From NCBI RefSeq assembly GCF_021869535.1, contig NW_026262679.1:43958001-44022000 (forward strand): DNA of 64,000 nucleotides. The letters run 5' to 3'. Each line of letters opens with the position of its first letter. The stretch's first letter is position 1. The position numbers and the translations under genes were made by a program. The notes below the pieces were generated by a model that saw only the letters and a list, made by a program, of their open reading frames with translations, ran no database searches and had not been told where the DNA came from. This document shows, in pieces, positions 1 through 64,000 of the stretch. This stretch comes from Mytilus californianus (taxonomy: Eukaryota).

Positions 1-640
1 TATAAAAGTCACCGAAATTTCAAATAATGAAATGTAAACAAATTATTACCAGAAAAACTAACGGCCTGATTTACGTACTAAACAATGAACGAAAAACAAA
101 TATGATATACAGCAACAAACGACAACCACTGAATTACAGACTCCCGGTGACTTGGGACAGGCACATACATAATTTGCTACCTTCTATAATATTTTTATTA
201 TACATTTTAGGAAGCTCCTGGAACTGTCTCGTCTGCCGCCTGCGTCGAAAGTCGGGAAGTCTAGAAATAGCGATTCTATATCTGAAATAGCCGTGTTGTC
301 GGCGTCATCAACATGCAGATTCAGTCTGTGGTTAAAGATTTCTAGACATTAATAAATCAATAATATTGTGTATTTGAGGTAACTTTGAAAACAATCTAGG
401 GTTGAAGTTTTTTAGACAACATAAACTTCTCACACATTTTCGTTTGTATGTTCCGTCTTTTCCTCATAAATGTTTTAGTATCTCCCGCGCATTATCATTA
501 CATTCGCGCTTAAAAATCATTACGTTTGCTCGCAGCTTTTGATTACATTTGCGCGCATTCAATTACAGGTAAATTACCTTTATTTATTTATTCAACTATT
601 TACAAGTAATCTCTTCCTTTAGTCGAAGTCCCCAGCTCAC

Positions 641-839
641 CAATGAGGAGGGAGAAGTGGGTTTCGAGCAGGATAAGTCCGTCAAATTATGCACAAACAC
701 TGAGTCCTGGAAATAAAGATAAAGATGTAAAAACAAGGCAAACCTTAAAGATAAAAGTACCAATTTTACATTTTTGTATACGAGCTGGTTTTTTGAAGCC
801 CACTGCTGTACGGAATTGAATAATGGCAACTTCTCCATT
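641..839 (-). CDS. Possible pair of small minus-strand exons (839-782 and 706-641) of an unidentified gene
   Basis: MEKLPLFNSVQQWASKNQL, a 75-bp pyrimidine-rich GT-AG intron, then DSVFVHNLTDLSCSKPTSPSSL and a GTGAG donor. No homology recognised. Confidence 0.25.
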
Positions 840-1169
840 CTGGTATATTCAAAATAGTTCCATCATATACTCTGTTTTCTCTTTCTTACTTCGACGTACA
901 ACTGCAGGTGTATCAATCCATCATAGTTCGGAAACAAAATGTTATTCAATCTGCAATATTCGCAATTAATTTACATGTATGCCTGAAGCGATTACGGCAT
1001 TTCTCACTTATTTTTTTTTTTTTTTTTTTGTAGATTTCAATGTGAAAAATATTTAATTCAAAGTGATAGATATGTTCAAAATTAATAACCATCGACATAG
1101 TTATTACGACTTATCTCGATATCTACCTGTATTACCAGTACAATGAATGCGCACAAATGTAAAAAAAAA

Positions 1170-2420
1170 AGCTGCGCTCTTGCGGACAAAGCTTCAAGCA
1201 ATAATGATTTGGTCTGTAAATCCTATTACTACGAGAGTGTTATGAAAGAATTGAGAATAAATTATCACTTGGGTAATCCCACGTACAAAAATATAACTTT
1301 TGATAAGGATGATATCTTGTAAAATCAAACGTCCTTCATGTTCGAATTAAATGTTCAATTGAGCAACTAATATGAGGACTTACCTTGTTTGTATTGGATA
1401 CCTAAACTTTCAAACTCTGCACAAACAACGGTACATTACCAGCTCATTTGCATGTTCTACCAAGAAATTGTCTGTTAGATTGACCAACATTTTGTCCGCA
1501 GTAAAAGAGGGATTACAGAAATACCGTGATACTGATTATTCGTGTAGTGGCATAAACTATAATAATGTTGATTCATAAGAACTCTAAAGAAACTCTGGAA
1601 AAATTCTAACCTCGGTCCTTCTCTGAAATAAATTTTATCAAAACCTTTGATTTTTCCACCATTTTCAACACAATGAAAAATTGAAAACCCGTCTAATAGA
1701 AATAATTCACAATGCTTTTCTAAATGAAAAGTGTACCATACGCTACACATTTATTGTGTTGGTATACAATTCGGCATTTATTGTTAAAACGTGCTACATC
1801 GAAAAACAAGTGATAATTTTTTTAGTTTCTCATTCACAACATATTTGTTGAATTTGGAGGTAGAATTATCCAGCAGACTGTCGGCATTCCTATAGGAACC
1901 TACTGTGCGCCGCCTCTCCTTGGTGGTATTTTCTTAATGAGTCGGAGTTACTTGTAAAAAACAAGAAGATCAAAGCAGCTAGATAATTTAATTTCACATA
2001 CAGGTATAATGATTAAGTTCTCTCCATTAACAGTCTAAACTTTTCTATTTGGGACTCATTTTAATTAATATATCGTCCTAAACTAGGTATTAAAGAAACC
2101 ACAGACACAGCTTTCTAATTTTTAGACATCTTACTCGAATTTGACTCCAGTGGTCAGTACCAGACTCTATGACAAACGAGACGATTTAGAAAATCCTCCC
2201 CCGTAGTAATAATAAACCAACTTCTGCCGCGCATGGAGTATACTTTTCTCAACTCATACGATATTCAAGAGTTTGCAGCTGCTAATTAGACTTTGTAAAA
2301 CGTCATCGGTGTCTAAGCAACAACAAAAAAACAAGGAGCCAGATTTTTGTCGAAGAACATCTCTTCCTTTTTCTGAAAAAGTTCATCGGAATGTACCCAC
2401 ACAGATTTATCTTCAATGTT
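1170..2420 (+). mobile_element. Degenerate Penelope-like reverse transcriptase copy
   Basis: Broken frames read DKASSNN..CKSYYYE, YWIPKL, KTFDFST, GIPIGTYCAP, FNFTYRYND (decayed YIDD), YDKRDD and HGVYFSQLIRYSRVC, with many stops and frameshifts. Confidence 0.75.
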
Positions 2421-3032
2421 AAAAATAAAATAAACCTTATAAAATTGTGTTAACAATCTTTGAATAAAACTTAACCATGTAGACATGGTAGGCATGTAGA
2501 CATGGTGGTGACTATCTAAATAGAATAATTTTTAAACATTCAGAGGCAAAGTTTACGCATTTGTTTTAATAAAAGTAATAGAACATTCGCCGGTACATAA
2601 GTTCCTCGTCCGTATTGAAATGATCCTCATATATAAATCGGTAAGCCCTTTCCTGGCTTTTTTCTAATTTTGTGGTACGTTTTAGCTTTGTGAGGCCATC
2701 CCAAATGACAACTTTGGACGTTAGATGATAAAAGGTGTGAAAAAGCCCATTTATTTGATTTTAAAACAAAGCAACAAATGCGCTTAAGAACATTCAGATG
2801 TTGACAAGCTTACCAACAAATTATATTCATGTAGTGATTAAATATATTAATTTGATAACGTATATCAATAATTAAAAGTTTGACATTCTCATATTACACT
2901 ATTTTAGCTGACTGAATATTAAAATCAGGCTTCTACTCAAATGTTTTACTTCCAAATGCAATGGCTTTTAATTCATTATGACTGCATGCTTGCATACAAT
3001 TTAATATAAACTAATCAATAAAAACATCTTAA

Positions 3033-3262
3033 GGTGCATTTACACGGTACGATTTTCCATCCGATTTCCATTCGATTTTACCTGTGCTCCTGCTTTCGAC
3101 TAAAATCGCACCCATGTGTACACTAAAATCGGATTTCGTTTTAAATTGGTTAATCGAATGGAAAATCGTATCGTATGAACAGAATGCAAATACGATTTAC
3201 CTGGGCGACGGTATCAAATCGGATTGAAAATTGGAAGGAAAATCGTATCGTGTAAACGCAGC
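3033..3262. mobile_element. MITE, PIF/Harbinger-like
   Basis: TIRs GGTGCATTTACACGGTACGATTTTCC and GGAAAATCGTATCGTGTAAACGCAGC, with TTAA on both flanks. Confidence 0.7.
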
Positions 3263-5658
3263 TTAATACTATTCGACATTAATGAGGACAATGTTGAGTT
3301 TTCTTGTTTAACAGTTATGAAATATTGTTTAATTTACAAACACCTCTTTGTAGAGGCAAACATTTGATATTCCTACCCTCTGACTTGCACATTTGTTTGG
3401 CACAACTTTTCGGAATTTTCGGTTATTGGTGCTCTTCAACTTCGTAATATTTTATTTGGCTTTGCAACTGTTTTGATTCGAGCGCCACTTATGAGTCTTG
3501 TGTAGACGAAACGCATGCCTGGTGGGCCAAATTATAAGCTCAGCATCTTTGATGTGTTTTTGCACCCAAACAAGGGAGACGGATTTATATAAGTTTTTCT
3601 TGTTTCCGAATCCCCATTTTTTTTATTGTATAATCGTAATTTGTGCACTTTTGAAAAATAAAATATTGTTTAAACTAAACACATAAACAAGTAGTGTGAA
3701 TCAATGGTTTATTTCTATGCCATCCTGTTGAAATGTAGGTAAAAAAATGTATTAAAATGTCGTGGCATAGGTTTATTGTAATGTAAACAGATTTGGTGTT
3801 AAAAATTCAGAAAATAATAGGAAGCTAAAAAATACGGACAGTTTAAACTTGTTCTTATTACAAATATGTTGTTTAATGTAGAAGTAAAAATGAATGTAAT
3901 TGTATGTGTAGCTGATCTCTCTTTTATTTTTTGTATCCTTAATGTAAAAAACAGTGGACAAACATGGATTTTTTTTATCACAAGGAATAATCACCCTTCC
4001 ATATATATTTGTTAGATATCATATAATTATAAAATGAAAGAATTGAATGAGAATGTCTGAGGTATTTCTTTAACGATCATGTTCACATAAAAATACTGAA
4101 TATGACCTGTACACATTTCAATCTGATATTAAGGCCAGACGAAATTAAGTATGCAAATACCATTGCATTCTATATTTTGTTATCATCGAGACCACAAATT
4201 TTACTAATAGAAATGACTTGCCTACCTTTAATTCAATTAAATTTCTGATGTACTATTTCGTTGTGTTTTATTTTATTTCATATTTAGTACAATAAATTTG
4301 TATTTTAATTCGATACGATTATTTACTAAATTATCAAAAATACTGACTGTATTAACCTGTAATCAATTGTTAATTGTTGTAACAACACCTAATGTATTTT
4401 GTTTGTTGGCACAGGTTGAATATTTTTTTAAATGTTGGCATAGGTTGAAGTAAATTCGATGACGTAATGTTTTCTGAAAATTGAGAAAATTCAATTTCAC
4501 TTTCTATTCTGAATAATATGAGATCTGGATAGCAACCCATGCATATATATATCAATTATAAATAATTTTATAATAAATATGCATCGATTTCATTCAAAAC
4601 GTTAAAGATTTTAAACAGGACGGAGATTGTACTTCCTAGGAAGGTAATTGCTACAGTATCAATTTTATTCAGACCAGCGAGCTCAGTACCTATGGTAGGA
4701 CTAACTGGTAAGAGTATTATTATTGTAATAAAGTATAGAAATAGATTTGTAAATATCTAATGGAAAGTATACAACATTTGATACAATGGGGACACCAAAA
4801 ATTCAAAATTGATTCAACGTTGCGTTTTTTTTAATAAAAAAAATTACTGTAACTTTCTGTTTTTAATAATATGTTATCTTGATTACCATTTTGTTAACTA
4901 AGGCACCCACCATTCATCTTAACAATTCTTTCGACTTTGATAACAAAAAAAAATCCCTTTTTTTTTCAATATCTTACAGGAACAAGATTTTTCTTTTTCG
5001 AAACTGATATACTAAATATATAAATGGACGCAACTGTTTCATTTCTGTCGAAAAAAGTGGTATAATAACGTACAGTACCATTACGTTAATACTCAAATTA
5101 TTTAATTTTGGATGTAACACGTCTTCTGATTGGCTGAAAGTTTTTTGTCTATCAGCTCATAGACATAATTTTGTCATGTGACGTCATCAACGTTTTTTCA
5201 TGATTTAGTCCTTAAAATGGAATTTAGAATTAAATTATAAAGAACGACTGTAATATTTTTTCTGTCTATTCTAAATAACATCAGAAATGTGGTGGACACT
5301 TTTAAATAACCAGCTACGCTAATATTTTGATGTTATTTCTTCATAGATATAAAAAAATATTACAGTCTTTCCTTAAATATCACAGCATGTGTACGGGCAA
5401 CTAATAAAGTTTGTAGATGGTGCAAATTTTTAGGTGAAAGTGACAGGGTCTTCAACAGTGTCGGTAGCAAAGGGGAAACATGCAAAATTATGTTGAAAGG
5501 ATATGTATAAGAATTTATATTGGTCCATTTTGGATGGTCAACATCACACTGACCTGATATTAGATAAGAGGCGAATACCATCTAGTACCCCCAAGAGCTT
5601 ACAATTCGAGATAATGTTGATTTTTTAATATGGGTATGCCAATGGATGGTAGAAAGTT

Positions 5659-6121
5659 GTATGATCGGACACAAAATATTGGAAGTAAAACAAATATATT
5701 CTTTGGATGTATTGTAGCCAAATTGACCTTAACAAAATAGTCAACTTGAGTTCCAACCTGAGAAGCACAGGCTAATGATACCATCGGGGATTAACAAGCC
5801 ACCAACACTCTCAGTGTTGCAACTTCCTAAGGCTAATTTGAGGTTCGACAACTTTAACTGTTATTTCTGGCCCTACTGGTTTATGCTTTCTGCAATTTAT
5901 ATTTCCTGATGAAGGACATTCTAGAAACACATGTACGCATGCAGACAATATTATTTTGTTTGTCTACCGAAGCTGATTGACTTATATGACTATATATCAT
6001 TCAGAATCCAGTGCTGCCTAAGGTTGGAACTCAAGTTGACTATTTCGTTAAGGTCAATTTGGCTTCAATACATCCAAAGAATATATTTGTTTTACTTCCA
6101 ATATTTTGGGTCCGATCATAC
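5659..6121. repeat. 101-bp inverted repeat with a 261-bp spacer
   Basis: 5659-5759 versus the reverse complement of 6021-6121: 3 mismatches by manual alignment. Confidence 0.92.
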
Positions 6122-6738
6122 ACGATGAAGAGTATTTCAGAAACACGCGTTGTAAGTACAGAATTATATTTGATTCAAAATATGAAGTCAGGTTATTGCT
6201 TAGATAAGTTGGTGCACAAAAAAATAAATTGATGATTTCAAATCAAAATTTTAGCAAGAAGTTTCACACTATGTGCAAATCATATCCGCACTTGTAATTA
6301 GACATTTACGTGAACTTCAAAATCGGAATATAAATATGAAAGTGCTTAAGTTTACAACATCAAAATGAAATATTCACCTGAAAAATAAATACAAGATTTT
6401 CCGCGAATATTAATTTATGGTTCTGTTATATTATTTAATCGTACTGCTTTAAACATTTTTCCTATACTAGAAGTTCTTTTTGAAATTAAGTTTTAAACAA
6501 TGTTATAATATATGTTCCTGCTGAATGAAATACATCTATATCCTTCATTCGTCAGAAACAAAACTTTAATACTTCTTTCAGTGAAAATAATACTCAAGAA
6601 CATTTCTTTTATTTGGAACTAATTTTATAAAGGAATGTTTGTTCCATGACAGTAAATAATTAAAGTTGTATACAGCTTTTAAAATAAAATTAATGTTAAA
6701 AGTTTTCATTATAAGTTTATAAACTTGTAGTGTATAAT

Positions 6739-6849
6739 TTACATGTCAAACATTGTGTATAAGTTACATGTCAAACATTGTGTCTATGTTACATGTCAAA
6801 CATTGTGTATAAGTTACATGTCAAACATTGTGTCTATGTTACATGTCAA
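6739..6849. repeat. 25-bp minisatellite, about 4.4 copies, alternating variants
   Basis: ttacatgtcaaacattgtgt(ataag/ctatg) starting at 6739, 6764, 6789, 6814 and 6839. Confidence 0.9.
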
Positions 6850-7624
6850 GTAATGTGTAAAACTATCTAAGTTAAACAATACAACAAGTGCATATAGTTT
6901 AGTTCGGAGGAGTATTATTACATTTATTGATATGAATAATAGGGTGATAACATCAAATGCTGTAACACTTTGGTGATCCTTCTTTATATTCGTTTGTTAG
7001 ACTTATGAATTCTTGTAATGACACTTCAACTAATAAGTTGTTAACTTCAATTCAGCTACTGTCTGCTTTAATGTCAAATCGTTGCACTGCATAAATCTGA
7101 TATAACAGATTAATCCTTCCATATAAATAAAACTAGTTCAGACGTCAATGAGTCAGTCAGCAACTTAACGTCATTATAGTTAAACCAAAGAGTTTGGCAT
7201 ATCGTCTTTAATGGTCTTTTGAATTTGCCTTGGATTTTGGTATTTTTGTTATACTTTTTTTTTTTATTAAAAACATCCCTCCCCCCCCCCCCCCCCCCCC
7301 AAAAAAAAAAAATAATTAATATATGTTGTAGCATACTGGTTGAGTAACATTGGTACTTCAAAATGACCATTGTTCACAACTATTACATTTAACTATGTGT
7401 TTTACTGATGAGTCTTATGTAGACGAAACGCGCATCTGGGTTACGAAATCATGAGCTTGGTATCTTTGGTGGGTCTTTACAACCACTAGGTCGAAGCCAC
7501 TACTGGTGGACGTTAAGTCCCCGAGGGTATCACAAGCACGTAGTCAGTTCTAATTGTGCTGGCATGAAATATCATTTGTATGTTCATATTCTGTAAATTT
7601 AGTGTTGCATGACGAAATATTTAA

Positions 7625-8275
7625 ATCATAATCTTGACTTACATCTAGAAATTGACAATGAGGGTCGGTTGAAAACAAAACTTTACGACAAAAGAGATGA
7701 TTTCAGCTTCCCAATTGTGAACTTTCCATTTCTATGTAGCAACATTCCAGCAGCGCCTGCATACGGAGTATATATCTCCCAATTGATACGATATTCCCGG
7801 GCTTGTATTTCCTATCATGATTTCCTTGATAGAGGATTGCTGCTCACAAGAAAGCTATTAAACCAAGAGTTCCAAATGGTGAAGTTGAAATCATCCCTTC
7901 GTAAATTTTACGGACGCCATCACGACTTGGTTGACCGTTATGGAATAACCGTTTCACAGATGATATCGGATATGTTCCTTATGTCGTAACTACAATACCC
8001 TTCCCTTTTCACGAATGTGACCTACCGGATTTGTAATAACATAAGCAACACGACGGGTGCCACATGTGGAGCAGATCTGCTTACCCTTCCGGAGCACCTG
8101 AGATCACCCCCAGTTTTTGGTGGGGTTCGTGTTGCTTAGTCTTTAGTTTTCTATGTTGTGTCATCTGTACTATTATTTGTCTATTTGTCTTTTTATTTTT
8201 GGCCATGGCGTTGTCAGTTTGTTTATCGATCTATGAGTTTGACTGTCCCTCTGGTATCTTTCGTCCCTCTTTTTT
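7625..8275 (+). mobile_element. 5'-truncated, well-preserved Penelope-like RT C-terminus plus non-coding 3' tail
   Basis: ORF 7609-7989 contains LDLHLEID..KLYDKRDDFSFPIVNFPFLCSNIPAAPAYGVYISQLIRYSRAC. The following tail recurs at about 29960-30100 and 58170-58500. Confidence 0.8.
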
Positions 8276-8892
8276 AAAGCACTAATGCTATTACTACCCA
8301 AGGTATAGATTGCATAATTAGTATTTGGCACAACTTTTCTTTTCGGAATTTGCTGTTATTGATGCTCTACAACATTGTATTTGATTTGGCTTTCCAACTT
8401 TTATGGTTCGTGCGCCACTGATGAGTCTTACGAAACGTGCGTCTAGCTAAATAATGAGCCTGGTAGCTTTGACGAGCTTTTTCCAATCTGTCTTTAAATG
8501 AGAATTACTTGTGTAAAAGGTATAAAGAAAAGTTTCATACAATTTTACCAGAAGGAAAATATAAAAGAATTTCTGTAGGGCATAATTAAAAAAATAACTC
8601 ATACGGAATCATTGATACCACATATTATCTGAAGAAAAAACGTGCATGTGAAATATATCTATAAAATAATAATGTTGTCCGAAGAAGTATCATGATTCTA
8701 TATTGAATTTATATTACACTATGGCAGTGTACGAAACTTTTTCTGTAGGAAGCAACCTACGACCAAACCCATTGACAAAATTATATATAATGCGTTTAAC
8801 AAGTGTACACATCACGTTTATCGAAATATTGCAATGTTTAATCAAAATAACTTTAATATCATTTTAGGTAATCAAATAGAAATATATTGACA

Positions 8893-10368
8893 ATGGCTTC
8901 AAATAGTCCAGGCAAACTTCAACCTGCAGATTTTATAGAGGATTTATACAAGACAAATAATGAGAGTGAAGAGCTATTAGAGATATTTGTAAAGAACATG
9001 AACGTGTTTAGCAGTTCGATTTACGACAAGAAACTGTCGGACGATTCTTTATCATTGCTTGTTCATCTAATGGCAAGGGTTTGTGCTTGTACAAGACAGA
9101 AAAAGAATAGCGAAATCTGTAAGCTTTTGAATATGCTGTCTAAATCGCCACTGATCAAATACCGAAGTATTCCACTACTTTTAGGGGAAACATGCAACAA
9201 CTCACGTGGTCATAATTTTCAATGTTTATTATCCGATTACTTAACAATACTTCAAGAAATTTACCTGAGGATACCTCGTTTGTCTACAACTCCACAAGTT
9301 AAGAGACTGGGGAAACTTTTGAAAGAGCAAATAAGCAAATGTGATGATTTAGAAGACAAAGGGATGATGATAGATATTGTGATTGAAACGCTGAATGAAA
9401 TTATGCAGATTGCTGAAGAAAGATCAAGGGCAAAACAAGACGCTGAAGATAAATTTGTTCCTCCAGATGATTTCCGAACTGTGTCAGTTATTCCTGGACA
9501 AAACGACATTCTAAACATTCCAAAGTTCCTAAGACGTAACAAAGTTTGCGGGAAATATTTGAATTTAGATCATTATTTAGATGTACAGTTTAGGTTGTAC
9601 AGGGAAGACTGTGTGTCACCTCTCAGAGATGCTCTTTTGGAATTCAAACAGATAGATAGAGAAAATCGGAAAGAAAATATCAGATTAGAACATGGTCTTA
9701 TGTACAAGAACGTAAAAGTAATAAAACAAATCATTTCTATAGACTCTGGTGAAGTATTTGAAATAAAACTGGACCCAGACCATCGTAAACGTATCAACTG
9801 GAGAAATGCAAAGAGACTTATATATGGTACTTTACTGCTTATTTCCTTTGATCGTTTTAATACGATTTTCTTTGCTGTTGTATCTGAAAGTGAAACGAAA
9901 ATTTTACAAAAGAAAGGTTGCTTTGCTGTACAGGTATTTAGATATGGAAACAATCTAAACCTACCAAGAAATACAGATGGTATAATTATAGAAGCAAATT
10001 CAGCGTATTTTGAAGCATACAAACATGTATTAAAAGTTTTGCAGCATATAAAAGAAGAAACGTTCCCCTTCACTCGATATCTTGTTCACTGTGAGAACGA
10101 GGTCCGTTTCCCATCGTACATTTCAAAAAATTATGTATATGATCTCAGACCTGTAATCAAAAATTGCCGGATAGATCTAGACAACACCTATCGTGGAACT
10201 CGTAGAAATACTATTCCAAAACAGACACCAATAAATAATGCAAAGTTGTCTGAAGAAGACTGGCCGTCCGCCGAGATGTTGAGAATGGACGAATCTCAGC
10301 GGAAAGCGTTTATTGCTGCACTTACAAAGGAATTTGTTCTCATACAAGGGCCACCAGGGACCGGTTAG
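8893..10368 (+). CDS. ZNFX1: ZNFX1-like N-terminal part (helical region and start of helicase), 491 aa, ending at TAG
   Basis: ZNFX1-type motifs PPDDFRTVSVIP, YLDVQFRLYREDCVSPLR, NWRNAKRLIYGTLLLIS, AYFEAYKHVLKVLQ, MDESQRKAFIAALTKEFVLIQGPPGTG. Confidence 0.85.
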   Translation: MASNSPGKLQPADFIEDLYKTNNESEELLEIFVKNMNVFSSSIYDKKLSDDSLSLLVHLMARVCACTRQKKNSEICKLLNMLSKSPLIKYRSIPLLLGETCNNSRGHNFQCLLSDYLTILQEIYLRIPRLSTTPQVKRLGKLLKEQISKCDDLEDKGMMIDIVIETLNEIMQIAEERSRAKQDAEDKFVPPDDFRTVSVIPGQNDILNIPKFLRRNKVCGKYLNLDHYLDVQFRLYREDCVSPLRDALLEFKQIDRENRKENIRLEHGLMYKNVKVIKQIISIDSGEVFEIKLDPDHRKRINWRNAKRLIYGTLLLISFDRFNTIFFAVVSESETKILQKKGCFAVQVFRYGNNLNLPRNTDGIIIEANSAYFEAYKHVLKVLQHIKEETFPFTRYLVHCENEVRFPSYISKNYVYDLRPVIKNCRIDLDNTYRGTRRNTIPKQTPINNAKLSEEDWPSAEMLRMDESQRKAFIAALTKEFVLIQGPPGTG

Positions 10369-13300
10369 ACATACCTTGCATTGCAAATTGCAAAAGCATT
10401 ACTTCATAATAGTAACAGGTGGCTAAGAATGAATTCCAAGGGTAAGGTCGAAAAATCTACACGAAACGCTCGGGGGAATGCACCAAAACCGTATATGTTA
10501 GTCGTCTGTTATACAAACCACGCGTTGGATCAATTTGTTGAGGGGATTATTGATTTTATGCCGGAAACCGTATTTGGTAGTCGATACCCCGAAATAGTTA
10601 GATTTGGAAGTCGATGTAAAAATCCTAAATTTGAAGAACTTTCGATAAAAAACCTACGGAGAAAAGCTCTATCGAAATTTAATAATCCTCGAGATGGAAT
10701 ACTTGAAAAAGCATCAAAAACTAAAAGAAAAATCAAGGAGATTCGAGAAACAATCGAGACATTAAAGAGCAGAAATATTGTATTGTGGTTCGATGTAATG
10801 AAATGTGTTCTTTCAGAAAATATTGCAAGTCAATTTGGAGAAAAGTTTGTTTGGTTGCAGTGGCTACATGTGTTAGAGCAATCATGGTATAAAGAAGTAA
10901 ACAAGCAATATCAAAACCAACAAAATGACGAAGCAATTAAAAATCAACTCGGTGGTTTTGCAACTGAGCTTGAAGAAGTCGAATTTGTTTCATTGATTTC
11001 TGAGAAAGAATTTGCACACAACGTGCGGTATTTGGAGGTTAATGATGTCAATTTTTTGCTCAATACTGATATTATCGGTCTCGATCTGGACAAGCAATAC
11101 GAAAATGAGCTGCAGAAAACAAATAAACTTGAAGAAAAGTGTAGAATAATTTTGCTTTTGGAAAAAGAGAAAGCAGCAAAGGAACTGCATTATGGTAAAG
11201 CCATGTCAGAAGGCCAAGTAAAAAAAATAAAAAGTATCTGGACACTTTCCATAAAAGATCGTTGGAAAATGTATAGGTATTGGTTGATGCAGTACATTAA
11301 GAAACTTCACGAACAACTGCGCAAAAGTGAAAAGAAATTCCATGATATATTTGATGACTACAAGCAAATCAGTATAGAAAAAGACGAATTTGTCATGCAA
11401 CAAGCAACAGTTTTAGCTATGACTACAACAACTGCAGCACGATATAGAGAATCTTTAAGCAAAGTTGGTCCTCTAATCACAATAATTGAAGAAGCAGCAG
11501 AAGTACCAGAGGCTCACATAGTAACTGCGATCAGCCCAAGATGTAAACATTTAATTTTGATCGGGGACCATAAGCAATTGCAACCAAAACCTGCCGTGCA
11601 TGAACTTGCAATTAAATTTAATTTGTCTGTTTCCCTGTTTGAACGAATGGTTAAGAACAACTTGAGCTACTATTGCCTTCAACGACAACATCGAATGAGA
11701 CCAGAAATTTCTGAATTGGTACGCCACATATATCACACTCTTTATGACAACGAAAATGTCTATGAATATCCATCGGTAAAAGGGATACGAAAGAGTGTGT
11801 TCTTTATCACACATAACAAAATTGAAGTTTTCAAAGATGAGGGGAGAAGTTTTTCAAACGAATACGAAGCTGAATATCTCAAAGAGCTTTATCTTTATCT
11901 GCTAAAGCAAAGATATAAACCATCTGATATAACAATAATTACGGCTTACGCTGGTCAGATGTCTTGCTTAGAAGAAAAATTGCCAAGCTCAAAGTTCAAA
12001 GGAGTTAAAATTTGCGTGCTTGACAATTACCAAGGCGAAGAAAATGAAATCATTCTTTTATCATTAGTGCGTAGCAATACGACAGGCGATATCGGATTCC
12101 TAAATCGGGAAAACAGAATTTGCGTGGCTTTGTCTAGAGCAAGGCAAGGACTTTTCATAATAGGTAACAGCGATACATTAACAAAGAAGTCTCAGCACTG
12201 GCAGACTGTAATTGGAAAACTACAAATTCAAGAGAAGGTCAACGATATAGACGAAACATCCCCTAGATACCCATCGCTTGGAAAGGCGTTGCCATTGTAC
12301 TGTCAAAATCATCCAAAAAAAGAAGGCATTCTCGCCGAGTCACCAAGTGACTTCAAAAAAGTAAAAGATGGAGGCTGTGATCTACCATGTGAATTTGAGT
12401 TATCATGTGGACATGCGTGTCGATACGATTGTCATCCATTTGACAGGGAACATAAATCATATAAATGCAAAAAACAATGTTCAGAGACATGTGCAGAAGG
12501 ACATAAATGTTTTAAGAGATGTCATTATGATGACGACTGTCGTTGCAGTGTAGAAATGGCACGCGAACTAAAATGTCAACACATAATTGTTCTTCAATGC
12601 CATGTTCATTACTCTAAATACCCATGCCCAATTAAAGTAATCAGAACATTATTATGTGGACATATCGCAACTATGGAATGTTACGTGGACCCAAACAATG
12701 TTTTATGCAAAGTCTCTGTTGACAGAGAACTGGAGTGTCGACACACAGCACAGTTAAATTGTCATGTTGATCCAAATCGCCACGAGTGTGCTATAGTCCT
12801 GACAGAAACAAGATCAAAGTGTGGTCATGAATTTGAACGCAGGTGTCATGATGCCAATTATGAGAGGTTAAATGAGTGTAGAGTTTTGATTAACGAAAAA
12901 CGAACCTCGTGTGACCATTTGATCGAACGGCATTGTTTCGACACCACATATGAAATGCGTATTGAATGCAGCATTACCGTAACAATGAACAGATCATCCT
13001 GTGGACACGAATATCAAAGACAGTGTCAAGACCGTATGTATGAGATGAGTCATGAATGCAATGACATGGTAACAGAACAGTGGTTATCTTGTAAACATTA
13101 CTACAAAAGACATTGTTTTGACTCTGACTTTGTCCAGAGGCACACTTGTCAAAATAAAATTCGTGACAAAAGAGACGATTGTGGTCATACATATGAAAGA
13201 AATTGTTCAGATACGAATTATCAACATGAACACAAATGCAGCGTCTACGTTGAGAAAAAAGTCCCACGGTGTGACCATAAAGTAAAGCTTCCATGCCACC

Positions 13301-15256
13301 AAGATGTTTCATCGCATAAATGTAGAGAAATCGTTACAAAAGATTTGGAATGCAAACATTACAATACACACGAATGTTGCAATATTGATTCAATCAAATG
13401 TAATAACAAATGCAATAAAATATGCATAAATGGCCACGTATGTACAAATTCATGTCATTTCCCCACTTCCTGTGACTGCATGGAGCTAATCGAAACAATT
13501 TTAGAGGGCTGTAAACACAAACAAAGTATCCCATGTTCAATCGATCCTAAAGTCTATCCTTGTGAAACAATGGTGAAGAAAGTTCTGAATAAATGCCACC
13601 ATTCACAGGACATGGAGTGCCATACGGACCCCGAAACAGTAAGATGTAAATTTGCAGTCCTGAAGTCTTTACCTGAATGTGGACATGAGGAAATGGTTTT
13701 ATGTTCAGAAAATCTTTCAGGCGTAAAATGTACCAAAGAAGTTGAAATAAAGTTAGAAAAATGCGGACATTCATTTGGAATTAAATGCTGGCAGAAAAGA
13801 TATATGTCTTTACAAGAAGTTAAATGTTTCGAGCCTACAATACACACGCGCTCTGATTGTGGACATATTACTACTATTCCATGTTGGGAAATATCAAGTC
13901 ATAACTTCACTCCTTGTCTGAAATTATTAGACACAACACTCTCCTGTGGTCATGTCATTAAAAGCGTTTGCAGTATGGAAGAGGAAAAAATATGCGACAA
14001 GAAATGTGAGAAACCATTGTCATGTGGACATTCATGTCCGGGGCTATGCCATGAATGCGACCATAATAAGGATTGCTCACGCCAGTGTGAAAAGGAATTT
14101 GTGTGTGGCCATGCCTGTCAAAGTGAAGTTTGTATGATGTGCACTCCGTGTCAAAATTCTTGCTTATTTGAATGTTCACATTCGAAATGTCCTTCTCAGT
14201 GCATTGATTCATGTAAACCCTGCAAAGAAAACTGTTCATGGGAATGTGAACATTATAAATGTACAAAGTTATGCTTTGAAGAATGCAACCGCCAAAGATG
14301 TTGTAATAACTGTGATCGAACTTTGTCTTGTGGTCATCAATGTCCTGGATACTGTGGTGAACCATGTCCACTGTTTTGTGCTGATTGTAAACCGGAAATG
14401 TACGTATTAAAAGAAACTTGTAAAGATGAAAAAATTGTAACATTAGTACAATGTGGTCACTCCATTGGCAGTATTTATCTTGATGAGTGTATGGATGAAA
14501 TGAAAAATCACTTAGTGTCAAGATGCCCATGTTGTAGGGCAATTATTACTTTTCATCCAAGATATGAACGAATTTTGAAAAGGCAAAAAATGGCACTAGA
14601 AGATGCTAAATTGAAGATTCGTAAGGTACGACTTAATTCACAAACTATATATCCTGCGTGTGATGCTGAAATGCTAACATCATTTGAACAGTATACAACA
14701 AGTATTGCAACATATCTTCACATTATTCGGCAAACACGACGTAAGAATGAGTTCGATCAGGAATTCCATGACACCGAGAAATTAGCCGAATCCATTCTCA
14801 AAGATATTGAAACAACCCCGGCAACTTCATTTAAAACTTGCTTACAATTGTCAGAGAAAATATTCAGTTTGTATATCCAATGGATATTGTGCCTTTTTAC
14901 GACAAAGCCAGAACTAATGGGCAAATTTGCTGGTTGGTTTCCTGCACTGAAAAAATCTACAAGTAATATTTTAAACGACTTTCTCCCCGAACAGGTGGAG
15001 TCGTTGGAAAATATTTTCGAAGAAAATGATAGAATATCAACCGACACCAATGGTCATCGCACAATGATAAGCCACGATATAGTTGTAATTGTACGCCTGT
15101 TGGAGAAACATCTAAATCAGGAACAGATTACTGAAATATTAAGACCTTTTACTGAAGACATGGAGGGCGATGGTTACTTGGCAAATACAAGAATATATCC
15201 CCAGTTACATAATGTGGTTGGCATACATAGCAGTGATTGGACAATATGTCGAAACG
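10369..15256 (+). CDS. ZNFX1: ZNFX1-like helicase core, zinc-finger array and C-terminal helical region (in frame after the TAG)
   Basis: About 1630 open codons with SF1 motifs Ia-VI, about 24 C-x-H units and a CGH...CPCC module. Ends at donor AAC G|gtaag (15256/15257). Confidence 0.85.
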
Positions 15257-16054
15257 GTAAGAATTTTATCAAGGAATATACGTGTAAGTGAAAAACATAT
15301 ACATACAAAAGTAACCCATTAAAAATAAATGACATGTAGAAATTATATAGAGTCTTCAATAATAAATAGGTTATGCATACTTATATATGTCAAGCTCAGA
15401 ATCTTCACACGTCTTTATATGCTGTGATAAATTTAGAAAGAGACACACAATTATTCGCCATCTATTTCAAATTCATTAAAGGACCTTTTTTTCACTTTTG
15501 TCTGTTTAGACCAGGCCTTTCATTCACAAAAAGTTCGATGTGCATCAAGTACGACAGACCTATTATCGTTCGTCAATTCATTGATCGATTATAGTTGTTT
15601 ACTGATGATCATTTATCGTGCGATCTTTACTGACACGCATTCCCGACGGACCAAAATATTTTCACTTCAATTGATATGTTACCATATATCATATTCATTA
15701 CATTTAAATAATTGTAAGTGAAATACCACAGAACTGAAAAAATATATTAACAGGTAGCATTTTCTGTTCAAAGCGCTTTTCTATATTCTATACTAATCTT
15801 AAACGGAAACTTTCAAATGATAGCTGCAAAAGTTTTGATAGCCAACGTTACATGTTAGTAGAAAGTCTCAAAGATAAAGGTTTTACTACAGGTATTACAA
15901 ACACTTACCATTTTTAAATATCCATGGCAATGAAGTCAACAGTGGCGGATCCAGAAATTTTCATAAGGGAGGGGGCACTGACTGCCTAAGAGGGGGCCCG
16001 CTCCAGTCATGCTTCAGTGATTCCCTATATAATCAAACAATTTTTTCCCACAAA

Positions 16055-16872
16055 AGGGAGGCCCAGGCCATGAAAATGAGGTCAAGGTCAGATAAAACCT
16101 GCCCGACACACAGTTACACCTTACAATCATTCCCTTCACCCAATATAGTTGACCTACTGATTATAGTATTTGAAAAACACATTGAAACACAAAAACTTAA
16201 CATTGATCAATGAACCATTAAAATGAGGTCAAGGTTGGATTATACATGCCAGACAGACATGTACACATTACAATCATTCCATAGACCAAGTATAGCTGAT
16301 CTACTGCTTATAGTATTTGAAAAACAAACCAAAACTCAAAAACTTAACATCGACCAATGAACTATGAAAATGAGGTCAAGGTATGCTGAAACCTGCCAGA
16401 CTGACATGTACCCATTACAATCATTCCATACACCACATATAGTTGACCTACTGCTTATAGTATTTGAGAAAAGGATCTAATCACGTAACTTTTGAACCTT
16501 GATCACTGGTCCATGAAATGAGGTCGAGGTCAGGTGAACCCTGTCTGGCGGACATGTAGACGTTGCAAGGTACCTATATACCAAATATAGTTCTTCTATT
16601 ACTCATAATAAGAGGGAAATTCACATGACAAAAAAACTCAAATTTTTGTTCAAGCAGTCACTGAACCATGAAAGTGAGGTCAATGACAATGGACATATGA
16701 CAGACGGAAAGTTCGGAACATAAGGTAAATGCATACACGATATGAAGCATCCAGGTCTTCTACCTTCTGAAATATACATCTTTATACAAATAGTTTACGC
16801 CGCCGCCGCCGCCGCCGGATAGTAATACCTGAGTCTCGCATACTGCAACTTTCGTCGCAGGCGAGACAAAAA
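16055..16872. mobile_element. HINE-like (Helentron-associated) element with about 148-bp internal repeats, in the last ZNFX1 intron
   Basis: About 5 copies of gaaaatgaggtcaaggt, a (GCC)n microsatellite, and a terminal hairpin tctcgc...gcgaga followed by an A-run. Confidence 0.65.
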
Positions 16873-17117
16873 CTATCGACGGAATGAAGTTTATCATTTT
16901 TTTGCAAACAGAAAGAAAAAATAAATACCTTGAAGTTGCTACAGTTATTCCTTTAAAACTATTATTTTATTGAGTGAATAATATTTTTTCTTAAGTTTAC
17001 CAGCTATTTGCCGCTAGGCATAAAATCATTTGTTATAGTTATTTAATACAAACTTGGGTACGTATATCTACAAACCATTAGTATAAGAATATTTGTATAC
17101 ATAAATATCAATTTTAG

Positions 17118-17851
17118 GTCATACTGTATCAACGATCTTGGATTGTTCTTGCAACATTTGTGATGGTCCCGATAATCAACAAACAGTGTTCCGGTATGAT
17201 GATGGACAAAATGTAGTCACACAAGGACTGACAAAGGCAAGAAGCGCTCAGCTTGGAAAAAGCCAGGTGTCAAATGTTAGAGGTAAAAGAAGTAATTTTT
17301 GTAAAGACAAACCAGCAGATTTTAGTGAGGATTTTAGGAATATGTATTCGCGTCCGAGAGTAAGAAATCCTATCAGAAACAAAAGTAATAGTGAAAACTT
17401 CCACGGTGTTCGGGGACAAAATCTTAGAGGTTGTAGTAAGAGTACGGAGAAAGCCATGCGGGCGAAAACAACAAATGAGGATACAAGGAAATCTTACAAA
17501 AAAGACAAAATGCATCCACTCCCTTCGTTAAAATCCGACGACGAAAGATACCATAATGAAGACGGAAAAGATAAACATAACCTAAAGGAAAATAAACAGA
17601 GGTTTCCGAACAAGGCACCGGCTACAGGTAGAAAAAATAATAAAAGTAGTAGTAATGGTACTGACAGTGGTGTGAATGAACATGCCCCTGGTCATGCAGA
17701 CAACATAGATGGTAATGAAAGTCGCGATAGTAGAAGAGCAGAATTAAATAGAGGCGGACATCGAGATCATCAGCATAACAGAGGATATCCAGGTCGTGGA
17801 CGAGGTCGCGGCGGTAACATGGGTAAGGGTCGTGGTAGTCTCCCCTGGTAA
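17118..17851 (+). CDS. ZNFX1: Terminal exon of the ZNFX1-like gene: rest of an RZ-type finger plus basic low-complexity/RGG tail
   Basis: Acceptor attttag 17111-17117. The phase-1 join reads WTICRN-G-HTVSTILDCSCNIC, matching the W-x2-C-x-NGH motif of ZNFX1, in frame with ORF 17138-17851. ATTAAA follows the stop and AATAAA occurs near 17977. Confidence 0.8.
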
Positions 17852-18913
17852 CTATTAAAAACTAGAATTTTTACAGATGGGTACCATGTTTTATCACTGT
17901 TTAATGTACCAAACCCATATTTTATCCGTGCAAAATATACCAAATTATGTGATAATATTTCGTATTCGTTAAATTAATAAACCGTAATGTGTACATCTGC
18001 ATGTGAATTTGTAAATAACTTGTCACGATACAAAGGGTAAATGTCAATGGCTGGAACTAAATGCTGTGGATTCATTCTTATTTATGTGAATTGTTATTTC
18101 TGGATTTTGTAGAAGAAAAATCAATTGACGTAATATTGTGTGAGAGATGATAGATTATCATTACCGAAACTGTTATGTAAAAAGACAGTCTATTCCAAAT
18201 ATTTTTGTTTTTATCAAAGTTAAATTCCCTTTTTCAACTTTGTGTTTTTTGTTGTTGTTGTTTTTTTTTTTTTTTTGTATATGTATAAAAGCATTAAACG
18301 TGTGTATTTGTCTTTTTGTGGATTCTAAATAAAATTTTATAGGAATTGGTAAAAATTGGATCAAAATGCTTACAAAAGTAAATTACTTCATTCACGCATT
18401 ATTAAACAGCTAAAATTGAACCCTGGCATGCATCATCTTCATCGAGAATTAAAGCATGATATATTTACCATATTCCTCATAAACCCTTTCTTTCGTGTAT
18501 TTAAATGGCAACAGCAATGTATTTTTCATATTAAAAAATGTAGCACATATATTATATTCATTCGTATCAGTCCCTTTATTTCCGGGGTATAATCACGGTT
18601 ATTATTACTGTTATTGTAGTTGTAGATATAAGAAGATGTGGTATGAGTGCCAATGAGACAACTCTCCATCCAAGTCACAATTTGTAAAAGTAAACCATTA
18701 TAGGTCAAAGTACGGCCTTCAACGCGGAGCCTTGGCTCACATTTTTACTTGTTTTAAGATAGTTGAGTTCCTGTTTAACCATGTTTGTGATGAGGTCTGA
18801 AAAAGCTAAAAAGTATCTGATTGTTTTACCATACATGACTAATACATGTATCTATCAGTCCAAGCATACAGTAAATTAATATATGTATATTTTTCTTGTT
18901 TTAATTACCGTGT

Positions 18914-19207
18914 ATGAGGGTAGGAATGCCCTTTACCGTCAGGCGTCAAAAACGGTCATTTTCGGCTACCGTTGGCGTCAAATTGGTTAGAATTTTATCG
19001 TGATTCGTCGGAGGTCTCAAATAATTACAACCGTTACCGTTATTTTTGGAAATAATTTAACGTGAGTCGTCAAAATCAGTCAATTTTTTTTATCGTCATA
19101 AAGAATATGTACATTTTATCGTCATGCACAAAAAATTACCGTTAACGTCATTTGGCAAGATTTTTTACCGTTATTCGTCATGAAGGTACCTCCATTACGA
19201 CCCTCAT
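18914..19207. mobile_element. MITE with short TIRs
   Basis: ATGAGGGTAGGAATG ... CATTACGACCCTCAT, with repeated accgt/acggt subterminal motifs. Confidence 0.5.
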
Positions 19208-22200
19208 GTATGGGGCTATGAATGAGTCACCATTTATGAGGATACGAATGGGGTTTACAGATAAGAGAATATTGGGCAAAACAATTAGATTAGGAGCGGC
19301 CAGAATAAAGAGATGATGAAATATAAAGACTATATTGATTGATTGTTGATTGCTTAATGTCCAGTGGCAAATATTTCATGCATGTTTAGGACGAATATAA
19401 TAGAGATCAAAGAATAAAGAATACAGTAAAATGGTAAAAAATTAAAAGATATAGAAATATAGAAACGATGATCTGATCCCCCCCCCCCCCCCAACCCACC
19501 CACACCACCACCACCATTACCACCCACACTCGCCTATACATCTCTAAACAAATATCTAATTTGGGGGCATGGTGCCCCCCCCCCCCCCCCCCCAGGACAT
19601 CGAGGTTCTGGATCCGCCTCTGGCTAAATATATATATTTCTATAAGTTAACCTTTCTTCGGAGAGTACTATTTTCTTAAAGAATACGATATGTCATTTCC
19701 TTCAACAGCATATTTGCCGCTATCGGTGATTTCGGAGAATTATTCTAGCCGGAGTCGCTTTTGTACTCGAGATCTTTTTTGTGTACACGTTTTAATGATT
19801 GACCTGAATAACAAACATGGTGATTCTAGAATGCCATTGAAATAAGAATTGGCTCTAGAATACCAATACAAATAGAATACATATATTATATATATATTAC
19901 GTACAAAATTTATAAGGATATCCAACACTTATATATGTCTAAATTGTATATATGCTGATAAATTCGTCTTCTTTTAAAAAAAAATATATACCTCGGTTTC
20001 TGCTATGAAAACAAAGGATAACATATTTTTGAAAGCAGGTCAGGAACTAACCGTTATTATCGATCTGAAAGTATATATGACCGAACATATGTACATTTTG
20101 AAAAGTTTGCTTTGCAAAATGAAATTTGCTCATTGTTGAAGTTATCTACAATGTTGCTTAAGTCTACGTCATATTTTATCTGTTGATTTTTTTTCCTTAT
20201 TCATATATAGGAATTATTTAATTCTTAATTTACATTTTATATAAAAAATCGATGACTGAACATCAGACGAGAAGGTGTATTGAAAACAGCAATAGTTTTG
20301 TCCATATAAAAGGTGTGATACATTTTCTACATCTTTTTTAGATCTTTTTGTAGAGCAATCTTTTATTTGGCCAATATATTACCTGTTTATATCATTATCT
20401 TTTGTTAAGACGGTTTTATTTTCATTCTCTTTCATACACTGTATTGTCCTATAGTTTGAGAAAAGAGTTTTCAATTTCATTTATTGCAAGACTAGATTAT
20501 TAATTCATTTAAAAATGATTAGTAATTCATTGGATGTCAAAAAAAGGCGGAACCCTTTTGATCTTCTTTGGAAATTTAAAGTCATGTGTTGAAGATTAAA
20601 AATCGTGCGCCCAAGACATTTAAGATATTTTAAACTCAAGAAATAATAAGTAAAAGTCAAACGCTGAAGTTTTGAAATCTAGTACAGGAGGTATAAAAAT
20701 ACAGCTCCGAAGAATTAAAGTTATTTCTAGCGCTGATTTGTTAACGTTTACTGCTATTTTTAGCAGTCTCCTTCATTTTTGTTGGACAGAATATTTATTT
20801 TCATACTGTCTTGGACAAAGTAATTTTTCCCAGTCATTGCCAGACAAGAATAGTCATAGTTTATATGCAATTAAGTTTCTATCATCCATCTTTGACATTA
20901 AGACACGACATTGCTGAAACAGAATTATTATCATTCATGCATTGAACGTTCTTCACCAGATTGGTGCGATTTTTATCTAAACGTAATTCTTTAAAATTCA
21001 CACATAAGTCACAATCTTTAAAGTTGGTTCAAAGGAATTTTATTTCTAAAGCTAATCCGCCTTTTGATGGATTTTGTTTCCTGTTTATATTGTTTGTCGA
21101 TTTTTCTGCATCATTTGATAATCAGTCATGGAAAGAATAAAAAGAGCAAGCAATTAATTCTTAGTTTGATAGTCAAAGTCTAACAAGGATTTTATTGATA
21201 TGTTATCCAAAATCTGGATTCTCCTCAATCAACACACAAACAAAAGATCAAACATTAATTAATACAATCAATTCATATACATTAAAATGTAGAATACAAA
21301 ACATTGAAAATAGAATCTTGTATGTATTTTTTCCAATTTTCTATTTGACCGAGGAGGGACAGTTTTACAGATAATTTTCGATATCTATCATAATCTTAGT
21401 AATACAATAATGAAAATGACTTATTGTGCATGTTGTTGCAATTATATTAAATATAACAAATTAACGTTAATGAACGTCTCACTTGTATACATCTCACTAA
21501 TACGGTTTATACAACAATTTACTGACATCAAAACCATTACTTCGAAATATGAGATAGAATTTTTCAATGTCTAAAAGATTATAGCAATTACACAAAACAA
21601 ACACAACAAAAACTCAGCAATGTTAAAATACACGTTAAAACAGTTATTGGTCTCCTTTCCTCAGTTCTAATGACTCCTTAATAAAAGAAAAGACTGCTTT
21701 TATATCATCCGGTGTTGATGGATTAAGTATAATCGCCAGTTTATCGGTTAAGTTAAGTTTATTAAAATTGACATATTTTTCGATGTAATATCTTAATTAC
21801 AGAGCTAACTACAGAGCTGCGGAATATTTTTTCATGTGGTTATTTAAATAATCTGTGGTTATTTAGATAATCTTAACAAAACGGGCGCGTGTTATTTGTT
21901 ATTACATTTTCCTTTCCTTTTTTGTATCTGCTAAACTTGTAGCCATAATTGTAATATTTATTTTGTTTGCCTTTCGAGAGATTTGCAAAGGAGATCGAAT
22001 GGAAAATATAATTAGCTCTGGCTACAAATTAAATCAACAATTACATTAAGGTTAACATTATTTCTTTAAAATCGCCGATATTCAAGTTTTGTATTTGGAA
22101 ACAAATAATGTTGAAATTTATACAGTATATATATATATATATATAAATATATACTACAGTGAATTCCTAGAATATGTGATTTTTGTAAGCATACAATAAT

Positions 22201-23109
22201 TAATACCTCATCGAGGTCAGCTTGTGACACAATTGACGATTTTTTTTAATGAGGTCACTTTTTTTTATCAAAGATCTAGAAACGTGTCCTTTCTCTCAAA
22301 CGTGTCAGGACCCCAACGTGTCCACACAACGTCACTGAACACGAACCATGCATAGGTACTTACGGACAGGACAATTTTTTTTAGCCCTCCCCCTTTTTTT
22401 CCAAAATCCGTTATTTTTTTGTTTTCTATTAATTTCAATTATTTTCGCATTTTTCTGTATTATAGGAACATAAATATACTACAAGTAACTTGTATTTGCT
22501 ATTTACTATCAATTCCAAGTTAACTATCGACAGCAGTCGCTAATATAATATATATAATACAACAGTGACCGCTAATTAAAAGAAAAAAAATTATACGGAT
22601 TTTGGAAAAAAAGGGGAGGGCTGAAAAAATGTCCTGTCCCAAGTACCTATGGAACCATGTCTAGCTGGTGTAGAACGTAAATGCAATGAAACAATTGAAT
22701 ATCATTGCTGTGAATGACGCTTTCTTTTGTTATATGTACAAAAATGGCATCTTCTTTTATCCAGTATTTTATTCTGTTTTGATATTATTGCACTTTAAAA
22801 CAGTATGAATACACAGGCCTAAAGAAAGTTGTTGGTCGGAATCAAAAGTTTATTCATGACGTTTTATGCAATCAAATGAAGCTGTATTTGCAAACTCTGC
22901 ACTTTAAGGGCTTATTCTTCTTAAGAAATAAACAATGTCATTATCAGACTAAAACATCGTGTTTCAATTCACATATTTCTTGAAGATTGTCATTTCTGTC
23001 AGAATCACTTTCATCCATCTCAACATATATGAAATTTCGCTAAAGCGATATGTATTATTCACATCAAAGATTCATCCTAATTATGGGACTCGTTACTGGT
23101 TTTATTTAT

Positions 23110-26100
23110 GTATAAGATGTGACACTGTTGTAAGGGTACAATGACGAATATAAGATGTGACACTGTTGTAAGGGTACAATGACGAATATAAGATGTGACA
23201 CTGTTGTAAGGGTACAATGACGAATATAAGATGTGACACTGTTGTAAGGGTACAATGACGAATATAAGATGCGACACATTTGTAAGGGTACAACAATGAC
23301 ATCTATAAGATGTGACTCTATTGTAAGGGTACAGTGACGAATATAAGATGTGACACTGTTGTAAGGTACAGTGACGAATATAAGATGTGACACTGTTGTA
23401 AGGGTACAGTGACGAATATAAGATGTGACACTGTTGTAAGGGTACAGTGACGAATATAAGATGTGACACTGTTGTAAGACGAATATAAGATGTGACACTG
23501 TTGTAAGACGAATATAAGATGTGACACTGTTGTAAGGTACAATGACGGATGTAAGATGTGACGGTAAAGTAAGTTGTATATAACGGGATGCAATGACGAA
23601 TATAAAATGTGACACTGTTGTAAGGGTACAATGACGACTATATGATGTGATACTGCTGTAAGGGTACAATGATGAATGTAAGATGTGACGGTGTATAAAG
23701 TTGTTAAAAACGGGGTACAATGACAAATATGATATGTGACAGTAGCATAAGTTGTATATAACGGGGTACAATGACGGATGCAAGATGTGACGGTGTAGTA
23801 ATTTGTATATAACGGGGTACAATGGCGAATATAAGATGTGACACTGCTGTAAGGGTACAATGATGGATGTAAAATGTGACGGTGTAGTTATTTGTATATA
23901 ACGATGTACAAGGATGAAAGTAAGATGTGACGGTGTAGTAAGTTGTATATATTGGGGTACAATGACAAATATAAGATGTGACAGTGACATAAGTTGTATA
24001 TAACGGGGTTCAAAGACAGATGTAAGATGTTATAACGGGGTTCAATGACAGATGTAAGATGTGACGGTGTAGTAATTTGTATACAACGGGGTACAATGAT
24101 AAATGTAAGATGTGACGGTGTAGTTAGTTGTATATAACGATGTACAAGGATGAAAGTAAGATGTGACGGTGTAGTAAGTTGTATATTACGGGGTACAATG
24201 ACAAATATGATATGTGACAGTGACATAAGTTGTATATAACGGTGTACAAGGATGAATGTAAGATATGACGGTGTAGTAAGTTGTATATTACGGGGTACAA
24301 TGACAAATATGATATGTGACAGTGACATAAGTTGTATATAACGGTATACAAGGATGAATGTAAGATGTGACGGTGTAGTAAGTTGTATATAACAATGTAC
24401 AAGGATGAATGTAAAATGTGACGGTGTAGTAAGTTGTATATAACGATGTACAAGGATGAATGTAAGATGTGACGGTGTAGTAAGTTGTATATAACGGTGT
24501 ACAAGGATGAATATAAGATGTGACAGTGACATAAGATGTATATAACGGTGTAAACGGATGGATGTTAGATGTGACGGTGCAGTAAGTTGTATATAGTGGG
24601 GTACAATGACAAATATGAGATGTGACACTGCTGTAAGGGTACAATGACGACTATAAGATGTGACACTGTTGTAAGGGCACAGTGAGGAATATAAGATGTG
24701 ACACTGTTGTAAGGGTACAATGACTAATGCAAGATGTGACACTGTTGTAAGGTACAATGACGGATGTAAGATGTGACGGTAAAGTAAGTTGTATATAACT
24801 GGATGCAGTGACGAATATAAGATGTGACACTGTTATAAGGGTACAATGACGACGATATGATGTGATACTGCTGTAAGGGTACAATGATGAATGTAAGATG
24901 TGACGGTGTATAAAGTTGTATATAACGGGGTACAATGACAAATATGATATATGACAGTGACATAAGTTGTATATAACGGGGTACAATGACGGATGTAAGA
25001 TGTGACGGTGTAGTAATTTGTTTATAACGGGGTACAATGGCGAATATAAGATGTGACACTGCTGTAAGGGTACAATGATGGATGTAAAATGTGACGGTGT
25101 AGTTATTTGTATATAACGATGTACAAGGATGAAAGTAAGATGTGACGGTGTAGTAAGTTGTATATATTGGGGTACAATGACAAATGTAAGATGTGACAGT
25201 GACATAAGTTGTATATAACGGGGTTCAATGACAGATGTAAGATGTTATAACGGGGTTCAATGACAGATGTAAGATGTGACGGTGTAGTAATTTGTATACA
25301 ACGGGGTACAATGATAAATGTAAGATGTGACGGTGTAGTTAGTTGTATATAACGATGTACAAGGATGAAAGTAAGATGTGACGGTGTAGTAAGTTGTATA
25401 TTACGGGGTACAATGACAAATATGATATGTGACAGTGACAGTGACATAAGTTGTATATAACGGTGTACAAGGATGAATGTAAGATGTGACGGTGTAGTAA
25501 GTTGTACATTACGGGGTACAATGACAAATATGATATGTGACAGTGACATAAGTTGTATATAACGGTATACAAGGATGAATGTAAGATGTGACGGTGTAGT
25601 AAGTTGTATATAACAATGTACAAGGATGAATGTAAAATGTGACGGTGTAGTAAGTTGTATATAACGATGTACAAGGATGAATGTAAGATGTGACGGTGTA
25701 GTAAGTTGTATATAACGGTGTACAAGGATGAATATAAGATGTGACAGTGACATAAGTTGTAAATAACGGGGTACAATGACGGATGTAAGATGTGACGGTG
25801 TAGTAATTTGTATATAACGGGGTACAATGGCGAAAATAAGATGTGACACTGCTGTAAAGGTACAATGATGAATGTAAGATGTGGCGGTGTAGTAAGTTGT
25901 ATATAACGGTGTACAAGGATGAATGTAAGATGTGACGGTGTAGTAAGTGGTATATTACGGGATACAATGACACATATGATATGTGACAGTGACATAAGTT
26001 GTATATAACGGTGTTCAAGGATGGATGTAAGATGTGACGGTGTAGTAAGTTGTATATTACGGGGTACAATGACAAATATGATATGTGACTGTGACATAAG

Positions 26101-26505
26101 TTGTATATCAAGGTGTACAAGGATGGATGTAAGATGTGAAGGTGTAGTAAGTTGTATATTACGGGGTACAATTGCACATATGATATGTGACAGTGACATA
26201 AGTTGTGTATAACGGGGTACAATGATGGATGTAAGATATGACGATGTAGTAAGTTGTATATAACGGGGTACAATGATGGATGTAAGATGTGACGGTGTAG
26301 TAAGTTGTATATTATGGGGTACAATGACAAATATGATATGTGACAGTGACATAAATTGTATATAACGGGGTACAATGATGGATGTTAGATTTGGCGGTAA
26401 AGTAAGTTGTATATAACGGGGTACAATGACGAATATAAGACGTCACACTGTTGTAAGGGTACAATGACAAATATAAGATTTGACACTGTTGTAAGGGTAC
26501 AATGT
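23110..26505. repeat. 3.4-kb composite minisatellite of related 38-bp and 51-bp units
   Basis: 38-mer gatgtgacactgttgtaagggtacaatgacgaatataa and 51-mer gatgtgacggtgtagtaagttgtatataacggggtacaatgacggatgtaa, with a higher-order duplication at offset about 1215 bp. Confidence 0.95.
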
Positions 26506-26805
26506 CATTTGGTCTCTTGTGGAGAGTTGTCTCATTGGCAATCATACCACATCTTCTTATTTTTATATTCAAAGTAAATAACTCTAATCTTGTTCGAATT
26601 TTAAACACATGACGTTGTATGTATGTACACATGCCTATCGCAATGCTAACTCATTACGCTATGTATGCACATGCAAGCTCTTAATATATACGAGTACAGT
26701 CCTAAATCTAAGTGAATCATGATATGGAAGCTCGGGTTTGTATAGCTACGGTTTAAAGCAGAGAACATGTCTAGGTATGAAAAAGATCATTATAGGATTA
26801 AACTC

Positions 26806-26912
26806 ATTTTTTCTAGAGGTTATTGATGTGTAAAATCTGTCGATTAAGTCACAAAATGAATTTTTAGTTTTTAAGTCACATCAGTTTACACATCAATAAC
26901 CTCTAGAAAAAA
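26806..26912. repeat. Short foldback inverted repeat (about 33-bp arms)
   Basis: tttttctagaggttattgatgtgtaaaatctg ... cagtttacacatcaataacctctagaaaaa. Confidence 0.8.
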
Positions 26913-26920
26913 TGTGTTTA

Positions 26921-27186
26921 AGGGGATACCCAACACTTTCACTAAAATATTTTTGGCTCGTTTGTTTAATTTTCATAAAATTTTGACAAATTATTGTTGA
27001 CAAAAATATCAAAATTTCAAGAAATTTGAACCAAACAATTTACAGGAATAATTTCATTGGATTATAGCAGTTTGACAAACACTAATTTTTTTCATTGAGA
27101 AGCTTGATTTCTCTTTACTAATAGTAAATGATTAAAACGTTCAGCTGATTTTTAAAGAGTTAACTCGCTTAGGTGTTTGGTAACCC
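26921..27186. mobile_element. MITE, Kolobok-like
   Basis: ttaa|GGGGATACCCAACAC ... GTGTTTGGTAACCCC|tta. Confidence 0.55.
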
Positions 27187-27729
27187 TTACTCCTTATAAT
27201 TCTAAATCGGAACGTTATTTATTATTTTTTATTTTTATTTTAACTTTCTTTACAACGCAAACATGTGTCGCTCACGAATGCACTTCAGCATTATGTTTCC
27301 ATAGGCAACGTAAGTAGTTTCACCAACACAGTTTATCGAAGTGTTAACCTAGGAAAGAAACTTTAACCAAGGATTTGTATAGTGATTTATCACTATACAA
27401 ATCCTTGCTTTAACGGACCAATCAATTTCAAGTATTTGTTGATAAGCGAATCAAATAATAAGAATTAGCACACCGTACAACCGAATTGTTATGATTCAAT
27501 TAAAAAAACGTCGAACAAGGTCACAAATTAGTAATGTATTATATATAAAAATCTAGGAATCTTTTAACTATTTGTGTATAACAAACAACACATTATGCTA
27601 TCTCATAATGTTTTATTAATACGATGTAAGCTGAGGTATTATTCAGAACGAAGAATTCTGTATGAAACATATAACCCTTTACGCGAAGAGAATCCTTATT
27701 AACCTTATATGAAAACATATCTCTATTGC

Positions 27730-28145
27730 AAATGTATGTCATCTCATAATGTTATACGAATACATGGCTAAATTGTAAATGTATGTCAACTTATAACGTT
27801 ACATGAATACATGTCTACTCATAACGTTATATATGAATACATGTCTACTCATAACGTAATATGAATACATGTCTACTCATAACGTTAAATGAATACATGT
27901 CTGCTCATAAAGTTATATGAATACATGTCTACTCATAATGTTATAGGAATACATGTGTAACTTGCAAATGTATGTCATTTCATAACGTTATACGAATACA
28001 TGGCTTAATTGTAAATGTATGTCTTCTCATAACGTTATATGAATACATGTCTACTCATAACGATAAATGAATACATGTCTTCTCATAAAGTTATATGAAT
28101 ACAGGTCTGCATGAATTGCAAGTGTATTGTCAACTCATAACGGTA
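27730..28145. repeat. About 28-bp minisatellite
   Basis: Repeated atgaatacatgtctactcataacgttat. Confidence 0.9.
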
Positions 28146-28839
28146 TGGAAGTATAGGTTTAAAAAAAAATATAAAAACAATGCGAATCCATATCAACATT
28201 GCAATAGTCCACAACTCATAACGCCTATTCAACAACTAATTATGCCACTGCAAGTTGAAAGCATAATGCAAGTTGAAAATATAATGTGTTATATATATAT
28301 ATACATGATAGCTAAATACGAACTTGTCTTTTATTCTTTCAACTAATAAACTACATTTATACTAACATTAACATTTTCGTGAAGTATAAGTTATTGTATC
28401 AACATCTAATGATGGTATATAATATGAATCTTAATATTCTATGAATAAATGTATAAACAAAGAAATTTTATTCTATTCTAAGGGATGTCAGTCCTGCAGA
28501 TTAAACAAGTGATTGATACAATAGTAATGATTTACTGTTTTATTTTTATATATTTATGAAAATTTCGAAAAGAAAACGTACTTTGCTTGTGAGAGATGTC
28601 TACACACTCCATCATATTAATGTTCAATATCTTTTACTGTATTTAATTTCTGTGTCATTTGGTCTCAAATGCAAAATATATCATGCATATATTCAAGATG
28701 AGAACAAGTTAACGAGTATCCAATCGGCGAGTCTGAAATATGGATTGACTTGGAGAAGAGTGCATTGTAAGGGTAAGCAGATCCTGCTCCACATGTAGCA
28801 CCACCTGTGTTACTCCTTTAAAAACTCTATAAGTCGAAG

Positions 28840-30425
28840 AGAATCTGTCGTCATGGCAAAAAAAAACAAAAACTAAAGGTTCTAAAGAGCCTGTGTCGCT
28901 CACCTTGGTCTATGTGTATATTCAACAAAGGACACTCTCCAACATTGTAGAGGAGAATAGAATTCATGACAAAAATCTATTTTGTTGATCTTGTATTGCT
29001 GATCATTTAGTCTGTTTAGTTTCTCTCTATCTTCTTGAGTTTTTGCTCCAAACACAAAAGGGTAAACAAAATCCTCATTTAAGGGCAATCACTCCTATAA
29101 AGAGTGACAGTCTTCTAACTATATCGGCAAAATTTGGCTTGTTAGTAGATCTTGCCTTGCTGATCATTTTTGTGATTTAAAGTGTCTATTTATCTATTAT
29201 AATTTTTATCATATATGGCAAAACGTAAAAAAATGGTAAAAATCGTCATTAAAGGTCAATAACTCCAATAAGTAGTCGTCGAACGATTTCCTCCATCGTG
29301 TCTTAATTGTAGATCTTGTCTTCCTGATCATTTTTGCTTATTTAAGTGTCCATTTATCTATTATAATTTTTAAGATATAAGGCAAAAACGCAAAAAAATG
29401 GTAAAAATCGTCGTCAAAGGGCAATACCTCTAATAAGGAGTCGACTGACGATTTCGACCATGAAAACTTGTAGAACTTGTCTTGCTGATCATTTTTGCAA
29501 TTTGAAGTTTCTCTCTTTCTTTTATAGTTTTCACGATGATAGGCAAAAATGAAAAAAAAATGGTAAAACTTGTCATTTAAGGGCAATAACTCCTATAAGA
29601 AGTCGTCTTACAGTTTTGACTTATATGAACAATTGGTAAATCTTATCATTCTGAACATTTCTGCTTCTGTCAGATTTTCTCTATTTATAAGGGTTTTCAA
29701 AATAATAGATAAAACTTGCATTTTACCCCTATGTTCTATTTTAGCCACGTCGGCCATCTTGGTTGGCAAGCAGGGTCATCGGATACATTTTAAAACAAGA
29801 TACCCCAATGATGATTGTGGCCAAGTTTGGTTAAATTTGGCCCAGTAGTTTCAGATGAGAAGATTTTTGTAAAAGTTAACAGACGACGACGGACGACGGA
29901 CGCTAAGTGATGAGAAAAGCTCACTTGCTTTGGGCCAAGTGAGCTAAAAACGAGAAAGGCCGAAAAGACAAACAAGTCCATAAAATACTACTTAGAAAGC
30001 TAAAGACTTGCAACACGAAACCCGCCTGAAACTGGGGGTGATCTTAGTGCTCCAAAAGAATAAGCAGGTCATATTCAATATGTGCCACCCGTCTGTCACA
30101 GTCATATTGCTCTGATAAGTACACATTCTGTGATGTCACAATCGAGGAAAAGATAACAATTGGGATATGTTCGTCGTAATTTGTGACACTTATCCCATAA
30201 CGGTCAACCAAATCGTGATGGCGTCTGTAAATCTCTCGAAAGGGATGACTTCAACTTTACGACTAGTAACCGTTGTTTCTTGGTAAGCAGCAAACCTCTA
30301 ACAAGGTAATCATGACAGGAAACGCAAGCTCTGGAATAGCGTATATCAACAAAGAGAGATGTACTCCATATGCAAGCTCTACTGGTATTGCTTCATAGAA
30401 ATGGAAAGTTTACAATAGGAAAGAC
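28840..30425 (-). mobile_element. Decayed minus-strand copy of the same Penelope-like RT end and tail, interrupted by a HINE-like element
   Basis: 30180-30420 reverse-complements to FPIVNFPF/AYGV/YSRAC-like coding remnants. 29955-30095 matches the tail at 8060-8200. Confidence 0.65.
28866..29950. mobile_element. HINE-like element with about 155-bp internal repeats
   Basis: Repeated gctgatcatttttg units, a (GAC/GGAC)n microsatellite, hairpin AGCTCACTTG-ctttgggc-CAAGTGAGCT (29918-29945), and A-run flanks. Confidence 0.7.
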
Positions 30426-32019
30426 TTTTGAAGGTGTATGATATATTAATGTAAACAAACCTCCAATCTTTAAAGAAATTTAATGGTTATATGAACTACA
30501 TATGTACTGTTACTATAGAACTTATTAATAAGGAATTGAAGCAGTCGTTTTAAATAATAAATAAACCACAATCAAAAGGTACCACAAACTATTCAAAGGC
30601 GGGATATAAAAATTATCAGGAAGACTATACCAGAATAATATCATTATGGAAACAACTGAAGCACTCTTGGGTAGGTAAAATGTTTAAGAGTTGATGGGTT
30701 GCTGTCTCTTTGATGCAAACCCTTCCTTCTTTATTTATATTTTAACTTAATAGTTCAGCATGTACTTTTTGTAGGGTAAAGCAAAATTCAAAAAACAAGA
30801 TAGTATAAGAATAAAAAACGTGGTATACAATCATTACCAGTGAAACAATTACCCATAAAGAACAAAGGACAATGATGTAAACAGTTACAAGTCAGCGCAC
30901 AGCCTTTAACAACGAGCAAAACACATATCGCATAGTAAGCTGTAAAAGACCCTGGTATGACTAAATGTAAAACAGTTTTTAAGAGAAATAAACACACATC
31001 CTGATCTAAACTAGAACAAAGAACGAAAATCGACTATGACAGACAGCAACCATTGACAACCACTATGTGACAAATTCCTGACTTGAGACAAGCATATAAA
31101 GAATGTGGCGGAGATGAACGTGTTTGTGAGTGCTAAACCTTCCCCTAACATGGCACAGTGGTGTAACAACACAAAATAAGAGCTGTGACGTCAAAATAAG
31201 TTGGCAAGGGGATGACTCATTCGATTTGGTAGCACTCCACAGTTAGGTGTGTAGTTTCGCATTTTGGCCCCTGTGGATTTTTCAAATATGATAGCTAGTG
31301 TAGAATAAAATTCATTTTTGGATAGCTGAAGATTAAAATAGCCTTCATAGTGGGTTTATAGGAACATCAAGATTATGTAATGTATGTAATATGGGCTGTT
31401 TTCTGTATGACAGTCCGTATTTTCATATCCATACCAAATATTGGTCCGGCAATTATTGTAATGTTTTTTTCCGACTTTTTGTCGCACGAACTTTGCAATT
31501 AAATTTTATGAAAAAATGAGGCGAAAGACACCCATTTTTTATTTGATCATTTGGTAGATTTATATCAACAGTTTCTGAAAAGGTATCACTGAAAGGCATT
31601 GAAATTCTAGTTTGAACCAAATTTTGGGGGAATATGTGACATTTTTGCCCCCCTTTTTGCAATATTTTATGGTAAATAAATGCAGAATGTTGCCATGGAT
31701 ACACAAAAAAGGAATTATTTTTCACCATTTTAACTTTTAAAAATCAAATCTATGGAAGATACTGATAACATACATATGCACATGTATAACACAAACAGTT
31801 AGGTTAATGTATTAGAAAGCCAGGAATAGAAGATGATAAAACATTTTGTGGTTCAATTTTAATGTTTTTTCTAACTGTGGAGTGCTACCTAAGCACAAAA
31901 ACAGAATACAGTTGACACAAAGTACTAAAAGTACACGCAGTTACGGAAAGCCAAATTTCAACTTGTTAGTAACTGTGTTCTTCTAGACTAAAATGTCAAT
32001 CAGTACACCTCAAACGAAT

Positions 32020-32280
32020 TAAGTGGTCTGTGGTAGCGTGCTTGCCTCGAGCGAGAGAGGTCATGCGTTTAATCCTGACAAGGTGAAGTTAAAGGCTAGA
32101 AAATGGTGTTTAAGGCTTTTTCCGCTAAGCACGCGGCAATTAGGAGTAAGAGCAAAGACTGGTCGGCTCGCAGTCAGAATAATGTGCCAGGGTAGGGAGA
32201 CATGTCATCCTCGGACTGTTACCTTGTGAACTAGGATGTTAAAAATCCTGCTCAGAGTATCAGTCTAGTACAAAGCAGGG
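32020..32280 (+). mobile_element. tRNA-derived SINE with conserved central domain (bivalve MetaSINE-like)
   Basis: Decayed tRNA-like head (gtggtctgtggtagcgtgcttgcctcgag...), followed by ccgctaagcacgcggcaattaggagtaagagcaaagactggtcggctcg...aataatgtg, which I recall as a SINE core. Family name is tentative. Confidence 0.6.
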
Positions 32281-32906
32281 TTAATGTACTAATTTTGTGT
32301 CATGAATGGATACCCCATATCCTTTGTTTTTGTTATTAATACTCATATCACATTATCATGCTCCCGTCCTGAATTTGTCACTGGATGTTAAGAGCCATCC
32401 ATCCATCCAACTGATTTTTTTAAGACATCATAAACAGTCTGTGAAAAGAACAACATTGTACAATGCAAAAACTTTAAGTATCAACAGGATGTAGTACCAT
32501 GTTTGTTAAAACCTGGATAGAAATTCATATTTTGTTTGTGTATATAAAAATCAAAGCAATGTTAGGACCAATAAAGACAATTTCAAAAATATTTCTATCG
32601 TGCTAAATTTATAACCTTGAACAATAAGTTTGTTATGGGTTGCATCTTCAAAGACTATCATGAAATTTTGTTTTACAAAGGTTTCTTATTTTAAGTATTT
32701 CTGTTGGAATATTGAAGGATTAGGAATGATGTAAATTATTATGTTACCACTAATTTGTCAGCGTATACTTCATAGGAATGATTGTCTTGTATATATCCAC
32801 CTGGTATCAATTTTTCCAAATGCTGCTTGCATTAGACTTCTCTGGCAGTCTTTATTCCGTTTTGTAACATTTCACCCCTTTCAAATATCAAGGGTCCGCC
32901 CCTTAA

Positions 32907-33567
32907 AGAGGTATTAGTTACGAGATATAAAAAAAATTAAAATATGATTTTGTTTTTGCTTAATCATTAACGAAAGTGAAATAGTGAAATACTAATTCGC
33001 TTTCAGCAGCCAGTTTGGTTCAGTTTTGTCAAAATAGGCTAAGAAACATCTTGCAAGTGAATAATTTGACCTCATTGGATATTAAAGTGACCTTCAATTT
33101 AACCCCTTAGCTAGAGATGGGTTACGCATAAACTAGAGGTGTTCAGCTATAAAAAGAAAAATAATGTCAACATTGAAAGTGAAACAAGGGTAAATCATTT
33201 GGTTGACTGATTCGATCCACAAAAACTCATTCTTGTACAGGTAAAAACGATGATTAGCATATTTTTTAACCTATAATAAGAATTCAAACAGACCTAGAAA
33301 AATCCAATTGCACGTGTTCGCTATCTATATGTATGTTTATATCGGATTATATGACCGTCGGCAGTCTTTGGAGGTCACCTCGATGGCTAATTAGATGTCG
33401 TCTAGACTAAATTACACACGAATGCTAATACATATCATCGAGTCCATGCATCATAAATTGTTTATTTTAGACTTTTTATAATTTGACAATACGTTATAGT
33501 ATGTTATAAATCAAATTTGAGAATTTCGGTGAAATCGCTGAACATGAATTTGACAGCTTATGCCCCT
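32907..33567. mobile_element. Non-autonomous DNA transposon, Kolobok-like
   Basis: TTAA|AGAGGTATTAG ... CTTATGCCCCT|TTAA: imperfect TIRs with a TTAA target duplication. Confidence 0.55.
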
Positions 33568-33991
33568 TTAACATATCATTTAAAAATACAGGCAATCCAT
33601 GCCATTTCATTAGCCCTGTAATTCAAATGATATTTAAACTAAATGTAATCAAAAATAGTTTATTGACATCCAAACTATTTTAATGCTAAAAGGGTTGAAT
33701 TATACGTCATAATGACGGCAGTTGATCAAGGCAATGAGATGTACAATGAATTCTAACATCAACTACTGAATATTGCAAAATATTATACAAATGCAGGTGG
33801 CGTAGCTAGGCGGAAGCTCTGCCACATCGTTTTAACAAGCAAAATTTCTAAAATAAATATAAAGACTAACATTTTTTCGCATTTTTTTTCACATTTGCAT
33901 ATAGTTTCTTTTTTAATATATATATTAGTAGACTACTGGAAGCGGGCGGTATACCTTCCGTTTATTGATCATCTCTTGGGGACCTATCTGT

Positions 33992-34535
33992 GTAAGGCCC
34001 ATGAGTACAAGAGGTTGGGGTACTCTTTAGTAAGGCCCAAGTCCTGAGTACAATAAGAGGTTGGGGTACTCTCTTAGTAAGGCCCAAGTCCGGAGTACAA
34101 CAAGAGGTTGGGGTACTCTCTTAGTAAGGCCCAAGTCCGGAGTACAACAAGAGGTTGGGGTACTCTCTTAGTAAGGCCCAAGTTCGGAGTACAACAAGAG
34201 GATGGGGTACTCTCTTAGTAAGGCCCAATTCCGGAGTATAACAAGAGGTTGGGGGCCTCTCTTAGTAAGGCCCAAGTCCGGAGTACAACAAGAAGTTGGG
34301 GTACTCTCTTAGTAAGGCCCAAGTCCGGAGTACATCAAGAGTTGGGGACCTCTCTTAGTTTGGCCCAAGTCCGGAGTACAACAAGGGGGTGAGTTACTCT
34401 CTTAAGGCCCAAGTCCGGAGTACAACAACGGGCTGGGGACCTCTCTTAGTAAAGCCCAAGTCCGGAGTATAACAAGGGGGTGGGGTACTCTCTTTGTAAT
34501 GCCCAAGTCCAGAGTACAACAAGGGGGTGGGTGTA
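33992..34535. repeat. 47-bp GC-richer minisatellite, about 12 copies
   Basis: gtaaggcccaagtccggagtacaacaagaggttggggtactctctta, with starts at 34030, 34077, 34124 and onward. Confidence 0.95.
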
Positions 34536-34694
34536 CACCCTCATGAGTTAATTATATGTCCAAGAAGTAAAACACCAATATGTGAGTTGGTTGTTTGATT
34601 GGTGAAATGTAATGTCAGTTTAATGTATAATTAACCCCACTGCGTAAGATTGTGTAATTGTTTTGGTGGATCAGTTTCATGATTATATAAAAAA

Positions 34695-34970
34695 AAAGAA
34701 GATGTAGTATGATTGCCAATGAGACATCTCTCTACCAGAGACCACATGACGTAGAAGTGTACAACAATAGGTCACTGTACGGTCTTCAACAATGAGCAAA
34801 AACCCATACCACATTGTAAGCTAAAAAAGGGCCTTGGAATGACAAATGTGAAACATTTCAAACGAGAAAGCTAGGCCTGATTTATGTACAAAACCATAAA
34901 CGAAAACAAATATGATATACAGCAACAAACGACAACCACTGAATAACAAGCTCCTTGCTTGGGACAGCTC
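34695..34970 (+). repeat. Dispersed SINE-like repeat; other copies at about 55-180, 18625-18745, 26505-26570(-), 30800-31150, 45100-45240(-), 46600-46740(-) and 61460-61800
   Basis: Shared aagaagatgtggtatgattgccaatgagacaactctc and aacgaaaacaaatatgatatacagcaacaaacgacaaccactgaa motifs across the window. Confidence 0.75.
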
Positions 34971-34974
34971 GATA

Positions 34975-35910
34975 CAAAGCACACACATAAATGGGGAGTG
35001 TGTCCATGGGACACAGATGATGCCCCCGCTTTCATATCATATAAAGTTATAAAGGAACATGACTGAAGACTGGTAAAAAAGACACTACCCAAATTTGTAC
35101 TTGATCTAAGTTTTGTAGTAATAAGTATTGTGTATAAGTTTCATAACATTTGGTTGAGGCAAACTTAAATTAGAGAACGGAAACGAAAAATTCAGCATTT
35201 TGTCCAATTATAAAGGGGCATAACTCTAGGACAGTAAAAGTTAAACCACCAAAATTCATACTTGATCTGTGTTTTGTGGTAATAAGCATTGTGTATAAGT
35301 TTCATAATATTTGGTTGAGGCAAACTAAAGTTAGAGAACGGAAATGAAAAAAATCAGCAATTTTTCCATTTGTAAAGGGGCATAACTCTAGAATAGTTAA
35401 AGTGACACCACCAAAATTCAAACCTGATCTGTGTTTTGTAGTAATAAGCATAGTGTATAAGTTTCATAACATTTGGTTGTGACTAACTTAAGTTAGAGAA
35501 TGGAAACGAAAAATTCAGCAATTTTTCCATTTGTAAACGGCCATAACTCTATAACAGTTAAAGTGACACCACCAAAATTCAAACTTGATCTGTATTTTGT
35601 GGTAATAAGCATTGTGTATAAGTTTCATAACATTTTTTTTGAGGCAAACTAAAGTTAGAGAACGGAAATGAAAAAAATCAGCAATTTTTCCATTTGTAAA
35701 GGGGCATAACTCTAGAACGGTTAAAGCGACGCCACCAAAATTCAAATTTGATCTGTGTTTTGTGGTAATAAGCATTGTGTATAAGTTTCATAACATTTCG
35801 TTGAGGCAAACAAAAGTTAGAGAACGGAAACCAACTTTTGGACGTACGGACGTACAGACGGACAAGGGTAAATCTTAATGTCCCCTCCGCTACGGCGAGG
35901 GGCATAAAAA
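34975..35910. mobile_element. HINE-like element with about 161-bp internal tandem repeats (about 4.5 copies)
   Basis: Repeated caaaattc..cttgatctg..gtaataagcattgtgtataagtttcataac units, a GGAC-type microsatellite, and a terminal hairpin cccctccgctacggcgagggg before an A-run. Confidence 0.75.
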
Positions 35911-36169
35911 TCCTAACAATAACAATTATGCATTTTCTTTATCATTTTTGTTGCAAAAGTTGTGTTTAAGAACACCCTGAAAAGTGTCTGCTCTAGAATG
36001 CAGAATTTTGCACCATTTTTGCTTCTGCTTTGGGTGCCTAGGCGGCCACAAACTCTAAAGGTAGTCAGGTCTGGTTACCTTCATATTAATCTTGTGCTAT
36101 ATGTACATGTCAGTCTCTAATAGGTGCTCCTGCTTACAAAATAATACAAGTATCACATAAACTTAACAT

Positions 36170-39100
36170 GATCCAAGAAACGTGGTCAAGGTCAGATGAA
36201 CCAAACCGGAAATACATGTACACTTTACAATCATTTCATACACCAAATATAGTTGACCTATTGATTATCATGAGTTTCGAAGAAAAAAACTTAATCATGA
36301 AAACTTAACATTGACCAATGAACCATGAAAATGAGGTCAAGGTCAGATGATACCTGCCAGACAGACATATACACAGTACATTGCTTACAATCATTCCAAA
36401 CACCAAATATAGTTGACCTATTGCTTACAGTTTAAGAAAAAAAGACCAAAACACGAAAACTTAACTCTGAGCAATGAACCGTGAAAATGAGGTCAAGGTC
36501 AAATAAAACCTGCCAGACTGAAATGTAAATCGTAAAATATTTCCATACACCAAATATAGTTGACCTATTGCATATAGTATTAGAAAAACAAACCAAAAAC
36601 ACAATAAACTGCTTCGCTGAGTGCAGCTGGATACGACCGCAGAGGTCGAACCCTGAACAGTTGGGACAAGTATGGACACAACATTCAAGCTTGATACAGC
36701 TCTGAATTTGGATTGTGATTAATTATTTGACACAGCATAGGTTTCTGACACAGAATGAATGTGGTCTAAGAACTTAAAATATTTTAATTTACCTATTATG
36801 GTCCAATATCCAAAATCTAAATACATACACGGTTAGATTCAGCATATCAAAGAACCCCAAAAAATTCAATTTTTGTTAAAATCAAACTAAGTTTAATTTT
36901 GGACCCTTTGGACCTTAATGTAGCCCAATTTGAAAACGGGATCAAAAATTAAGAATCTAAATACACGGTTAGATTCAGCATATAAAAGAACCCCAATATT
37001 TAAATTTTTGATGAAATCAAACCATATCATTATTATTTGCTTTTATATATAAATAAAAAATAACCAACTTAAAATGGAAAATTTTAAAGAAAAAAAAAAA
37101 TCCCCCCCAATTTTTTGAACCCCCTTATGATTCATCACCCCCAAACTCAATCCCAGCCTTCCTTTTGTGGTATGGTACCTTGCAGTACAATTTCAGAGAG
37201 ATCCATACACTTGAACACAAGTTATTGTCTGGAAACTGCAAAAATTAATGTTTTTTGGCCCCAAATTCCTAAACGTTTAGGGCAATTACCCCCAAACTCA
37301 AACCCAGCTTTCCCTTTGTGATATGGAACCTTGTACATATAGTACAATTTCATAAAGATTCATACACTAACACACGTTATTGTCCTGAAACTAGAAAAAT
37401 GCTTGTTTTTTGCCCCTTTTTGGTCCCCAATTCCTAAAATTTTGAGGCAATTACCACCAAAATCAATCCCAGCATTCCCTTTGTAATATGGAACCTTGTG
37501 GTACAATGTCAGAGAGATCCATACACTAACACACAAGTTATTGTCTGGAAGTTACAAAAATGCTTATTTTTGGCCCCTAATTCCTTAACTGTTGGTGCCA
37601 TAACCCCCAAAATCAATCCCAACCTTCCTTTTGTGGTATTGAACCTTATGGTGAAATTTCATTGAGATCCATTCACTTAAACTAAAGTTATTGTCCGGAA
37701 ACTAAATGCGTCTTCGGACGACGCAGACGACGACATGATAGCATTATACAACGCAAAAAAAATTTTGCGGTCATATAAAAATGCTTGTTTGAGACCCTTT
37801 TTGGCCCCTACTTCCTGAACTGTTTGGGCAATTACCCCCAAAATGAATCCCAACCTTCTACTTGTTGTATTGACTAGTTACAATTATCAGAAATTTGGTT
37901 GAAACAATAAACAAAATTGCTTAACTCTTACCTGAGCATTTTCCGCAATAAAATTTATTTGTTTGTTCTACATTAATATCCCATTATATTGCTATTTAAC
38001 AGTAATTGGAAATATCTTAGCATTAGGTATTTGTACATTTAAATTTGAATACAGGAAATGTATTTTTTCTTAATGAAGAATGAACACCAATTTAGATAAA
38101 AATTAGTTTGTTGTTGAGAAAGTGCATTTCCAAGGCCTCTTTGTGGAAATTATTAAGCCAGTTTTTATTAATGGCATATAAAAAATATATTACTTGTTTG
38201 ACGATTTCCCTTTCCATTCATGTCAATACCATTAAATTGTAAATATTTATAAAAAAAAAAAATCTGACAGAGTCTAAAATTGAAATATCAATATATATAT
38301 ATATATATCATTATTTGCATCAATATTGCGAAATTCCCTACCTGTGGTCAATAACATAGAAATTAAACAGTAAGATTGGAAATGAAAAGAGAAAAAAATA
38401 TTGAAAAAAGTATGGTCAGATAGAATATCAGACTAGCAATGATTACGGCTGGATCGCAACATTGATGATGCTTTGGTTCTAGTTTCCAGACAATAACTTG
38501 TGTTCAAGTGTATGGATCTCTCTGAAATTGTACTGCAAGGTACCATACCACAAAGGGAAGGCTGGGATTGAGTTTGGGGATAATTGCCTCAAACTTTTAG
38601 GAATTAGGGGCCAAAAAGGGGCAAAAAACAAGCATTTTTCTAGTTTCAAAACATGCTTGTTTTGGGCCCCTAATTCCTAAACAGTTGGGACCATCACCCC
38701 CTAAAGCAATCCCAACCTTTTTTTTTGTAGTATTGAACATTTTGTTTAAATTTCATATTTCATAGAGATCCATACACTTAAACTAAAGTAATTGTCGGGA
38801 AACCAAATGTCTTTGGACGACGCTGACGTGATACCAATATAGGACCGCAAAAAATTTTTGCTGTCGTATGAAAACTTAACTTTAACCACAGAACCATGAA
38901 AAGGAGGTCAAGGTCAGATGACACCTGCCAGTTGGACATGTACACTTTACAATCATTCCATACAACAAATACAGTAGACCTATTGCTTATAGTATCTGAT
39001 ATATGGACTTGACCACGAAAACTTAACCTTGTTTACTGATCCATGAAATGAGGTTGAGGTCAGATGAAAACTATCTTACAGACATGAGGACCTTGTAAGG

Positions 39101-39395
39101 TACGCACATACTAAATACAGTTATCCTATTACTCATAAGAAGGGAGAAATTAACATTACAAAAAATCCTAACTTTTTTTCAAGTAGTCACTGAACCATGA
39201 AAATGAGGTCAAGGACAAAGGACATCTGACAGACAGAAACTTCATAACAGAAGGCATCTATATACAAAGTATGAAGCATCAAGGTCTTCTACCTTCGGAA
39301 ATATTAAGCTTTTAAGTAGTTAGTTAACGCTGCCCTTGCCGGATCACTATCCCTTCTTCCAGCTTTCTGTGACAGAAGTCACAGGCTCGACAAAA
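36170..39395. mobile_element. Cluster of nested or adjacent HINE-like elements
   Basis: The gaaaatgaggtcaaggtc family occurs at about 36170-36595 and 38880-39395. A second family with gagatccatac repeats and a cgcaaaa..ttttgc hairpin occurs at about 36600-37790 and 38490-38875. Confidence 0.65.
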
Positions 39396-39660
39396 ACTGT
39401 ATAAGTATGTCAATAAATAACTGAGATCAATCTATAGAAGGGCACAGGCACACAAACTCTAAAGGTTATTTATCCCCATACCCAACTTTGTTGAGGCAAA
39501 TTAAAATATACAATGCTTGTGTATAAATAACTCATTTATATTTCTTTTAATACAAAAAACAACAGCTTTCAAATTCTTATCAACACCAGATAACACTACA
39601 GGTATTCTTTTTAATCACAATTCAATTGACAATTGTCTATATGATGTATGAAGTCCTATT

Positions 39661-39968
39661 TTAAAAATCTGTCACACGTCCCTTTCTTTCCCAATCACCA
39701 TATCTGGTAGGCTCTGGACCTCGTGGTCCGCCAATTTCACCAGTAGCAGGATTTGTGTCATCAGGAAACCTTTCTAAGGTTTCCTGTTCCACATAAGGAT
39801 TAAATGCTTCTTCTGCTGTCTCCATTTTATCATCCAGTTTTCCTGCTGGTGTGTTTCCTTTCTTCCGTTGAGGTTTTTTCTGTCCAGAATCATCAGAATG
39901 TTTTCTGACAATAATTGTTAAAACTTGTGTTGTGTTTATCTCTTTGTTGTAAGTTATAAATGCTGTTC
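39661..39968 (-). CDS. SDHAF4: Succinate dehydrogenase assembly factor 4, exon 2 (DUF1674)
   Basis: C-terminus [30 protein letters not shown] is the SDHAF4/Sdh8 signature. Minus-strand acceptor tttgtag ends at 39969; phase 1. Confidence 0.93.
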
Positions 39969-40341
39969 CTACAAAACCAAAATAATCATTCATTATATAC
40001 ATGTACAATGTAAACAATTTATAGGACAATCAAAATAATTGACTATCAACTTAATTACATGATCATGGGGTGTCATCAGAATGAATTCAAAATGTACTGA
40101 AAATTATTAATGTGTGTTGTTTTTTTTTCATTCCTTTAGATGTACTATAAATCAAGTACGGTAATTATATTATAATTCCCTCAGTATTGTTCTTTTGTTC
40201 TTGTTTAATTTCATTTGCAATAATCTCATGTTTTCACTTATGGGCCCATCTGTTTGGAATAAAGTATATAATTTGCATTGTATACTGAAGGGAATAGTCA
40301 TTACATTGCACTAGGGGAAGTTCTAAAATATCTTTCCAAAC

Positions 40342-40773
40342 GTTTATTTTGGAACCTTTCGCAGGAATGAACAAAATTGGACAGCAAATTCCAGTCAAGT
40401 TTTTAATTTTCTAATACATAAAATGCATTTGAATTTTATATATCTAGGGCATTCTATGCCTTAAAAAAATTGCAATGTACAGGCTTGTCTGCACTCAGAG
40501 TAAATTTTGTAGTGTAAACACATCCATTTTAGCCTTAGGGTCTTCATGAACCTTAACTTGGTTTATGGTTCATCATAACCTTTTATCAAATATGGCCGTA
40601 TTTACACCACCAATTTCGTCTTACAGAAAAACCTGTGCATCTGGAAGTTTTAGAGCATGGCTGGACCTAGATATATAAAATTTAAATGCATTTTAAGTTT
40701 CAGAATATTGAAAACTTAACTGGATTTTGCTATTCATTTTTTTTTCATTCCTGCAGAAGTTGCCAAAATAAAC
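40342..40773. mobile_element. MITE/foldback in the SDHAF4 intron
   Basis: Long imperfect inverted arms (gtttattttgg..gcaggaatga..aaaatgcatttgaattttatatatctagg versus cctagatatataaaatttaaatgcatttt..tcattcctgc..ccaaaataaac). Confidence 0.7.
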
Positions 40774-41012
40774 TAAGTTGGGAAAGAGTTTGAGAAGCTC
40801 CCCTCATTTAATAAATGTTGTGAGTTGTATTGATTTAAATGGACAATAGATGGACAATACACATCTGTAAACAAAAACGTATGTGTATTTTTGCTATCTT
40901 CTGCAGATTGGAAAAAAAAAATGCACATCAAAATCCAGGTGACGTATTGAAAAGCTTATTATTTTTTTTGCTGTGTCGACGCCTTCAATTATCTGGATTA
41001 CAGTTTAGACAT

Positions 41013-41118
41013 CACAGGCACTTGTTTCTATCCATGGGAAGATCCACTATCAACGTATATTTAGGAGCTCCTATACGTTGATAGTGGGTCTTCCCATGGA
41101 AAGAAACAAGTGCCTGTG
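41013..41118. repeat. 106-bp near-perfect palindrome in SDHAF4 intron 1
   Basis: cacaggcacttgtttct..ccatgggaagatccactatcaacgtat | taggagctccta | tacgttgatagtgggtcttcccatgg..agaaacaagtgcctgtg; 2 mismatches and a 4-nt bulge. Confidence 0.92.
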
Positions 41119-41285
41119 TTAGACATGCATAAATTTATTTGAATGATTGCGTAATCAGTAAATCACCCAAGTCTGTCAGTGTCAATGATGTAGACCGCTT
41201 TAAAGTATCACTTAGATACGACAAACGTATGTAGTTTAGAAAATAAGTTAACTCATACTTTTTTCCATAAGTAAAACAAGCTTAC

Positions 41286-41331
41286 TTGCACATTTCTGCA
41301 TTAACTGGCCAAGTTTCATAACCATCGACAT
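41286..41331 (-). CDS. SDHAF4: SDHAF4 coding exon 1 (mitochondrial-targeting-like N-terminus)
   Basis: ATG at 41331 gives MSMVMKLGQLMQKCA+A, then a GTAAG donor (41285-41281). The phase-1 join to exon 2 gives ...KCARTAFITY..., 117 aa in total. Confidence 0.8.
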
Positions 41332-41689
41332 GTTAGTTTATTTACGTTTTGCAAATCAAACACACGGATGATTCAGATTTTACAGTAGAATACTTCTCAA
41401 AACCGACAAAATACTTTTATAAAACAACACATAGTAACGGACTATTAAAAGGTTATTGACTCATGATAATTAGATTGGAAGAAAAACTTCAAAAGTTGAA
41501 CGTTTCCTCCTTCCAATTTGCGGGCAAAGGTAAATTGTTGACTCTTCTACTTGAAAAATATATTTTGTATTTACAAGGCGATCTTCATCATTGCTATGAT
41601 GTTTAAGCTTACAATAAACTGATCAGTAGGAGTCTAGAATCAGTGGCACATAAAAAAAAACAAAGTTGAGACAAATTTCCTTCCGGATT

Positions 41690-42130
41690 AGACAAAATGA
41701 TACGTACTGCTCCTGTATTCTTTATTGACGAAAACTGTTCAAGTAAATTTGGCATGTTCAAGGAATGTTTATTCAATCAGTCTCTTTGTCGTTACAAGTT
41801 TGTACCAGAATCAAATCATTTTAATCTTCATACATTTTTCAATAGGAAAGCATCAAAGTTCCCCGTGATCCCACGATATTCTGTGTCTTTGACCATACAC
41901 CAAGAATTTTCTTGCAGAATATTGTAACTTGATGATCTTCTTTAAAATGCTCATCATATTTTCAGATTCCCAAATATCCGAGGAGTAATACATAGAGACT
42001 ACCAAAGCATCGAACAGTTTTAGATGTAAATGTACGGGGATGCTATTAGCCTTAGGCTATTTATTCCCTGGTACAAACTGGATAATAAACATGGTGCATA
42101 TCAATTACGAATATGGTGTTTTCTGCTTTT
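41690..42130 (-). mobile_element. Degenerate non-LTR retrotransposon (CR1/L2-group-like) RT C-terminal fragment
   Basis: Minus-strand remnants IPVHLHLKLFDALVV..YSSDIW, FCKKILGVWSKTQN and KIKMI.FWYK resemble the region after the LINE RT domain; frameshifted. Confidence 0.6.
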
Positions 42131-44434
42131 CTTCTAAAACGGTTTTGTATTGCCCTTTGTACTAACTCTTTCCCTCTAAATGCCTCTTAATTTTTCTTTT
42201 TACCAAAATTAACACAAAAAACCTCATTGACTATATTTATACACGTATCACGTTCATGTTAAAATTGGTGTTCAAAACAAGACTACAATCCACAACAGTT
42301 CTGATGACCATGGTAAAAGATTGTAAACGATGTAATAATACTGACAGTCTTGCATATATCTCCGTATTTTACGAGCTTTAATTCCTATTGTCTTATCTCA
42401 AATATTTGAAAGGTTGTGAGCACCTATGTACATGGTTGTGCTTTGCTAGAGGTCAACATTTTGGGTTTATATGACACTAAACTGGTCCCATTTAAGATCA
42501 TAACCAAGCGTAAAAAGTGGACAAAAGAAGGTACCATTTCCCATTAAACCCAATTCGCCCCACTACTTATTCGTACCTTTTTTACATACTCGAGTCCCAA
42601 ATTTTCAGACATCTGTATACATGTCGTCTCAGGAAATTATTTCACTAATCAATAATCACATAAAATTCTCTAACCGGGGTAAAACAGTAGACAACAGAAA
42701 ACTTGGAATTGCCATTTTGACAGATTGGGGAAAACATTTTATAACAATTTAGAATGAAAACTATATATGGACATAATTATGTTGCTTTTAAATCCCAATT
42801 GCATTGCGAAAAATATCTTGGTATTATTAAAGAGTTTACAAATGACAGAGTCTGGCAAAATTTTGCATATCTGCTCAACATTTACTTATAGAAAGAAGTA
42901 GATATAGTAACACAATATCATGACGGCCTTGGTCTGTTTTCTGCTCTTTGGTTGGGTTGTTGTCTCTTTGACACATTCCCCGTTTCCATTCTCTATTCTA
43001 AATATACAAAAAATAAACTTCTAAATATAAAGCGTATGCTGGTTTGGTCACTATCCAATCCTCGGTTACTCAGATCCCGTGCAGTTACCTTATATACTGA
43101 CCGCCAAACCGAATAAAAACAATTGTTACACATCCTATTTAAAAAGGTTTAAATCATTGCAAAATCTTTCAAACCTTTTCGCATACCGCATATAAATACA
43201 TTAGCTAGTTTGTTCTGAATTACCAACTAGGGACTGAAAAATTTAGTGCGTAAACTGATCACGAAGCAGGAAAAAAAAGGGAAAAATATCTATTCTATAA
43301 TCACAGAACAATGAAACAGAATTCAAAGCACATGTATGTTGTTTTTTGTTTTAATTGAAAGGCTGTTAGACTTTTTATACTTATTTCCCACTTCAAAAAA
43401 TAAGATTAACATGAAGACCTAGTAGGTAACTTTTTTTTAATTAATGGCCAAAAATTATGAAATTAATAGTCAGAGTTCGTATAAATCATATATTAAGATA
43501 CACCATAAAAAAATGTTGATTCAAAAAAAAATTTCAAGAATTTGTTTCTGCAAATATAATTTTATAGAGGTCAAATGGACAATAACCAAACTTATTAAAA
43601 GGTAGTTCGAAACCATAATCGTACATTTTTTTTAAAAATATATCGATTATACTATGATTTTTGAAATATAAATGCAAATGCATATTGTCTTGTTTTCATT
43701 ATTTATTGGGAAAATAGCATTAGAAAAGGCCTGTTTATCTATAAAATCCGCAAGTTTAGATACGATCCATGTTAACTTATTGATCAATTGAATAAACTTA
43801 TTGTTAAAGGGTATCAACGTAACACCGTAGTAAAATCTTTGAATATTGTTTTTATCGGTACTAATAATGACTATGTTTTTGATAAAATAAAACATAAATT
43901 AATATATATTGCTATACATATATGAAAACTATATAGAGTCCTACATCCTGTCGATATTATGTACTTTTATTTCAGCATTGCACAAGGTCATGCTTTTCTC
44001 AGACTGTTTATGACGTCTTTACGCTAAATTCGCTGGATGTGTACAAGCTTATAGATATTTCAGTCTGGGAAAGCAAGATTTATTTATAAGTTGTTATTGG
44101 CTTTAACCAGGCTTTCAGTAACCGCGAGTACACTTAGATCGGCACGGTTTATCTTTGTCTTAATGTTAGTTGTTTTTTATATGTGTGCTTCGTGTCGATC
44201 TGAAGAGGCAAGGCATTTCCAACTATTTTTTATTATTTGTTCTTATGTTGTGCTGTCACACCACTGCCAAGGGTTAATGGAAAGGTTGAGCGTTAACAAA
44301 CATGTTTAACCCAGCCACAATCTATATGTGGCTGTCCCAAGTAATTAAGGAGCCTCACGGTAATTCAGTGGTTGTGTTTAGAAGCTGTCTGTCATTTTTG
44401 TTTTTCGTTTATTGTTTTGTCATAAATCAGCCGC

Positions 44435-44875
44435 TGGTTTTTATGCCCCCGCAGCAAAATGCCGAGGAGCATATCAATTTACCCCTGTCCGTCCGTCCGT
44501 CCGTCCGTTCGTCCGTCCGGATATAGATACATGATATGTCCGGCTATCTCCTCCTAAAGTTTTGAGCTACAGCTGTAATATTTTGTAGGATGTTTCTATA
44601 CACATAATAGAGGTGTGCATGTCCACAGGATTTTGATTTTTTTTCAAATATTCTCAAAATGCTAGGTATTTGGACTTAGTCAATTTTTGGTACTAGCTGC
44701 ATAAAGAGATCATGGAATTTGTCCGCGACTATCTCCTCTTATAGTTCTTGAGCTACAGCTTTAATATTTTGTAGGTTGTTTGTACACATAATGGAAGTGT
44801 GCATGTCCACAGGATTTTGATTTTTTTTCAAATATTCTCAAAATGCCAGGTATTTGGACTTAGTCTTTTTTTTTG
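44435..44875. mobile_element. HINE-like element with (GTCC)n
   Basis: ttttatgcccccg...gaggagcat hairpin, (GTCC)n at about 44487-44520, and two internal repeats of about 180 bp. Confidence 0.7.
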
Positions 44876-47800
44876 TACTCAGAATAAAAATAAAAGATAG
44901 ATCATCATACATAGTGTTAAATTTATAATTTCTTATGGTCAGGCGGGGGCATCATTTGTGTTTTACAGACAGCGCAACAATTTCAAGTTGTACTTCAAAA
45001 TCACTGTTGGTCAAATCTAAAGTATGTGGAACTATACTCATGCATATGGCTGAGCAGAGGGAGCATCGTCCATATCTAGTTTTGATTTGTTTCACATTTT
45101 GTCATGTCACCGTCGGTGTCTTTTATAGCAGTATGAGTTTTGCGCATTGTACGGTGACCTATAGTTGCTTAAATTCGCTTTTATTTGGACTCTGGTTGGA
45201 TATAGTTGTTTCATTGGCAATCATATAACACATCTCCTTTTTTCTCTTTTAGAAGCTAGTGACTGATATTTAAAAAATGTTAATCTTTGCTGCAAATTGA
45301 TAAAAAGAAAATGATTGGAAATAGTCAAGTACATACAAAACCTAAAGCTCTTTCCACACGGCAATTTTTCAAAATTTTCCACATATTCTATAGCATGGCA
45401 CAATTTTCTTCTCTGAAAACCACGTAATTAGCATAACAGATAAACGAAATAACCGAAATATGAATGAAACATTCAAACTTCTTATTACATGCAGGTATTA
45501 ATAAAGTCCCGATTTTGTGAATTTTCAACTAGAAAAAAATCCCTGATTAATAGTCCATTAATATATTATTTCAGATTTGTGTAATGAATATTAGAAATTT
45601 TCTTAGTATCATATTGTAACAGTTTATTTCTTAATCACGGTCAATATTTGATATATTTATTTTTTGGGATGGGATGAAATTATTATTATGTACTTCGCAA
45701 AATATAAAAAAGTGTCTGTAGAACACTAAAAATGACGTATAGCGGATATTTCAATGACATAATTTACTTTAAAAGTTTAGAGGTCAATACTAAAAAAATG
45801 AATGATGTAACAGTTTTACAGATTTTTGTTCACAACTGCCTATTTCAGTTTTTTTCCAGTCTGGGAGTACCATATGGCATATATAAAATAGAGAATGGAA
45901 ACGGGGAATGTGTCAAAGAGACTGTACATTTGTAGATACGTCTATGCTTATAGCATCTATGCTTATACAAAGGAAAAAGGACAAGATTTATTTCTTTTAA
46001 AGTCCTTTGAATGACGAATAATGGCGAATTGACCATTCTTGACGTGTTAACAGTCTTTTAGTGTGTTTAAAGGGGCGCGTTTATAACAAGGGTTTATAAC
46101 AAAGGTTGCACAGGATTGAAGAGTGGCGATTTTGTAGTGGGGCGAGTTTATCTATTTCCAATACAAACTATTACGACTACATCAGAACAACTTACGGCAG
46201 TTGTTTTCCAAGTACCATGACAATTACCAAATCATGAAATTTGCACATATGCATTTTTCCTTAAATTTGGACTAAAAATTAATTGAAATTGATAAAAATA
46301 TGGCGAATTGACCGTAAGCAAGTAACATACAGAGCTGTCATTGCTATAGATATTTATAATACTGTAGGCCATTACTTGGCATTAGACTATTCATCCAAAA
46401 ATAGTATCTACCCCCTTTAATGGCAGATTCTGGATTTCCAGACAACTTTTTGCTCACAAATTCGAAGTAGGATAATGGATTTCCTTAATATTTAAGGATC
46501 CAAAATATTTTAGATAGAGAAATATGTGGAATTCCAAAACTTTCGCTTAATCTGAAAAATGCTTTCTAACGTTAGTTTTCTCTTTTGAATTGTTTTACAT
46601 TTGAAATGTCAGGACCTTTTATAGCTGACTATGCGGCATGGGTTTTGCTCATTACTGAAGGCCGTATGGTGACACATAGTATTTAACTTCTATGTCATTT
46701 GGTCTCATCTGGCAATCATTCCACATCTTCTTATTTTCCTATTGTAGGAAACAAATTGGAATTTAATCTACATACATTTGTGTATCTTCAATGGGGTGGG
46801 GTATCATACTACTGGGTATAAAGAACTTGGAATTGGAATTGTTCCTCTCGATATGAGACACAATATAGCCTTTTTGTGCTTATGCAGCGTAAAGAAATCA
46901 CCATGCATGCAATCAATCAATCAATCCTCTCAATATTACTTCCATGCTTAAACTGATGTTTAATATTAGTTTACATGTACAAAGAAGTCAGATTTGAATT
47001 ACATGTATGTATACATAAAAAAATGAAGTCAATGTTGTAATGATTATTTTGCTTCTTTAGAATAGAATATTATCATACAACATACAACATATTGATTTAT
47101 AAGACAAACATTTTAGACTTGGTTAAAAGAAATGAGTAATTGAAAGTTAAAAGAAATTGAGAAAAGACAATTTTGAGAAAGATTTTAGCATAAAATATAA
47201 TTATTAAATCAACAAAATTACAATGATATTAATTGATTGATTGGTGTTTAACACCTCTTTTAGCACTATTGGCTATTTCGTAGCAGTCGGTTTTTATTGG
47301 TCAATGTTGGTGGAGGAAGCCAGAGTGCCTAGAGAGAACCACTGACCTTCCGAAGGAAAACAGATAATCCTTGTCAATGATATTAAGATTTCATAGATAT
47401 TTTCGGAAATTGACCGGTATATATGTATTAAATGGACACTGGAATTTTAGCTAAGATTTCAAAAAGGACAACGCAAAATATTGTCATCATAGAGTGGTTT
47501 GTGTTGTCTGTCTGTTAACATGAAAATATGTAAACTTTTAAAAAATATTCTCCTCTGAAACTAACTATGCTTACAGACAAAATGAAATCAAACACAGTTT
47601 AATGTTCCTGGCACTCAACCAACATAGCTGCCATTCCTAAAAATAGAACATAAGGTTAATTTTGAAAATACATGTAATGTAAACTGACAGGAGTTATAAT
47701 ACTTAGAAAGTTAAGAGACCTACATGTAATGTCATTCCATTCCTACCGGAGTATTATGGTTATAAGATAACAACTTACAGGAGTTATTGACAGTAAAAAT

Positions 47801-48149
47801 GATAAGTGATATAACATCTAGAGAAATGCAAATATGTATGACTGAAATCATCAATTGACTCCTTATAGTTGAAATTCATTGTGGCAGATTCAGCTAGGAT
47901 CATAGAGTATTTGCTTCCCCATTTTTGGTCAATAAAAATTTGTTGAAAAAAATTTAGACTCACTACGCCTGCCTTTATTTCTACCATAACTGACAATTAC
48001 ACCCCTTTCTTCAAACCAGGTGTCCTCACCTGATTGATCTTTAATACTAATATCACTGAAACTATTAATTGACTCATTAAAGAGCATTTTTTCTAACAGA
48101 CAAGAACAATCATGATTGATTCAATATGAAAGGTACACATGTCCATCTG

Positions 48150-49020
48150 AAATTGACTTTATTTCATGGCTCAGTTATTATGTCCAATTCTCAGAGATCA
48201 ACTATTTTCAGTGTTGAGAATTATTGTAAGGTGTACATGACCAACTGACAAAGTTCATCTGACATTGACCCGATTTTTATGGTTGAGTGATCCACAGTAA
48301 GTTTATGTTATTAAGACTGTTTCTCAGATATCACAACTAATAGGTCAACTACATGTATATTTCATGTATAGAATAATAGGAAGGAGTGCATGTCTCTCTG
48401 TCTACAGTTTATCTGGTGTTGACATCATCTTTATATGTCAGTGGTTAATGTGCAGTTTTCATTACAAGGTCAATTTCTCAGATACTTTAGGTAATATTTC
48501 AACTATATTGGTGTTTAGAATCATTGCAAGCTGTACTTATCTATCTGACATTCTCATGGTTCAGATGATGATGATTGGTCTATCAAATGTTTTCAAGAAT
48601 AGGACCATTTCTCAGCTACTACCACTAATAGGTCAATTTTATTTTGTGTATATAATAATTATATGCTATAATGTCAACTCCAGGGTTTTCCTGAGATTGA
48701 CCTCATTTTCATGGTTCAGATGATGATTATACATGATGATGATAGCCGACAAAAAATTTTGAAGAATAAGTACATTTTTCAGCTACTACTAGTAATAATT
48801 CAATTTTATTTGGTGTATAGAAGGATAATTAGCTATGCATGACTATTTGACCTTGACCCCATTTTTAGTTTATTCGTCAATATTAAGTTTTTATGATGCC
48901 CTAAGTAAATGGTCAACTTTATATTGTGTATAAGATGAATGAAAGATGTACAAATGTACTAAGATGTTTATTTGACAGGGTTTACCTAGAAATGACCTAA
49001 TTTTCATGGTTAATTGACTA
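48150..49020. repeat. Decayed inverted copies of the 16-kb HINE family internal repeat
   Basis: Repeated attgacct(c)attttcatgg and ataggtcaactat, the reverse complement of ccatgaaaatgaggtcaa. Confidence 0.55.
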
Positions 49021-50174
49021 ATTTAAATTTTCATGATTAGGTCCAATTTAAGAAATAATTCCTTCATGTCATGCTCTAAGCTCATTTTAACATGGGTAAA
49101 AACTAATAGTAGGGTAAATATATTAAGGTTTAAGAACAATATATATCATGTATATTATATATAATAAAATTTTATGTAAGCAGCTAAAATATATATATTT
49201 TATTAGGATAGAAATGAAAATAACAAGAACAGTAAGTTTATGCGCATGTGTCAAACATATTTTGTGCTGATTAGAACACGGCTTTGTTTACAAAGCATAA
49301 TAAGGACGTCATATTAGAATCTCAGATACTGCAAGGCATAGGTCAACTATATTAGGTCAATAGAATGAGCCTTTTAAAAGTTTACATGTTCATCTTACAG
49401 GAATGACAGGATCCATCAGACATTGACCTCATTTTTGTCGAGCCAGAAACATTTATGTCGTGAAAGGGAGACATAGCGATCCTAGATTCTGTGGTCGGCA
49501 GTATCAACATTTAGGTTCAGTCTGAGGTTAAAGTATTTTTAGACATCAATCACTTTGTCAAACCTTTATGGAATTTTAGGAAATTTTGACAGAAGCTTGT
49601 TCGTGACCTAAATACAGAATCCAGAGCAAAATTTTAAAAATATTTATTTTTATTTTTCTGTATTTAACTGATAAATGGACATAGATTTTTTTACATTTAA
49701 CAAATAGATACAGTCTGGAGTTAAAGTTTGTTACACATCAATAACATTATCAAACCTTCATAAAATTTTATGAAACTTTGGCAGAAGCTTTTTTATGATT
49801 AAGAAATAACATGTAATGTCTGAAGCAAACTTTTGAAAATGTATTTTTTTCATTTTCAGTATTTTTTCTGATAGATGGACTTTTTTACAGTTAACATTTA
49901 CAGACAGTCTGGGATTACACTTTTTTGATATGATAAATTTGTAAACCTTCATGGATTATTATGAAACTTGGACAGAAGCTTATCTTCAAGACCATGAAAT
50001 AGCATCTAAAGAAGAAGTTTGATTTTTTTTTTTTTAGAATTCTGTAATTTACTGATAAATGGACTGACACTTTTTAAGTCAACATAACGATTACACTTTT
50101 ATACTGACAGCAGCAATGGCAGGTAGGACACAGGGTTCCGCTGAACCCCTTACAAATTTTGAATTATAAATTAT

Positions 50175-50440
50175 TGAAACAAGGAATTATTTGAATCTGG
50201 AATAATTTTGAATTCTGGAAAATTGATAAGAAAAGTATGATGAAAACTAACAACTAAATAGGGTAAGCCATGCACCCATGGCTAAGGAGGGTTAGTTAGT
50301 TCATACTGAAATATCAGTGAAAGTAAAATTAACCTTAGCCATGCACGCATGGCTAAACCAATTTAGTTGGGTTAGTTTTCATCATTTTTCAATTTTCCAG
50401 ATTTCAAAATTATTCCAGATTCAAATAATTCCTTGTTTTG
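50175..50440. mobile_element. MITE with about 50-bp TIRs and internal palindromes
   Basis: aaacaaggaattatttgaatctggaataattttgaa ... ttcaaaattattccagattcaaataattccttgttt; internal agccatgcacccatggct and agccatgcacgcatggct. Confidence 0.75.
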
Positions 50441-51269
50441 AAAATGTTTAGCTTATATGAAACCATTGTAAGACTTGGATCATAAGGACTTTAAATATAA
50501 AATTCAATCAATTTTCAATTAAGAAGGTGAGACATTTTAGTGTGTGCACAATGTAGGAGTAAAATGTGAATAATTTAATCTTTAAACATGTTAAAACTGC
50601 AGTAGATAGTGAAATTTCACGTTGGTAAAAATACTGAAAAAGTCTTTGATCTGTTGCATTCCTTTTAGGCCAGCTAAGATTAATTTAGCTTGCTGAAAAA
50701 AAATGGGGAGGGTTGTAGGATTTAATTTTTTAATTTTTATTTTACCTGAGACCCTTTTGCAATGTGTTTTACATATGCTAGGGTAATAATAAACTTATAC
50801 ATGTATCATGTATATATAAAGAATTCTGCATACTTTTTTTAATTTTGAAATGAATATTTCTGATTGACAATGTTTTAGTTGCTTAAGAAACCTTTTTCAA
50901 TAGAAAGCAAACGTGGAGAAATGCTTGCTTTTTGACTACCTAAATCATTTTTTTTTTGCTTTCTAAGCTATTGTTTATAGTGCCCATAATAATGAAGCAT
51001 ATGCATTGGTATGAAACACAAGTATTATGAGTACAGGGAAAGTAAAAACTCAAACTGTGTTGAAAATACTTGGGTTGATGCTCTTTAATATTTTATTTTA
51101 TTTAGAGTTATTGTCGATTTTTTTGTTCCTGCAGTATATTTGAATATAATATTGAAACAAAAATATATGGATTTTTTTGAGGGGACTCCTACGATTTGTA
51201 AATAATTTCCTTAGATGATTATTTTTTCCATTTGATTGTGAGAATAGTGGAAATGAATATTGATCTGGC

Positions 51270-52080
51270 ATAGTTTTTGTCGAGCCTTCGACTTTAGTCG
51301 AAAAAGCAAGACATAGCGATCCTACATTCCGTCGTCGTCGGCGGCGGCGGCGGCCACAAATATTCACTCTGTGGTTAAAGTTTTTGAAATTTTAATAACT
51401 TTCTTAAACTATCCTGGATTTCTACCAAACTTGGACAGAAGCTTGTTTATGATCATAAGATAGTATCCAGAAGTAAATTTTGTAAAAATAAAATTCCATT
51501 TTTTTTCCGTATTTTACTTATAAATGGACTTAGTTTTTCTGCCGGGAAATATTACATTCACTCTGTGGTTAAAGTTTTTAAAATTTTAATAACTTTCTTA
51601 AACTATCCTGGGTTTGTACCAAACTTGGACAGAAGCTTGTTTATGATCATAAGATAGTATCTAGAAGTAAATTTTGTAAAAAATAAATCCATTTTTTCAG
51701 TATTTTACTTTCAAATGGACTTAGATCTTCTGCCAGGAAACAACATATTCACTCTGTGGTTAAAAGTTTTTAAAATTTTAATAACTTTCTTATACTATTT
51801 TGGATTTGTACCAAACTTGGACAGAAGCTTGTTTATGATCAAATGCTAGTATCTAGAAGGAAATTTGTTTTCTTCCAGTTAACATAACATTCAGTCTGCA
51901 GTTAAAGTTTTTAAACATTTATTAGATTCATAAACTATCCTGGGTTTTTACCAAACTTGGACAGAAGCTTCTTACAATCAAAAGATAGTATCAAGAGGAA
52001 TATTTTTATTGATTAACTACCTCATTTTTGTTGAGCCTGCGATTAACAGAAAAGTAGGCGAGACACTGGGTTCCGCGGAT
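51270..52080. mobile_element. HINE-like element with about 190-bp internal repeats; relatives at about 220-420, 49430-50150, 60950-61125 and inverted at 63755-64000
   Basis: tttttgtcgagccttcgactttagtcga hairpin, (GTC/GGC)n, about 4 copies of attcactctgtggttaaag, and a 3' end gcgagacactgggttccgcgga. Confidence 0.75.
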
Positions 52081-52274
52081 TTTTCTTGTTAGTGTCGTTA
52101 GGAGAAATTTTTCTTGTTGGTGTCGTTAGGAGAATTTTTCTTGTTAGTGATTCAGGCTCATAGAAGCCTTTAATGTTAATATATATTGAAATTCAATACA
52201 TTTACTATTCAATAATATTCAGAAAATTATGTTAATTTTTTCTCTCTTTTCCTCACAGTACAAGAGCCTAGACA

Positions 52275-52873
52275 ATGAAGAGGACAAATAAACAAGAACT
52301 GTTAAAAGAAATTAGAAATGCCGACGGAAGACCTCAGGCAATGGGCACTGGTGACAATTTTTCTCAAGAAGACTTGAGAAATGCCATGGGAATGTCTCAA
52401 GCAGTTGGTGATAATTATAATCAAGACATTAGAAATGCTATGGGGAGGCAACAAGCAGCTGGTGATAATTATAATCAAGACATTAGAAATGCCATGGGAA
52501 TGTCTCAAGCAGGTGGTGATAATTATAATCAAAACATTAGAAATGCCATGGGAATGTCTCAAGCAGGTGGTGATAATTATAATCAAGACATTAGAAATGC
52601 CATGGGAATGTCTCAAGCAAGTGGTGATAATTATAATCAAGACATTAGAAATGCCATGGGGAGGCGACAAGCAAGTGGTAATAATTATAATCAAGACATA
52701 AGAAATGCCATGGGGATGCAACAAGCAATTGGTGATAATTATGATAGAAAAAAACAAAAACCAACAAAAGCTAAGTCAGAACCTGCCAAAATGAAGTCGA
52801 AAAAAATTGCCAGTTTGCCACCTTACATGGCTTTAGATGTAATGAAACCAGAACAAGAAGAAGTGTATGACAG
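52275..52873 (+). CDS. Unrecognised protein, first coding exon with 54-bp (18-aa) tandem repeats
   Basis: Polypyrimidine acceptor cctcacag at 52258, in-frame TAG at 52269, then acaATG at 52275. Repeat MGMSQAGGDNYNQDIRNA. Donor ag|gtaaat at 52873 (phase 2). Confidence 0.75.
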
Positions 52874-53335
52874 GTAAATGGTACCTTAAAGTCTACGGAC
52901 CTTATTCATATTAAAATGATATTTTGTAACAGTACAATTAACTGAACTTATCAGATTGTTACAGCATTATCGATTGAGTAGGTGCGAATAATATGCTTAT
53001 ACAGAAATACTTATTTTTGTAATTTTAGCAAACATTTTGGTATATACTGCTAATTGTTTTTTTCATATTTAAAAGTCATGATCTTAAAAAATCTGCCATT
53101 TTCTCCCTACCCCAATTTACCTCTTCCTCTTATTATGCTTTTGATTGGTCATTGTTATTTTGAATCATACACAATTTGACTTTTTAAGTTGAAATTGCTT
53201 CAACCTTTAACCTATTTTATAGGGTGTTTTATGTTGGAACCTGAACAATAATTGGATAAAATGAAGGAATGGTAAATCTGAAATATGTGATATGAATACA
53301 AACTTTGTTCATTCTATATTCTATTTCAATTTTAG

Positions 53336-53640
53336 TGACAGTGAACATGACATGGATGACCTTGAAATGGAGAATATGAGTAAAATAGCAATAAAGTCAA
53401 AGAAGAAGATTGCACCACAAGTAAAGAAAGCTCCTCCTCCGCCACCGCCACCACCACCACCGCCTGAACCTCAGGTAGAAGCATTTGACATGCTCACTGA
53501 AAGTAATGACCGTTTTGATGAAGACATGATCAGTCTTGCATCAGAAGTAGAATTTGTTCAAAAAAGATCTAGTAGAATGAAAAAGCCGATGCCACAAAAA
53601 ATGAAGGGAAAGAAAAGTAGAGAAGAACCAGCAAGAATCG
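53336..53640 (+). CDS. Same gene, exon with acidic stretch, Lys-rich segments and polyproline
   Basis: Acceptor ttttag 53330-53335; phase 2 matches the previous exon (AG|T = Ser). Encodes APPPPPPPPPPPEP. Donor G|gtaag at 53640 (phase 1). Confidence 0.75.
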
Positions 53641-53663
53641 GTAAGATTGTATTACTGACTTTA

Positions 53664-55391
53664 CCCAAGTCAAAGTGGACAGCAGTTCTTTAGCAGTTTA
53701 TTAGCATTCACAGTTCTTACTCGACAGCTGTTCTTTAGCAGTTCATTAGCATTCACAGTTGCCAAATTCAAGGCAATAGTTAATTTGCATATAGGCATTC
53801 CAATAACATTCCATAGCAGTTTCTTAGCAGTTTATTTAGCCTTCACAGTTATTTTTGACGAAAAATTTAAATGAGATACTCAAAAACTGCTATCTTCTCT
53901 GAATATTCATGAGAACTGCTATAATAACAGCTATCAATAATGAATATTCATAGAAACTGCTAAGTTGTACATCCTAATATGGCTTTCTTAACTGCTAATA
54001 ACTGCCATGGAATGCTATCAGATCTGTAAAAAGTTGAAATACAAATTAGGTACACATGAATATACAGTGTACAAGATATGAATGCAAAAATAAATTCTAA
54101 TATTTTACTGCAAGTCTTGTTGAAATTTCAAAAAGTTGCACCAACTTATATTTGTGATTTGAGCAGTAACTGCAATCAAATGACTCTATCTTAATCCAAT
54201 AACAGACTTGTTAAGGGGTGTAAACATGCTTTGTGAGTACTGTACCTGGCCTTATACCCCTTATTAATTATGTCAGTGGCAGAATAATTGAAACAGTTGA
54301 GAATTATAATGCACTTTAAATATCAGTGCTTATAAAAAGCAACTTATTCAATAAGAGTGGTTACTTAAGAGACTATTTATTACCTTGACTAAGTGATTTT
54401 CAGATTAAAAGTTATTTTATTTTTATTATTATTTAATTACCAAATGTACTACTAATTTCTCTTCTACTATATATATTTTGTGTGGACCAAAAGAAAACAG
54501 TTATCTCCTCTTTCTCTTTTGGAGTTAAACAAAATAATTCTTAATACATGTAATATATTATGTTTCCACTTTCTGAAAAAAATTTAAGTAACATATATTA
54601 ACATCATTAAATGGATTGTTTGGTCAATATTAAACAATCAGCTATATATGTGACCTAGGTTTCCTTAATATTCCCTCCCCCTTTTTCAACTCTTGAATAT
54701 GATTTATTTTTGTATTTTTTATAAAAATTATATTAAAATATTCATATTTTTATTTTCAAATAACATCTTGCACTGTTAGTATATGCTAGTATTTTATTAC
54801 AATCCTATCATCATCAAATTATCTATTTGAATAAACAACTATCCCCCTTTTTTGGGGCTTTCTGTATTATTTCTGTTTTTCCCTACAAAGTTATGTCAGA
54901 AAATACACATGCATTATCTGTAACTTCAACTTACTGTACTGCAGAGAAATTATTCCATTTAGCCCAAATTAAACTTCATAATTGACAAAAATACAGTTTT
55001 TCACTAGCAAGTATTTACACACAGCTTGGAGCCAAAATGCACATTTGAAAATGATCAAATAACCTTCAAATAAAGGTTTACTAACAAGCTGAAAACACAG
55101 CCAGATCCAAGCATTTTTATAACAAAGATTAAAACCAAAACTGCTATCAAACTGCTATTGAACTGCTGTCATAACTGTTGTCCAATTGACAAATTGACAA
55201 CAGTTCAGAAGGAAGATCCAGACTGCTAAGATGAATGCTAAGAGGAATGCTAAGAAATGGTGAAATAAGGCAGTTTCTCAAACTGCTATTAGATGGAATG
55301 CTATGAACAGCTGAAAGACTGCTAAAAATATGAAGAACTGGTAAATAACAGCTAATAAACTGCTAATGATAGCAGTTCAGTTTGACTTGGG
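53664..55391. mobile_element. 1.7-kb non-autonomous TIR element with TA flanks, in an intron
   Basis: TA|CCCAAGTCAAA ... TTTGACTTGGG|TA, with mirrored subterminal arrays of tagcagt/actgcta. Confidence 0.75.
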
Positions 55392-55664
55392 TATTTACCT
55401 AAAGTCATTTTATGAATTATATTGAGTATCATTATTCCTTAGATTTTCCTATCAATATTTCATTAAATCAAGGTCATTTAACTTTAATAAAAGGTTATCA
55501 AGGAAGTGAACTTCATAATGTCCTACTATGACAGTTGTTTTCCATTCCTTTGATGTGTTTGAGCTTTTGACATTTGATAAGGGACTTTCCGTTTTGAATT
55601 TTCATTGGAATTTCGGTATTTTTGTTACGTTTACATTATCAAAACTAAGTTATTTTCCTTACTT

Positions 55665-56790
55665 CATTGTGAGATTTTTGTCTCTCCTTGACGGAGAGAG
55701 ACTAAGGTATGTTTTTTTTCCAGCAGTGGCATCAGCGGCAGCCTCAACAATTTGTTAAAGTTTGTGATAAGGTCAGTTAAAGATAAACAACTAATCACTG
55801 CTAATGGTATTTCAAAGATATTTGGTATGCAGTTGTAAGCAGCAGTGGAACATCTCATTTCCTTAAACATTATTGCCCTGCCCCCTCAGTCATGGTCTAT
55901 TGACTTTGAAAGTTTTGCATAGTTTACATGTTAAAGTTTGTGATTTGGTTAGTTTAAGTTGAATCACTTATGATCAGTCAATGATATTTGATATGTAGTT
56001 GTATAAGCATTGGCACATCCCATTTCCTTAGAGATTATTTGGCCCTGCCACCGGGGTCATAGTCTATTGACTATGAAACTTTTACATAGTTTACAATGTT
56101 CAAGTTTGTGATTAGGTCAGTTTAAGAGGAACCCCTTATGATCATTCAATGATATTTGATATGTAGTTGTATAAGCATTGGCACATCCCATTTCCTTAGA
56201 GATTATTTGTCTCTGCCACCAGGGTCAATATAGTCTATTGACTTTGAAACTTTTACATAGTTTACAATGTTCAAGTTTGTGATTAGGTCAGTTTAAGAGG
56301 AACCCCTTATGATCAGTCAATGATATTTGATATGTAGTTGTATAAGCATTGGCACATCCCATTTCCTTAGGGATTATTTGGCCCTTCCCCCTCAGTCATG
56401 ATCTATTGACTTTAAAACAATTTCATAGTTCAAATGCTAAAGTTTGTGATTAGGTCTGTTTAAGACATATAAGTATTGGCACATCTCATTTCCAAGGCAA
56501 TTATTTGGCCCTGTTCCAATCTAATGGTTTATTGATTTTGAAATCTTTGCATAGTTTACATGTTTTTAAGGGGAACCACTTATGATAATGATATTAAGTA
56601 TGCATTTGTATTAGTATTGGCATGTCTTATTTACACTGATATATGGCCCTGTGCCTTTCCTCATTGTTGGATTTTAAATATTTTTCATAATTTACTTGTT
56701 ATTAAAAGTTTTATTGTTTTGATTTCAACATTTCCATTTTAATGTCAAAATTACATTAAGATGAGACACATCTCTGTGGGAACAGTTAAT
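55665..56790. mobile_element. HINE-like element with about 170-bp internal tandem repeats
   Basis: Hairpin gtctctccttgacggagagagac, GC-rich microsatellite, and repeated gcattggcacatcccatttcctt at 56007, 56175 and 56346. Confidence 0.65.
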
Positions 56791-56941
56791 AAATGAATTT
56801 TTTTTAAACCTTTACATTTTAAGCATGAATGGCTTTAGTTAAGTAATGCATTAAGCGCCAGTGTAAAGCAACTACAAATCGTACAGGTCTAATCTGTTTC
56901 TGTGATATCAAAAGTGAAACAATGGATTTTTTCTTCTTCAG

Positions 56942-57025
56942 TACCTCCCAAAATAACAGTGGACATGCTTTCAAAGGTGAAATTAAAAGCACCACCAGGG
57001 GAAAAGATTGATAAAGATACCTTAG
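56942..57025 (+). CDS. Same gene, 84-bp exon (VPPKITVDMLSKVKLKAPPGEKIDKDTL)
   Basis: Acceptor ttcttcttcag ends at 56941, phase 1 matches, frame is open, donor ag|gtatg at 57025. Confidence 0.65.
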
Positions 57026-58169
57026 GTATGGTTAATAAATAGATAAATTCCATAATATATAGTATCCTACACTACAGTGCAGTTAATAATTTTTAAACAA
57101 AGTTTAGACATCTAAACCAATCGAAAGTTAATCAAGTTATCCTTTGATAAGCTTTATCATCAAAATACATAGATAGAAAATTGGAACAATGCAGTATAAT
57201 GTCGTTTTTGTCAACAAAAACGGAGGGACAGACAATAACAGCCCAATGTAGGCTTAACAGACTAAATTACAGAGAATTAAAAAAAAAGATATGGTAAAAT
57301 ACAGCCAGTGAAAAGTTTCTGACTTGTTACAAGCATATTAAACTGTGATATGGTTCCTGATGAAGGTAAATCCAGATCGCTTCAGACGCATGAAATTTAT
57401 AGTGTGTTGTTTTCATTTTTTTCAACACTAGGTCGATACCTCTGCTGGTGGACTATCAGTCCCCGAGGGTATCATCAGCTCAGTAGTCAGTACTTTGGTA
57501 CTGACATGATTTATAACAAACCTTTGTAAAATTGTCCATTAATAAATTTTGAAATTATGAGAAACTAAAGTTTCAATTTCCTCAGGCAAAGTTGACCTTA
57601 GATGCATTTGGCTATTTTTTAGGTACTTTATGGTTATATAGCTCCTCAACTGTTTACGTTATTATACATTCTTGGCTTTCAAATATTCTGCTTTGAACGT
57701 TCCTGATGAAGGTAAATCCAGAAAAGCGCTTTGGATGCATAAAATTTATAACCTGTTGTTTTCATTCTATAAACTACCAGTAGTATTTTTATATCTCAAC
57801 CAAATTGATCTGTATTGCTTCTATGTAGCTTTATTTAATCCAAAATTTAAAAAATGCATCTCCCAAAGTAATTGCAGTATTAAATTGTTCTCAAATACTT
57901 ATAATGAAAAAATGTTCCCACAACAAAATTTTGCATTGTGGATTACAGTTTTGCAATCAGTCAACATGAAATGGTTAATGAAGGAATAAAAACAAGATTG
58001 TAATTCAATAAACAACAAAAGACACAGGACTATACTCTATAACAAAAGAAACGCACTATCTCCATTATTTCTTTGGATTAAAAATTTCTATCCCATGTGA
58101 CTTTTTGAAAAGTGATTGAAATGAGTAAGATTTTTTATCCTTTTGTCATGTTTATGTTGCATATGAAAT

Positions 58170-58570
58170 TTACGCTTTATAAAAGAAAGGCGAAAGATAC
58201 CAGATGGACATTCAAACTCATAAGTCGAAAATAAACTGACAATGCCATGGCTAAAAAAGATAAAAAGACCAACAGACAAACAATAGTGCACAAAACACAA
58301 CATAGAAAACTAAAGACTGAGCAACAGGATCCCCACCAAGAACTGGGGGTGATATCAGGTGCTCCGGAAGGGAAAGCAGATCCTGCTCCACATGTGGCAC
58401 CCATCGTGTTGCTCATGTTAGTACAAACCCGGTAATAAGTCTAATTTGCAGGTCACATTCCGGAAAAGGGGACGGGATTGTAGCTACAACATTAGGAACA
58501 TATACGCTATCATCTGTGAAACGGATATTCCATAATGGTCAACCAACTCGTGATGGCATCCTTAAAACTT
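58170..58570 (-). mobile_element. Minus-strand copy of the Penelope-like 3' end and tail
   Basis: Reverse complement of about 7900-8275 (gctccggaagggaaagcagatcctgctccacatgtggcacc; gtcacattc; ccataatggtcaaccaactcgtgatggc). Confidence 0.85.
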
Positions 58571-59544
58571 ATAAATTGTGTGCGTCTGAAGAGACTCAAT
58601 GGATCAACCTTGATCAGGAACGCTCCATAGAATGTTTGTTGTGCCTTTGCTTTACTGAAGTGACTTATGTTTAAGTCCACTGAAACAGTTTCCACTTTGT
58701 TTCTATATTATTTTCATACAGTTTAAAATTTATTTCTTCCCACATATTTCATATAAAAAATCTAGAGTTTGTTCTTAAAACCGAGCACACAGACATATAT
58801 TTATTTGTTACTAATGTGGTGTATCATATACTGTGGATTCATTTATTTTTCGTGGATTGAGGAAACTTTGTATTATTATTTGATTTCATGGTTTTGCTTT
58901 AAGTCTGCATACAATTATATAGAAAATTTGTGCTTCTTGAACATTTACGGGAAATTAGTGGTTTACCTTTACATGCTATACCCACAAAAACCACAAAAAC
59001 TGATGTCCCACAATAAGGGCTGTTGCCAGGGAAGGCACTTTAAAAATGGGGTAACAGTCCATAGAGGCAAAACAAAATTTCTTATTATGAATTATGAATC
59101 CACAGTACTCTTTTTTTAGGGCTTCATTTATGAATATGTTTTTATCTTCAAATTTCAACCATGTCAACATGTGAATTCTTATAAGAAGAATTTTCAAAGT
59201 TCTTCACTTTCTATTCTGCAGATACTTTTATACTTTTATATTTTTTAGTTAAAATTAGTTCAACAGAGGTGCTAACTTTGTTTGATAAGAGAGATTATTT
59301 CCCATTGTCTTCATTTATTGTAAGTATAATTTTCTTTGTAATAGAATAAATTCAAAACTTAGGGGTTCAAATTAGTGTGGGTCCAAGGTCCTAAACCTGT
59401 CTTTTTTTGGGAGGGAGCTTTTCATTTTTGAATTAGAAAAGTCCAGGACCTCCCATTTTTTATGATCATGCGTTATACAGAACTTTTGATTTAAAAGGTG
59501 AACCTTTTTATTAAAAAAATCAATTAGCCCTGGACCTTTCAATA

Positions 59545-60420
59545 GTTTGCCATAACTTTTTACATAGAACTTGTAGGGTAATGGCTAGCCGTAACTTTTA
59601 ACATAGAATTTGTAAGGTAATGGCTAGCCATAACTTTTTACATAGAATTTGTATGGTAATGGCTAGCCATAACTTTTAACATAGAATTTGTAGGGTAATG
59701 GCTAGCCATAACTTTTTACATAGAATTTGTAGGGTGATGGCTAGCCATAACTTTTTACATAGAATTTGTATGGTAAGCGCCAGCCATAACTTTTAACATA
59801 GAATTTGTAGGGTAATGGCTAGCCATAACTTTTTACATAGAATTTGTAGGGTGATGGCTAGCCATAACTTTTAACATAGAATTTGTAGGGTGATGGCTAG
59901 CCATAACTTTTAACATAGAATTTGTAGGGTGATGGCTAGCCGTAACTTTTAACATAGAATTTGTAGGGTGATGGCTAGCCGTAACTTTTAACATAGAATT
60001 TGTAGGGTAATGGCTAGCCGTAACTTTTAACATAGAACTTGTAGGGTGATGGCTAGCCATAACTTTTAACATAGAATTTGTTGGGTGATGGCTAGCCATA
60101 ACTTTTAACATAGAATTTGTAGGGTGATGGCTAGCCATAACTTTTAACATAGAATTTGTAGGGTGATGGCTAGCCATAACTTTTAACATAGAATTTGTAG
60201 GGTGCTGGCTAGCCATAACTTTTTACATAGGATTTGTAGGGTAATGGCTAGCCATAACTTTTTACATAGAATTTGTAGGGTGATGGCTAGCCATAACTTT
60301 TTACATAGAATTTGTAGGGTGATGGCTAGCCATAACTTTTTACATAGAATTTGTAGGGTGATGGCTAGCAATAACTTTTTACATAGAATTTGTATGGCGA
60401 TGGCTAGCCATAATTTTTTT
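59545..60420. repeat. 39-bp minisatellite, about 22 copies
   Basis: tggctagccataacttttaacatagaatttgtagggtga; each unit carries the palindrome TGGCTAGCCA. Confidence 0.95.
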
Positions 60421-62485
60421 ATCAATTAAAGCAAATTTTAGCCCCTGAAACTAGATTTTGGTTTTCAACCCAGATCCTTGGAACTTCACAAAAAGTTTGC
60501 ACATCTATTGTCATTGCATGAGCACCTATTAGTTCCCATTTCTACATTTTATATTTCCATGTATTTAAATGATTCATGTAAACCAATTTTTTATGTTGAA
60601 AATACATTCTGGGTAACCATGCCAAATGAGTCTGTTTCATAGAAGCTCATTATGAGCCATGACCGCTTCTCTGAAACAAGTGGACCAATTTTAATAAATG
60701 TCTTTTTTTCTGTCATTCAATCAACTCAACCAACATAGTAGAAAAAAAGAACATAAGGGTAAAATGCAAGTTATTTTCTAATATCTTGAGGACAATAGTA
60801 GAAAGAGAAAATCTGCCACGGTCAAGAAATGATCAGATTGTCAAAATTAAGATAATTTTCTATTCCACCTGAATTGTCGGTAATTGTAACAGATTATCCA
60901 ACACTAACATTTACACATAGCCTGGAGTTATGTTTTTTTTAAAAGCATTACTAGCTTTCATTACTTTGTTAAACCTTCATGGAATGTTTTGAAACTTGGA
61001 AATAAGCTTCTTCAAGATTAAGAAATCTGTATTTTTCCAATAAATCAGGTCTTAGTTTTTGGCAATAAACATAATACTTTTACACTGACAGCAGCAATAG
61101 CAGGATATAGACACAGGGTTCCATGGAACCATTTAAAAAATTTGTATGTTTTCTTAAAAACTAATATAATAGATAGAGAAAAAAACAGCAAAAATAATCA
61201 TCTAGACATATAAGGCTTATAAGCTAAGAAAAAGGACTGCAGTTCAATGATAATTTAATATAAGAATGGCATATTTTTGCAATGTGAGTGATTAAGACCC
61301 CTTAAGGAATGATATGTGGACTTTTTAAAGAATTAGTTGTCGTGTATCACTTACAATTTATAAGAGCGGCAACTGTTAATAAATTGGTCAGTTTACGGCA
61401 GATTTGCTATTTGATCATTAAACTTAGAAAAAAAATGTGAAAGTGTATGATAGAAAAGAGAATGGAAACAAGGAAAGAAACAACAACTGTACCAAAGAGC
61501 AGAAAACACCCCAAGGCCACCAATTGGTCTTCGATACAGCGAGAAAATCCCACACTCATTGACGGGATTCAGCTGGCCCCTAAACAATGATGTATACTAG
61601 TTCAGCCAAATGAAGGCCACACTAATATTCGAAACATACAAATGAACCAAAATTAGAAAAACACACAAAGACTAACAATGGCTGGAGGTTCAAATTTTGG
61701 GATAGGTGCAAAAATGTGGCAGGGTTCAAATAAGTTTTGTCAGATCTCAACAACCCCTTATACCTCTAGCCTATGTGGAATAAACAAACACACAAAAATA
61801 CGCACAGAAAAACTCAGCTTAAAAGAAGTCTGAGTCCGATGTTAGAATAGGTAACAGAAGAAATTGAGCAAAATGACAATGATCAACATAAATTAACAAA
61901 GGGCTTCTAGCAGTTTAATTCTGACATGCCAGCTCCTGACCTCAATTAAACTGATAAAAAAATAATGTCTTCATCATATGATGCATTTCACCGTTCCTTT
62001 ATAAATACATTAATTATCAAGTTGAAGTGACAATGTAACAATCATTTAGGGCAGTCAGAATTAAATCAGTAAATTAGTAATTAGGAAATTACTATAGTTG
62101 ATTGAAGGTATACCAATTAATGTGTTTTCAATCACTTGCAATTATTTTTTAACACATAAGAATTTTACTCACACTTCATTCTTTGGTTTGTAAACTTATA
62201 AAACCATAATCTGTCATATGAAATTAGAAAAACAAAGGATATGGGGTATCCATCCATGGCACAAAATTAGTACATGCACAGCAAAAAACACATTGCAAGC
62301 AAAAGAACAGCACTTTTATTGCTGTTCTTCATCTCAAAGTCACAGTGAGGCCTTCAACACAGAGCAAAAAAAAACTCTCACTTCACTGCAAGTTTAAGAT
62401 GTCATCTAACACAGGTTTTGAGCAGAATTCTTGCATTTTTGTGCTTTGTTTATTTTATAGCTTTTTCATCTTTTTTTTAATCTAG

Positions 62486-62633
62486 GAAACAATAAATCAA
62501 AACACATTGTTTGGAGACTGTCAAAATATTGTTAATCTGAGTCTGACAGGAATAGAACAAGTTACAGATTTGTTGTTCTATCAAATGATGTTATATACGG
62601 AGTTACCTAACCTGGCTTTGCTGAATGTGTCAG
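62486..62633 (+). CDS. Probable exon encoding leucine-rich repeats (FBXL/AMN1-like LRR pattern)
   Basis: Acceptor ttttttaatctag ends at 62485 and donor cag|gtgagt at 62633. Phase-0 frame ETINQNTLFGDCQNIVNLSLTGIEQVTDLLFYQMMLYTELPNLALLNVS(G) fits the LxxLxL pattern twice. Confidence 0.55.
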
Positions 62634-64000
62634 GTGAGTATACTGGTACCAGTTACATAAAGATGAAACAAGTAATAGGTCCGGGAACATAGTTATCGTC
62701 CCTTGATTTTCGACAAATATAGTCCCTATTGTGGACAGTGTGTTACTTGGCATTTTTTATTATACCCTTTCCAAATTTAATCTTCACGTTTTATGCCTCA
62801 AATAGTAAGATGAAATTACACTGTAAAAAAATTTGCATCATGAATTTTAAAGTAAAGTAGTGATTTGATCCAGCTAAAAAAGGTTAAAAATTAGTATTTT
62901 GGAAGCTGTCAAAAGAATTCAAGACCCCCTTAACATAAAATTGTCCATATTTTTAGGTCGAGCTTATTAAGTTTTCTATAATTTTGATATAATTTGTCCC
63001 AAAAGTAGTACAGCACACTGTATAAATATTATTGAGAAAGCGCAGGTGAGATTTTTTTAATTTTCAGTTATTGTCTAAAAGAAATGCACTACGAAATAAC
63101 TGTGTTTTCAGGCCTAAGTCTCTAATTTTTAGTTCACATATTTTGACACGGCTTAATGTAATACGTGCCAAGAAGAATTCACTGTCTAAAAAGTGTATGA
63201 ATAGAGTGTCATACAATCATCACATTTGATAACAAATTCCAGGTCAAGATGTAAAAATTATAAAAGTTCTCTCAAAGATATATACACCAATCTCAAGCAA
63301 GTTTAATTTATGGATGAATTACACAGATTGATGTTATTGAACAATTGTTTCTCACTGTGATGTAAATACATAATCATTGTGCCATAGGAAATATAGGGGG
63401 AAGTATACGAATTCGAAAGTTGTCTATAGTGATAGAATATTTTTGTTCCTGTATTTATATATACGTCTTCACAATACTGTAAATAAATGCACCTTACAAA
63501 TAAGAATTTATCATGGAGGAATCTCTTTTATTTCCAAATAAAAATATGTAGACATTCTGTTGCATACAGAATCTGCTTAGATTTTCAAATTGACATTACC
63601 ATACTTTGATAAAATTAACAGGACCAATTTTTCTACACCAGATGCCCATTTTAACAATAAATGCCTCGAGCTCTTCAGTGATACTCAAGGCCAAAATATT
63701 TGAAAATCCAAAACTTATTTAAAATGAAGAGCTAATAAACCTAAAAATTTGTATGGGTTCCGCGGAACCCAGTGTCTCGCCTACTTTTGCTGTTAGTCGC
63801 AGGCTCAACAAAAATGGGGAAAAAATTATTAAAAATTTTCCTCTAGAATTACTATCTTTTGATTGTAAGAAGTTCTGTTCAAGTTTGGTAAAAATCCAAA
63901 AAGGTTTATGAATCTAATAAATGTTTTAAAAACTTTAACTGCAGACTGTACGTAATGTTAACTGGAATAAAACTAAGTCCATTTATAAGTAATACGAAAA

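What the first reader, a model, noticed from the sequence alone, without database searches (positions are those of the whole stretch)
10339..10380. Amber stop exactly at the catalytic Walker A lysine of an otherwise intact ZNFX1
Seen in the sequence: ...caa ggg cca cca ggg acc ggt TAG aca tac ctt..., i.e. QGPPGTG*TYL. One A>T change from AAG explains it. The other roughly 2360 codons and both splice junctions are intact. Established: GxxGxGK-T is the SF1 helicase P-loop, and ZNFX1 is an RNA-sensing antiviral helicase of the UPF1 family. Inference, four options. (a) A recent or segregating null allele in an immune gene family; the stop lies far upstream of the last intron, so the mRNA would be an NMD target. 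(b) An assembly error. (c) Regulated recoding: UAG is the preferred ADAR triplet, and A-to-I editing would give Trp, producing a full-length but ATPase-dead zinc-finger/ligase scaffold, as at the HDV amber/W site. (d) Readthrough, although the 3' context ACATAC is not a known strong readthrough motif. Options (a) and (b) are the most parsimonious.
Basis: partly seen in the sequence, partly recalled or inferred. Interest (0 to 1): 0.78.

Follow-up and report, generated by a model that had tools for sequence, protein, structure and literature searches.

The report
Nonsense allele in a mussel ZNFX1 copy
One copy of a tandemly duplicated antiviral helicase gene (ZNFX1-like) in this mussel genome carries a real, recent single-base stop codon, while other mussels of the same species and the sister species still have the intact lysine codon, so it is an ordinary segregating null allele.

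Summary
TAG at 10366-10368 is in frame and is the only internal stop in a 2365-codon ZNFX1-like gene. The coding sequence is 8893-15256 plus 17118-17851. The stop replaces the Walker A lysine of GPPGTGKT.

Reads decide the interpretation:
- A DNA run of the same species (X1, depth about 41) reads T, so this is not an assembly slip.
- A spliced RNA contig from a second study (X7) reads A, giving AAG.
- Raw RNA reads from a third study (X24, 2 of 2) read A.
- DNA of the sister species (X13) reads A.

The Mytilus coruscus assembly orthologue and five paralogues all have Lys (AAG or AAA). TAG is therefore a derived, polymorphic A>T nonsense change.

It is also young. dN/dS against the orthologue is 0.45, with 0.62 before the stop and 0.40 after it. 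The stop-bearing lineage has 35 nonsynonymous and 17 synonymous changes, against 38 and 19 on the sister lineage.

Nothing supports recoding. The stop is not conserved, no A>G was seen at 10367, and no duplex covers the site. However, no RNA from a proven carrier was examined.

The gene lies in a tandem cluster of intact paralogues, in a family that also holds other broken copies. Interest is low.

The parts
4677..4707 (+). 3' end of the non-coding first exon (5'UTR). Its start was not determined. The donor G|GTAAGA follows at 4708.
   Evidence: The RNA contig of run X7 has 101 loose letters before 8867. They match 4677-4706. The sequence was read.
8868..15256 (+). Large coding exon. ATG at 8893, then the N-terminal region, the ZNFX1 domain, the SF1 helicase core and the Cys/His-rich zinc-finger region. 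It ends in phase 1 at the donor G|GTAAGA.
   Evidence: All RNA reads of X24 have the first mate on the minus strand, which in most stranded libraries means the RNA comes from the + strand.
10348..10371 (+). Walker A (motif I) G-P-P-G-T-G-[K>stop]-T of the SF1 helicase core.
10366..10368 (+). Premature amber stop, codon 492. The derived T at 10366 replaces the ancestral A (AAG, Lys).
   Evidence: X1 DNA reads T, while X7 RNA contig, X24 raw RNA reads (2 of 2) and X13 sister-species DNA read A; paralogues and the M. coruscus orthologue have AAG or AAA.
15257..17117 (+). Last intron (GT..AG), 4.9 kb downstream of the premature stop.
   Evidence: The annotated M. coruscus protein P0001 joins the same two exons. 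It was not confirmed by reads of this species, because the stretch given to read laying ended at 14599.
17118..17851 (+). Terminal coding exon, holding the rest of the short RZ-like Cys motif and a basic tail with an RGG-rich end. The stop is at 17849-17851.
   Evidence: 88% identical to the C-terminus of P0001.

Best explanation
This is a young loss-of-function allele. A single A>T substitution (AAG to TAG, Lys492 to stop) sits in one member of a tandemly duplicated ZNFX1-like antiviral helicase family of a Mytilus mussel. The allele is carried by the sequenced reference individual, and the ancestral intact allele still segregates in the species. Shown: the T is in genomic reads; conspecific RNA and the sister species have A; the rest of the gene shows no decay. 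Inferred: the allele can make at most a 491-residue N-terminal fragment that lacks the helicase core, the zinc fingers and the C-terminal finger. Also inferred: its mRNA should be a nonsense-mediated decay substrate, because the stop lies 4.9 kb upstream of the last exon junction. Also inferred: the loss is tolerated because three intact close paralogues lie within 190 kb and more than ten further copies exist.
For: Reads:
- At 10366 the DNA run X1 (same species) reads T in an unbranched 1289-nt contig of depth 41.
- X7 is a 2356-nt RNA contig, 99.5% identical to the window and spliced at its 5' end. It reads A.
- X24 raw stranded RNA reads show A in 2 of 2.
- X13, sister-species DNA, reads A.
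- The A allele travels with other haplotype SNPs, such as 10272 C>T.

Orthologue: the syntenic M. coruscus locus is 97.2% identical in nucleotides and has AAG.

Paralogues: all five compared have Lys, AAG in the three closest.

Selection:
- dN/dS against the orthologue is 0.45 overall, 0.62 before the stop and 0.40 after it.
- Polarised changes are 35 N: 17 S on this lineage and 38 N: 19 S on the coruscus lineage.
- dN/dS against the three closest paralogues is 0.28-0.29 overall, 0.29-0.30 before the stop and 0.27-0.29 after it.

Family context: intact tandem paralogues lie at C99:43.78, 43.83 and 43.86 Mb, and other family members are broken (L007, L015/L016/L019, L023).

Assembly: HiFi at 45x, QV 59.
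Against: X1 may come from the same individual as the assembly. If so, the stop is proven real but is not yet shown in a second individual, and it could be a private mutation. Only four runs could be laid. Contigs drop minor variants, so zygosity and allele frequency are unknown. Nonsense-mediated decay and absence of the protein are inferred, not measured. No RNA from a proven carrier of TAG was seen.
Confidence: 0.88

Rival explanations
1. Assembly or consensus error: the individual really has AAG and the T is an artefact.
For: A single-base difference from every relative is what an error would look like. X1 differs from the assembly at 10759, so at least one base nearby is either an error or a difference between individuals.
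Against: X1 contigs read T at depth 41 with no alternative contig. The assembly is HiFi at 45x with QV 59, and the site is not in a homopolymer. NCBI's annotation already carries the 491-residue truncated product.
Confidence: 0.03
2. Regulated recoding. UAG is edited by ADAR to UGG (Trp), or read through, giving a full-length ATPase-dead ZNFX1 scaffold.
For: UAG is a good ADAR triplet. The local 300-nt fold is slightly more stable than shuffles, z = -2.1. The downstream 1873 codons are intact. No RNA from a proven TAG carrier was examined, so this is not directly excluded.
Against: A programmed recoding site should be conserved. Here conspecifics, the sister species and all paralogues encode Lys directly. 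No A>G at 10367 was listed in any run. No inverted repeat of 16 nt or more has an arm over the site. The intact downstream frame is explained by the youth of the mutation.
Confidence: 0.02
3. Fixed pseudogene. The copy is dead in the species, and the A-bearing sequences come from another, unassembled near-identical copy.
For: The family undergoes birth and death: several members have stops. Mussel genomes are reported to have extensive presence/absence variation (own knowledge: Gerdol et al. 2020, listed among the assemblies compared in the genome paper read).
Against: In this genome the next closest copy is only 79% identical in protein, whereas the X7 contig is 99.5% identical in DNA over 2.4 kb. 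There is no other defect and no excess of nonsynonymous change on this lineage.
Confidence: 0.05

Closest known systems
ZNFX1 (NFX1-type zinc finger-containing protein 1), a UPF1-like SF1 RNA helicase with reported antiviral function. Solved structure 9q9z. Metazoan survey by Blasi et al. 2022, Fish Shellfish Immunol 121:456, cited in PMC9334734.
   Same: ZNFX1 domain, AAA_11 and AAA_12 helicase core, a Cys/His-rich zinc-finger region and a C-terminal Cys motif. The Walker A block is identical to the solved protein apart from the stop. Named NFX1-type zinc finger-containing protein 1-like relatives occur in all Mytilus genomes and in other bivalves.
   Different: This allele has a stop in place of the Walker A lysine. 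The gene is one of at least 15 ZNFX1-like loci in the genome, arranged in tandem clusters, against a single gene in human. The C-terminal finger is shorter than the usual RZ motif and is followed by a basic tail with an RGG-rich end.
Segregating nonsense (loss-of-function) polymorphisms in expanded, redundant immune gene families.
   Same: A derived single-base stop, an intact allele still present in the species, no secondary decay, and close intact paralogues nearby.
   Different: Nothing substantive. Frequency and zygosity were not measured.
HDV amber/W site and other ADAR stop-to-Trp recoding.
   Same: Only the triplet UAG.
   Different: There is no conservation of the stop, no editing signal at 10367 and no long duplex over the site.

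Membership tests
ZNFX1 / UPF1-like SF1 helicase | ZNFX1 domain (PF25396) N-terminal to the helicase core | tested here: met
   E = 1.5e-20, 73.6 bits against a cutoff of 27, residues 268-368.
ZNFX1 / UPF1-like SF1 helicase | SF1 helicase core (AAA_11 plus AAA_12) | tested here: met
   AAA_12 E = 2.1e-40 and AAA_11 E = 5e-16 in the piece after the stop; the orthologue aligns to the solved ZNFX1 structure 9q9z, E = 1.2e-20.
ZNFX1 / UPF1-like SF1 helicase | Intact Walker A GxxGxGK[T/S] | tested here: not met
   this allele has GPPGTG-stop-T. The intact allele in X7 and X24, the orthologue and all paralogues have GPPGTGKT. The gene belongs to the family, but this allele cannot encode an active member.
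ZNFX1 / UPF1-like SF1 helicase | NFX1-type zinc fingers and C-terminal RZ finger | tested here: inconclusive
   Cys/His-rich repeats are plain in the translation, but Pfam gave no zinc-finger family at E <= 0.01. The C-terminal motif is W-x2-C-x2-G-H followed by C-x-C-x2-C, shorter than the usual RZ pattern recalled from memory.
Segregating null (nonsense) allele | The stop is present in genomic reads, not only in the assembly | tested here: met
   X1 reads T at depth 41.3 with no alternative.
Segregating null (nonsense) allele | An intact allele is present in other individuals of the species | tested here: met
   X7 (contig) and X24 (2 of 2 raw reads), from two other studies of the same organism label, read A at 10366.
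Segregating null (nonsense) allele | The stop is the derived state | tested here: met
   sister-species reads, the sister-species assembly and the paralogues all encode Lys.
Segregating null (nonsense) allele | The stop is seen in two or more independent individuals, with a measured frequency | not testable with these tools
   It is unknown whether X1 is the reference individual.
Programmed recoding site (ADAR amber/W or readthrough) | The genomic stop is conserved among relatives | tested here: not met
Programmed recoding site (ADAR amber/W or readthrough) | A>G in RNA at the middle base of the stop | tested here: inconclusive
   One search lists no change at 10367. However, the RNA runs examined carry the AAG allele, so no UAG transcript was observed.
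Programmed recoding site (ADAR amber/W or readthrough) | An extended RNA duplex over the site | tested here: not met
   only an imperfect local hairpin, z = -2.1; no inverted repeat arm overlaps 10366.

The most novel reading that the evidence does not exclude
In carriers of the TAG allele the UAG is partly decoded, by readthrough or by A-to-I editing to UGG. That would give a full-length ZNFX1 paralogue without the P-loop lysine, acting as an ATPase-dead scaffold or dominant modulator of its tandem paralogues, with the allele kept in the population for that reason. This is not excluded only because no RNA or protein from a proven carrier was seen.
Probability: 0.02. Interest if true: 0.75.

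Novelty: new member of a known kind. Interest (0 to 1): 0.15.

Why it matters
It matters little beyond annotation. It documents a natural knockout allele of one ZNFX1-like paralogue in a wild mussel. That could serve as a marker of birth-and-death turnover in an expanded antiviral helicase family, and as a ready-made null for allele-specific expression or decay studies. It also warns that the reference genome carries the non-functional allele of this gene. The public annotation therefore shows a 491-residue fragment where most of the species probably has a protein of about 2365 residues.

Tried and rejected
- Assembly error: rejected by read support for T and by assembly quality.
- ADAR or readthrough recoding: no conservation, no A>G at 10367, no duplex. 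Kept only as a 2% rival.
- Relaxed constraint after the stop: not seen. dN/dS is 0.40 after the stop and 0.62 before it against the orthologue, and about 0.29 on both sides against the paralogues.
- Excess nonsynonymous change on the stop-bearing lineage: not seen, 35:17 against 38:19.
- The SNPs listed gave 18 nonsynonymous to 9 synonymous. That list is truncated and biased (165 rows not shown), so I do not rely on it.
- Looking for other carriers through the protein collection failed. An exact look-up of the 491-residue product found no other contig. The word search found it only on the window's own contig, clustered with the M. coruscus 794-residue model. This is uninformative about frequency.
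- The two searches of earlier findings added nothing.

Full report
**Observation.** The window reads caa ggg cca cca ggg acc ggt TAG aca tac ctt at 10345-10377. The two long ORFs, 8887-10368 and 10381-15291, share one frame. Their translations join as ...VLIQGPPGTG*TYLALQIAK....

Pfam places a ZNFX1 domain (E = 1.5e-20) and the start of AAA_11 before the stop. The rest of AAA_11 and AAA_12 (E = 2e-40) follow it. The big exon ends at a canonical donor (G|GTAAGA, 15257). An acceptor at 17117 continues the frame into a 244-codon terminal exon.

The assembled coding sequence is 7098 nt, which is 2365 codons plus the final stop. Codon 492 is its only internal stop. The M. coruscus protein model P0001 uses the same exon join. 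A 5'UTR exon ending at 4707 is spliced to 8868, as shown by the loose end of an RNA contig.

**Whose genome.** The genome has 1.652 Gb in 175 contigs, and the window lies on a contig of 132,162,296 bases. Named NCBI proteins of Mytilus californianus sit on a contig of exactly that length. The published M. californianus reference is 1.65 Gb, built from PacBio HiFi at 45x with QV 59 and 2.73% heterozygosity (PMC9710001). I take the genome to be that species. The coded 'organism B' is probably M. coruscus, whose orthologue is 95% identical in protein.

- X1 is a DNA run of the same organism and the best holder of the stretch. It covers 9588-10876 with one unbranched contig of depth 41 that reads T at 10366, with no alternative contig. 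The stop is therefore in reads, not only in the assembly.
- X7 comes from another study. It is spliced at the 5'UTR junction and is therefore RNA. Its 2356-nt contig differs from the window at 11 places (99.5% identity) and reads A.
- X24 is raw stranded RNA reads from a third study. It reads A in 2 of 2 reads that are otherwise identical to the window.
- X13 is DNA of the sister organism and reads A.

The A allele is linked to other SNPs. 10272 C>T occurs in X7, X24 and X13, and 10448 T>A in X7 and X13. These are haplotype differences, not RNA-DNA differences. No change at 10367 was listed in any run.

**Polarity.** The syntenic locus in the M. coruscus assembly (L036) aligns over the exon at 97.2% nucleotide identity, its flanks align too, and it has AAG. 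Five paralogues from this genome all have Lys at the site, AAG in the three closest and AAA in two more distant ones.

**Age.** Against the M. coruscus orthologue there are 114 nonsynonymous and 62 synonymous differences. dN is 0.023, dS is 0.051 and dN/dS is 0.45. My own rough chi-square, comparing the observed 114:62 with the roughly 4:1 ratio of nonsynonymous to synonymous sites, is about 26.

The ratio is 0.62 before the stop and 0.40 after it, so nothing is relaxed downstream. Polarising single-base differences with three paralogues gives 35 N: 17 S on the stop-bearing lineage and 38 N: 19 S on the coruscus lineage.

Against the three closest paralogues the ratio is 0.28-0.29 overall, 0.29-0.30 before the stop and 0.27-0.29 after it. 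A three-taxon split of those distances, done by hand, gives this lineage about 0.36 against about 0.21 for its paralogues. That is somewhat faster, but still clearly constrained. The gene was under purifying selection for essentially all of its history, and the stop has left no trail of decay.

**Context.** The gene lies in a tandem cluster. Intact paralogues of 2146, 2162 and 2196 open codons lie 97-190 kb away on the opposite strand. They are 73-79% identical in protein over the 677-residue query taken just after the stop. More than ten further ZNFX1-like loci lie on four other contigs.

Some members are visibly broken: L007 has a TAA, L015/L016/L019 have several stops, and L023 is also broken. 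This is the birth-and-death pattern expected of an expanded immune family. ZNFX1 as an ancient metazoan antiviral helicase is discussed by Blasi et al. 2022, as cited in PMC9334734.

**Mechanism.** Shown: a derived nonsense SNP on one haplotype, with the intact allele expressed in other animals. Inferred:
- The allele yields at most the 491-residue N-terminal fragment, which NCBI already lists as a protein of this contig.
- The stop lies 4.9 kb upstream of the last exon junction, so the transcript should be a target of nonsense-mediated decay.
- Redundancy with the neighbouring paralogues makes the loss tolerable.

**Why the position means nothing.** In this gene 994 codons are one step from a stop. 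A stop truncates the protein whatever residue it replaces. Hitting the P-loop lysine is a coincidence noticed after the fact.

**Recoding.** A programmed amber site should be conserved, and this one is absent from conspecifics, the sister species and the paralogues. The local 300-nt fold is only mildly more stable than shuffles (z = -2.1) and puts the UAG in an imperfect hairpin. No inverted repeat of 16 nt or more has an arm over it. The one gap is that the RNA runs examined carry AAG, so no UAG transcript has been looked at. I leave 2% for this reading.

**Limits.**
- X1 may be the reference individual itself, so the stop is not yet shown in a second animal.
- Contigs hide minor variants, so zygosity is uncertain. 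X1 shows no second haplotype over 6 kb despite 2.73% genome-wide heterozygosity. That suggests homozygosity or hemizygosity, but I could not test depth elsewhere.
- Allele frequency is unknown.
- The last intron was not confirmed by reads of this species.

**Verdict.** This is a real, young, derived nonsense allele of one ZNFX1-like paralogue.

Noticed in passing
L036:7606-17477 (M. coruscus assembly GCA_011752425.2), equivalent to window 11252: The sister-species orthologue keeps the Walker A lysine. In that assembly it has one extra C, which shifts the frame and splits the annotation into a 794-residue model and a 1585-residue model. The sister-organism DNA contig of run X13 spans the place without a gap, so this is either a long-read assembly error or a second, independent null allele.
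   Followed up: partly
window 23111-26504: A 3.4-kb satellite array of 38-nt and 51-nt units with higher-order periods of 102 and 153 nt. It has strong GC skew (0.55) and produces many spurious minus-strand ORFs.
   Followed up: partly
G000:C99:43083380-43085398 (L007); G000:C165:43882975-43884897 (L015, L016, L019); G000:C165:44248701-44249111 (L023): Other ZNFX1-like family members in the same genome carry in-frame stops, several of them at the first C165 locus. The family therefore contains older pseudogenes as well as this young null allele.
   Followed up: no
window 15240-15256 plus 17118-17190: The C-terminal Cys motif spans the last intron and is shorter than the usual RZ finger. It is followed by a basic, low-complexity tail with an RGG-rich end. 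The M. coruscus model has the same arrangement, with 88% identity.
   Followed up: partly
window 13206 (codon 1438) in run X7: The intact-lysine haplotype seen in the X7 RNA has TGT>TGG (Cys to Trp) in the zinc-finger region, along with several other nonsynonymous differences. Of the 27 listed differences from the other runs (X7, X13, X24, X1), 18 are nonsynonymous, but the list is truncated and biased.
   Followed up: partly
window 10759: Run X1 reads G where the assembly has A (Thr to Ala, codon 623), at full depth. Either X1 is not the assembled individual or the assembly differs from its reads here.
   Followed up: no
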